Origin: Pristiophorus japonicus
Taxonomy: Eukaryota
Assembly (NCBI RefSeq): GCF_044704955.1
Contig: NC_091999.1
Coordinates: 65,286,001-65,350,000, forward strand
DNA length: 64,000 nt
Direction: 5' to 3'
Made by a program: the position numbers and the translations under genes. Positions 1 to 64,000 of the stretch are shown in pieces; positions within the stretch are counted from its first letter, which is position 1, and each line of letters starts with the position of its first letter. The notes beneath the pieces were generated by a model. The model was not told the origin of the DNA and searched no databases. It saw nothing but the letters and a program-made list of their open reading frames with translations.

Positions 1-284
1 AAACTTGATAATTTGGAGAGAGTTGGAATGGGAACAGGAGTTGAAGTAGATGCAGCATTGGCCTCCAAAATACAGCAGGTAGATGACTGTTTGGTGCGTA
101 CTACCTTTTTTCTCGAAGCTTGTTCTAAACTAAGACCTGGGAGCAATAGCAATTTTTTAAAAAATTTATAACTTCACTATATAATCTCATTAATTAACAT
201 AATTATAAATAACCGCTTGAAAAAAACTAACTAATTAAATTAATTCAGTGTATAAATAAGCAAATAAATAAAAACTAACTAAAG

Positions 285-1262
285 ATGGCAGTGCAGGTAA
301 TGAGCCGAGATTGTGGTGTGTATGAGTTTGTGGACAGCAAATCTGTCGCTCATTCCCACATCTGCAGGAAATATCTCTGCTGTATTCTCTCTGCCTCAGG
401 GTAATTGGGCTGGAGTGCACGTTCGACACACTCTGAAACACATAGGAGGATTAATTATTTCTGGATAGTTTAATCCAGAAAACAGTCACACCCCACAAAA
501 AGGAGCAGGTTCAGGAACGTCTGTGGCTGATCAGGTGTCTTGCAGCGAGAACTGAGGAGAGGCTGAGAATGAGACACTGCTTCTGTCCAACACGTACCTT
601 ATACTCGTTACCTTTAATGATAAGGATAAAGATTGCGTGGAGGACAGCCACAATACATACCAAGCTACGTGGCTCAAAAGTTTGTTCACAGGCAGAGATA
701 GGTAGAAATATGAAACAATTATTTTGCATCAGTATTTATCAAGGAGACAAAACAGGTGGACATGATATCGGGTGATATTAGAAATGAAATAACTGCATTT
801 AAAATAACAAGAGGAAAATATTATTGAAATTAATCAAACCGAAAACGGATAAAATGCTGGCTTCGGACGAATTACATCTAGGAAAGCAATAACAGAAGCA
901 TTATTAAATATATTTAATATTTCGTTAGAATAAGGTGCAGTGCCGGAGGATTGGCAGATACCTAATGTAATACCTATTTTTAAGAAGGGAGATAGAACGT
1001 ACCTGAGGAACTATAGTCCAGTCAACTTAGCATCGTTGAGAGGAAAAATAATGGAATCCCTAATAAAGGAGAAAGTGGAAGAACAACTAGAAACCAAAAA
1101 TGAATAGTGAGCATGGATTATAAAAGGGAAAGTCTTGAATTGACCAAATTCTTTGAATTTTTCGAAGAGGTAACAGATAGCATAAACTAACGTAATGTAG
1201 TAGTTGTAATTTAGTTGGATATACAAAGGCCTTCGATAAGATACCCCATAATAGACTGAAAG
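285..1262 (+). mobile_element. Old CR1 LINE fragment (ORF1 N-terminal zinc finger joined to an ORF2 piece)
   Basis: MAVQVMSRDCGVYEF..HICRK near 285; VPEDWQIPNVIPIFKKGDR..NYSPVNLAS near 940-1035. Confidence 0.7.
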
Positions 1263-1364
1263 GGCAGATCACAAATCGTAATTACAATTAATAATAATAA
1301 TTGGAATGTATTAAAATAGATTTAACAGATAATTAAAATGGATCCCACAGCCTGATTTTCAGAC

Positions 1365-3019
1365 TGTGGGAAGCATGTGTGGAATGTCTTCTGCAGAGGG
1401 GCAGATTTCCAATTCATAGACCAAAGGTCTTGGGACCTGGGCAAAGACACAGATAACGTAGAATTTGAATTCTACAACAAGATACAAGTTAAATAAAAAG
1501 AATCATAACAACATGTATCCTGAGTTTCCAATTAAAGCATATAGAGGCCAGATTGGAGGACGCAACCTACCAGTTAATCATATATTAATCAATCCGCACG
1601 TATTAATTGTAACTTGCATAATTATGTAATGCTATAATCTGAAACTGTATGAAATAAGATGTCTCTGGCAGTTTTTTTGAGCATTCCTTCAAGGATAGCT
1701 CCCCTGCTGGCTTGTATCTTTTATTAATAAAACCAGCATTTAATTTAAGGCAAACATACCCCGAGTGGTGGTTTGAAGTTCACCATATCAACTTGGCGCA
1801 CTCAGTGGGATCTACTTGCGGGCAGATTAGACTTAAAACGCCGAACCAACCTAACAACGAGTGAGTAGAGAGAAATTCTCCTCCCAAAGTAAACCAGAGA
1901 TCCATAGAATCTGAAGCAGAGTCCATGCAGCCATTAAATGCAGTTGAGGCGCTCGTCAGGACACTGTAAGTAAATACGTGTGTCTGGAGAATAAGTGCAT
2001 ATACAGGATATCGGGGAAAAAACCTCGGTGTAAATATTTCTGCATAAGTAAAGGCGGAAAAACAGTACTAGGTAAAAAGCCTTCGAGTAAAATGTTCCGC
2101 TTAAGTAAAGATGGTAAAACGGGAACTGAGGAAAAAGCCCCGGTGTAATAAATGGCAAAGGAATCTGCCAAGGCACTTGGAGGTTTGAGGTATAATATAC
2201 AAGAAGAGTTTCTGAGAGATAAATCTGAAAAGGTTAAGAAGATGGTTAAAGCAGGATAAGATGAAGGGAAAAAGATAATTTTAACAGCCGGAAAGATGAA
2301 TAGAAAGATACCCGAAGGTGAGATGGACAGAGAAAGTGACAAAAGACAACAGGATGTAAGTATAAAAATAGATATAGATGACAGAAGGGAATGGACAGAG
2401 GAATTTGGCCCACATTTCTATCCCCCACGAACAGGGTTATGATTAGGACCCGAGGAAAATAAAATATTAATTGGGGGCCAGAAGGCTCGCTTCGTAGATA
2501 TTTTTCAGAAGACCATAACAAAAACTCTTAGTGACTGTCTTAAGTGAAGTATGAATCGAAAAATAGAGCCGGCCAAACAGTAAGCTCTGTTGAAATAAGA
2601 GAGACTTATATGAATGTCTGTCTTTGAATGAAAGTACGTCTGTGATTTTTGACTGCGGAATATTTGAGGTGGGAATTAATGAATTTTTCATGAGTCTGAA
2701 AGCCTGCTTCACAAAGTGGTGGAGCTGTCTGTTGTTTTGGCCCCACCCACTTTTTCAGACAGAGTGATTTTTTTTAAGCCTTTGCAGTGTTGTCCTGTAT
2801 GAGGGAAGTTTTAAGCAAGTGTGAACCTAGAATTGAATTACATTTTAAGTTGTGGATTTATTCAGATGATACGTTATGGAGCTAGGAAATGCACAAAGGA
2901 TAGGTTTGTTGAGCAAAAGATACAAAATGCTTGGTCCGTTGGTATTTAAAAAAATTTCGACACGTTCACTTGTCAAAAGAATGCACGTAATCATTGAGTA
3001 CATTTGTTTGAAAGACAAT
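1365..3019 (+). mobile_element. Older related LTR element, 5' part (LTR-like region ending ~1790, PBS-like 1794-1811, internal region)
   Basis: AATAAA at 1726, then ..ATATCA followed by TGGCGCACTCAGTGGGAT. Positions 2510-2760 are the reverse-complement homolog of 7880-8250. The left boundary is uncertain. Confidence 0.65.
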
Positions 3020-3672
3020 TGTTAGCGCGAATGTCTTCCTGCAAGTATCACTCGACACTTTGTGTCGGTTCCAACACCAAAACGGCTTTTATTACGCCGG
3101 CGGGGAGAGAGTCTCTGATCAAACTCCAGACACACCACTCCACCGAACAAAGAAATCCATCGATATTTATATGTTTTACAAGAGTTCATTACAGTTACTT
3201 CAGCCCTCATCGGCTGGTCACAATCCAATCATAAAGATTATAGATTACATATAGGTTTCTTTAACCCAATAGAATAACCCTCAACCTCAGGGGCTGTATG
3301 TTCCGTTCCTTTCAGCTCGGGCTGATTAATGACCCTGTTATGTGATGCAGGCCTCCCCTTATCTCTGTTCCTCGGGGCTCTGCAGTGTGAACTCATTTAT
3401 TAAGGACATTCTATACCAGGTACCATAATGGATCGTTATAGTTATCTCGTCTCAAGCGGATGATCCAAGGCATTCCCGGCAGTGGTCCTCACAGGGTCAT
3501 TGCTCGGTCAGCCTCAGTCAACAGTTCATTGCTTGACTAACTGAGTTCCCATCAGGCTTGGGCAGCCATTTTATATTTGGCCATTTTAAACATATATGCG
3601 TATATATATATTCAGCAGGTGCCTAATGCCTAGTGTATAGATATATTCAGCAGGTGCTTAATGACTACAACA
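3020..3672 (-). repeat. 3' LTR
   Basis: Preceded on the minus strand by the PPT GAAAGGGGGGAAT (3685-3673). AATAAA at 3093-3088. Confidence 0.93.
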
Positions 3673-3851
3673 ATTCCCCCCTTTCAGTAAATGGAGTAAT
3701 CCTACTCCGCCTTTAACCGACCGCCCTACCTTTATTTGCTATTATGCACAGCCTGGTACTCCCTGCCTCAACGTGCTGGCCAGTCACGCGGTTACAGGAG
3801 TCCCGGTTGCTTAGATCAAATTGACAAAGGCCTAATCCTCCAGTCCCTCGA

Positions 3852-5540
3852 TTAGATAGGCCTGTTTAATATCCGGGGACCGAGCATGCATCCCTCTTCA
3901 TTGCGCGTGGTGCCTGCATGCCTGATCAATTGTATTACGGCCAGTATGTGTGAAATTATTCGACTCCAAGGATAGATGTTCACATTTATTCCCCAGTCCC
4001 AGACCTTTCTCCACCAATTCTGATTTTGTAAGTCTACATCGATATCTCCTTCCAGTACTTTGATTTTAGTTCGCAGTTGGTGGTAGAGCTTTACGGACTC
4101 ACCCAACCTGAGCTTCAATTCCCGTAATGGTTCGGTTAGATGTGGGAAAGGGACCTGATCTGGCGCGTCATAATCCTGCAACTAATCATGCAGCTGATAT
4201 ATTAATCGGTTATATTAATAACTTCGGGCTTCTGACGCCTAACCTGGGTGATATGTGCTTGCCCGATCGTGACAGGCCGTAGCGGCGCAAACCAAAAGTT
4301 CGGCTGCGATATGAGGCACTGCAGATCATTATACTGGTATGAACACTCTGTAGTAGAGACGCAGTACCTTCCCTTTCCTCCGTAGCCGGCCCTTGCAAAG
4401 TGCCTGTGTGCAGGCACTATATCTAGTACACATCCGTCGGCTCGGTTCAACCCGCACTCGTTTAGCTCCCCTCTGCCCACTGGGTGAGGACATACTGTGA
4501 TCTCCCCCCCTTTGCTTGCATCCTGTTAGGGAAATCCCGATAAGTATGGCGTTTTGGCGAACGGCGGAGGTGGTGGTCAGATATTAACGGATGGAGACAT
4601 TTTCCCGTATTACTCCGATATTCTCTAGTTGGTACAGGGGGAACGGCCCTGAGTCCAGCTTGGCTATAGCGATCATCAGGACTACCCTATCCCAGTATTA
4701 CTACCTATCTGGCAATCTGGAATCGCTGGGTATACTCGGGTCAGTCCCTTCAGAGTACAATTATCCAGTGTCCCCCTCTGGTTGGCCAACTGAACCAAAT
4801 GTGAACTGTCTATCCAATCGAGTACCTCCCCGCTTTGGATCTGATCGAGATTGTGGCGGATCTGTCCCACCATCCACAGGCCATAAGCATGACAGAGTTG
4901 CCCCTGTCTTTGCTTTCCGGTATCTTCTCTTTCTCTGTCAATTATGTGATTGATGGTTTTGGCGTGAGCTTCCAGGACTGAGATGCCATCCAGCTGGATT
5001 TCAGCACCCTCTTTTCCTAGGTTGGCTTGGTCATCCTGGTTTTGCTCCACCCTTTCTAATAACCGCTTCATCATCACTTTAAGCTGTTCCACCCTTTTCG
5101 TTTAACACTTGTATGTATAGCGAGTTTACTGCGGAGGTTTCTGCATTGAAGCCTGCAACAACATCATTAACTATTTCCCTCCTTATTCTGGGGGCTTACT
5201 CCTGTCCTCGGAGTCTACTGGCACCCATTGCATCGGCAGCCTGCAGCATTACGACTTTAATTAATACATTATACATTTTCCTTGACTGTTCTGTACAATA
5301 TTCCAGCATCTGGATGACTGAAATATTGAACAGGACAGGCACAATATCATGCTTAACAATATCATACAACAATTCCCCTTCGTTGAACAGTACGATTCAA
5401 TTTTCTGGTCCCTTAATAGTTATGGGGCATGGCAATTCCTCAGGCTGTGTGGTGGTTCTTTTGGTGCGCGGTGTCGCAGGGGGTGAGCAGAATACATACA
5501 TCGATATTGCGGCAGCCTGTACCTCCTCATAGTATCCACA
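3852..5540 (-). pseudogene. env: Decayed env / class I fusion glycoprotein (F-protein-like)
   Basis: The stitched frames give a furin site RIRR (5189-5178), then EIVNDVVAGFNAETSAVNSL, a long heptad helix, a Cys-rich block (GCKQRGEITVCPHPVG..ECGL..GCVL..YCVSTTEC..QC), a second heptad, Trp-rich NWWRKVWDW and the start of a TM. Several stops and frameshifts. Confidence 0.8.
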
Positions 5541-8500
5541 CAACCCCAGCCCTTTTTGTGGCTGACTAAATGTTGTGGTTGGGCCGGGAGCGCACAAATT
5601 CTCCCAAATACATTTATCGAGCCCCCTGGCCTGCCTTCGCCCAATGCAACTGCTCCTTGTACCCATGGAGCACTGCACGCATACTTTGTCCTTATTCAGG
5701 TTCACTTGCAGCCATGAATTAAAATAATTCCTGTCCTTGCTCCAGTCCTTGGCTGATGGGATGCATATTCCATCCGTTAAATTAATCAAGACTACATAGA
5801 CCATGTAGTTGTTTATTTCCTGAGTGTGCTGCAATCCGTTGGTATCATCCAGTGTATGCGTGGGTCTTAAGGTTCCCAATATTATGAGTTGAATCAGTTG
5901 CCGCCGTCCCATCTCGGTGAGTTTAATCTGGAATTTTAAACAGACAGCCTGGTCGTCACCAGCTGTTAGGTTCTGTTCGACTTGTGTCGCGGTCACTCTG
6001 TGGAATCGGAGGTAAGGATTAGATTATCCATATTCTTTATAGTCGTACCATCTATATCACTTCATGTCCCTGTCTGGGCTGCCGTCGGTTTTGGATTTGA
6101 GACTGCTGTGCTCGAGCCTGCACGATGACCCATCTAAATATTATAATAACTCCAATCAACACCAATTGCACCACTATTCCTCCAAACATCCCAGTCTGCT
6201 TTACTGTTAGGTTGGGTTTGTGTACTACACCTCTCCCCTGTGTGGTACATTGGCTCGATTGCCATCGGTATGGTGCTATGGCTGCACAATGCACTATCCG
6301 TCTGGTCCTGTTTTTAAAAATCTCTTCCAGGCTGTTTATCTTAACTTTTAATTCTTGACCAGCTCGTTCTGTTTTATTTTTATTCTGACTATCCCAGCAT
6401 TTCCTCTGTCTGTCAGGTGGGTTTTCTTTATTTTAGTAAGAAATACAAATTAGTAATGTCCAGTGTAAAACAGCTGTCAACTTAAAGGGTTAACTCCTTT
6501 ATAGGTTTGTAAGAAGGCCTGATGTGATTCGTGTAATCATGCAAATATTTGCGCCTTCAAAACTTGCTTATAAAATAGGAATCCGTTAAAGCAGAAATCA
6601 TTAGTAAAGTGGTCAGAATAAAACTCTTCTCAACAGAAAAGACAGCATTTTCGATTAATCTCCAAATTTTCTAAACTTCTAATTCAAGTACTTGCCAAAG
6701 ATTTTTTTTTAAGTGAGAAACTGAAATCCAATTTTCACACAAGCTGTATACATTCCAACATTTCGTTTTTTTTTAACGATTCTGTTCACTGGGTAAATCT
6801 TGTGATTTATTTCTCTCTCTGCTGAGTTTGCACAGCTCAGATCTTTTCTCCTCGGTTATTTTCAAAAAATAACCCTCCTGCTTGTTTAGACTGTTTGGGA
6901 CTTTTCTTGATCAACAACGTCCACTTTGGAAATCTTTTCAAACTGCAGTGAAACTTTCTCGTAATTTAAAATCATTATCAATGTAGAGTGTCTTTTACCT
7001 CCTCCAATTTTTTTTCCAATTAAACCAATATCTTTTTCACAGTCAATATCAATTAGTATTCCGTAAGTAATGTCTTTTTCCATCACAAACACCCCCTTTT
7101 TTTTCAACACCTAATTAGTACGTTACGTCTTTTTTTTTCAGATCACCTTTCTTCAATTAGTGTTTTACAGGGAGGGCTCGTGACTCCGTAAATTTGTTAA
7201 TTTAAAATCATCAGACAAACGAAGACACTTTTAACTTTCAAATTAGTTCAATATGTTTTCTTTCAAAGTTGCGTCTTTTTCCTTTTTTCCCCATATCTAG
7301 AACGGAGTCCAGCACGCAGGCTTTGTTGGCTGTTTTTCGTTGTCACAAAATGTTCCAGTTTCAAGGTCGTTAAAAAGTATTTTTCTAAACTGCTAAAGCT
7401 TGCTGTTTTAACATTTTCAAAAGTCTCTTTTACACATTCGCAGATAGCTCACCACTCGCCCGGGAGTTTGACCTGATCCATGAAGGTACTTCTAGATTGT
7501 TTTCAAACCGTTTAGTTTTATTTGCTCCTTTTTTCTTTAAGAGATCAGATTTAATTTAAAACTTTTAAAAAATTTGAATCCATCTCAGTATTTTGCTGTG
7601 CCTTCTCTTAACATCTCAAAATCCCAATTCAAATTTTGTAATTTCAATCTTTATTTAAAACTCTTTTTTTTTTAGCTAGAAGCTTGTTTTTAAAAGGCAT
7701 TATTTATCTCATTCCTAGACTAAATTTATGTCTTTCAGACCAATGTAATCCATCCTTTGTGCATTTCCAGCTCCGTAACCTTTAATCCGAATAAATCCAC
7801 ACCTGCGTTTCTAACTTAAAATGTCTTAACACTTCCCACATACAGGACAACACTACAAAGGGTTAAAAAAAACGTTCACACTGTTTGGAAAAGTGGGTGG
7901 AGCAAAAATAAACAGACAGTGGCACTACTCTTCCAAGCAGGCTTTCGGAAACATGCAAACATAAAAAATTCATTCCGCAGTCAAAAAATCACACAAGGCT
8001 CTCACTCAAACAAAGACATTCACAAAAGTCTCTCTTCATTAAACAAAGCTAATTAATTTTTTGGCCGGCTCTATTCTTGGGCTACATATGTCACTCAAGA
8101 TAGTCACTATCAACTTTTATTGCATTACTTAGTTGCGCAAATTACAATTAATGATATTCACAAAAGTCTCCTTTCATTCAACAACGTTTATTGTTTAGTT
8201 GGCTCTATTCTTGGATCCATACTTCACTTAAGATAATCACTGTCAGTTTTTTTTTATTTGTTACATATTGATTTACTTCCTCTGTTAATTTTACATGGGC
8301 TTGCAGTATCAAGACCACAGCCTTTTCATTTTTATCTTTCCTTTCCTTCTCCCACCATTCCCGCTGATTTGCTGGCGGGTCCTGGGGGTCCCACCCTGAT
8401 TAATCATCTTCTCAATTAGTTTATTTTGTTTTTCCGCCAGGTGGCGGGGAAGGGACCCTTCCCCACTCGAGGTTATTTGAATTATTGGCCATTCCTGGGT

Positions 8501-9015
8501 AGGACGAGAACCGTTAGGAATCTACTCTCAGAGGTTCACTTTCCACCGAGCGTAACTTGTAGTAGACCGTTTGCTGGCTACTGTCAGGTCACAAGTTCTG
8601 CTGTTACACAAACTTAAACAATTCTTAAAACGCGTTTAAGCAATTCCCGCAGTCCCCCATGCCTGCTTAACGAATACCTAACACCGTTTTGTCTGTTGGT
8701 CCGACCCTGCTCACAGGTTTGGTTTCCGTTGGTCGCTGCACACCACCTGGTCTCCGGGGTATATTTTCAAAGCACACTACTGGGTCTGGGAAGTGTCACT
8801 CGGTATCACGATCCCACGGTCGAATGTGTTTCCTACGCCTACTTATTTCCTGGCCGTCACGTGGGACTAAAGTCCTCTTAATTCAGGCTCAGTCTAGGCG
8901 TTTGAGATATTAGACCGTCTCCTCCTGTCGATCAACCGGCTTCACACACCCTTTATAATTAAACATTTTTTATACTCACCTGGGTTTTGCCAAGGGCGTC
9001 CAGCGACTCCGGGAA

Positions 9016-9033
9016 ATCCTGTTCATGACGCCA
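9016..9033 (-). promoter_or_regulatory. Primer binding site, tRNA-Ser(CGA)-type
   Basis: TGGCGTCATGAACAGGAT lies 1 nt from the LTR end and matches the complement of the 3' end of a vertebrate tRNA-Ser(CGA) (TGGCGTCACGAACAGGAT) at 17/18. Confidence 0.8.
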
Positions 9034-9034
9034 C

Positions 9035-9687
9035 TGTTAGCGCCAATGTTTTCCTGTAAGAATCACTCGACACTCTGTGTCGGTTCAAAAGCCAAAACGG
9101 CTTTTATTACGCCGGCGGGAAGAGAGCCTCTGGTCGAAGTCCAGGCACTCCACTCCAACGAACAAAGAAATCCATCGATATTTATATGTTTTACAATAGT
9201 TCATTACAGTTACTTCAGCCCACATCCGCTGGTCACAATCTAATCATAACGATTATAGATTACATATAGGTTTCTTTAACCCAATAGAATTCCTCTGATA
9301 CCTCAGGTGCTGTCTGTTCGGTTCTTTTCAGCTCGAGCTGATTCATGACCCTATTATGTGATGCAGGCCTCCCCTTACCTCTGTTCCTCTGGGCTCTTTG
9401 TGTGAAGTCATTGATTAAGGACATTCCATACCAGGTACTATAATGGTTCGTTATAGTTATCTTGTCTCAAGCAGATGATCCAAGGCATTCCCGGTTGTGG
9501 GCCTCACAGGGTAATTTCTCGGTCAGCCTCAATCAAAAGTTCATTGCTTCACTAACTGAGTTCCCATCATGCTTGGGCAGCCATTTTATATGTGGCCATT
9601 TTAAACATATATGCGCATAGATGTATTCAGCAGGTGCCTAATGACTAGTGTATAGATATATTCAGCAGGAGCGCAATGCCTACAACA
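9035..9687 (-). repeat. 5' LTR
   Basis: Colinear with 3020-3672 (about 90% identity by eye) and adjoins the PBS. Confidence 0.93.
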
Positions 9688-9692
9688 ACAAT

Positions 9693-11890
9693 ACATTTAT
9701 ACTAGGAATGAGATAAAGAACGGAGAAGGGAAATTTTAATGCCTTAAAAAATAAATGGCGTGGGTGTCTCGAGGTTGTGGGCTGGGGAAGTACACCCCCA
9801 TATTCCTTTGTGTAAAATCTTGATGCAAAATCTTCTAGCTCAGTAAAAAGATTTTTAAATAAAACTTTGGCAGTACAATATTTGAATTTGGATTTTGAGA
9901 TATTTCAGGTGATTCTCCTTGATAAACATTCTGGTTGTATTGGAAAATCTTGGGTTTGGAAATCTTTGAATAAAAGTAAACATACTGCGTCAGAAGCTGA
10001 AGCTTCAAAAGATGACATTCATGAGATACTTTATCACAAAATTGAACTTACAGCACAAAAGATTAGAGTTTTTGATGTTCAGCTTCTCAGATAGAAATTT
10101 GGCACGTAATTACAAAACAAGTACTTTGCATTCTGTGATCTGTGAATCACTATAAGCATAAATGATAAGTCCGAATAAAAACTAGTTTTACCATATTTGA
10201 CATTTCATAATCCAACAATAAATACAAATACTACAAAAGGGGAGCAGAAATTAGGATGGGAGCAGTGAAGAGTTAATTTTGTTGTGAAGATTTCAAGTAC
10301 CACTGTTTTAGAAAATACACAACAAAATGAGATGCATTTAAAATAAAAAAATAAATCTGAACTCTTCAAAAAAAAGAAATAAAACTATAATGTTCGGAAA
10401 CAATGTAGAGATACCTTCAGGGACCAGGTAAAACTCTTGGGCAAGTGGGCAGCTATCTGCGAAAGTGTAAAAGGGATTTTGAAAAAATGTAATTGTTAAA
10501 ACGGCAAGCTTTAGCAGTTTAGAACAAAGGAAAATATAAGTTGAACTTGTGACTTCAGATACGCTGGTTGAAGCACCACAGAAAGTGAGACGTAATGGCT
10601 TTGCATCTGGAACATTTGTGTTAATGGAAAGGAGCTATCAAAGCCTACATGCTAGACACTGTTCTAGTAATTCAAAATAATTTGAGATAACGGAAAGCAG
10701 GATTGAAAGTAAATCCCAAAAAGGCACAAATTGGACAAGCTGTCGCACAGAAACTGTGACACGAAATATCCCAAGGAACTAGGACAATGTCTAATGACAG
10801 GAAGGAGAACATTAGGATTATGCCCCGACCTAAACCAGTCTGAGGGGTGTGTAAGGTACTGGGGTTCTTTAGCTATTGCAGGAATTTTGCACCTAACCGC
10901 AGCAATTGCAGAACCAATAAAGTGGCTAGTGAAAGGAAAGTCCGGTTGAAATGGAAATGGTAAGACTCTAACTAAAGACCTGGAATATCCAGGATGTGTT
11001 TTATCAACAGAATATAAACGTGATCACCACCGTCCTGCCGATTCTATCAGGACAAGCAACAAGGCCGGTCCTGGGGGGCCAAGAAACTTTTACCCACACC
11101 GGAGGGTGCAACAACTACGTAAAGCAGCCCCTAGGGGGCGGCATCTGAGTGTCAGGAGCGTTTATCTTGAAGCCACAAGATTACTGTGCAAAACATGTAA
11201 CCTGAATATTGTAAACCAAGGGAATTAACCTTGGGAAATTGCGTGGTAGTTAAACCTGGAACAGAAGTAATGTTGTTATTTGACAATGTGCAGCATGAAA
11301 TGTTACCTATGAGCATAAATTTATCAACCTTATACCTGCCAGAAAAAAATAGCCACAGACTAAAGCATTGTAAATATGATTGCTGGACATAATCCTGATA
11401 ATAGCTAGTGATACATCAGGAGCAAGGGCGTAACACAAGCAACTATACACAAAGGAGGAAGACAAAGGTGAACTATAGCGAATGCCGTATTAAATGTACA
11501 GGGAATCTCAAGTATATGTACCAGATATACAGGTGATCCAGGCAGGATTAGATAGTTTGAGGATAACAACGGAGGTACTAATCAGGAAGCAGGCCAGGAT
11601 TGGGATAGCATCTTCAGAGTTAGGTTCTAAAACATCAAGAAAAATGCTAGGTGGGTGTATCCGTATTGGAAGGCCATGCACGAACAATTAACGAGCTAAT
11701 TAAGCAGGAATTGCGAGGACGATGCCGAGGATAGGAAAAGAGACACATGTCATGCCTGTGGGAGATGGATGATTGGTCAGGTGAGACACAATATGAATCA
11801 GATACAAACCGGGCGAGTTACAGATTCAACTAAATAGCAGCCAGTTGAAAGAAATTGCATAGCACACTGGGTCATTAGATGCATGCATCC
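9693..11890 (+). mobile_element. env: Older related LTR element, 3' part with env remnant, truncated by CR1
   Basis: LLFDNVQHEMLPMSINLSTLYLPE (11273-11344) and RKRDTCHACGRWMIGQVRHNMNQIQTGRV (from 11733) align with LLYDIVKHDIVPVLFNISVIQMLE and RQGQLCHAYGLWMVGQIRHNLDQIQSGEV of the inner env. Confidence 0.8.
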
Positions 11891-11891
11891 T

Positions 11892-14540
11892 GAAACATAG
11901 AAACATGGAAACATAGAAAAAAGTTGCAGGAATAGGCCATTCGCTCCTTCGAGCCTGCACCAACATTCACTAAGATCATGGCTAATCATTCACTTCAGTA
12001 CCCCTTTCCAGCTTTCGCTCCATACCCCTTGATCCCTTTATCTTAAGGGCCATATCCAACTCTATCTTGAATATATCTAATGAACTGGCATCAACAACGC
12101 TCTGCGGAAGAGAATTCCACAGGTTAACAACTCTCTGAGTGAAGAAGTTTCTCCTCATCTCGGTCCTAAATGTCATACCCCTTATTCTTAGACTGTGACC
12201 ACTGGTTCTGGATCACCCAACATCGGGGACATTCTTCCAGCATCTAACCTGCCTAGTCCTGTCAGCATTTTACATGTTTCTGAGGTCCCCGCTCATATTT
12301 CTAAACTCCATTGAATACAGGCCGAATGGATCCTATCTCTCCTCATATGGCAGTCCTGCCATCCCGGAAATCAGTCTGGTGAGCCTTCGTTGCACTCCAT
12401 CAATTGCAAGAACGTCATTCCTCAGATTAGGAGAACAAAACTGAACACAGTATTCCAGGTGAGGCCTCACCAAGGCCTGTACAGCTGCAGCAAGACCGCC
12501 CTGCTGCTATATTCAAATCCCTAAGTTATGGGGCCAACATGCTATTTGCCTTCTTCCTGTCTGATGCAACTGCATGTCAACCTTCAATGACTGATGTACC
12601 ATGACACCCAAGTCTCGTTCACCTCCCCTTTCCCTAATCTGCCGCCATTCAGATAATAGTCTGCCGTCGTGTTTATGCCACCAAAGTGGATAACCTCACA
12701 TTTATCCACATTACACTACATCTGCCATGCAATTGCCCAATCAACTAACCTGTCCAAATCAACCTGCAGCCTCTTAGCATCCTCCTCACATTTTACATCG
12801 CCATCCAGCTTAATGTCACCTGCAAACTTGGAGATATAATACAAAATTCATTCATCTAATTCATTGATGTATATTGTAAATTGCTGTGCTCCCAGCGGCA
12901 CCCAACTAGTCACTGCCTTCCATTGTGAAAAGGACCCGTTAACCCCGACACACTGCTACCTGTCTGCCAACGAGATCTCTATCCACGTCAATACATTACC
13001 CCCAATACCATGTGCTTAAATTTTGCACACCAACCTCTTGTGCGGGACATTATCAAATGCCTTTTGAAAGTCACACTACACCACATCGACTGGTTCTCCC
13101 TTGTCCATTCTACTAGCTATATCCTTACAAAATTCTAAAAGATTTGTCAAGCATGATTTCCCTTTCATAAATCCATGCTGACTCGGACCGATCCTGTCAC
13201 TGCTTTCCAAATGCATTGCTATTTCACCTTTATTAATGGATTCCAACATTTTCCCCACCACTGATGTCAGGGTAACCGGTCTATAATTACGCGTTTTCTC
13301 TCTTAGTCCGTTTTCAAAATGTGGTGTTACATTATCTACCCTCCAGTCCATACGAACTGGCTAGAATCGATGGAGTGTTGGAAAATAATCACCAATGCAT
13401 CCATTATTTCTCGGGCCACCTCCTTAAGTACTCTGGGATGCAGACTATCAGGCCGCGAGGATTTATCGGCCTTCAATCTCATCAATTTCCCTTATACAAT
13501 TTCCCACATCTAAGGATTTCCTTCAGTTCCTCCTTCTCACTCGCGCGTCTTCCTTCGTGAAGATAGAACAAAAATATTTGTTCAATGGTCTACCATGCCT
13601 TTGTTGCCCATTATAAATTCACCTGAATCTGACTGCAAGGGACCTACGTTTGCCTTCACTATTCTTTTCCTCTTCACAAATCGATAGACGTTTTTATGTT
13701 CCCAGCAAACTTCCACTCATACTCTATTTTCCCCCTCCTAATTAAACCCTTTGTCCGCCTCTGCTAAATTCAAAATTACTCCCCATCCTCAGGTTGATGC
13801 TTTTTCTGACCAATTTATAAGCATCTTCCTTGGATTTAACACTATTATTAATTTCCCTTGTTAGCCACCTTCCCTGTTTTATTTTTTCTCCAGACAGGGA
13901 TGTACATTTGTTGAAGTTCATCCATGAGATCTATAAATGTTTGATATTTCCTATCCACTATATACCCTTTAATTATCATTTGCCTGTCTATTCTAGCCAA
14001 TTCATGTCTCATACCATTGAAGTTTCCTTTCCTTAACTTCAGGACCCCAGTCTCATAATTAATTGTGTCACTTGCCGCCTTAATAAAGTATTCTAACTTA
14101 TTATAGTTACTCTTCCCCAAGGGGCCCCGCACAACAAGATTGCTAATTAGTCCTGTCTCATTACACATCGCCCATTCTAAGATGACCAGCTCTCTAGTTT
14201 ATTCCTCGACATATTCGTGGAGAAAACCATCCCTAATACACTTCAGCAAATCCTCCTCCACCATATTGCTAGCAGCTTGGTTAGCCCAATCTATATGTAG
14301 AGTAAAGTAGCCCATGATAACTGTTGAACCTTTATTGCACACATCTCCACTTTCTTCTTTGATGCTGTTCCCAAACTCACTACTATTGTTTGGTGGTACA
14401 CAATTCCCACTAGCGCTTTCTTCCCTTTGATATTCCGCAGCTCCACCCACACAGAATCCACGCGAATATCCTTCCTTACTATTGCGTTAATTTCCTCTTT
14501 AACCAGAAAAACCACACCACCTCCTTTTCCTTTCTAACTA
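11892..14540 (-). mobile_element. CR1 LINE ORF2 (EN-RT), decayed
   Basis: DWRVDNVTP..RNYRPVTLTSVVGK..QHGFMKGKSCLTNLLEF; FRTEMRRNFFTQRVVNLWNSLP; (GAAACATA)n tail. Confidence 0.92.
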
Positions 14541-14712
14541 TCATAGAAACATAGAAACATAGAAAATAGGTGCAGGAGTAGGCCATACGACCCTTCCAGC
14601 CTGCACCGCCATTCAATGAGTTCATGGCTGAATATGCAACTTCAGTACCCCATTCCTGCTTTCTCGCCATACCCATTGATCCCCCGAGTAGTAAGGACTT
14701 CATCTAACTCCC
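14541..14712 (-). mobile_element. CR1 3' end fragment
   Basis: (ATAGAAAC)n tail plus 3' UTR, nearly identical to 40716-40890. Confidence 0.85.
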
Positions 14713-14732
14713 TGTTGATGAATTTAAAGATT

Positions 14733-14815
14733 TACTAGGAGTGGAGTTCGAACCCAGGCAGGTATAAACCCATTGGATTTAATCTCCAACGCCTTAACCA
14801 GTCAGCCATTCTGCT
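14733..14815 (-). tRNA. tRNA-Leu(TAA)-derived pseudogene
   Basis: AGCAGAATGGCTGACTGGTTAAGGCGTTGGA-GATTAAA-TCCAATGG..GGTTCGAACTCCACTCCTAGTA; 83 nt with a mutated anticodon loop. Confidence 0.8.
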
Positions 14816-14924
14816 CTTATCAGTATTCGGATTTTGTCTCTGTGGGAATCTGGGCTGCAGCGCCACTCTCACAGACACAGCTTTTTAGTGAGCATTTTCG
14901 AATATTAATAGTAATATTCACATG

Positions 14925-15165
14925 GGGACAACTCTCCTATTCTTTTTCGAATAATGCTCTGGGAACTTCCACATCCACCCGAGCAGACGGAGCTTCAATT
15001 TAACATTTCATTCGAAAGTCAACAGCTTCAAAAATGCAATATTCCCCAAGTACTGCATTTGAGTGTCAGCCAAGATAATGTGCTCAAGTCTCAGGAGTGG
15101 GACTTATACACACAACCTCCTCATTCCGTCCAGAATACCTCCACTGAATCAAAGCCGATACCAAA
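14925..15165 (-). mobile_element. tRNA-derived Deu-domain SINE (shark type); paralogous copy at ~28170-28410
   Basis: The reverse complement resembles the Deu-SINE core (GAGACTTGAGCACA..GCTGACACT..TGCAGTACT..GGGTGGATGT). Confidence 0.6.
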
Positions 15166-15551
15166 TATCACATCAGTATTAATTTCCCCAAGTCTTTTTA
15201 AAAAGTTCCAGGACATACCAAATTCATGGAGATGATTTCCACAGACAGTTCCATATGCACAGAGACATATATAGAGATAGACAGACAGAGAGACGCACGC
15301 ACAACCACAATATACACGTACCAACGGAAATGCACAGAGTGCCTCAGACATAAGAGGGCGAGAGAGACTGAATCACTATCGCTACTTTGGCTGATTTTTG
15401 CGTTTTTCTACCCGTATGTATCGTAAATATTGCAGTTTAATGACAATGAGAAAAAATGTCAGTATTGAATGGTGTGGGACATTATTCCACCTATCTTATG
15501 GTCAGTTTTTCAGAGACCTGGTTAAATTGTGGAATGGAAAGGGCCGTGAAC

Positions 15552-15631
15552 CGTAGTCAGCAGGATGGAATCAGCGCGGTGAAACCCAATGGATTTCTAG
15601 TCCATCATCGTGAACATTGAGCCACGACTAC
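15552..15631 (-). tRNA. tRNA-Ser(AGA) pseudogene
   Basis: GTAGTCGTGG..GATGGACTAGAAATCCATTGGG..CCTGCTGACTACG; D and T arms damaged. Confidence 0.8.
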
Positions 15632-15939
15632 TGGCTCTCTGCCGCTTTAAATATGACCCAGATTAAAAGTCAAGCATTCAGCTCTCTGCAGCAGAAGGCC
15701 ACAGAGTACCGAAAAAGTCTCTGTTTGCTAAAAATCTGAAAGAGACAATCTTCTCTTGCTGTATTTTTACTCCTCGATGTTGCTCCGCAAATTGTTCCCA
15801 AGGAACAGAAGCAAAATTCCACTCTTTGAAAATGCTGCCTCCTCGTCGGGGAATTAAAGCCACTATACTAACGAGAAACTGACGGTTGCGCAGTCTATCA
15901 CAGCAGCAATCGAGCTGTGCACAGAACTGGACACCGTGA

Positions 15940-16305
15940 AAAAGAGACAGACATATTGTCAGAAAGATATAATCAGACAAACAGACAGCGAATTAGTAAC
16001 AATTCGAGAGAGAAAGTGTGAAACTGCGAGGGAGGGTCAGTCTGAGTGAGACAAAGACTCAAACATATACATATACAGAGATATCTGTGTGCTCCATATA
16101 GAGAGGCAAAGAGTGATGAAAAGACAGAGATGAAGACAAAGAGAAATAGAGATATAAAGAGAGAGACAATTAGAGAGAGACCGACAGATACAGAGAGAGA
16201 AAGAGAGAGAAAAACAGAAAATGAGGGAAATACTCAGCAGATTAGAGACAGGGACTAACAGAGACAGGAACAGAGAGACAGACAGGCAGAGACATTGACA
16301 GAGTC
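15940..16305. repeat. GA-rich low-complexity/microsatellite tract
   Basis: AGAC/AGAG runs; a longer paralogous tract lies at 29765-30555. Confidence 0.85.
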
Positions 16306-16309
16306 AGTA

Positions 16310-18520
16310 ATCTCAGGATTGCTACCAGTGCCACGTGCTAGTTGGAGCAGAAATCGCAGGATAGATCAGATGAATACGTGGCTTGAGGAATGATGCAAGG
16401 GGGAGGGATTCAAATTCCTGGGACATTGGAACCAGTGCTGGGAAAGGTGGGCCCAGTACATAACGGACGGTCTGCACCGGGGCAGCAAAGGAACCGTTGT
16501 CCACCGCGGAGCGTTTGCTAGTGCTGTTGAGTAGAATTTAAACAAAAAAGGCAGGGGGTGGGAATCTATGCAGGGAGGCAGAGGGAAGTAAAAAGGGGGC
16601 AGGAGCAAAAGATAGGAAGTAAAAAAGCAAGAATGGAGATCAGAGAAATCAAGTGTAAAATTCAAAAACTGCCACATTACAACATAATTCTAAAAGGATA
16701 AAGAGTATTTAAAAAAACAAGCCTGAAGACTCTGAGTCTCAATGTGAGGAGCATTCGTAATAAGGTGGATGAATAACTACGCAGTTAATTGTTAACTGAC
16801 ATGCTGTAATTGGAATTATGGATACATGGCTCCAGGGAGACCAAGGCTGGGAACTCAACATCCAGGGGTATTCAATATTCAGGAAGGACAGACATAAAAG
16901 GCAAATGAGATGGGTTAGCATTACTGGTTAAGGAGAGAATCACACAAAAGCAAGGAAGGATGTTAGCTTGGATGATGTAGAATATATATGGTTACAGATG
17001 GGAAACACCAAAGGGCAGAAAACGTTAGTGGGAGTTATGTGCAGACCACCAAACAGTAGTAGGATGGTTGGGGATGGCATCAAATAGGAAATTAGGGATG
17101 CGTGCAATAAATGTACAGCAGTTATCATGGGTGAAGTTAATCTACATATATATTGGGCTAACCATCGCGTTACAATTCTGCGGAGCAGGGTTTCCTGGAG
17201 TGTATTATGGATGGATTTCTCGACCAATATGTCGAGGAAGCAACTCGAGAGCAGGCCACCCTAGACTGAGTGTTGTATAATGAGAAAGGAGTAAGTAGCG
17301 ATCTTGCTGTGCGAGGCCCCTTGGGGAAGACTGAACATAATATGGCAGAATTATTCATTAAGATGGCGAGTGACACAGTTAATTCAGAGATTAGGGTCCT
17401 GAACTTAAAGAAAAGTAACTTCGATGGTATGAGACGTGAATTGGTTAGGATAGACTGGCGAATGCTACTTAAACGGTTAACGGTGGATAGGCAATGGCAG
17501 ACATTTAAAGATGACATGGATGAACTACAATAATTGTACATCCCTGTGTGGTGGAAGAATAAAAAGGGGAAGGGGGATCAACCGTGGCTCACAAATGAAA
17601 TTAGTCAAAGTTTTAATCAAAGGAAGAGGCATAAAATTTGGCCAGAAAAAGCAGTAAACCTGAGGACTGGGAGAAATGTAAATTCAGTAGAGGCGGACTA
17701 AGGGTTTAGTTAGGAGGGTGAAAATAGAGCATTAGAGTGAGCTTGCAGGGAACATATCAACTGACTGCAAAATCCTCTACAGATATGTGAAGAGAAAAAG
17801 ATTAGTGAAGACAAATGTAGGTATATTGCAGTTTGAATCAGGGGAGTTCAAAATGGGGAACAAGAAATAGCAGACCAATTGAACAAATACATTATTTCTG
17901 TCTTCACGAAGGAAGACATGAAAACCCTCCCGAAAATAATAGAGGATCGAGGATCGAGCTAGAAAGGGGAACTGAGGGAAATCCTCAGTAATCAGGAAAT
18001 GGTGTTAGGGAAATTGAAGGGACTGAAGGCCGATAAATTTCCAGGGCCTGAAAGTCTGTATCCTAGAGTATTAGGGAATTGACCCAAGAAATAGTAGATG
18101 AAGTGGTGGTCATTTTCCAACATTCGATAGACTCTGGTTCAGTTCCTATGGATTGGAGGGTAGCAAATGTAACCCCAGTTTTGAAAAAGGAGGGAGAGAG
18201 AAAACTGGGAATTGTAGACCGGTTAGCCTGACATCAATAGTGGGGAAAATGCTGGAATCAATTATTAATGTTTGAATAGCAGCGCATTTGGAAAGAAGTT
18301 ACAGGATCAGTCCAATTCAGCATGGACTTATGAAAGGGAAGTCATGCTCGACAAATCTTCTGGAGCTTTTTGAGGATGCAACTAGTAAAGTGGATAAGGG
18401 AGAACCAGTGGATGCTGTGTATTTGGAGTTTCAAAACGCATTTGAAAAGGACCACGCAAGAGATGAGTGTGCAAAATTAAGGGATATGGTATTGGGGGTG
18501 ATATATTCACGTGGATAGAG
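16310..18520 (+). mobile_element. CR1 LINE (ORF1 esterase-like end, ORF2 EN and start of RT), decayed
   Basis: DGLH motif near 16465; DTWLQGDQGWELNIQGYSIFRKDR; QHGLMKGKSCSTNLLE. Confidence 0.9.
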
Positions 18521-18675
18521 AAATATAGAAACATAGAAAATAGATGCCGATTTGGCTATTCGGCCCTTCGAGCCTCCACCATCATTCAATATAATTATGG
18601 CTGATAAATTATTTCACTACCCCATTCCTGCTTTCTCTCCATACCCCTTGATCCTTTTAGCCGTGAGAGCCATTT
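18521..18675 (-). mobile_element. CR1 3' end fragment
   Basis: Tail repeat and 3' UTR as in the other copies. Confidence 0.75.
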
Positions 18676-21600
18676 TAGGCAGTCCCTCGACATGCATCCA
18701 CTCCCAAAGTGATGGCTGAACAGTCCACTACGCTAGCCACAGACCCTGTTACAGGTGGGAGAGACATTCGTAGAAGGAAGGGTTCGTTGCGGATAGTTTG
18801 CCGCGCCCTACTTCTGCTGCCTACACTTGACTTCTTCACACTCTTTGCGTTGAGACTCGAAGAGCTCAGCGCCCTCCCGGATGCATTCCTCCACTTAGAG
18901 CGGTGTTTGTCCAGCGAGTCTGAGTTGTCGGTGGCGATGTTGCACTTTACCAGGGAGCTTTGAGGGTGTCATTGTAACGTTTCCACTGCACAACTTTGGC
19001 TATTTTCCATGAAGGAGCTCTGCATAAAGTATTTGCTTAGAGAGTCGCGTCTCTGGCATGCAAACTATGTGGCCTGCCCAGCGGAGTTGATCAAGTGTGG
19101 TCAGTGCTTCAATACTGCGGATGTTAGCCTGGTCGAGTACAGTGATGTTGGTGCGCCTGTCCTCCCAGGAGATTTGCAGGATCTTGCAGAGACTTGAGGT
19201 GTCTACTGTAAATACTCCATGTCTCGGATTCATAAATGAGGGCGGGTATTACTACAACCCCATAGACAACGAACTTGCTGGTAGAATTGAGGGCCTGCTC
19301 TTCAAACACTCTTTTGCTCAGACGGCCGAAAGCTGCAGTGGTGCACTGGAGGAGATGTTGAATCTCTGCATTAATGACTGCCTTTGTTGATAAGAGGCGC
19401 CCGAGATATGGGACATGGTCCATGTTGTCCACGGCCGCGCCGTGGATCTTGATGATTGGAGGGCAATGCTGAGTGGCGGGGACAGGCTGGTGGAGGATCT
19501 TTGTATTACAGATGTTAAGCGTAATGCCCATGCATGCATATGCCTCAGTGAATACATAGAGTAAATCCTGGAATTTAGCCTCGGAATCTGCACAGGTGCA
19601 GGCGCCATCTGCATACTGTAGCTTAACAACAGAGGTTGGTTTAATCTTGGACCTTGCCTGGAGGCAGCTTCGGTTAAACAGCTTGCCACTGGTTCTGTAG
19701 TTTAGTTTCACTCCAGCGGGGAGCTTGTTCATTATGAGCTGGAGCATGGTGGCGAGGAAGATTGACAAGAAGATTGGAGCGATGGTGCAACCCTATTTCA
19801 CCCAGGTCTGGACGTGTATTCGGTCTGTAACGCATCTGTTATTAAGGATCACGGCATGTCATTGTGAAGCAGGCAGAGGATGTTGGGACTTTCGGGACAT
19901 CCGAAACGGAGGAGGACGCTCAATAGACCTTCATGGTTGACATTGTCGACGGCCTTTGTTAGATCGAAAAAGCCGATGTTTAAGGGGTGGCGCTGCTCCC
20001 TGCATTTTTCCTGCAGCTGTTGCGCTGAAAAGATTATGTCCGTTGTGTCCCGGAGGGAACGAAATCCGCACTGAGACTCCAGTAGGAACTGTTCGGCCAC
20101 AGGGATTAGACGATTGAGGAGAACTCGAGCGACAACTTTCCCAGTGGCTGATAGCGGGAGATTCCCCTGTAGTTGCCGCAGTCGGACAAGTCCCCTTTTT
20201 AAAAAATGTTCACAATCACTTCATCTCTGAGATCTCGCGGCATGCTCGCCTCCCCTCGGATGAGAGAGATGATGTCGTGTATCCGTGCCAATGGCGCCTC
20301 TCCGCCATACTTTTGCGCATCAGTAGGAAATCCATCTGCACCCGTGGCCTTGTTGTTCTTGAGCTGTTTTATGGCTTTGCCTACCTCGTGCAACGTTGGC
20401 GTTTCACTGAGTTGATGGCGGGTCACATGCTGCGGGATGGAGTCGAGAACTATGGAGTCAAAGGCAGATCTTCAAAGTTCTCCTTCCATTAGGCCCTGAC
20501 AGCCTCAATGTCCCTGATGAGTGTGTCACCGTTCTTGTCCAGGAGTGGTGTGTGGCCTTGGCAGTTTGGACCATAGGTGGCCTTGACAGCAGTGAAGATT
20601 CCTCGCATATCGTGGCTTTCGGCCAGCTGCTGTATCTCCTGTGCTTTCTCCATCCAGCACATGTCGTTTCGGTCCCGGGTTTTTTGTTGGACCTGAGCCT
20701 TGAGTAATATTGTTTTGCAGCTCCCGTGTTGGGTTTTGCTTGAGGCTCGGACATGCTTTGCACTTGCGATCTATTAGTTCTTCGATCTCCTGATCATTTT
20801 CATCAAACCAGTCCTGATGTTTTCTGCTTGAGTGATCAAGTGCCTCTTCACAGGCACTGTTTCCAGAGGCCTGGAGGGCAGACCAAGCGCTGTGGGCATT
20901 CAGCATCTTAGGATGATTAAGGGATGCCAGATTGACTGTGAGGCGCTGGCTGTATAGGGCTCTCTTAGCTGAGTCTCGAAGTGCCCCGCATTAACTTTTT
21001 TTGCGGAACTGCTTCTGCTGTCCCCCCTGATTTGGGGCTATGTTATTGTTGAAGATGGATTGCATTAGGTGGTGGTCCATTTAGCAGTCGTCAGCTCCTG
21101 GCATGGCGCGGGTGATGTGATCATCCTTGCGATCCCTCGCTCATATGATCACATAGTCAAGCAGGTGCCAGTGTTTGGAGCGAGGGTGTCGCCACGATGC
21201 TATTTATTTGTCCCTCTGGTTGGAACAGGGTGTTGGCGATGAGGAGTTCATGTTCAAGACATTTTGTCAGGAGTAGGCTACCGCTGGAGTTGGCTCTCCC
21301 TACCACCTGTCAGCCAATCACGCCTCCCCAGAGGGCTACTTCATTCGCTACCCTGACATTAAATCACCCAGGAAGATCATTTAGTCGCCCTTGTGGACGC
21401 GGGACAAGCATGTCTCGAGGTTGGAATAAAAACACTCCCTATCCTCTTCCGTTGTATCGCGTGTGGGGCATACGCACTGATGACTGTTGTGCATTCGTTC
21501 CAGGACAGGTTAAGACGAATAGTCATGAGGCGTTCGTTAACCCCACGGGGAGGGTCTTTGAGGCGGTTGACCAGCTCATTCTTGATGGCAATTCCGACTC

Positions 21601-21930
21601 CATGAAGGCGGCGTTTTGCCTCTGGTTTCCCTGTCCGGAAAAAGGTGTAAACTCCTCCATGTTTCTTCAACTGGCATTCCCCTGCCCGCCGGGTCTCGCT
21701 TAGGGCGGCGATGTCAATGTCAAAACGTCTGAGTTCCCGGGCAACTATGGCGGTGCGGCGTTCCGGCCTGTTACTGTTAGGTTTGTCCATGAGGCTTCTG
21801 ATGTTACAGGTCCCGAAATGCATACTGACGAAGTGGAAGATGCCTATGCATGAGTTCGTTTAATGTGGGGCGGCCGCTGCACACCGGCAACCACGCGGGA
21901 TTAGCCGAGCAAAGTCTTGGTCCAGCCTAC
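18676..21930 (-). mobile_element. Near full-length RTE-clade LINE, decayed
   Basis: FGTCNIRSLMD..RPERRTAIVARELRRFDIDIAALSETR (EN); ESQCGFRSLRDTTDIIFSAQQLQEKCREQ..FFDLTKA; LQYADG; QLRWAGHIVCMPETRLSKQILY. Confidence 0.92.
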
Positions 21931-21994
21931 TTGCCTATTGCGAAGTGTTGACCGCAAGCTCGGCGCTGAGTAGTGACATTAATGAGGGCCTCAA

Positions 21995-23160
21995 CTAACT
22001 CCCTTTTGAATATATCGAATGAACTGGCCCCATTAACGTTCTCTGATAGTGAATTCCACATGCCCACAACTCTCTGGCAGAACTGGTTGGCAGACAAGAA
22101 GCAAAGCGTGGGAATAAACGGTTTTTTTTCAAATGGCAGGAAGTGACTAGTGCGGTGCCGCAGGGTTCAGTGCTGGGACCCCAGCAATGAACAATATACA
22201 TTAATGATTTAGATGAAGGAATTGAACGTAATATCTCCAAGTTTGCAAATGACAGCTGAGCGGCAGTGCGAGCTGCGAGGACCATGCTTAGAGGCTGCAG
22301 CGTGACTTGGACAGGTTAGGTGAATAGGCAAATGCATGCAGATGCAGGATACTGTGCATAAATGTGAGGTTATCAACTTTGGTGGCAAAAAAAGGAAGGC
22401 AGATTATTCTCTGAACGGCGAAATATTAGTAAAACGGGAGTTGCAACGAGACCTGGGTGTCATGGTACATCAGTCATTGAAAGTAGGCATGCAGTTACAG
22501 CAGGCGGTGAAGAAAGCAAATGACATGCTGGCCTTCATAGCGAGGGGATTTGAGTATAGGAGCAGGGAGGTCTTACTGCAGTTATACAGGACCTTGGTGA
22601 GACCACACCGTGAGTGATGTGTCCAGTTTTGTCTCCTAATCTGAGGAAGGACGTGCTTGCTATTGAGAGAGTGCAGCGAAGGTTCACCAGACTGATTCCC
22701 GGGATTGTAGAACTGAGATATGAGGAAAGACTGGATCGGCTAGGCTTATACACACTGGAGTTTAGAAGAATGAGAGGGAATCTCAGAGAACGTATAAAAT
22801 GCTGACGGGACTGGACAGGTTAGATGCAGGGAGAATTTTCCGCTGTTGGGGAATTCCAGAACCAGGGGACACAGTCTAAGGATACGAGGTAAGCCATTTA
22901 GGACCGAGATGAGGAGAAATCTTTTCACTCAGAGAGTTCGGAACCTATGGAATTCTCTACCACAGAAAGTCGTTGAGTCCAGTTCGTTAGATATATTCAA
23001 AAGGGACTTAAATGTGGACCTTACGGCTAAATGGATCAGAAAGTATGGAGAGATGGATGGGGCAGGATACTGAGGTTGAATGATCAGCCATGATCATATT
23101 GAATGGCGGTGCAAGTTTCAAGGACCTGCTCTTGCACCTATTTTCTATGTTTCTGTGTTT
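21995..23160 (+). mobile_element. CR1 3' part (RT C-terminus), preceded by a short inverted piece at 21995-22075
   Basis: SAVPQGSVLGP; FRTEMRRNLFTQRVRNLWNSLP; TTTCTATG tail. Confidence 0.88.
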
Positions 23161-23164
23161 CAAT

Positions 23165-23760
23165 ATTTTTCCTGATTATAGCGTTAATCTCCTATTTTAT
23201 CCAGTAACGCAAACCCACCTCCTTTTCCGTCTGTCTGTCTTTCCTGAATATTGAATACCACTGGATGTTGAGTTCAGAGCTCTTGCTTATCTTGGAGCCA
23301 TGTCTCCGTAATCCCAATTAAATCACAGCCGTTAACAGCTATCTGCGTAATCTATTGAGCCACATTATTACAAATGCTCCTCGCATTGAGACTCAGAGCC
23401 TTCAGGCTTGTTTATTTTTAAACACTCTGTCCTTTTAGAATTATGTTGTGATGTTGCCCTTTTTGATTTTAGCACTTCATTTCTCTGACACACACTCTTG
23501 CTTTTCTCCTTCCTATTGTTGCTTCTGCCCCCATTTGACCACCCTCTGCCTTGCTGCCTAGATTGCCACCCGCTGCGTTTTTAGTTTAACCCCTCCCAAA
23601 CGCACTAGCAAACACTCTGCCTAGGACATCGGTTCCGGTCCTGCCCAGGTGCAGACCGTCCGGTTTATACTGATCCCACCTCCCAGAGAGCCGCTTCCAA
23701 TGTCCCAGGAATTTGAATCCCTCCCCCGTGCACCAAATTCCAAATCATTGTGACGATATC
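23165..23760 (-). mobile_element. CR1 ORF1/ORF2 junction fragment
   Basis: Reverse-complement homolog of 16380-16960. Confidence 0.8.
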
Positions 23761-23764
23761 CACA

Positions 23765-26700
23765 GACAGATAGAAACAAAAACAAATTGTAAATAGGTAC
23801 AGGAGTCGGGCATTCGGCCCTTTGAGACTGCACCACCATTCAAAAAGAGCATGGCTGATCATCACCTCAGTACCCGTTTCCTGCTTACTCTCCATGCCCC
23901 TTCATCCCTTTAGCCATACGGGCCATATCCAAATCCAATCTTGAATATATCCAACGAACTAGCATCAACAACTCTATGCGGTAGGGAATTCCACAGATTA
24001 ACAACTCTCGGGGTGAAGAAGGTTCTCCTCATCTCAGTCTAAATGGCTTCGCCCTTATCTTTAGACTGTGTCCCCTGGTTCTGGACGTCCCCAATATCTG
24101 GAACATTCTTCCTGCATCTAACCTGTCCAGTCCCGTCAAAATGGTATATGTTTCTACGTGATTCTCTCTCTTCCTTCTCAACTTCCGTGAATCAAGGCCC
24201 AGTCGATCCTCATAAGGCAATCCTGCCATCCCTGGAATCAGTCTGGTGAACATTCGCTGCACTCTCTCAATAGCAAAAACTTCCTTCCTCTGATTAGGAG
24301 ACCACAATTGAACACAATATTCCAGGTGAGACCTCACCAAGACCCTGCAAATCTGCAGTAAGAGTTCTCTGCTCTGATACACAAATCTCCTAGCTATGAA
24401 GCCCAACATTCCATTTACCGTCTTCACCATCTGCTGTACCTGCATGCCAACCTTCATTGATTGACGAACCATGACACCCAGGTTTTGTTGCAGCTCCCAT
24501 TTTCCTAATCTGCCGTCATTCAAATAATATTCTGTCTTCGTCTTTTTGCCTGCAAAATGGATACTTTCACATGTATCCACATTATACTGCATCTTCGATG
24601 CATGTGCCCACTCACCCAACTTGTCCAAATCAACCTGCAGCCTCTTAGCGTCATCCTCACAGCTCATCCGCCACCCAGTTTAATGTCATCTGCAAACTCG
24701 GAGATATTACACTCAATTCTTTCACCCAAATCATTAATGTATTTTGTAAATAGCTGTGGTCCCAGCATTGATCCCTGCGGCACCCCACTAGTCATGTCTG
24801 CCATTCTGAAGAGGTACCCTTTTTCCCGACTCTATGCTTCCTGCCTGCCAACCAATTCTCTATCCACACCAGTGCATAACTCCCAATACCATGTGCTTTA
24901 ATTTTGCACACCAATTTCTTTTGTGGGACCTTGTCAAAAGCCTTTTCATTGTCCAAATACACCACATCATTTGGCTATCCCTGGTCCACTCTCGTCAAAA
25001 CATTCCAGATGATTTGTCAAGCATGATTTCCCTTTCATAAATCCATGTTGACTTGGACCGATTCTGTCGCTACTTTCCAAATGCGCTGTTATATCATCTT
25101 TAATAATTGATTTCTACATTTTCACCCCACTGATGTCAGGCTAACCGTTCTATATTTACCCGTTTTCTCTCTCGCTCCTTTTTTAAAAAGTGGTGTTACA
25201 TTAGCAACCCTCCAGTCCATTGGAACTGATCCAGATTCGATAGACTTTTGGAACATGATCCCCAATGCATCCACTATTTCTAGGGCCACTTCCTGAAGTA
25301 CTCTGGGATGCAGTCTATCAGGCCCTGGGGATTTAGCGGCCTTCAATACCATCAATTTCCCAAACGCAATTTCCTGCCGAATGAGGATATCCTTCAGTTC
25401 CTCCTTCTCACTACACAATCGGTCCACTAGTATTTCCGGAAGGTTATTTGTGTCTTCCTTCTTGAGAACAGAACCAACGTATTTGTTCAACTTGTCTGCC
25501 ATATCTTTGTTCCCCATTATCAATTCACTTGTATCCGACTGCAAGGGACCTACGTTTGTCTTCACTAATCTTTTTCTCTTCACATATCTATAGAAGCTTA
25601 TGCAGTCAGTTTTTACGTTCCCAGAAAGCTTCCTCTAATATTCTATTTTCTCCATCCTAATTAAACCCTTTGTCCTCCTCTGCTGAATTTTAAATATCTC
25701 CCAGTCCTCAGATTTGCTGCTTTTTCTGGACAATTCATATTCCTCTTGCTTGGATTTATCACTATCCTTAATTTCCCTTCTCAGCCACGGTTGAGCCACC
25801 AACCCCGTTTTATTTTTTACCCCAGATAGGGATGTAAAATTATTGAAGTTATTCGATGTGGTCATTAAATGTCTGACATTTCCTATCCACCGTCAATCTT
25901 TTAAGTATAATGTTCTAGTCTATTCTAGCCAATTGACGTCTCATACCATTGAAGTTACCTTTCCCAAAGTTCAGGGCCCGAGTCTCTGAATTAATTGTGT
26001 CACTCTGCATCTTAATAAAGCAATCTACCATATTATCATCATTCTTCCCCAAGGGGCCTCGCACAACAAGATTGCTAATTACTCCTTTCTCATTACACAT
26101 CACCCAGTCTATAATGACCTGCCCTCTCGTTGGTTTCTCGAAATGCTGGTCCAGAAAACCAGCACTCACTCCAGGAAATCCTCCTCCATCGTATTCGTAC
26201 CAGTTTGGATAGCACAATCTATATGTAGACTGAACTCGCCCATGAAAACTGCTGGACCTTTATTGCATGCGTCCCTAATTTCTTGTTTGATGCTGTCCCC
26301 AACCTCACTACTACGTTTGGTGGTCTGTACACAACTCCCACAAGCGTTATCTGTCCTATTCTATTCCGCAGCTCCACCAATACTGATTCCACATCATCCA
26401 AGCTAATGTCGATACTTATTATTGCATTAATTTCCTCTTTAACCAGCAATGCTACCCCACCTCCGTTTCCTTTCTGTCTATCCTTCTTGAATGTTGAATA
26501 CCCCTGGATTTTGAGTTCCTAGCATTGGTCACCCTGGAGCCATGTCTCCGTCGTGCAAATCATATCTTAATTGCTGCCTGTGCAGTTAATTCATCCACCA
26601 TATTACGAATACTCCTCGCATTGAGGCACAGAGCATTCAGGTTTGTCTTTGCAACACACTTTGCCTTTTATAATTTTGCTGCAATGTGTCCCTTTTTGAT

Positions 26701-27800
26701 ATTTGCCTTGGCTCTCTCTGCCCTACACTTTTACTTTTCTTCGTTCTATCTTTTGCTCCAGCCCCTATTTAACTTCCCTTGGTCTCCATGCATAGATTAC
26801 CATCCCCCTGACATATTAGTTTAACCCCTCCCCAACAGCACTAGAAAACCCTCCCCCGAGGACATTGGTTTCAGTCATGCCCAGCGTGAGACCGTCCAGC
26901 TTTTACTGGTCCAAGCTCCCCAGAACTGGTTCCAATGTCCCAGTAATTTGAAACCCTCCATTCTCTACCACTCATCAAGCCACGTATTCATCTGAGATAT
27001 TCTTAGATCCCTACTCTCACTAGCTCGTCAACCTGGCAGAAATCCTGAGATTACTACCTTTGAGGTCCAACTTTTTTATTTAACTCCTAGCTCACTAAAT
27101 TCAGCTTGTCGGAACTCATTCCGTTTTTTACCTATATCGTTGGTACCTATATGCACCACGACAACTGGCTGTTCATATTCCCCCTTCAAAAGATCCTGCA
27201 CCTGCTCCGAGTCATCCTTGACCCTTGCATCAGGCTGGCAAAATACAATCGTGGAGTCTCGATTGCAGGCGCAGAAACGTCTATTTATTCCACTTACAAT
27301 ATAATGCCCTCACACTATAGTTATCCCACTATTTTTCCTGACATCCTGTGCAGCAGAGCCACTGATGGTGCCATGAACATAGCTGCTGCTGCTCTCCATT
27401 GAATAATCATCCCAGTCAACAGTGCCCAAAATGCTGTGTCTGTTTCGCAGGGGGCGATGAATGCAGCGGACCCCTGCACTACCTTCCTTCCACTGCTCTT
27501 CCTTTTGGTCACCCATCCCCTAGCTGGCTGTGTACCCTTTACCTGTGGTGTAGCCAGCTCAGTATACGTGCAATTAACGACATCATCAGCATCACGAATG
27601 CACCAGAATAAATCCACCCGCAGTTCCACTGCGGTCCGTCAGGTGCTGCAGGCGGATACACTTCCCGCACATATAGTCGTCAAGGACACTGGAAGTATCC
27701 CTGACTTCCCACATAGCACAGGAGGAGCACAATACGTGTCCGAGCTCTCCTGCCATTACTTAACCCTTAGATTAACTTAATGTGGCAACAACACTGATAA
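23765..27800 (-). mobile_element. Near full-length CR1 LINE (ORF1 zinc finger + esterase, ORF2 EN-RT), decayed
   Basis: MAGELGHVLCSSCAMWEV..YMCGKC at ~27760-27650; KSPGPDRLHPRVL; RT C-terminus at 24029-24667. Confidence 0.92.
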
Positions 27801-27965
27801 AGGTTACCTACTGCTAAAGGAAAGAGGCAAAGGCAGAGACTATGATGTACAGATACATTTCACAATTCAATTACTTGATCAGCTGAGAGTGCCACAGAGA
27901 AAAATGCAGATTCAACAGTTGACAATTGGGCAGGATGGGAGAAAATCAGTATTAAATTAAAGCAT

Positions 27966-28048
27966 TACCAGGACTGGTGCAAGAACCCAAGAGGGTATAA
28001 ATCCCATGGTTCTTAAGTCCATCGCCTTAACCTCCCGGCCATACTGGC
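27966..28048 (-). tRNA. tRNA-Leu(TAA) pseudogene, second copy
   Basis: GCCAGTATGGCCGGGAGGTTAAGGCGATGGACTTAAGAACCATGG..CCTGGTA; B-box damaged. Confidence 0.8.
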
Positions 28049-28566
28049 TCGAGTAGTGTTCGGTCTCTATCTCTGTGAGAATCTGGGCTTCAACCCCAGC
28101 CCCACAGACACAGACATACACAGAGGTTTTCAGTGAGCATTTCGAACATTTTTAGTAATATTGACACGGTGGCAACTCCCCTATTATTTTTCGAGTACAG
28201 CTGGAGGAACTTACACATCCACCCGAGAGTGCAGACGGAGCTTCAATTTAACATATCATCCCAAAGTCAACAGTTTTAACAATGCAAAGCTCCCCATGTA
28301 CTGCATTTGAGTGCCAGCCGAGATGATGTGCTGAGGAGTGGAATTAACACAACATCCTGATTAAGTCGAGAATGGAGCCACTGAACCAAAGCCGATACCG
28401 AAGATCACAAGCGTATTGTTTTCCCGAAGTTTTTTTAAAAGTTCCAGGACATACCAAATTCATGTGATGATTTCCATACACAGTTCCACATACACAGAGA
28501 CATACATACAGATAGACATGCGCACACACAGACACACACAATAACCAAAAATTAAACACGCATCAA

Positions 28567-29195
28567 CATAGAAACATAGAAACATAGAAACTAGCGGCAG
28601 GAGTAGTTTATTCGGCCCTTAGAGCAAGCACCACCATTTAGTAAGATCATGGCGGATCATTCAACCTCAGTATCCCTTTCCTGCTTTCTCTCCATACCTT
28701 TGATCCCTTTCGCAGTGAGGGCCATATCGAACTCCTTTTTGAATATATCTAACGAACTGATCTCGGTCCTAAATGGTTTAACCCTTATTCTTATACGGTG
28801 ACCCTTGGTTCTCAAACAGCCTAGCAAAGGAACATTCTTCCTTCCTCTAATCTGTCCAATCTCGTCAGAATGTTATATGTTTCTATGAGATCCCCTCTCA
28901 TTCTTCTCAACTCCAGTTGATAACAGCCCAGTTGATCCAGTCTCTCCTCATATGTCAGTCATGCCATCCCGGGAATCATGCTGGTGAACCTTCGCTGTAC
29001 TCCCACAATAGCATGGATGTCCTTCCTCAGATTTGGAGACCCAAACGAACACAATATTTCAGGTGTGGCCGCACCAAGGCCCTGTACAACTGCAGTACTC
29101 GAATCCCCTAGCTATGAAGGCGAACATGCCATTTGCCTTCTTCACCGCCTGCTGCACATGCATGCCAACTTTCAGTGACTGATGTACCATGACAA
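28567..29195 (-). mobile_element. CR1 3' fragment inserted in the second tRNA unit
   Basis: (ACATAGAA)n tail; absent from the paralogous unit at ~15325. Confidence 0.85.
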
Positions 29196-29320
29196 CCAAA
29201 TCAAGTTAAACACAGCGTGCCTTAGACAAATAGAGGGATAGACAGGCAGGGTCACTATCGCTAATTCAGTTTTGCAGGGACCTGGTTAAATTGTCAAACA
29301 GAATAAAATATGCTGAGAAA

Positions 29321-29402
29321 CGTAGTCGGCAGGGATCCAACTTGCACGGGGAAACCGCAAAGGTTTTTTAGTCCATCGTCTTAACCACTCGGTCACGACG
29401 AC
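29321..29402 (-). tRNA. tRNA-Ser(AGA)-derived pseudogene, second copy
   Basis: GTCGTCGTGACCGAGTGGTTAAGACGATGGACTAAAAA..GGTTTCCCCG..CCTGCCGACTACG. Confidence 0.8.
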
Positions 29403-29764
29403 TGACTTGCTGCCTCTTTAAATGTTACTCAGATAAAACTCAGTCATCCATCTCTGTGCAGCAGACGGCGACAGAATCTTGAAAAGGTCTCCGTTTGCAA
29501 AACAATCTGGAAGAAGCATTCTCCGCTTGCTGTATTTTTACTGTTTTATTTTGCTCTGGAACTTTTTAACATGAATGTTTGCCAAGTTACAGAAGTAAAA
29601 TTCTGCATTTTGTAAATGCTGCCTCCGCGTGGAGAAATTGAACACCGGTCTCCCTCCTGACAGGCAGGGATACGCACCAGGATTTTAACGAGGAACTGAC
29701 GGGTATGGGCTTTGTCAGAACAGGAATCGAGCTGTAAACAGAACTGGACAACATTAGTCGTCGG

Positions 29765-30555
29765 CAGACAAATTGAGAGACAGGGACAAACAGACAAACA
29801 GGAAGAGACAGACAGCGAGATAGAGACAACGAGAGACATAAAATGTGAAAGTGAGAAGGAGAGACAGACTGAGTGAGAAAAAGACTCAAACACTCACATA
29901 TACAGAGACATGTGTGTGTGTGATCTATAAAGAGAGAGGGGGAAAGAGTGACAGAAAGACAATGATAAAGACAGTGACAAGGAGAGAGACAGAAAGAGAG
30001 AGAGCGACAGCGAGAGAGAGGGAGACAGAGATAGAAACAGAAATTGTCGGACATACTCAGCAGTTTATTGACAGGAACTATAAGAGACAGGCAAAGAGAG
30101 ACAGACAGGCAGAGACATAGAAAGACATAGATGATGGGAACGAGAGAGACAGTCAGACAGAGAGACTGAGAGAATCTCATTGGAACAGAACTGGGCACAG
30201 TAAGAAAGAGACAGAGACATGGGGAGACAGAGACAAACAGGGAAACTGGGAGAGACAGACAGAGAGATAGACACAGAGAGAGACAGAACGTTTGAGACTG
30301 AGAGGGAGGATCAGACTGAATGAGATAAAGGCTCAAAGACATACATACACAAAGATGTGTTTGCATGCTCCATAAAGAGAGGGAGGCAAATAGTGATGGA
30401 ATGACAAAGAAAAAGACAGTGACAAAGAGAGAGACAAAGATGGAGACAGATAGAGAGAAAGACAGATAGAGAGAGAGAGAGAGATAGAGAAAAAATCAGA
30501 AAATGATGGAAATACTTATCAGTTTAGAGACAGGCAAAGAAATGGACAAACAGAT
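29765..30555. repeat. GA-rich low-complexity tract
   Basis: AGAC/AGAG runs with an internal duplication; source of the spurious S/L/C-rich ORFs. Confidence 0.85.
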
Positions 30556-30559
30556 ATGA

Positions 30560-30755
30560 GGCGAGCTCATTGATTGTATTCAAGTCACAGTTAGATAGAT
30601 TTTTAACCAATAAAGGAATTAAGGGTTACGGGGAGCGGGCGGGTAAGTGGAGCTGAGTCCACGGCCAGATCAGCCATAATCTTGTTGAATGGTGGAGCAG
30701 GCTCGAGGTGCTAGATGGCCTACATCTGTTCCTAATTCTTATGTTCTTATGTTGT
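30560..30755 (+). mobile_element. CR1 3' end, second subfamily
   Basis: TTCTTATG tail and 3' UTR complementary to 31533-31745. Confidence 0.8.
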
Positions 30756-30959
30756 ATTGTGAATTTGTATGTTGGGTTGCCTCAAAAAAAACAAGGCGAC
30801 ACTTTAATGACAGTTTCTTGAGTGTGACCCCCTCCCCCCCTTTAATCAGGGGGCACTTGATTATTGTTCTTCATAAATTAGTTGTGAACAATGTGGCCCT
30901 CCCAACGGAGCTGGTCAAGGGTGGCCAGTGCTTCGATGATGCTGATGTTAGCCTGATCA

Positions 30960-33610
30960 TGGAAGAACAAGGACTTATTTGATGAGAATATCCAGGAGAT
31001 CCAAGAGATAATTAATCGCAAGCAGAGGGCATTTATGAACCTAAAACAACAACCCAACTCGGGAGCAGCAAAGCAGCATTACAGACGGCTTAAGGCCGAG
31101 GTGCAACAAGGACCCTCGACATAGAGCATAGATGGTGGGTGGAGAAATTACAGGGCGTTCAGCAACTGGCCGACAGCCATGATGGGCGAGGTTTCTTCTC
31201 CACAGTCAAGGGCACCGAGGGCCCAAGTACCCAAGGACCCACCCCACAACTGGCCGAGAATGGGGAAACACTCATCAAGGACACTGAAGCAATCAGGACC
31301 GGCGGGACGGAGCACTTCGTAGATCTCCTTCACCGACAATCTAACTTTGATTCGAACGTCATCGACTCCAACACACAGCAGGCTACCCGCCAACATCTCA
31401 ACAAAATCCCAGCCCAGCACGAGGTAGAAAAGGCCATCCACCAGCTCAAGAACAACAAGTCAATGGGAGTGGATGGAATGCCCGCTGAGGCACTAACGTA
31501 TGGCGGACAGGCACTTTTCACGAATGCATGACATAAGAAGATAAGAACATAAGAATTAGGAACAGGAGTAGGCGATCTAGCCCCTCGAGCCTTCCCCGCC
31601 ATTCAATAAGATCATGGCTGATCTGGCCATGGCTGAAATGGACTCAGCTCCACTTACCCGCCCTCTCCCCGTAACCATTATTTCCCTTATTGGTTAAAAA
31701 TCTATCTATCTGTGATTTGAATACATGCAATCAGCTAGCCACAACTGCTTCCTTGGGCAGACAATTCCACAGATTCACAACCCTCTGGGAGAAGAAATTG
31801 CTTCTCAACTCGGTTTTAAATTGTCTCCCCCGTATTTTGAGGTTGTGCCCCCTAGTTCTAGCCTCCACTACCAGTGGAAACAACATCTCTGCCTCTATCT
31901 TGTCTATCCCTATCATGATTTCAAATGTTTCTATAAGGTCACCCCTCATCCTTCTGAACTCCAACGAGTAAAGACCCAGTCTACACAATCTATCATCATA
32001 ACGTAACCTCCTCTTCTCTGGAATCAGCCTAGTGAATCGTTTCTGTACCCCCTCCAATGCCAGTTTATCCTTCCTTAAGTAAGGTGACCAAAACTGCACA
32101 CAGTACTCAAGGTGCGGCCTTACCAATACCCTATACAGTTGCAGCAGGACCTCCCTGCTTTTATACTCCATCCCTCTCGCAATAAAGGCCAACAGTCCAT
32201 TCGACTTCCTGATTACCTGCTGCGCCTGGCAAACTAACATTTGGGATTCATCCACAAGGACCCCCAGGCATCTCAGCATGTTGTAATTTCTCCCCATTCA
32301 AATAATACTCCCTTTTATTGTTTCTTTTCCCAAGGTGGATGACCTCACACTTTCCGACATTGTATTCCATCTGGCAAACCTTCGCCCATTCGCTTAACCT
32401 ATCCGAATCTCTTTGCAGCCTCTCTGTGTCCTCTACACAACCCGCTTTCCCTCTCCTCTTAGTGTCATATGCAAATGTTTTAACACTACACTCTGTCCCC
32501 TCTTCCAGGTCATCTATGTATATAGTGAACATTTGTGGTCACAGCACCGATCCCTGTGGCACAACACTAACCACCAATTTCCAACCCGAAAAGGACCCAT
32601 TTATCCCGACTCTCTGCTTTCTGTTCGCCAGCCAATTCTCTATCCATGCTAATACCTTTCCTCCGACTCCGCCTACCTCTATTTTCTGCAGTAACCTTTT
32701 GTGTGGCACCTTATCGAATGCCTTTTGTAAATCTAATACACCACATCCATCGGTACACTTCGATCCACCATGCTCGTTATATCCTCAAAGAATTCTAGTC
32801 AATTAGTTAAACATGATTTCCACTTCACGAATCCATGCTGTGTCTGCTTGATTGCACGATTCCTATCGAGATGTCCCGCTATTTCTTGCTTAATGATAGT
32901 TTCAAGCATTTTACCCACTGCAGATGTTAAACTAACCGGCCTATAGTTACCTGCCTTTTGTCTGTCCAATTTTTTAAATAGAGACGTTACATTAGCTGCT
33001 TTCCAATCCGCTGGTACCTCCCCAGCGTCCAGAGAATTTTGATAGATAATAACGAATGCATCTGCTATAACTTGTGCCATCGCTTTTACTACCCTGGGAT
33101 GCATTTCATCAGGACCAGGGGACTTTTCTTCCTTGAGTCCCATTAGCCTGTCCAGCACTACCCACCTAATGATAGTGATTGTCTCAAGGTCCTCCCTTCC
33201 CACATTCCCGTGACCAGCAATTTTTGGCATGGGTTTTGTGTCTTCCACTGTGAAGACCGAGCAAAATAATTGATTAAGGTCTCAGCCATTTCCACATTTC
33301 CCATGATTAAATCACGCTTCTCATCTTCTAAGGGACCAACATTTTCTTTAGTCACTCTTTTCCGTTTTATGACCTCATCTCTCTCATCTGGAAAGAGGAC
33401 AGCAGGCCTGGACATCTCAGAGATGCAGTTATTTTGATCAACTTTTAAAAGGGACAAGTCCAACTCCGGAAATTCCAGAGGAATCTCGCTGTTATCAGCC
33501 ACTGGGAAATTCAGCGCTAGAACCATCCTCAACCACCTTCTGCATGTGGCTGAGGAGCTCCTCCAGGAGTCACAGTGTGGATTTCATCCTGTACATGGTA
33601 CAACTGTTAA
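30960..33610 (+). mobile_element. RTE fragment split by a CR1 insertion (RTE at 30960-31532 and 33369-33610)
   Basis: EVEKAIHQLKNNKSMGVDGMPAEALTYGG resumes after the insert with LISLIWK..RGISLLSATGK..ESQCGF. Confidence 0.85.
31533..33368 (-). mobile_element. CR1 LINE RT region, second subfamily
   Basis: KSPGPDEMHPRV..AGNYRPVSLTS; FAYDTK; RPHLEYCVQFWSP; (ATAAGAAC)n tail; flanked by ATGAC on both sides. Confidence 0.92.
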
Positions 33611-33779
33611 GAGTAGATTCACAGTAAGGGTCCCAATACCCTGTCGCATCAAAAACATTCAGGGTAGGTACACCACCTGTTAGAAAGGTATGGCTGGGTG
33701 TTCCACAAATTGTGACCTGGGCAACAGAAGGCACAGCCAGCAAAGCCACGAATGGTTGACAGATATTTCATGGGCGAGT

Positions 33780-34260
33780 GTGGTGTGTGGCTGCAGGAGT
33801 TTACAGAGTTAGGGAGGGCGAGGCCATGGATGGACTTGAAAATAATATTAGAATTTTGAAATCAAGACTTTCCTTCGCCAGAAGCCAAAGTAGGTCAGCC
33901 AACACACTGGTGATGGGTCAGCTCGAATTGCTGAGAGTTAGGGCTCGGGTAGCCGAATTTTGGATCAACTCTAGTTTATGTAGGGTAAAAAGTGGGAGGT
34001 GTGCTTTGGAATAATCAAGTCCAGAAGAAGGAAAGGCATGGATGAGGGCTTAAGCATCGCATGAGCTGAGCCTAGAGCGGAGATGGGCAATGTTACGGAG
34101 GTGGAATTAGGCAGTTTTAGTTATACTGTGGATTTGTGGTCTAAAATATATTTCAGGGTTCAGTGTGACACCAAAGTTGCGAACTGTCTGGTTTAGGCTC
34201 AGACAGAATATGGGGAGTGGGATGGAGTTGATGGTTCAGGAACGGAGATCGTGGCAATGA
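33780..34260 (-). mobile_element. L2-clade LINE 3' fragment
   Basis: The minus strand encodes KTA*FHLRNIAHL..ALIHAF..GLDYS, the typical L2 post-RT motif. Confidence 0.7.
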
Positions 34261-34799
34261 CAATTACAAATATCAGAATATTTCACAGGTTATAACATGC
34301 CAAATGTGTGGGTTAGTTTTTAAAATTCAATTGCTTCCAAAAACACGTTACACAAAGTAACAGATTTCACATCTTATGCAAGACAGTTCAATAAAGGGGT
34401 GATTCAAAGGATTTCAGCTGAATTTAACGTGAGACACTGCAGCTAAGTCTACTACAACCACAACTCATGTACTCAACTGGAACAAGTTTGGTGTTTGATA
34501 GAAGGCGAACTAGTTGAGAAATGAGATTAGTTAAATTAAGAAAAAGCACTAAATGGAATAGTCGGTAACAGAGCATTAATTAGTCTCCTCTGATCATGGA
34601 GAAATGAAATATTTGACAGATTGTTTGAAACAAAGATAACTAATTCAACATTTATACGCAATATTAATCTCCAGCTCAGGTATAGGTAAAATTAAGATCA
34701 TCAGAAACAAACAACAGCTCCCAGAATGAATATGCTTCAGTGCCCAAAGCAATCCCATTATATCCTTTTCTATTTATAATGCAGACTTTCTCCTCAGCC

Positions 34800-35075
34800 C
34801 ATTGAAAACTGAGATGAGGAGGTATTTCTTCTCTGATGGTTGTAAATTTGCGGAATTCTATGCCCCAGAGAGCAGTGGAGGCTGGGTCATTGAACATATT
34901 TAAGGCGGAGATAGACCGACTTTTGAGCAATAAGCAAATAAAAGTTTTTGGGAGTGGGCAGGAAAGTGGAGCTGAGTCTATGGTAATTCCACCGATAATG
35001 TTATCGAATTGGGAGCAGAATCGGTGGGGGTCCAAGTGGCCCACTCCTGCTCCTATTTCACGTGGTCTTATGTAC
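34800..35075 (+). mobile_element. CR1 3' end
   Basis: VVNLRNSMPQRAVEAGSLNIFKAEIDR. Confidence 0.8.
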
Positions 35076-35079
35076 CCAA

Positions 35080-35450
35080 CAAGCCCCGCGGTGGAGAATA
35101 TGCCTCACCCAGACTAAAGGAACAAAGTGCGCAGCGCGGTACCTGGCTGTGTTTGGAGCATGTGCGGTGTGTGTTATGGCGGAGAAGACACGTCTTTAAC
35201 AGGCTCGACATAAATATCCTTTTCTGCGGTTGGGAGAATCAGACCAGCGGAGAGCCGGGCAAGCTTTATACAGAACCAGTGCCTGCTTCGAGCCCGGAAA
35301 CCAAAACGGAATATCGGCGGTTGCAGCTTCGGGGCTTTCTCCCGGTCACAGACGATGGCTAATGGTGGCCATCTTCGTGCAGGAAGGTTGGGTCAAGGCT
35401 CCGTAATCTTGAGTCAGTGAGCATCACTGCGCATGCGCAGCCATCTTGGT
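35080..35450. promoter_or_regulatory. CpG-rich promoter-like island with NRF1, YY1 and AP-1 motifs
   Basis: TGCGCATGCGCA at 35428-35439, GCCATCTT at 35368-35375 and 35440-35447, TGAGTCA at 35410-35416, and locally high CpG. Confidence 0.55.
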
Positions 35451-35474
35451 GCAGGGACGAATTGAATGCTGTCA

Positions 35475-36110
35475 TTGTCTGTCACTGAATCCAGCCAGAG
35501 TCAGTACCTTCACGGGAGGGGCACCAATGAGTGTAGAACTGAACCATGCCAGAGACAGTACCTTCAGGGAAGGGGAAACAGTGAGTGTAGATCTTAATTC
35601 AGCAGAATCAGCACGTTCAGGGGAGAAGAACCAATGAGTGTAGAACTTAACCCAGCCAGAGTCATCGCCTTCAGGGGAGGGGAACCTGTATGTGTGGAAT
35701 TGAACCCAGCCAGAGTCAATAGCTTCAGGTAAGGGGGACCAGTGATTGTCGAACTTAACCCAGCCAGAGTCAGCACCTTCAGGGGAGCAGAACCAGTGAA
35801 TGTAGAACTGAACCCAGCCAGAATCCGCATTTTCCGGGCAGGAGAACCAGTGAGTGCAGAACTGAATTCAGCCAGAGTCAGCACCTTCAGGGAGGGGAAT
35901 CTGTGAGTGTGGAAATGAACCCAGCCAGAGTCAACACATTCAGGGAAGGGGAACCAGTGAGTGCAGACCTGAATCAAGTCAGAGTCAGCACCTTCAGGGG
36001 AGGGGATCCAGTGAGTGTAGAATTGAATCCAGCCAGAGTCAGTAACTTAAGAGAGGCCGGGAGGAGGGGAGTGGAACTGAATCCAGTTAGTATCAGCACT
36101 TCTGGGGAGG
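35475..36110 (+). repeat. 54-bp minisatellite, about 12 copies
   Basis: GCCAGAG recurs at 35494, 35548, 35655, 35709, 35763 (variant at 35817), 35871, 35924 and 36032. Confidence 0.92.
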
Positions 36111-36121
36111 AGAGGAAGGGG

Positions 36122-38760
36122 AACATAAGTACATAATTAATCGGAGCAGGAGTCGGTCAGACGGCCCCTCGAGTCTGCTCCACCATTAAACCATTAAATG
36201 CGATCCTGGTTGATGTGATCATCGACTCGGCTCCACCTCCCTGCCCGCTCCCCTTAACCCCTTAATCCCTTATCAGCTAAGAAATTGTCTGTCTCTGTCT
36301 TAGATTTATTCAATGACTCAGCTTCCACAGCTCTCTCAGGTAGCGAATGCCACCGATTTACATCTCTTTGAGAGAAGGAATTCTTCCGCATCTCAGTTTT
36401 AAATGGACGGCCTTTTATTCTAAGATCATGCCACCGAGTTCTAGTCTCCCATATCAGTTGAAACATGCTCTCTGCATCCACCTTTTCAAGCCCCCACATA
36501 CTCTTATACATTTCGATAAGATCAACTCTCATTCTTCGCAATTCCAATGATTATAAACGCCAAACCTCCTCAACCTTTCCTCATCAGTCAACCCCCTCAT
36601 CTCCGGAATTCACTGAAACTTCTCTGAACTGCTTCCAAAGCAAGTATATCCTTTCGTAAATAAGGAAATCAAAACCGTACGCAATATTCGAGGTGTGGCC
36701 TCATCAATACCCTGCATAAATGTAGCAAGACTTCCCTGCTTTTATAATCCATCCCCTTTGCAATAACGACCAAGATTCCATTTGCCTTCCTGATCACTTG
36801 CTGTACCTTGAAACTAACCTTTTGTGTTTCATGCACAGGGACCCCCATGTAGCGCTGTATTGCAGCACTTTGCAATTTTTCTCCATTTAAATAATAATTA
36901 GTTCTTTGATTTTTTTTCTGTCAACGTGCATGACCTCACACTTTCCATCATTTTACACCTACTGCCAAATCTTTGCCCACAAACTTAGCCTGTCTATGTC
37001 CTTTTGCAGATTTTTTGTGTCCTCTTCACACATTGATTTTCCTTCTGCTTTTCCATTTTCGTACTGTCAGAAAACTTGACTACGTTGGACTCGGTCCGTT
37101 CTTCCAAGTCATTAATATAGATTGTAAATAGTTGGGTTCCCAACATTGATCCCTGTGGCAGCCCAGTAGTTACTGATTGCCAATCCGAGAATTAACCATT
37201 TATCCCGACTATCTGTTTTCTGTTAGTTAGCCAATTCTCTATCCCTGCTAATATATTACCCCCAATCCCGTGATATTTTATATTGTGCGGTAACATTGTA
37301 TATGGCACTTTGACTAATACCTTCTGAAAGTCCAAACATACCACATCCACTTGTTCATCTTTATCCACCCGGTTTGTTACATCCTCAAAGAATTCCAGCA
37401 AATTTGTCAAATCTAACTTCCCCTTCATAAATCGATGGTGACTCTACTGACCGAATTAGGCTTTTTCCAAATGCCCCACTACTGTTTCCGTGATAGTGGA
37501 CTCCAGCATTTTCCCAATGACAGATATTTGGCAAATTGGTCTATACTTTCATGCTTTTTATCTGCCTCCTTTTTTAAATAGGGACATTACATTCATGGTT
37601 TTCCAATCTGTTGCGACCGCCCCAGAATCCAGCGAATGTTGGTAGATTAGAACAAAAATATCCACTATCTCTGCAGCCACTTCTCTTAAGAACCTAGCAT
37701 TTAAGCATCAGGTCCAGGGGACTTCTCCACCTTTCGACCCTTTATTTTACCTGGTACTACTTCATGAGTGATAGTGATTGTATTATGACCATCCCTCCCT
37801 ATAGCCCCTTGATTATCCACTGTTGGAATGTTTTTAGTGTCTTCTACCGTGAAGTACGAGAGAAAAAAACTGTCAGCTTCTCTGTCATTTCCCTGTTGCC
37901 CATTATTAATTTCCCAGTCTCGTCCTCCAGCGGCTACCATTTACCTTAGGCGCTCTTTTCCTTTTTGTGTAGCTGCAGAAACTCTTACTGTCTGTTTTTA
38001 TATATCGTGCTAGTTTACCTTAATAATATATTTTCCCTCACTTAATTATTTTTTAGTCTTTTTTTGTCTGGCCTTTAAAAATTTCCCAATCCTCTGGCAT
38101 CACAGTGGTCTTTGCCGCATTGTATGACTTTGTCTTCAAAGTTTTACCCTTCCTATTTCCTTAGCTAGCCAGGGATGGGTATCCCTTCTCTTGCAGTCTT
38201 TCCTTCTAATTGGGTTATATTTTTCTTGCGAGTTTTGAAATATCTCCTTAAATGTCTGCCACTGCACATCAACCATCCCACTGTTTAGCCTATTGTCCCA
38301 TCCACTTTTTCCAACTCTGCCCTCATAACTCTGCATTCTCCTGTATTTAATCTTCGGATCCTGGTTTGATAAATCATTTTCACACCCTCCAAATTAATTT
38401 CAATTCCAACCATATTATGGTCGCTCATTCCTTGGGGATCCTTTGTTACGAGATCATTTATTAATCCTGCCTCATTACACAGATCTATGATAGCTTGCTC
38501 CCTGGTTGGCTCTGCAACTGAATTTTCTAGGAAACTATCCCGGATACACTACATGAACTCCTCCTCAAAGCTACCCTGGCCAATTTGCTTTGACAAATCA
38601 ATTTGAAGGGAGACATCACCCATGATTATTGTTGTTCCTTTATTATAAGCCTACATTATTTCTTGATTTATACTCCATCCAACAGTGTAGCTAATGTTAA
38701 GGGGCCTTTAGACGAGGACCACTTTTTTCCTTTATTGTTCCTTATCTCCACTAAAACTGA
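36122..38760 (-). mobile_element. CR1 LINE ORF2, decayed
   Basis: KSPGPDA; LTNLLEFFEDVT..LDFQK; RPHLEYCVRF. Confidence 0.9.
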
Positions 38761-38794
38761 ACCTTGATCCTCTGAGCCAAGATCGTTTCACAAT

Positions 38795-39300
38795 AAGCCT
38801 GAGGATTGTGAGCATTTTAGAATTCAGCAAAGGAGGATCAAAAATTGATTTAACAAAGGGAAAATAGAAAATGTGATTCAACTAAGGAGACATAAACCAT
38901 TTTGTAAAAGCTTCTATAGATATGTAAAAAGGAAAAGATTAGCGAAAGAAAACGTCGTTCGCCGACAGGCTGAGACAGAAGAAATTATAATAAGGAAATA
39001 AGGAAATGGCAGAGAAATTAAACAAATACTTTGTGTCTCTCTTCATGAATGAAGATATAAAAAAATCTCTCGGAAATAATGGAGAACCAAGGGTTTACCG
39101 AGAATGAGGAACTGAAAGAAATTAGTACGTGTAAAAAGAAAGTACTGGAGACATTAATGGGACTGAAGCCGATAAATACTCTGCATCTGATGGCCTACAT
39201 CCTAGAGGTTTGTAAGAGATGGCAATAGAGATGGTGAATACATTGGTTCGCATCTTCCCAAATCCTATAGATTCTAGAACGGTTCCCGAAGATTGGAAGG
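38795..39300 (+). mobile_element. CR1 ORF2 internal fragment
   Basis: KSFYRYVKRKR..DGLHPR..VPEDWKVA. Confidence 0.8.
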
Positions 39301-40013
39301 TTGCTGGTGTCTCTCAGTCAATCTCATTAAGGAAGATATTTGGCATTTATCACTCTCTCTCTCTGTCTTTCGCTCTCTCAGGGAAATATATGTACCCTGA
39401 GTAATGTCGCTCATTTCCCTCTCCCTAAGGAAGATACCATCACACGGATGGTATCACTCCTGCAGGAATTATCCGCCTGTCGTCAGGTCTCAATGTGACG
39501 CTCAATTGTTATATTCATTTAGTTTTACAGTTTAGAAAACCCTCTCTGTAAATTGTTCTTTGTGAGATTGTAAATCTGAAATGGCAAATGGACTAAGTTA
39601 AATATTTTGCTGACTTCCTTTCTCCGAGTCTCATACACAACTGCAGTGACAGATGCGGTCATTTCGATACAGTGCACTTCCACTTACAACTGCAACGTCT
39701 GAATCCAACTGACTCGAGATAAAAATGGGACTGAATGAAGCATAGAGCAATTCAAGCATGATGATGATGATGACAATTATGCCTACTAATAGAGCCAGAA
39801 ACTGCACAACACTGGTGACGCCAATTTGAAACATTCAGCTCATATTTGGTGATCTAATACTGAGGAGAATCTGGAAATTAAACATTAGATTCATTAATGT
39901 CTAAGCAGGGAAGGGGCAGAGTACTGATGTGAAATGTAAAAGGTTATAGCTGTTTTTGATGCAACACTGCAAATTAAATCTAGTGTTCGACATTGAGAAG
40001 ACTATTAGAGTAC

Positions 40014-40446
40014 AAATAATGCGCAGTACTAGGTGGCGACGTCAGCAGGCCGCAGTTTGAAGATGGTTGAATTGACGATGGCTTTTGCAGTGTCCAGTAC
40101 AACGGAGAAACAGCTTCGAACACAATCCGCTTTAATTTGGTAACCACCTCAAAACTTGCGAACTCTAAAATCCGTTCTCTGCTGGCGTATTGGCAGGACC
40201 ACAGTAAGCTTTAGGAACATTTGATAGTGAAGTGGATACAGTGCAAGGTTATAATGTTTCCTTCTGTGCAACTCACTGTCGGAAGCCGCTGCCTGACACA
40301 AATTTCTTGGCTCAGTCCTGCATTAAATGCAAACCAACGTCAAAAAATAAACCATTTTTACATTCACAGTTGACCCCAAACCGCATCCCAGAATAATTAC
40401 CTGTCAGTACTGCTCCAAGCACAGCGCAGATAGCGATTAACCGATT
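40014..40446 (-). pseudogene. TCR alpha/delta-type V segment pseudogene (leader exon 40401-~40446, 83-bp intron, V exon 40014-40317)
   Basis: Leader RLIAICAVLGAVLT-G|gtaatt with the ATG lost; acceptor aatgcag|. The V exon reads GLSQEICVRQRLPTVSCTEGNIITLHC-IHFTIKCS*SLL-WSCQYASRE, frameshifts, then DFRVRKF*GGYQIKADCVRSCFSVVLDTAKAIVNSTIFKLRPADVAT*YCALF. The C-x12-W spacing, the EGxxxTLxC motif and DxATxYCAL are typical of TRAV/TRDV. Confidence 0.8.
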
Positions 40447-40715
40447 GCTTCTCCGCCGTGTGTTTATTACTTCTGTAACCCCTGGAAACTTGAACCAATT
40501 GGCCACTGAAACAAACCACACGGAGGGTCGGTTTTCCCAATCCAGTGTCCCTCCACATAGGCCGCGAGACTCTGGGGAAAGCACGGCCGGCAGTCACCAG
40601 CCAATGACAAAAGGAATATTCCAACTGCACAAACCGCAATTACGCAAAGGCCAAAGAGGACAGGAATTTTATTCAGAAGGAAATAGCGAATGGTTCTAAG
40701 GCATCAATTTACAAT

Positions 40716-41717
40716 AGAAACATAGAAACATAGAAACATAGAAAATAGGTGCAGGAGTAGGCCATTCGGCCCTTCGAGCCTGCACCACCATTCAATGAGT
40801 TCATGGCTGAACATTCAACTTCAGTACCCCATTCCTGCTTTCTCGCCATACCCCTTGATCCCCCTAGTAGTAAGGACCTCATCTAACTCATTTTTGAATA
40901 TATTTAGTGAATTGGCCTCAACAACTTTCTGTGGTAGAGAATTCCACAGGTTCACCACTCTCTGGGTGAAGAAGTTCCTCCGCATCTCGGTCCTAAATGG
41001 CTTACCCCTTATCCTTAGACTGTGACCTCTGGTTCTGGACTTCCCCAACATTGGGAACATTCTTCCTGCATCTAACCTGTCTAACCCCGTCAGAATTTTA
41101 AATGTTTCTATGAGGTCCCCTCTCATTCTTCTGAACTCCAGTGAATACAAGCCCAGTTGATCCAGTCTTTCTTGATAGGTTAGTCCCGCCATCCCGGGAA
41201 TCAGTCTGGTGAACCTTCGCTGCACTCCCTCAATAGCAAGAATGTCCTTCCTCAAGTTAGGAGACCAAAACTGTACACAATACTCCAGGTGTGGCCTCAC
41301 CAATGCCCTGTTCAACTGTAGCAACACCTCCCTGCCCCTGTACTCAAATCCCCTTGCTATGAAGGCCAACATGCCATTTGCTTTCTTAACCGCCTGCTGC
41401 ACCTTTATGCCAACCTTCAATGACTGATGTACCATGACACCCAGGTCTCTTTGCCCCTCCCCTTTTCCTAATCTGTCACCATTCAGATAATAGTCTGTCT
41501 CTCTGTTTTTACCATCAAAGTGGATAACCTCACATTTATCCACATTATACTTCATCTGCCATGCATTTGCCCACTCACCTAACCTATCCAAGTCGCTCTG
41601 CAGCCTCACAGCATCCTCCTCGCAGCTCACACTGCCACCCAACTTAGTGTCATCCGCAAATTTGGAGATACTACATTTAATCCCCTCATCTAAATCATTA
41701 ATGTACAGTGTAAACAA
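40716..41717 (-). mobile_element. Young 5'-truncated CR1 with an uninterrupted 298-aa RT C-terminus
   Basis: ORF 40821-41717 contains FADD and has no stops; intact 3' UTR and (ATAGAAAC)n tail. Confidence 0.95.
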
Positions 41718-43776
41718 TGTACAGTGTAAACAATGTCGTGATTTGTTCTTCTTGTGTGAGTGTGAACTTGCTGAAATCGCTTACACTGCTCCAAAATGTG
41801 ATCTATCAAATCAGCTTATTGAAAAATAGAACATTAAAGTTCACTAAATTATTATATATGAAACTGCGTATAGTTGAGTGTAGCTGAAAGTTGTAATTTA
41901 GAGGGTAGATTTCAATAAATATTGAAACGTTATTATTATTAAGGTGGTAACCCATGTGATGCACCAGGATTGTTATGGTCCCGGGTGAATTTCACGAAAA
42001 TTAAACAGTTCATATCTAAATAACGGTATTTCCCCTGCAGATAATTCTGTTATATCTTTAGTTTGCCACCTGTTCACCTGGACGGTTTTATTTTTGTATT
42101 TAGCTGCGAAATTATTTCTCCAATGAATTAAACGCATTTTTGAACGTGATAAATGTTCTCTGAGCAACCATGCACCTTAACAGGATTTTACCCGTTGAGG
42201 TCTTGTTGAAATCATTTGTTGAGGTCGAGTTTACTGCTGCTTTAACCAGTACTGATAGGTCACTTTTTCATACCTAGAAGACAGCATTTCCAATACTTGA
42301 ATAACATTTCCATATTTGTCATGTACAGGAGTCAGTTTCCTGTAAAATCGGTGCAGTTCTGTTACCACAGGAATCTCTTGTCAGTATTGGTTTCCATAAT
42401 TATCGGACAAGAATATCGTCCAGTCTGAACCCATGAGGTAGGATTAACGCGCTGGAGACCCAACTAGTAGTTGGGGACCCAACTAAAGTAACAGTCCCAA
42501 CTGTTATTGACAATATATGATCTCAGCTTCCCCCACTTTTCCTTTCGGTTATTCTTTTTTGTTTAACATTATATCAAATGGCCTCTTTTGTGAGCTGGAA
42601 TGCAACAGTCACCAGAACCTGGCAGGAGATCAACACATGCAATTAGAATGTAAGTGCAAGTCTTCGGCCCTCGACGGACAGGACCGCGGTATCCAGCTTC
42701 ATGGCATAATTGATTGTCCTTTGCATTTTCCTTGGCCCAGTCAAGGTATTGATTATTACTGGGAACTCAACTGCACTTTGATACATTGTGCAAATGAAGA
42801 ACTCCTCACCAACTGATGTCCTCCTGTTTGACTAAACCATTATCAATTCCTTGCATATCCTGGCTTCTGCAGATTCCTTTACTGAATGTATTGATTATTT
42901 TACCTCAGTGGGGTTAGTCATTGATATCAGTTTTATCCTGTGTTTAATCAACCTTTCCGGCAACCCACACTAATACATTGCTGTTGTCCACCCCATCGGG
43001 CCTCATGCCTGGAGAAGGCCCAAACATTTCCTTTGCCTGTCAATTGTAACTTGGCTCACCGTGCTATCCCTGAGACTGGGTTATTTTTTGGGCACTGACG
43101 GTCGTTTTATCGGCCCACTTACATGTAAGGATCTGGTTTCACGCTGGGAAGGAAACCCATTGCTAATGCTGTTCAGAGTTGTTCAAATGTTTCATCTCAG
43201 TCATGATCCTTTTTATCTGCTATGGACTGATGGCAAATAAGCAGATCGAAGTGGGAGCTGGGAAGGAATCCATGGAGCTGATTAAGAAGTGTTGAGGACC
43301 ATTTGGGTCATTCTGGCTCTCCTCCTTTTCTGCTTTGCCCCATTTCACATCTTTGAACTGTCTTTTGTGTTGAAGAACCTGCTGAGTCCATCAAGGGAAA
43401 TCGCAACGTGATATGTTTGTCATATTCGGGTGTATACCTGAGCCGTCACTGCCCTCAGCATCGCCCTTAATCAGCTACTCGACATTTTCAGGTCCCAAAT
43501 ATTTTATTGGAGACCACGTTGTTGTTGGGGGTAGCGCGTTGTCCACTGCCTCCACACCTTCTCCACATCGACCAGAGTGTTAGTTACAATGCAGAATCGT
43601 ACTTACTACTTCCTAACACGGAGTTGTAATCAGGGTATTATGAAGACGACGCCAGCAGAGATCAACTGATTGGAAATGGTGGTGAACTTAATGGAAGGCG
43701 TTATAAATTAATCATGGTCAACTTAGGCTGGCTGCATTTATAATTAATGTGAATATTTCTCTTGATAACCTATAAT

Positions 43777-44124
43777 NNNNNNNNNNNNNNNNNNNNNNNN
43801 NNNNNNNNNNNNNNNNNNNNNNNNNNNNNNNNNNNNNNNNNNNNNNNNNNNNNNNNNNNNNNNNNNNNNNNNNNNNNNNNNNNNNNNNNNNNNNNNNNNN
43901 NNNNNNNNNNNNNNNNNNNNNNNNNNNNNNNNNNNNNNNNNNNNNNNNNNNNNNNNNNNNNNNNNNNNNNNNNNNNNNNNNNNNNNNNNNNNNNNNNNNN
44001 NNNNNNNNNNNNNNNNNNNNNNNNNNNNNNNNNNNNNNNNNNNNNNNNNNNNNNNNNNNNNNNNNNNNNNNNNNNNNNNNNNNNNNNNNNNNNNNNNNNN
44101 NNNNNNNNNNNNNNNNNNNNNNNN
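43777..44124. other. Assembly gap (348 N), followed by a TCTA/TCTG microsatellite
   Basis: Run of N. Confidence 1.
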
Positions 44125-45910
44125 NCATTCGTCTGTCTGTCTTCCTGTTTACCTGTATATCTATCTACCTGTCTACCTCACTATTTGGCTATCTGTCGAT
44201 CTCTCCACATGTCTACATGTCTACATGTCTACCTGTCTATCTAACTATCTCTCTATCTCTCTATATCCATCACCATCGATATATCACTATAATCACCCTG
44301 TCACTCTATCTATCTCTCTATTAAAGGGGTGTGATGTGCTGGACTGATATCCCAGCTGTTGATGGTAATGTCAAGAGGGAGGACATCGGTTTCTGATGAG
44401 ACCTTCTTCGATACTATGATGTCCCATATTGCAATAGATTTCCCAGTAATATGCAATACTGCCAATAAGTTAAAGATGCAAGGAAATAGGATCATTTCAA
44501 TCTGCTTGAAATTTTAAGGGAGGCATTGATAAATACAGATAGCAGCATGCACTGAGATTTCGATCTCCCGATGATGACCGTGACCATTCTCCATGATCTC
44601 AACACGAACTGCAATCAGAGATAGGTATCTATTCAAAGTAATTCACTGTACATAAGAGCATAAGATGATAAGGATTAGGAGCCAGAGAAGGCCATTCGCC
44701 CTCTCGAGCCTGCTGCACCGTTTAGCAAGATCATAGCTGATCTGGTACTTAGCTCCACTTTCCTGCACTGTCTCCATATACCTAATTCATTTCATATCCA
44801 AAAATCCATTGAGCTCTGTCTTGAATAGACAGAAGGCTGCAAATGTACCTGCAGACGCCGCGTGGTCCCTCATCTCCTCTCTCTGAAATACTGTCTCTCC
44901 ACCTTTCGTCTCTTTCTTGTGTATCTATGTGTAACGAATAGAGACGTTCGAGTGAGTGTCTGTGTGTCAGGTAGGTCTTTGGGTATCATTCCCAAGGTTT
45001 GTGCTCCATGTTGTTTCTAGAAGTGTTTGATGGGTCAGTGTAGAGGGAGCTTTACACTTTATCTTACCTGGGCTATACCTGCTCTAGAAATGTATGATGG
45101 GACAGTGTAAAGGAAGATTTACTCTATCACGTACTATACTGTATCAGACTGTAATGGATCAGAAACCTGCTCTTTAATATAACCGGACATGTGACAAAAA
45201 ATTATATTCGAGGAGACCGCATGGCACGCCTGTTCACCGTTCTGCCATTCCGCCCCTGGGGCATGACATATAAAGGCAGTGAAAATGTGTCGTCACTCTG
45301 ATAGGACACTAGATGTCGCAGTGGCTCTTAAACAAACGGAAATGGATTGAAACAGAACCCAGACAGGACGGGTGGAAAATACCTCTCACGGAAATAGAAC
45401 ACAGTGTGATAGAGAAAATGGAACGGTGTGGAGGAGCCCAATTTATTACATTTGCCATTTGCAAATTTACTAATAATTTCACAGAGAATATCGTATAGAG
45501 AATTAAAAAAAAAGTTAACACAAAGTGAATAAAACAATTGTGCATCACATTGAGATCAGAACACATGCGGTCTGAGCTGCCAGCTATATGTACAACTGTA
45601 ACTGACACCAGGGAGAGAAAACATGGGCTTAACATAAAGGGAAGGAAATAATTCTAAATTAGGAATGAGAAAAGTGATTGATTTACACATGATATTTTCA
45701 AATAATGATGAAACTCCCAGATACATTAACATTATCTCCACGAATATCTCACACATTTCACACAGAGAGACGGAATTCCTGGTTATGATATTCGCAGCCA
45801 CATATTCTGGTGTATTAACTGAAGGCAATTGACTTTGGGAATCACCAATAGAACACATTTTATTTTGAGGATGCAAATATGTTAATAAGCAGTGGAAGAA
45901 AACCAATCAT

Positions 45911-45919
45911 TCAATTGAC
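45911..45919 (-). CDS. IGHM: IgM TM2 exon (V-N-stop)
   Basis: ttttacag|GTC AAT TGA gives a KVN tail instead of KVK. AATAAA follows at 45864-45859. Confidence 0.8.
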   Translation of the reverse strand, partial: VN

Positions 45920-46058
45920 CTGTAAAAGAGGGATAATACAGTGAAACTTTGATTTAGTGGTTTGAGCCCTTTATTTCAGGGTTTGCATCAATGAAATTTG
46001 AGATGTTTATCAAACCGCTTCAATCAGTACGAGTTATGATTGGATTGAATCTTCTCAC

Positions 46059-46186
46059 CTTCACTCGAATGACTGCAGCACTGTAGAAAATGCTCAGGAA
46101 GAACAGGATGATGAATGTGGAAGTGTTTGTCGAGCTGTTGCCGCTCTCGATCTCACAGTCTTCACTCCAGTTGAGGTCTGAGGAAT
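46059..46186 (-). CDS. IGHM: IgM TM1 exon
   Basis: cccgcag|DSSDLNWSEDCEIESGNSSTNTSTFIILFFLSIFYSAAVIRVK|gtgaga, carrying the conserved TFxxLFxLSxFYS receptor TM motif. Confidence 0.92.
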
Positions 46187-46799
46187 CTGCGGGAATGAAG
46201 AGGAGCAAACAAATTCAGATCATTTATAAAGCCAAGATTTTTTTTAATATATATTATCTTTTGTTTACCTTAAGGTATTATTCTGTTCTCTAACTTAATA
46301 TTCAATGTATATCTTGTATTAAGTTAATCACTTTCAGCAATCGATCTATGTTCATAACTCCACAGTTGCTCTTACTTTATGAACTTCCTATAGCCCGTGT
46401 TGGAAAATATGTCATTTTTCCATCAAAGCCATATGCTAATTGATTTTGCATCAATTCCGGACGATCTATCATTTGGAATAATATGAGGAAATATCAAGGG
46501 AGGTTTACTGACTGATATTGATTAATTTAACGATAGGTTTAGGCACCTGTTTTATTGGAGACGATCAAGGAGGCTGGTACGAGACCAGTTATGAGTAATA
46601 ATCTTGATTAATTGTTTGTTTCCGCAATGCACTGAACATAATTAACTTGTATCCGTTTCCATCAAGAAAATTGATTCAATGTACGTGTGGGACCACAATA
46701 AAGAAATGTGAGAGTATATGGTATCAGGAATTATTTATTCAGAGCAATCGTTGGAGATTCTTGCTGTTCAAAAGTTAATTTTAATTCTATATTTTTTTG

Positions 46800-48560
46800 T
46801 GATTAATATTTGTGTATGAATGCATTACGAGAGCTTGTTTTGATGTCGTCTGTCTTTGTATGTTAATGTGCGTGTTAATGTGTAAGTCTGTGTCTGCATG
46901 TGTTTTGTATAAATGTGTGTGTGTATATGTTTAAGCGTGTGTGTTTCTGTCGATGTGTGTAGATGTGTGTATGTTAAAGTTTAAGTGTGTTTATGTGTAA
47001 TTGTGTGTTTTTTGTGTATGTGCATTGAAGTGTAAGTGTATGTGTATATGCTTAGATGTGTGTATTTATGTAGATACTGTAGATGTGTGTAAGTTTATGT
47101 GTAAGTGTGCTTATGTGAAATTATGTGTTTTTGGATAAGTGCCTTGAATTATAAGTGTGTGTGCATGTTTTTGTGTAAGTGTGTTTTCCTGTAGTTTTGT
47201 ACGTTTGTGTATCTTTATATGGAAGTCTTTGTGTGCTAATGTTTAAGTGTTCAGCGTGTATGTATACTGTTAAGCATGTGTGTTCACGTGTAATTGTATC
47301 TATTTATGATTAAGTGTGTATATGCTTTGTGAAAGTTTGTTCATGTGTATGTGTAAGTGTTTGTGTATGTTTAGTTGTAAGCGTTTCTCCATTCATGTGT
47401 AAATGTGTATATATGAATCTAAGAATTTGTGCTTGTGTGTGCTTTCTGTATGATGTTTGTGTGTTAATGCCTGTGTACCTGTCTGTGTGTTAATGCTTGT
47501 GTTGTTTGTGTTTTGTTTAAAGGTGTGTGTGTGTCTTTGCTATTTATCAACGTTTCAGAGTGTGCCAATGATGGTGTGCATTATGTTTTGGGTATGTGTA
47601 TTGTATCAGTATGTGAACGTGTGTGTTTACGTGTAAATATGTGTGTGTTTACGTGAAACTCTGTGTGTGTTTATGTGTAAGTACGTGTATGTTCACGTGT
47701 GTCTACTTACAGTAAAACATATATACACACAATCGCAAACACACACACATCAACGCACAATCTCACTTTTACACGCATTCTTCCCTGCTGTGTGTAAATG
47801 TGCTCTGTGTGAGACCCATTGTGACGTCAGTCGATGGAATGCAGCAATTAAACCGATGAGCCTCAGAAATATCAGGGCTACAACCGTAAGGAACACGCAG
47901 AAGATTCAATCACCAGTTTAGAAGTGGACTATTAAAATTCAATCTGTTAGTTTACGAATGACAGAGACACATTTACCACAAATATTAGTTGAAGATAATA
48001 TATTGCATAAATATTTATTTAACATTGAGACCAAATTACTCACATCCGATACACCTCACAGAAACGGAACATTCGACCCAACCAGACCATGCATGCGTGT
48101 AAGCTCCACTCGAACCTCCTGCCATCTTTCTCATCTAAATTATCAGCATAGCCCAATATTCCCTTCTCCCTCATATGGTTGTCTAGCCTCTCGTTATGTG
48201 TAAATGTTTGTGTCTGATTAGGTGTAAGCGTATGTGTTTGCCTATATGTAACTGTGTGTGTTTGTGAGTGTTTTGTATAAATACATTTGTTTTGTGTGTG
48301 TAAATGTGTATGTGTCTTTTTTAAAGCATATATTTGTATGTTTGCTTTGTGTAATGTTGTGTCTATATTTCTGCTATTCCAAATTTCAGAGAGTTCAAAG
48401 AACTGGGTCTGGCAATGAAGGTGCGAACTATATTCTTGGTGTCTATAATATTCTATGTCATTGTGTTAATCTATATTTTTATAGTTAAACGTAAATGTGT
48501 ACTTGCAAAAAAACACATACACTGACACAAAATCTTCAACACAGCTATATGTGAACACAC
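46800..48560. repeat. TG-rich low-complexity region in the CH4-TM1 intron, with a ~300-bp diverged duplication (47720-48030 / 48510-48830)
   Basis: TG/TA runs; shared CACCAGTTTAGAA..ATTAAAATTCAATCT..TTAGTTTACGAAT. Confidence 0.8.
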
Positions 48561-48939
48561 CCAAACTCACGTTTACACGTATTCCTCATCGCTCTCTGTA
48601 AATGAGTTCTGTGTGAGGAACAATGTGATTTCAGCCGAAAGAATGCAACAATTCAATAGATGGGCCTCCGAAACATCAGGAACACAACAGTGAGAAACCC
48701 GCAGAGGATTCACTCACCAGTTTAGAATTGGAACATTAAAATTCAATCTTTTAGTTTACGAATAACAAGGATCGACTTACCCCAAAAACGACTTAAATAT
48801 TACATGTTGATTATATATTTATTTTAAAATATAATGCCTATGCGTCACGTTTAACGTTTTTGGACAGTGAGTTAGATGATGACTATTTACAGATGGATAC
48901 TGCGATCATATAATATAAATTGATTCCGCTCCCTCCCTT

Positions 48940-50100
48940 CTCTCTGCTGTGGGAATGGGATGTACAGTGGTTTAACTACTGCACTATTCCGCTCTCTCTA
49001 GTGGGGAATGAGGTGCACAGTGGGCAAACAATTGCCCTTTTCCTTCTCCCTGGAGGGGAAGTGCGAGGTACAGTGGGGTAACAATTAACCTATCCCCCTC
49101 TCACAGGTGGGGGAGTGTCTGGTACAGTGGATTAACACTTACACTTTCCTCTCTCTCTGGTAGGGGAGTGTCTGGTTCAGTGGATTAAAAATTACCTTTC
49201 CTCTCTCTCATGTGGGGCAGTGAGAGTACAGTTGGTTAACAATTACCCATTCTCCTCTCTCTGGTGGGACAGTGGGAGGTACAGTGGATTAACAATGACC
49301 CTTTCCCCACTCTCTTGTGGGGCAGTGAGATGTACAGTGGGTTAACAATTGACCTTTCCCCCTCTCTGGTGGAGCAGTTGGAGGTACAGTGGGTTAACAA
49401 TTGGCCATTCCCCCTCTCTTGTGGAGCGGTGGGAGGTACAGTGGTTTAACCATTACCCTTTCCCGCTGTCTGGTGGGCAGTGGGAGTACATTCGGTTAAA
49501 AATTGCCCTTTCTGGCTCTCTGGTGGGGCAGTTCGAGTACAGTGGGTTTACAATTACCCTTTCCACCCTCTCTGCTGGAGCAGTGGGACGTATGGTGGGC
49601 TAACAATTACCCTTCCCCCACTCTCTGGTGGTCAGAGGAATGCACATTGGGATAACAATTGCCCTTTCCCCCTCTCTGGTCGAGCAGTGGAAGGTAGAGT
49701 GGGTTAACAATTACCCTTTCCCCCTCTCAGGTGGAGCAGTTGGAGGTACAGTGGGTTAACAATGACCCTTTCCCCTCTCTCATATGTGGAAGTGTCTGGT
49801 ACAGTGGTTTATCAATTGCGCGTTCCTCTCTCTCTGGTGGGGCAGTGGGAGTATTGTGGGTTGACAATTGCCCTTTCCGGCTCGCTTGTGGGGCAGTGGA
49901 AGTACAGTGGGTTAACAATTGCCCTTTCCCCTCTCTCGTGGGGCAGTGGGAGGTACAGTGGGTTAAAAATTGCACTTTCCCCTCTCTCGTGAGTCAGTGG
50001 GAGGTATAGTGTGTTAACTATTGACGTTTCCCCGCTCTCTGCTGGGCGAGTGTCTGGTACAGTGGGATAATAATTGCCCTTTCCCCTCTTTCTGTTCGGG
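48940..50100 (+). repeat. ~52-bp minisatellite, about 22 copies
   Basis: Unit approximately GTACAGTGGGTTAACAATTGCCCTTTCCCCTCTCTGGTGGGGCAGTGGGAG. Confidence 0.92.
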
Positions 50101-50503
50101 GTGTGGGGAGGGAGAGCAGTGCAGGTATGTGGCCCTCATTTCAGATCGCAGTCGATGCAGTGCTGCAAAATAAAACTGGCTCCAATTCTGAAGTGATGGA
50201 TCACACGAGAATCAGGGTAACTGAGCTCTACCTGTGCGGTGTTTGTTTGTTGGAAAGGGTAGGTTTTCAGATTCACCAGCGGGAAGAATGTTGCTGAAGT
50301 TACTTTGAGCAATATGCTATTGAAAGTTCTTCACTCTCTTTTAAACCCGTAGTGTATCTGAGCTGGGAGCTTTGGCTGTACAAGCCTTGGGCCCAAGACC
50401 AGAAAATATCTTGCTTCAGATTAACAGCCCGCCCGTTGACAGAAATTGGAAGCAAAATTAATTGACCGGCCGTATGCGTAACTCATGATTGGAAGAACAA
50501 ACC

Positions 50504-50509
50504 TTTATT
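50504..50509 (-). terminator. Poly(A) signal of the secretory IgM transcript
   Basis: AATAAA on the minus strand 40 nt after the tailpiece stop. Confidence 0.7.
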
Positions 50510-50548
50510 GGTTTTTAAATAAGAACTGAAATGGGAATCAACATATTC

Positions 50549-50939
50549 TCATTGACAAAAGTTGATGGTGTCCGTCAGAACAAGGGAACTGTTCACAAAA
50601 CTGGGTTTACCGCTGGATTTATTGACGGTTCTTTTGGTGATCTTCAAGGGGATCGTTTCATGTCCCACCACACCGGAGTAAGAAGCGCCGGTGGCCCACT
50701 CCTCGGCTGCAATGGATAGCAGGCTGTACATGAAATAGGAGCTGCTGCCGTTCTCAGCCATCACCTCAGTGTCCTTTTAGTTACCGGAATCACTGGCTTA
50801 TCATTGACGTTCCACGTGACGAAGATCTCGCGGGGGTAGAAATCTCTTACTAAGCACATGATGCTGACCAAGCCCTGAGCAGAGACATCTTCAGCGGAGG
50901 GCAGGAGGACAGACACGGCCGGTTCTCGCAGAACTTTCT
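50549..50939 (-). pseudogene. IGHM: IgM CH4 exon plus secretory tailpiece, frameshifted
   Basis: [37 protein letters not shown], then a -1 frameshift and TAA near 50775-50790, then [34 protein letters not shown]|[20 protein letters not shown]. The second domain Cys is replaced by Gly. Internal donor G|GTAAAC at 50611/50610. Confidence 0.92.
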
Positions 50940-51456
50940 CTGTAGAACAGTTACAATACAGGCCAATAAACTGGACAGTTCCAGAGACAACGAAATTAGA
51001 GGTTAGATATGAGAGAAATGTGATTTGTGCTACATTTCAAAGTAATTCCTTTTACCCCTCTGTGGCCTGTCCGGTTTTACAGCCCAGTGAAGATGGGGAT
51101 GCAAACCTTATCTCTGGGAGCTTGAAGAGTTGTACTAGAAAATGACTTTGAAAGCACTGCAACGAAATAGGCCATTCGAGCAACTGATCTATGCTGGCCT
51201 TTATGTTCAATAGGAGCCTCCTCCTAACATACTCTGTCTATACCTCATAACATATCCTTCTATTTCTATCTCCCTCATGCATTTATTTAGCTTACACTTA
51301 AAATGCATCATGTCAGGACCCAGAGCGTTTATTTCATGGAGTGAACATTTGACTTATCAGGATAATCTATAAAACAGTTAAAAAACTAATGGGCCCTTGC
51401 ACAAGCACCGGAAATAGTTAAAGCGTGTCACTTATTCCTACAACCTCCCCACTCAC

Positions 51457-51764
51457 CCTGTCCTTGTGGATGCAATCGCTTATAGGAGTCGACATTTCGT
51501 GATGATTCACCACGCAGTAGAACTCATCCCCTCTCAGCCAGGCTTGTGTTGAGATGTTTAAGTTGCTGTTCACGCTGTTGGGATGCTCTCCCGGTTGGAG
51601 AGAAATCTCTGATTTCAAAGTCTCCTTTTCTCGTGTCCAGGACACGGTGACCCCATAAGTAGCATCAGACACAATGCAGGTTAGGATCACTGTCGCCTCC
51701 AGTAAGATATGTTCTAGTGACGGTTGCGGAAGAGTGATCTTCGGACCTTTGCACGAAGATTCAT
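51457..51764 (-). pseudogene. IGHM: IgM CH3 exon (open, but ends in phase 0)
   Basis: ..[51 protein letters not shown]|gtgagt. 308 nt, one nt short of the expected phase-1 junction. Confidence 0.9.
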
Positions 51765-52329
51765 CTGTGAAGCAGAAATGAAATTCACGCTAAGCTTCAT
51801 CTTCAGAGTCAGGCCACCAGTATTCGGCCTTCACTCTCTCGAGGAGAATATATCGTCTTTAAGATATCAATCTCTCGCTGATGATTAAACACCATCGTTA
51901 TTGGAAGAACAACAAATTGGCACTGATCTTAGGAAACCCTTTAACATTTCCAACGTCAACAGATTCTTGTGCCCGAACGCGCTTCCGCTAGGTCTATTGG
52001 CTCCACCACTCGGGCCAAGGGCTCTACATGAAACTTACAATAGTTCAAAACGAGTGCTATATCAAATCCAGGATTTTACGTGCAGCAGGAAACAAAGTTA
52101 ATCTTCGACTGTCTTGTGATCATGGAGGCGGTGAAAATGTGCAGGAACCAATTGTAGCCCCCCATCATAGGAGAAGTGAAAGGTCGGCTAAATGGAGTTC
52201 CATGGGGTCTTTTTTGGTGGGTTAGAATTTGCAATACCGATGTTAAGTAGTTTGTTTATCTCCATCATTACTGGGCGTTCCTGTCTGGTTCGGGAGATTT
52301 AGTTGGAAATATAACCTCAGGGCCGGAGT

Positions 52330-52870
52330 AGCATAATAGAAACTGGAGTAGGCCATTCAGCCCATCCTGCATGTCGTCTTTCAAATGGAACATGACTTGA
52401 TCGGTACCTCAAAATTATATACCCGCCTTTTGTGTCTCACCAATGATGACCTTGCCTAACAAAGGTTTATCAGTTGCAGTTTTGAAACCTTCACTTGACC
52501 TTTAGCATCAACATCTTTTTGGAGAAGAGTGGTCCAAACTACCCTTTATTTGAATGAATCCTTCCTGACATCATCCCTGAACGTCCTACATCTACCTTTA
52601 GTGTTATGTCTGTTTTTCTGAAATTCTGCACCGGAGGAAATAGTTTATCTCTATCTACCCTATCAGTTCCATTTATCAAATTAAACACCTCAATTAGTTC
52701 ACCTTGAACATCCATATTCAAAGTAATACAAGCCTATTCTGTGCAACGTACCCTCACAATTTATCCATTTTTGCCCCGATATGATTCGCCTTAATTTGCA
52801 GTGCATCTCCTCTGAAACCAGTTTATCCATCCTGAGTTGCAGTCCCCAGTGCAGAACACAGTATTCTAAA
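52330..52870 (-). mobile_element. Old CR1 3' fragment in the CH2-CH3 intron
   Basis: GELIEVFNLINGTDRVDRDKLFP. Confidence 0.75.
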
Positions 52871-53210
52871 TAGGGCAGATGCCCTTTCTAGCAGTGGGAT
52901 CTGAGACAGTTACCAGCAATGGATTGCAGACACCTACTGTCGCTCCGAATATGATCAGGCAACTCAGGATCAAACTGAAACTAAGGGAACCTCGCTCACA
53001 ATCTAGCATAAGAGCAAAGGGCAACCTTTGGTGAAGTGATGGAGTCATGAACTATGAGGTATCCACAGTCAGGAGTTACACTGAAAGGAAACACAAACTG
53101 TATAATTGGAAATTAGAAATAATTCTGTGCTTTTTAATATTTCTTATACAAGCTCTAACTGAGATCCGCGTTCAGAATGATCCGGAAATTCACGGGATTG
53201 TGTCTCTCAC

Positions 53211-53522
53211 CGTGAGATCTAATAATGTTTCGGCTTTGGGTGAACCCTTGATGAGAAAACTGGCAGGGACACATCGAGCGGTCAAACCATTCCTCGGCAG
53301 GGAATATTAGCCGACTGGTCATTGAGAAGTCCATGTTTACTTTAAAGACAGGAGAGGTGACGATGTGCGGATCCATGACTTATCCATTCGTCAGCCAATT
53401 CACTGTCACTTCATTTGGGTGGAAATCAATGATTGAACACACGATGGTTGCAGATCTCCTTATGATGATTTCTTCAATTGAACTCAGGGTAAGGAAAACA
53501 CTTGGATAATGTACCACATGAT
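53211..53522 (-). pseudogene. IGHM: IgM CH2 exon with in-frame stop
   Basis: ..[48 protein letters not shown]. 312 nt. TAA at 53382-53380; AG/GT boundaries. Confidence 0.92.
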
Positions 53523-53599
53523 CTGCAAGAAAATAAATGTTATTCGGATTATTTGTTGCAATCCAAACAATTAAGTACTGTAAAGCGATTTTTAAAATA

Positions 53600-54100
53600 T
53601 AATCTACAACGCAGAAACAGACCATTCGGCCCAAAAAGATCTGTGTTTATGACCGAATGAGCCTTCGTTCGCCCGACTTCCTCTCCCTCGTGTTCTTATT
53701 TTAATCCTTCTGAAATACATCTATGCTATTCACCTCAAGTACTCCATGTGGTCGCGACTTCCACATTCTACCAACTCCCTGAGTAAATAAGTTTCTCCTG
53801 ATTTCACTATTGGATTTATTGGCAATTATCTTACATTGACGGCCCCTGGTACCGGGCTTCTCCTCAAGCAAAAATATGTTCAATACTTCTAACCTTTCAA
53901 ATCCCTTCATAATTTTAAAACCTCAATTCGCCCACCCTCAGCCTTTCCTTTTCTCGAGCAAAGAGCCGCAGCCGGTGCAATCACTTTTCTCAGTTACAAT
54001 CTTTCAGTTGCACTGTCGTACTTGCAAATCTTTTTGGTGCACTTCTCCAGTGCCTCTTTATCATTATTATAATATGGAAACCACCAGTATGCACATTACA
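53600..54100 (-). mobile_element. Old CR1 3' fragment in the CH1-CH2 intron
   Basis: TRGRQCKI..EIRRNLFTQGVGRMWKS. Confidence 0.7.
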
Positions 54101-54124
54101 GTACATATGAGAAGGAGATTATAG

Positions 54125-54682
54125 CTGTGAACAGTGCTCTAAATGTGAGGTCGAGCCCAGAGAGTGGGGCGTTCGAGCCCAGCGGACAGACGGGGGATGA
54201 GCTCAGCGAGAGGCAGCTTTCGATGGCCAGTGAGGGGTGCCATTGGATGCCCAGCGGGAGCGGCGTTCGAGACCAGCCAGTGGCGGAGAACAAGCCCACC
54301 GAGGGGTGGCACGGCATATGTAACATCAGAGCAGTCGGGGCTCAGGCTCTCCATCGCATATAACATCACAGGGGTCGTGGCCCAGCAGCGGTGCAGCGTT
54401 TAACAGCGTCGAAGTCGTGGCCCAGGACCGGCGCAGTTTCTAACAACAGTGGCGACGTGGCCCAGGAGTGGCGCAGCACAGAATAACAGAGGAATTGTAG
54501 TGCAGCATTAAACAACAGCGGGATCGGGGCACAAGGGAGTCGCAACAGTGATTGGTCGCTTTTGTCTTGGTTAATCCTTGCCACTTGACCAAGATCTAGC
54601 TCTGTCAAACCTGTCTGGTGGTTGGTGTGCAACTGTCGGCACACGTTAAAAAATCCACGCACAGGCATCTTCCACCCTTTAA
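54125..54682 (+). mobile_element. GC-rich RTE 5' UTR fragment
   Basis: 54575-54680 matches the reverse complement of 21830-21925, the region just upstream of the RTE ORF start. Confidence 0.65.
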
Positions 54683-54771
54683 GAGAAAAGTCATTGCAAT
54701 AGATGTGAGCACATCCAATTTGGTGTGAAGTGCGTCATCGTCGTCATGAGGGTCTGCCTAGCAGTAGTAAA

Positions 54772-55050
54772 TGTGATATGGAGACCAGAACTGTGCACAG
54801 TACAGTGTGAAACATGGAGACAAAACTGTAATCAGTACAATAAGTGTGACATGGAGACAAAACTCTAATCAGTACTCTAAGTGAGATACAGGACCAGAAC
54901 TGAGCACATTGCTCCAAATGTGATAGGGAGACCAGACCTGTAATCAGTACACTCAGAGTGATATGGGGACCAGAACTGCGCACAGTGCTCCAAGTATGAA
55001 TTAGGCACAGTACTCCCAGTGTGACATGGAGACCAGAACTGTGCACTCTA
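54772..55050. repeat. Degenerate tandem repeat of GGAGACCAGAACTGTGCACAGTAC (CR1-derived)
   Basis: About seven irregular copies; the motif resembles the antisense of the CR1 YCVQFWSP region. Confidence 0.65.
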
Positions 55051-55134
55051 AGTCTGGTTTAAGCAAGTTGTATAGAAAACAATATATCTTCTCTGCTTAT
55101 CACAGTTTGCATCCCTGTATCGCAAAACACTCGC

Positions 55135-55434
55135 CTAGCATTTTGATGTTCCAGACTGACGCATTTCGTTGAACCTCACAGTAGATTGTGCTGTTGCCCA
55201 CCTCTAACTCGGTAATGGTTAACTGACTGCTCAGGGTGTTGTCTCATTTCTTATTGAACAGTGACGGGTAGGTCTTCAGTCCAGTGGTGATTTGCTCTTT
55301 ATCTTTCCTCCAGGAAAGGCTCGTGATTTCTGTGGAATAGTCCATTGCGAAGCACACGTAGGTGATGGGGCCGTCGATGTTGGGTTGTTGACAGGAGGAG
55401 AGGAGGCCGTAGAGTATTGGTGCAGACGGAGTCG
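55135..55434 (-). pseudogene. IGHM: IgM CH1 exon with in-frame stop and GC donor
   Basis: [69 protein letters not shown]. 300 nt. TGA at 55246-55244; the donor reads GCGAGT. Confidence 0.92.
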
Positions 55435-57149
55435 CTGGGAAAGAATACCCAATTGGACAAGTTAGACTTTCCAATCAGTGCTTATATGGTAAACACACAT
55501 CGCGAAATTTGACTCAGAATGAACTAATTCCACCATTTGGTGATCAAAACCTAAATCAGCATTTGAGTTTCTGTGATTTGTGTGACGTGATGTGAAACGC
55601 CTCTATGTAACTCCAGTCTTGTACATAAGAAACGTCACGAGTCTTAAATGGTCATACTGTCCAGGAGAGGCCTTTGTACCGAGGGAGTGCCAGAATATGG
55701 TATTGGGCAATTCCTCCAGCCCTTGATCTCCTCTTATGCAACACTTCCCTCAATCTCCAACCATTTTAAGATTAGATTCATTCATATCCTGTGCACCGAG
55801 CTCCTGCCCACATCCTTTTGCTATTACCTTCTAATTATCAGCACAGAAGAAGACCATTCTATGGATTTTACGATGCTGCATTAAAACTTACCATCTAGGC
55901 AAGCATTTGGTCAAATCTCAGAATCACTAACAGCCATACTGAGGAAACATTGATATCTCATTCTGTGGTTGGATGCTAGATTATATCTGCTTACGCCCCT
56001 ATGAATCATCTTGGGTCGCTTTACTAGGTTAAAGGCGCAATATAAATGCAAATTGCTGTTTTCAGGAGATACACTTCTTTCAAAATCAGCAGGGTTAGTT
56101 CTCCTAAGCACACAACTCATAGACTTAGATGCCGGCATGTTTGTGAAGCATGACCCAGAATTATAACATAATACAATTTTACAGCACAGAAGAAGCCTAT
56201 TCGGCCAATCAGGCCTTTGAAAGATCTCTCCACCAATCCTGTTCTCCTTCCTATTCCCAATCTTCTTCACAATAGATCAGTTTTATCAAGGTATTAGGAT
56301 TCTGCATGCAGCCATCTTTCTAATAGAACATCCCAGGTCCAAACAGTCCCCAGTGCAGAATAATAGAATAAAACCTCTCCATGTTTTCTATCACTGCTGA
56401 TTTTCATTCTCTGGATTTAACTCACCAATTCACTAAGCTGGGGAAATATGTCTCCAGAATCCCTTCATAAAACGCATCATAATTACAAAACCGCTCAGTT
56501 AGACCTCATAACAATCTTCTTTGTTCCCATGACAAAAAATGACGTTTACAGTAAATGATTGAAGCCTCTTTAAAATTAAAGTGAATAATACAGCCCATAT
56601 TTTTGAATGGGAAACTGTTGCACTTCCTGATTTCTAAGATTCAAGCTTTAGATCAAATTAGATTTATTCAAGTCAATCTCTTTCCTTCTGAGAATTGGAG
56701 GAAGAGCGATGCGATGTGATTTGTGCTCTATCCCGTGCTACAGATTGGATTACTCCTGCCTTTCCTCCTCCCATTCGCTCAACTAACTTTACAGAATTCA
56801 ATACAAATCCAAAAGTCGATTTTATGGAGCGATGCGCTTTAAACAGTCCATTCCAATTCTCCAAACAGTTCACCAACCTCTCGCCAGTGAGAACAGGGGC
56901 TGCTTTCTGGGTCGTTGCAGTCAATTCTTGTTGCTGTTTGTTACGAACATAATCTAAACTTCACGATAGGTTTTTGCTCTAAATATCGAATATTGGCAAT
57001 CCATTAGCATTGTAAATGGATTGTTTATCAGTGGCATCTACGCAAGGAAGGACAAAGAGAAACGAACGTGCTTACTGCTGATATGGGCAAATCTCGCTTC
57101 CTGTTTGTGCAGATTACTCAAACAGCTGCTTATTCACATATCATTGGTC

Positions 57150-58520
57150 TGATACTGGACGCTCGATTTTAAGTGGGAAGTAACAAAGAGGGTGAATGAT
57201 GGTGTTGAAGTCGGTCTTGGATGTATAGACTTGCAAGTATCTCATAAAAGACTTATTTGGGAATTAGAAACACATGGGATTAAAAGGATTGAGATAACTT
57301 AGGTACTTAATTTGCTGAGTGAGAGAAGACAGAGAGTAGTGGTGAACGAATGTTTATTCTGACTGGAGAAAAGTGGGGTCAACCATGGATCTGTATTATG
57401 ACCTGTGCTTTTCTTAATTTATATATAAATTCCCTGGACTTATTTATAGGGAGCATAGTCTTTATTTAGTGGACAACGCAACATTTGGCAACATAGTAAC
57501 TGGTGAGCAGGATAGTAGTGGACTTCAGGAGGAAAGAGACAGACTGGTGAAATGGGCAGAAATGTGGCTGATGCAAGTTAACGAAGATAAGTAACATGGA
57601 GAGGGAATATAATCTAACTGGTACTATATTGAGGGAGTGCAAGAGCAGAGGGACCTGGGGAGCTTATTCACATATCATTGAAAGTGACCATGCAAGTCGA
57701 TTACACAGTGAAGAATGTGTATGGAATAATTGGCCTTGTAATAGGGCCATTGAATACAGAAACACGGAAGTCATGCTAACCCGTTACAAATCACTGGTTA
57801 GGCATAGATGGAGTAGTGTATACAATTCTGACCACCACAATTTAGGAAGATGACATGTCTTGAAGTGGGTAGAAAGGAGGTTTTCAATGATGGTAGCTGG
57901 GTTGAGAAACTTCAGTTATGTGGATGAATTTGAAAAGCTGAGATTGTTTCTTACAGGAGAGAAGGTTAAAGGGGTGACCTTATAGAGGAGTTTGAAATTG
58001 TGAGAGGTTTGTCAGAGTAAGTAAGGAGAAATTATTTCCTTTGGCAAGTAGGTCGGTAATAAAATGACACAGCTTTAAAATAATTGGCAAACGATCCACA
58101 GGGGAAATTAGGATTTTTTTTCAAAGAAAGATTTGCAATTTCTGGAATGCACTAGGCAACTGGACGTGTAATTGTAGATAACTCATTTGAAGTGTTACGA
58201 GGAAAAAGCTTGGACTGGAATTTCAGAGCCAGTACAGGAAAAACGGACCAAAGATTCTATGCTCTGAGATTCTTAGTTCCCATATGACAGACTGATTGCG
58301 AAAGTAAAACCCGAAGGGATCCAGGGAAAAGTGGCGAGTTGGATCCCACATTGTGTCAGAGGAATGAAGCAAAAAGTAATGTTTGATGGGTGTTTGCGGG
58401 ACTGGAAGGCTGTTTCCAATGGGATTCCGCAGGTCCCTTGCTTTTTGTGATAGATATCACTGATTTGGACTTGAATGTAGGGAGCATGATGAAGACGTTT
58501 GCATATGATACGAAAATAGG
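57150..58520 (+). mobile_element. Old CR1 RT fragments in the J-CH1 intron
   Basis: AIEYRNTEVMLTRYKSLVR; FAYDTKIG. Confidence 0.75.
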
Positions 58521-61500
58521 CGTAAAACACTCCCAGAGCAAGTACAAGACGCGTCAGATACACAGTAAATTCTCCCTCCACACTGTCCTATGAAAGACTC
58601 ACGCGATTGTTCCAGCACGGGTTAAGTATCGAAGTTTCATCTACATTGCACAGTGAACAACACCAAGGGAAGTTATGGCACGGGTTAGAAACCGATTAAA
58701 GCTCCTTCTGTAGAAGTGCTTAGGAACTGTTTGTTCTGAATATCACAAACTGGTTTCACTGAACCCATTCCCGAGTCGCCAACTCAAACTTAAATTCAAA
58801 CTATCGCAATTCTCACAGATAAAAGCTTCTGAAATAACTGAGACGAATTGTACTCCATGAAACACGGAAGGCAGGTTTACAACCAGTTAGGAGGACACCT
58901 GATTCTCATACAGAAACATAGGCCCACAAAAACGGAGCAGGCACAACCCGTGCACCAATCGTGTTCTCAGCAGAAAGATCGGTTCACTCTGTCAAGTTTT
59001 TTAAACTGATTTCTAATTGATCTCTTCTTAATTTGCGCCCATCTCAGGTCTGCACGTGCTTTGAAATTAAACTGATATTAATTTGGAAAACATCGCTTCG
59101 AATTCCAGTTGTTTCTCTCTCCCTGTCTATAACCCTACAAGCCGTGGAAGATTTATTTTCCCTGAAAACAAATTAAATCAGAGTTTCAGAAATCGGGAGA
59201 CATTTATATTTAAAACCGATTACCCACAGGTTTAACATAAGTTCATAGTTAAATATAACCTGTAAAATCATCGATGCATCGATCATTAAAACCTGCAGCG
59301 ACAACTTATTGACCTGAGCACGACTCAGTAAGACATGTATAGTTTCCTGAATTAATTTTAGACATAATTTAACATTCTCTCCAGCCTTGAAATTTTGCAG
59401 TAACTGTAATCTTATCCAGTGTACAACACAATTCTGGAAGGTCGTTTATCTTTAATAAATTTGCACTGATATTATATTTTTAAGACAACATTGATGTTAG
59501 CTAATGTTATACTGAAATAAAGTAACATTAGCTATTATTTATTTTAATCCTGTTTCTAACTATTAACTTGTGAACAATTACGGTTTCACTTAAATTAACA
59601 TGGCATTTGTAAATATTAAAATATTCTGAATCATATTAATAGATACAAACATTCAGACAAATATATTATTTTTACTCAAATTACATTGAATAAGTTAAAA
59701 CGGTCTCTAGTTTCAACACATTCCCGCTCTCTATCTACACACTTGCAAACTGCATGTTTCTGAACTGTCTGATACAACATAACTTCCATATTTTCACAGA
59801 CTGCATTCCACATGATAGATTTAGGAGTGGACTATTTTAGATAGTTCGAATTATGGCCCTGGTTAGATCTCACTGACTACCGATGGGCTGTAACGCCGTG
59901 TGTTTTCTAAATCAGGGCCCTCCAGTTTAAACATTATCCTCAATCTTAAATATGAAATAATGTTTTATGAAGTGAAAGGCAAGAGGCAGTCAGTAACAGA
60001 GCCCGGCTGTTTAATAACACAGTCAATCTTTTTATTTTATACTCCCGTAATTAACACAATGCCCGTCAATTAATTAAATATATTCTGCTATTTATTGAAA
60101 TTACGTTCGAGAATGATCAAAAAAAAACTGACGGGGAACAAATCATTCAGACCATCTGCGACACTGAAATGCAATGAGCAAATAGAGGAGAGATTTTGTT
60201 AATCAATTTAGCATGAATGATAATTAAATATATCTCCCAGTTGTAATCTGTTCACTGTCTATAATTCTATCCCGTGTTCAGCATTGCTATGGAAGACAGG
60301 ATGTTGTTATTCAATTCACGATCTTAGAAATGATTTCAGGTTAGTTTAGTTATAATTGGCTCGCTAACAAAAAAGAAATAAGATGGGCGAAATTATATGG
60401 TTTCGGCTGCACAGTAAGAATTTAATAACCCGATTGATTTATGACATTTACTAACTGCAATTTACAACTCGCATGTAATTGATACCCTGCATAAACAGGG
60501 AGATACCAATTAATTTTAAACTTTTACATTTTTATCTCATAAACTGTGGTGGATTCAGTCCTCCGTTAATAAAATAATTTCAAACGTAATCAGAAATTGT
60601 CTCCATTCTCTTAAATTTTCCGCTCACATTATTTGTGACCAGTGCACAGCAGAATTGTGGAAGGCGAATCCTGTTTAATGCATTAATATTAATGCTGTAC
60701 TACATTTAGTGATACTGGACAATATTACCGCATTATAATAGTTTGAGTGATATTAATTCAACTCTCTTTAAAGCTGCACATTTTTGGTTGAATAATTCTT
60801 AATTACAGTAACATTTCACGTATGTGTGCACCATAAACCATAGATTAATAGATGAATCTGTAATTATCACTTAAATAAACAGATGGAGTCAATTATTTGA
60901 TTCATAAACCCTACTTGTTGTCTGCCTACAATAAACTTTCAAACAGTTTAAAACGGATCATAAAAACCTGTAGCAGTTCGATGTCACTGAGATTAAACAT
61001 TGCACAAAAGCCAAAGAGGTTCACAAAGCTTAGTTATCCCAATTCAGCCAGCCGCACACTCTGCTAAGCAGATAAATAGCAAATCACAGCAGTGCGGGGC
61101 AGAACCCCGCAACTCGACGCATTGTGAAGAAGCAGCTTAACTCTATCAACCATTTCAGGATAATCTGATGTAATTTTGCCAAAAAGAACTTCGTTAAAGA
61201 ATCCACTGAACCCGTCTATCACTGAACGAATTAATTATTGAATAAAGCAGAAATATAAAATAGTGACAGCAGATTTGTGATTAGATGGATCTAATTGATA
61301 TTGATGTAGGATATTGTTGTACTATTTCATGCTATTACTGCATTATAATAATTACATTTATATTAATTCAAGCTGTTTCAAGAGAAAATTATTAATTCAG
61401 TGGTTATTACCAACAGTAAAATTTCACGTTTTAAATATGACCGATAGTGAATATTACGTTATTAGATGACAATGGTAAATATATGAAATAAATGATGGTT

Positions 61501-61940
61501 AAAGTATCTGAAGATTATTTTTGACTGCGAATGCTGTGTATGTTTTGCCTAAAATGTTATATCAAACAAATTAAAGCATAATATTTATATTTGGTCAGAA
61601 AAACTAAACTCATTAGATGTCACCGGGACTAAACATTGTAGAAATACCAAACCATTTAACAGCCATTGTGCATTAAAAGTAATCCAATGGACATTCCGAT
61701 CAACAGATAATCACCATATCACATTAATCAGGGGCTCAATCGGTCACCATCATTTTCTGTGGAGAAGCAGTTTCGTTCAACAACGCTTTGAAGCAGGATC
61801 ACATGAAACATTGCGGAAAATCTCAATACATAACCCAGCGAACACAAGGTTCAGTGAATGAATTAATTATTGAAATAAACAGAAATATAAAATAAAGAAA
61901 AAATTCAACAGTTACCCAATTAGTGTATGTTTTTCTTTAC

Positions 61941-62291
61941 CTGCAGTCACTGTCACCATTGTCCCCTGCCCCCAATCCGCAAGAGAGTACCAGCCACCAT
62001 CTATTCCACAGTAATAGATGGCTGTATCTTCGGTCCTCAGATTCTTCACATCCAATGTGAAGATACTGTTTGAAATCTCTTTCGATGCACTAAATCGGTT
62101 CTCAATCTCTGGGCCATAATAATTGTTCGATGGCTTTTTGAAGTAAACCAGCCACTCCAGCACCTGTCCAGGAACCTGGCGGACCCAGCTCATCCAGTCG
62201 CTGCCAAGACTGAGCCCGCTGGATTTACATTTCAAATTCAGGGAGCCTATGGGAATCCTGATCTCTGCCTCGGGCTGAGTCAACACCACAC
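61941..62291 (-). CDS. IGHV: Fused VDJ exon, open reading frame
   Basis: Acceptor ttttcacag|, then VVLTQPEAE...LKC...[15 protein letters not shown]...[30 protein letters not shown]|gtaaag. 351 nt, phase 1-1. Both Cys, the FR2 Trp and WGxG are kept. No heptamer or nonamer lies between V and J. Confidence 0.96.
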
Positions 62292-62418
62292 CTGTGAAAA
62301 TAATGAAAATACCCCGAGGATTAATCCTGGAGAAATGATTCCTGACTCTGTAATATTCCAGAGAGAGGCTAAGACTGAGACATTAACATTGAGAGAGTGG
62401 ACAATAAAAACTACTCAC

Positions 62419-62464
62419 GGGTTAAAAATGCCAGCAAAAGATTAAGAGAAATCGCCGACCTCAT
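62419..62464 (-). CDS. IGHV: IgM VH leader exon (MRSAISLNLLLAFLT + C|gtgagt)
   Basis: 46-nt exon, ATG at 62464-62462, phase-1 GTGAGT donor, hydrophobic shark VH-type leader. Confidence 0.93.
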
Positions 62465-62554
62465 CCTCCTGGTAAAGTGTGAAAAATGGTTTAGGCAAGA
62501 ACTCACTGAGGAAACCCACTCCAGGACTGTTGTATTGCAGTCCCAGTGACTGGC

Positions 62555-62640
62555 AGTTAAATACCCGGGAGATGAGGGCGATGCTACTGGTGCCACACAT
62601 TGATTCCTTCATAGCGGTGGCTTCTTGATCCACGTCACAT
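62555..62640 (-). promoter_or_regulatory. Putative VH promoter: TATA-like TATTTAA and CRE-like TGACGTG
   Basis: On the minus strand, TATTTAA lies about 95 bp and ATGTGACGTGG about 170 bp upstream of the leader ATG. No octamer is nearby, consistent with shark VH promoters using a CRE-like element. Confidence 0.55.
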
Positions 62641-62774
62641 CTTCCACATTACCAACAGAATGGACACTGGGCTATTATTTATGGTGGACTATGTATCTGT
62701 ATCAAGGGAGAGTCATTTCGCGGTATGGTTTCAATGCAATATGTTATTTGGTAATAAGTGGTAACATTGCAGGA

Positions 62775-64000
62775 TTGCAGGGAGAGAGAGGGAAACAAAA
62801 AGGAGGCAAAAGCAAAAGACAGAAAGGAGATGAGGAAAAGTGGAGGGCAGAGAAACCCAATGCAAAGAACAAAAAGGGCCACTGTACAGCAAAATTCTAA
62901 AAGGACAAAGGGTGTTAAAAAAAAGCCTGAAGGCTTTGTGTCTTAATGCAAGGAGTATCCGCAATAAGGTGGATGAATTAACTGTGCAAATTGGTGTTAA
63001 CAAATATGATGTGATTGGGATTACGGAGACGTGGCTCCAGGATGATCAGGGCTGGGAACTCAATATCCAGGGGTATTCAACATTCAGGAAAGATAGAATA
63101 AAAGGAAAAGAAGGTGGGGTAGCATTGCTGGCTAAGGAGGAAATTAAGGCAATAGTTCGGAAGGACATTAGCTTGGATGATGTGGAATCTATATGGGTAG
63201 AGCTGCAGGATACCAAAGGGCAAAAAACGTTAGTGGGAGTTGTGTACAGACCTCCAAACAGTTGTAGTGATGTTGGGGATGGCATCAAACATGAAATTAG
63301 AGGTGCGTGCAATAAAGGTGCAGCGGTTATAATGGGTGACTTTAATATGCACATAGATTGGTTTAACCAAACTGGAAGCAATAAGGAGGAGGAGGATTTC
63401 CTGGAGTGCATAAGGGATGTTTTTTTAGACCAATATGTCGAGGAAACAACAAGGGGGGAGGCCATCTTAGACTGGGTGTTGTGTAATGAGAGAGGAATAA
63501 TTAGCAATCTCGTTGTGCGAGACCCCTTGGGAAAGAGTGACCATAATATGGAGGAATTCTGCAGTATGATTGAGAAAAAAACAGTTAATTCAGAGACCAT
63601 GATCCAGAACTTAAAGAAGGGTAACATTGAAGGTATGAGGCGTGAATTAGCTAGGATAGATTGGCGAATGATACTGAAGGGGTTGACTGTGGATGGGCAA
63701 TGGCAGACATTTCGAGACCGCATGGATGAACTACAACAATTGTACATTCCTGTCTGGCGTAATAATAAAAAAGGGAAGGTGGCTCAACCGTGGCTATCAA
63801 GGGAAATCAGGGATAGTATTATAGCCAAGGAAGTGGCATACACATTGGCCAGAAATAGCAGCGAACACGGGGACTGGGAGAAATTTAGAACTGAGCAGAG
63901 GAGGACAAAGGGTTTGATTCGGGCAGCGAAAATGGAGTACGAGAAGGAGCTTGCAGGGAACATTAAGACGGATTGCAAAAGCTTCTACACATATGTAAAG
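62775..64000 (+). mobile_element. CR1 LINE (ORF2 endonuclease), runs off the window
   Basis: LNARSIRNK..GITETWLQ..VVYRPP..MGDFN..ILDWV..LGKSDH. Confidence 0.92.

Follow-up and report, generated by a model that had tools for sequence, protein, structure and literature searches.

In the cattle ERVK C/D, MusD/ETn and KoRV/recKoRV pairs, as described in PMC10924933, the centre of a virus was swapped for old retroelement sequence, parts of gag and env were kept on the flanks, and the defective member is complemented in trans. The snakehead retrovirus (SnRV) clade, or Huo clade, already has members in cartilaginous fish (the elephant shark CmiERV lineage I; PMC6001957, PMC4422223), and accessory open reading frames (ORFs) are reported for it in PMC12193657. 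Lokiretroviruses were present in 0 of 6 cartilaginous-fish genomes according to PMC7947760. In the literature cited here, the groups so far credited with an Env of paramyxovirus-F fold are the foamy viruses, lokiretroviruses and errantiviruses.

Here we describe a pol-less element of the shark Pristiophorus japonicus, found in a window of 64,000 nucleotides of contig NC_091999.1. The whole element occupies 9687 to 3020, on the minus strand (Table 1). The cis signals listed in a preliminary description of this DNA, namely paired 653-bp LTRs, a 5-bp target-site duplication (TSD), a tRNA-Ser primer-binding site (PBS) and a polypurine tract (PPT), were all recovered. The two LTRs of the window copy differ at 61 positions and match at 592 (90.7% identity, K2P 0.10). 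Read from 9033 to 9016, the PBS pairs with the 3' end of a tRNA-Ser(CGA) gene of the same genome, apart from a single C>T in the window copy, and the PPT is present at 3685-3674. ACAAT stands on both sides of the element. Ten relatives of the flanks were fetched; all were element-free and continuous, with a single ACAAT in nine and ACACT in one, which shows that the duplication is real.

Table 1. Features of the element and of the host element H into which it is inserted (window coordinates).
Feature	Position	Strand	Details
5' LTR	9035..9687	minus	653 bp, TG...CA; 89% to the LTR of complete provirus L211/L173
Primer-binding site, tRNA-Ser(CGA)	9016..9033	minus	Complement occurs once in the genome, within an ARAGORN tRNA-Ser(cga) gene
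Leader	8493..9015	minus	78-87% to complete viruses; predicted splice-donor-like site 8980/8979
gag stub, first ~82 codons, frame broken in the window copy	8245..8492	minus	tblastn; in 66/67 family loci
AT-rich non-coding filler, part shared with H	7296..8254	minus	74-87% to older defective family H; ~115-bp internal duplication inside
AT-rich filler, remaining part	6195..7295	minus	Without match in complete viruses or family H
Small hydrophobic ORF, remnant	6052..6189	minus	Sits between pol and env in complete viruses
env, ~700 codons, broken	3814..5912	minus	Furin site RIRR 5189-5178; membrane helix from ~3965
Polypurine tract	3674..3685	minus	
3' LTR	3020..3672	minus	653 bp
Target-site duplication ACAAT, left copy	3015..3019		
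Target-site duplication ACAAT, right copy	9688..9692		
Left part of host element H	1254..3019	plus	LTR ~1254-1790, primer-site-like motif ~1793, leader, filler start; matches L143 LTR pair
Right part of host element H	9688..11885	plus	Filler to ~10667, RT piece 10694-10906 (58%), env pieces 11264-11825 (50-68%)

The interior had been said to hold no gag or pol motif. This proved correct for pol, which was sought in the interior of the window element and not found, but not for gag: tblastn aligned 8504-8247 with residues 1-88 of the complete-virus gag (54%, E 3e-22), so that a gag remnant does lie in the 6000-9000 interval, which the preliminary description needed to be free of gag and pol. Most of the remaining interior is filler, about 2 kb in total. 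Across family copies it is 1.7 to 2.5 kb long, L113 and L133 lack most or all of it, and a search for a long conserved ORF within it found none. The best 40 genome matches of the part without counterpart in family H were full-length family-like copies. The small hydrophobic ORF was found between pol and env in 7/7 complete-type copies read, and gave pN/pS values of 0.40-0.45 against family C.

The filler has a relative next door. Its first kilobase is 74-87% identical to the DNA flanking the element on both sides, which belongs to host element H and ends at a LINE-like repeat at about 11891 that we take to be CR1. The filler matches family H at 74-93%, whereas the family H env is only 28-52% identical to the young helper env protein and the LTRs are unlike; the filler has therefore likely moved by recombination. 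Its direction of transfer, from H to the pol-less family, is assumed from age and nesting. A search for the gag stub in family H did not establish one (E 0.21). Targeted nesting of the family into filler was considered and rejected, as the window alone among 94 flanks matches filler. The nesting locus lies in a block with 34 of its 40 best matches on one contig, and the insertion into an H copy looks like chance.

To census the family independently of env, the genome was searched with the exact LTR end and the primer site, giving 40 matches. All 40 carry the gag stub and 463-741 env codons, and none has a pol of its own. The preliminary view of a non-autonomous family that dropped gag-pol and kept env is thus upheld in copies chosen without regard to env. 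A DNA search with env gave 3220 first-look candidates and scored 40 of them, figures that do not stand for copy numbers. Across 67 loci, interiors are mostly 4.8-5.7 kb long. LTR divergence has a median of 0.03 (range 0.007-0.10, 52 pairs), the window copy having the most diverged pair of the family. Its flank is 91% identical to paralogues that are 94-100% identical to each other, and since the flank also carries excess private changes, the LTR date of this copy is probably too old. The LTR substitution rates given in PMC4422223 and PMC7947760 differ tenfold and provide no reliable clock for dating.

Both ends were found in 46 copies (the count leaves out 21 of the 67 loci), and 33 of these have 5-bp duplications that are exact or carry one mismatch, indicating integrase-type insertion; the duplications are distinct among loci. 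L134-L136 are probably duplicates of one insertion. A protease-RT insert in L068 was examined as a candidate helper and rejected, because it belongs to an unrelated ERV that is nested in this locus and flanked by LTRs of its own. The copies thus comprise many independent insertions with a common internal structure, seen in all 40 PBS-selected loci and, for the gag stub, in 66 of 67 loci. They keep LTRs, PBS, PPT and integrase-type TSDs while lacking pol, share their ends with a complete relative in the same genome, and have a middle from an older retroelement, with about 1 kb of 2 kb matching family H. The family is a real, multi-copy, non-autonomous recombinant ERV of the recKoRV / ERVK-D / ETn kind.

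The complete relatives were reached through a Chiloscyllium env homologue, which has an integrase tail before env. A genome search with this tail returned 150 scored matches, of which 83 were looked at; 14 of the 150 lie within open frames that are 1178-1205 codons long. In three young complete copies the LTR pairs are 99.7-100% identical, gag and pol are open with an in-frame stop between them, and env is present; it is fully open in two of them and has 671 codons in the third. In the provirus L211/L173, gag, pol and env are covered in full and the primer site is that of the window copy; its LTR is 89% identical to that of the window, as close as those of family copies. L212/L172 likewise covers gag, pol and env and has the same primer site, with an LTR at 82%, and L190 and L175 have an LTR of the L211/L173 type together with pol and env. 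The search for gag-pol among elements with the same LTR and PBS, proposed in the preliminary description, thus ends at complete gag-pol-env proviruses in the same genome.

Gag and pol of the complete virus form a single frame across a stop codon, and readthrough of the gag stop is a known retroviral strategy. Gag has two zinc knuckles, and Pol has protease, RT, tether, RNase H and integrase domains. Against the PDB, Pol scored 403 bits with the MLV/XMRV RT, 206 with foamy virus and 205 with Ty3, and the integrase gave a weak MLVIN_C match (E 0.003). In an RT tree of 110 of 120 database homologues (10 proteins were dropped), the virus fell among fish and shark sequences, apart from both the gamma-like and the large fish clades; the tree contains no named reference virus and so no named SnRV. 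Identities over 140 RT positions, counted by hand against the rows in the PMC7947760 supplement and not by a tool, were 70 for SnRV, 55 for WDSV, ~53 for SFV and ~46 for Loki-Pma, and the RT motif is LPQG, against CPFG in Loki-Pma. As far as sequence comparison goes, this points to a helper RT closest to snakehead retrovirus and not to a lokiretrovirus. The suggested link to lokiretroviruses or gypsy elements is therefore not borne out: the helper RT is SnRV-like by this by-eye count, the best PDB match is an MLV-type RT, and PF00523 gave no match.

The env of the window copy had been put at roughly 550 codons with an early furin site. It runs from 5912 to about 3814, or some 700 codons, and the furin site falls at residue 241 of 706, leaving an N-terminal subunit of about 240 aa. 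The gene has eight frame breaks and six stops, while intact relatives are 699-714 aa long. Homologues were found in Mustelus (intact, 714 aa, XP_078074422.1), Heterodontus, Chiloscyllium and Pristiophorus (83-90%), and none outside sharks among the named database matches. Decay extends across the family. In an alignment of 62 of the 67 loci (L041, L049, L067, L114 and L123, shortened or interrupted, were left out), every copy has at least one env break, and one 2-base deletion near codon 100 is common to 45 copies, including that in the window; it recurs in 24 of 36 aligned copies of the env-independent set. The other 17 of the 62 lack this frameshift, most having private breaks only, and leave room for an earlier open-env phase.

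A frameshift so widely shared might itself be functional, yielding a secreted surface-subunit piece of about 155 residues that blocks the receptor or otherwise favours the copies. We consider this most improbable. It would suit the 16 of 45 frameshifted copies that read to the same stop near codon 155 with the signal peptide intact, and the near uniformity of the 5' block among these copies; yet 11 of the 45 stop before codon 100, private variants at codons 20-98 have a ratio of 1.26, as in neutral accumulation, and a single founder can explain the uniform block.

Signs of selection on env were found among shared variants. N/S was 1.2-1.3 for singleton variants and 0.15-0.21 for variants in at least three copies, with each column's commonest codon as reference, an assumed transition weight of 2, and CpG changes set aside. 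At face value the low ratio fits a working env, and selection within the family may also be compatible with it. Multi-copy variants downstream of the frameshift, in frameshifted copies, nevertheless gave 0.18. These copies are mostly 1-6% apart in codons 0-140 (5-10% for the window copy) and up to 20% apart downstream, where they contain patches only 1-3% from the complete provirus B1. Four-gamete conflicts within env climb with distance from 0.27 to 0.46 (p 0.002, 500 permutations). Template switching in complete viruses that were still replicating is the likely source of the purified variation, and N/S among multi-copy variants would be low because recombination brings in the purifying-selection signal of the helpers. 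Counting against this, the 5' env segment of the frameshifted group had no donor closer than 86% among 60 pol-bearing loci. Template switching with complete viruses implies co-packaging. The env of the family is thus for the most part dead, a recombination mosaic with complete viruses.

The preliminary description had also suggested that the family supplies envelope to a separate gag-pol element. In such a bipartite system, pol-less copies would give Env to env-less gag-pol elements and each would need the other. This reading is largely refuted, and we judge it very unlikely. The presence of env in all 40 census copies, the low N/S of multi-copy variants and the minority lineage without the common frameshift could all be cited for it, as could a few pol-bearing loci with no env of their own. 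The 60 further pol-bearing loci, however, have at least 400 env codons in 51 cases, part of env in three and almost none in six, and 14 of the first 20 pol-bearing loci have long env homology. Two apparently env-less loci, L163 and L170, have an env merely displaced by about 3 kb. The gag-pol loci L081-L083, L085 and L086 do lack env by deletion, but they are 99-100% identical with their flanks included and so represent one insertion, since duplicated. Of the other four loci with almost no env, L171, L189 and L196 have none in the 3.4 kb downstream of pol. The 45 of 62 family envs that were frameshifted prior to copying also count against a bipartite system. A past donor phase, in which the unframeshifted lineage made a working F-type Env used by env-less gag-pol relatives as a two-part shark retrovirus, is similarly improbable.

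We favour, with considerable confidence, a defective, helper-dependent recombinant family whose middle was swapped for about 2 kb of non-coding DNA and which carries env as mostly dead cargo. Judged from sequence, complete relatives elsewhere in this genome likely spread its copies with their Gag and Pol. Proviruses that are complete and share its LTR, primer site, leader and env are present, and the family keeps the LTRs, primer site, leader, about 82 gag codons, pol-env spacer, env and PPT while pol is gone. The family would have originated when reverse transcription switched templates between a complete genome and a family H RNA. Retroviral packaging signals can reach into gag, and the leader with the gag stub may serve as such a signal, through which helper particles would package, reverse-transcribe and integrate family RNA. 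Co-packaging with helper RNA would then account for the observed pattern of repeatedly swapped env segments, and this swapping likely keeps the 3' half of env whole even though the family env is usually frameshifted. The presence of a whole env in nearly all copies counts against helper dependence of this kind, since recKoRV1 keeps the 3' end of env only.

Env and filler might alternatively be kept as RNA cis-elements for export, packaging or dimerisation that favour the defective RNA, an idea that complements the helper-dependent reading and that we hold to be possible but doubtful. Two families whose LTRs are unlike and whose envs are distant have filler in common, and cis effects have been put forward for the corresponding elements of cattle, mouse and koala (PMC10924933). 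The variable filler length and the two copies that do without most or all of it speak against such a role, as does an Rfam search of the window, which gave no match.

The Env type was considered next to the preliminary description, which had noted the lack of the CX6CC and immunosuppressive-domain (ISD) signature of gamma- and epsilon-type TM. CX6CC and an ISD-like motif are indeed absent from all three intact homologues, so that env is not of the gamma type; the epsilon wording is loose, as exogenous epsilonretroviruses also lack the gamma-type hallmarks according to PMC9967133. The long Cys-rich stretch between two heptad repeats was seen between predicted heptad helices, and the Env of a young copy has ten cysteines between furin site and transmembrane segment. 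Sequence and predicted secondary structure give the F-type order of signal peptide, furin site, long HRA, beta and Cys-rich domains, HRB and transmembrane segment; the predicted succession of a long helix, second helix, strands, Cys-rich strands, helix and transmembrane segment fits F1.

The F-protein-like layout is plausible from the order of its elements, and the three-dimensional fold gave weak matches only. Pfam and PDB sequence searches with env pieces, intact homologues and two alignments returned no match, and none was seen to PF00523 at E<=0.5-1. The TM-subunit model had a pLDDT of 39, and the AlphaFold model of the whole Mustelus protein 29.5. With the pLDDT-39 model, Foldseek of a viral library placed a torovirus spike (E 9e-4) and a fish paramyxovirus F0 (E 1e-3) on top, along with PEDV S2 and WEHV-1 Env (E 9e-4 to 1e-2), all with TM-scores <0.2. 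Among PDB structures, metapneumovirus and henipavirus F held ranks 2-9 at a non-significant E of 0.17-0.5, below a flagellin, and VIA-align of the same model gave coiled-coil matches only. In Atlas, Baculo_F, Fusion_gly and gypsy env clusters appeared at 0.91-0.92, with a recognition of 1608 that is below the Atlas threshold. From these models, the helper Env is probably a class I fusogen of F/S2 type; the F-type fold itself is weakly predicted, by three weak, agreeing leads and no firm match.

The defective architecture is of a known kind, described from mammals in the papers cited here and now extended to a shark retrovirus with a whole env. Koala recKoRV1, a KoRV x PhER recombinant, likewise keeps virus LTRs, a gag leader and the 3' end, has a middle from an older degraded retroelement, and occurs in multiple copies with target duplications (PMC6112702). 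It differs in that its env starts only at position 7,619, while the shark family keeps env entire together with the pol-env spacer, and in that the shark family is much older, with a median LTR divergence of 3% (compared with the account in PMC6112702). The D- and C-type elements of cattle ERVK[2-1-LTR] and mouse ETn/MusD also combine a central swap with retained parts of gag and env (or pol), and share trans-complementation and four-gamete evidence for co-packaging (PMC10924933). As described there, these are betaretrovirus-like and mammalian, whereas the shark helper is SnRV-like and non-gamma, possibly with an F-type Env. Through recombination with a helper, an env that is dead can appear to be under selection, a pitfall when dN/dS is tested in ERV families. 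No title or abstract opening among those searched describes the present family, or an Env of F type within the SnRV clade; most repeat libraries and subscription papers lay outside this search, and the element lists of PMC6001957, PMC10435555 and preprint supplements may include relatives of the helper.

The more interesting part is the helper, an SnRV-like shark lineage with young complete copies and a non-gamma Env, perhaps of paramyxovirus-F fold. It resembles the snakehead retrovirus clade in RT (70/140 by eye to SnRV) and in an accessory ORF between pol and env; SnRV, as described, is 11.2 kb long, carries four accessory ORFs and has an Env tail of 136 residues, while the complete shark virus measures 9.4 kb and its Env tail is short. 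Lokiretroviruses share the tether and RNase H and a paramyxovirus-F-like Env with signal peptide, RXKR site, coiled coil and transmembrane segment (PMC7947760), but the shark RT is far less like Loki-Pma (~46/140 by eye) and its Env has no PF00523 match. Foamy virus Env and the F-type Env of errantiviruses are further F-fold retroelement fusogens (PMC11468914, PMC13524379); the shark Pol differs from both in its much stronger match to the MLV/XMRV RT and in a gag-pol that is one frame across a stop. If the fold is true, an F-type Env would also occur on an MLV-like Pol, to which weak walleye-virus Env matches point as well, and this would bear on the four scenarios for retroviral Env origin set out in PMC7947760.

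The element lies within a copy of family H, an older defective retroviral relative. Elsewhere in the genome, H copies (L143, L145 and L147) retain pol fragments, and their LTR pairs are ~95% identical. The surrounding block (window 1-16000) has many duplicates on a single contig, C23, which carries 34 of the 40 best matches; the element is absent from these paralogues, and the window copy shows an excess of private changes. Many LINE-like fragments, which we take to be CR1, are scattered across window 11891-64000.

Among the complete helper proviruses, the three young loci listed below use a tRNA-Ser primer site of another type. Full-length open pol frames contain 14 of the 150 scored genome matches to integrase. 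The ORF between pol and env (~65 codons, a single hydrophobic helix) is conserved across three helper subfamilies. The ERV nested in L068, a pol-less family copy, has its own LTRs, a protease and a deleted RT.

Features of the window and of related loci
Feature	Location	Strand	Remark
Family H copy hosting the element	window 1254-3019 and 9688-11885	+	interrupted by the element
Small hydrophobic-helix ORF	pol-env spacer of complete copies, L104 among them; window 6189-6052
Tandem arrays	window 35463-36107 and 48934-50092		52-54-bp unit
LINE-like ORFs (examples)	window 40824-41780 and 62834-64000
Young complete helper-clade proviruses	L104/L105, L106/L107, L108/L109		LTR pairs 99.7-100% identical
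ERV nested within env of a pol-less family copy	L068:1490-6888		unrelated
More distant env relatives	L117:2665-3738	-	31-41% identity
More distant env relatives	L202, L206-L208		31-41% identity

Judged by sequence, the more distant envs show additional lineages of the helper clade in the same genome. In the shark genus Mustelus, several envs (P0003, P0013, P0015-P0017) are intact and nearly identical to one another, suggesting recent activity there. In the Foldseek comparison of the poorly predicted env model (TM subunit, pLDDT 39), the walleye epsilonretrovirus Envs WEHV-1 and WDSV ranked 5 and 20 amid F and spike proteins; these weak matches hint that the walleye Envs may also be of the F type.
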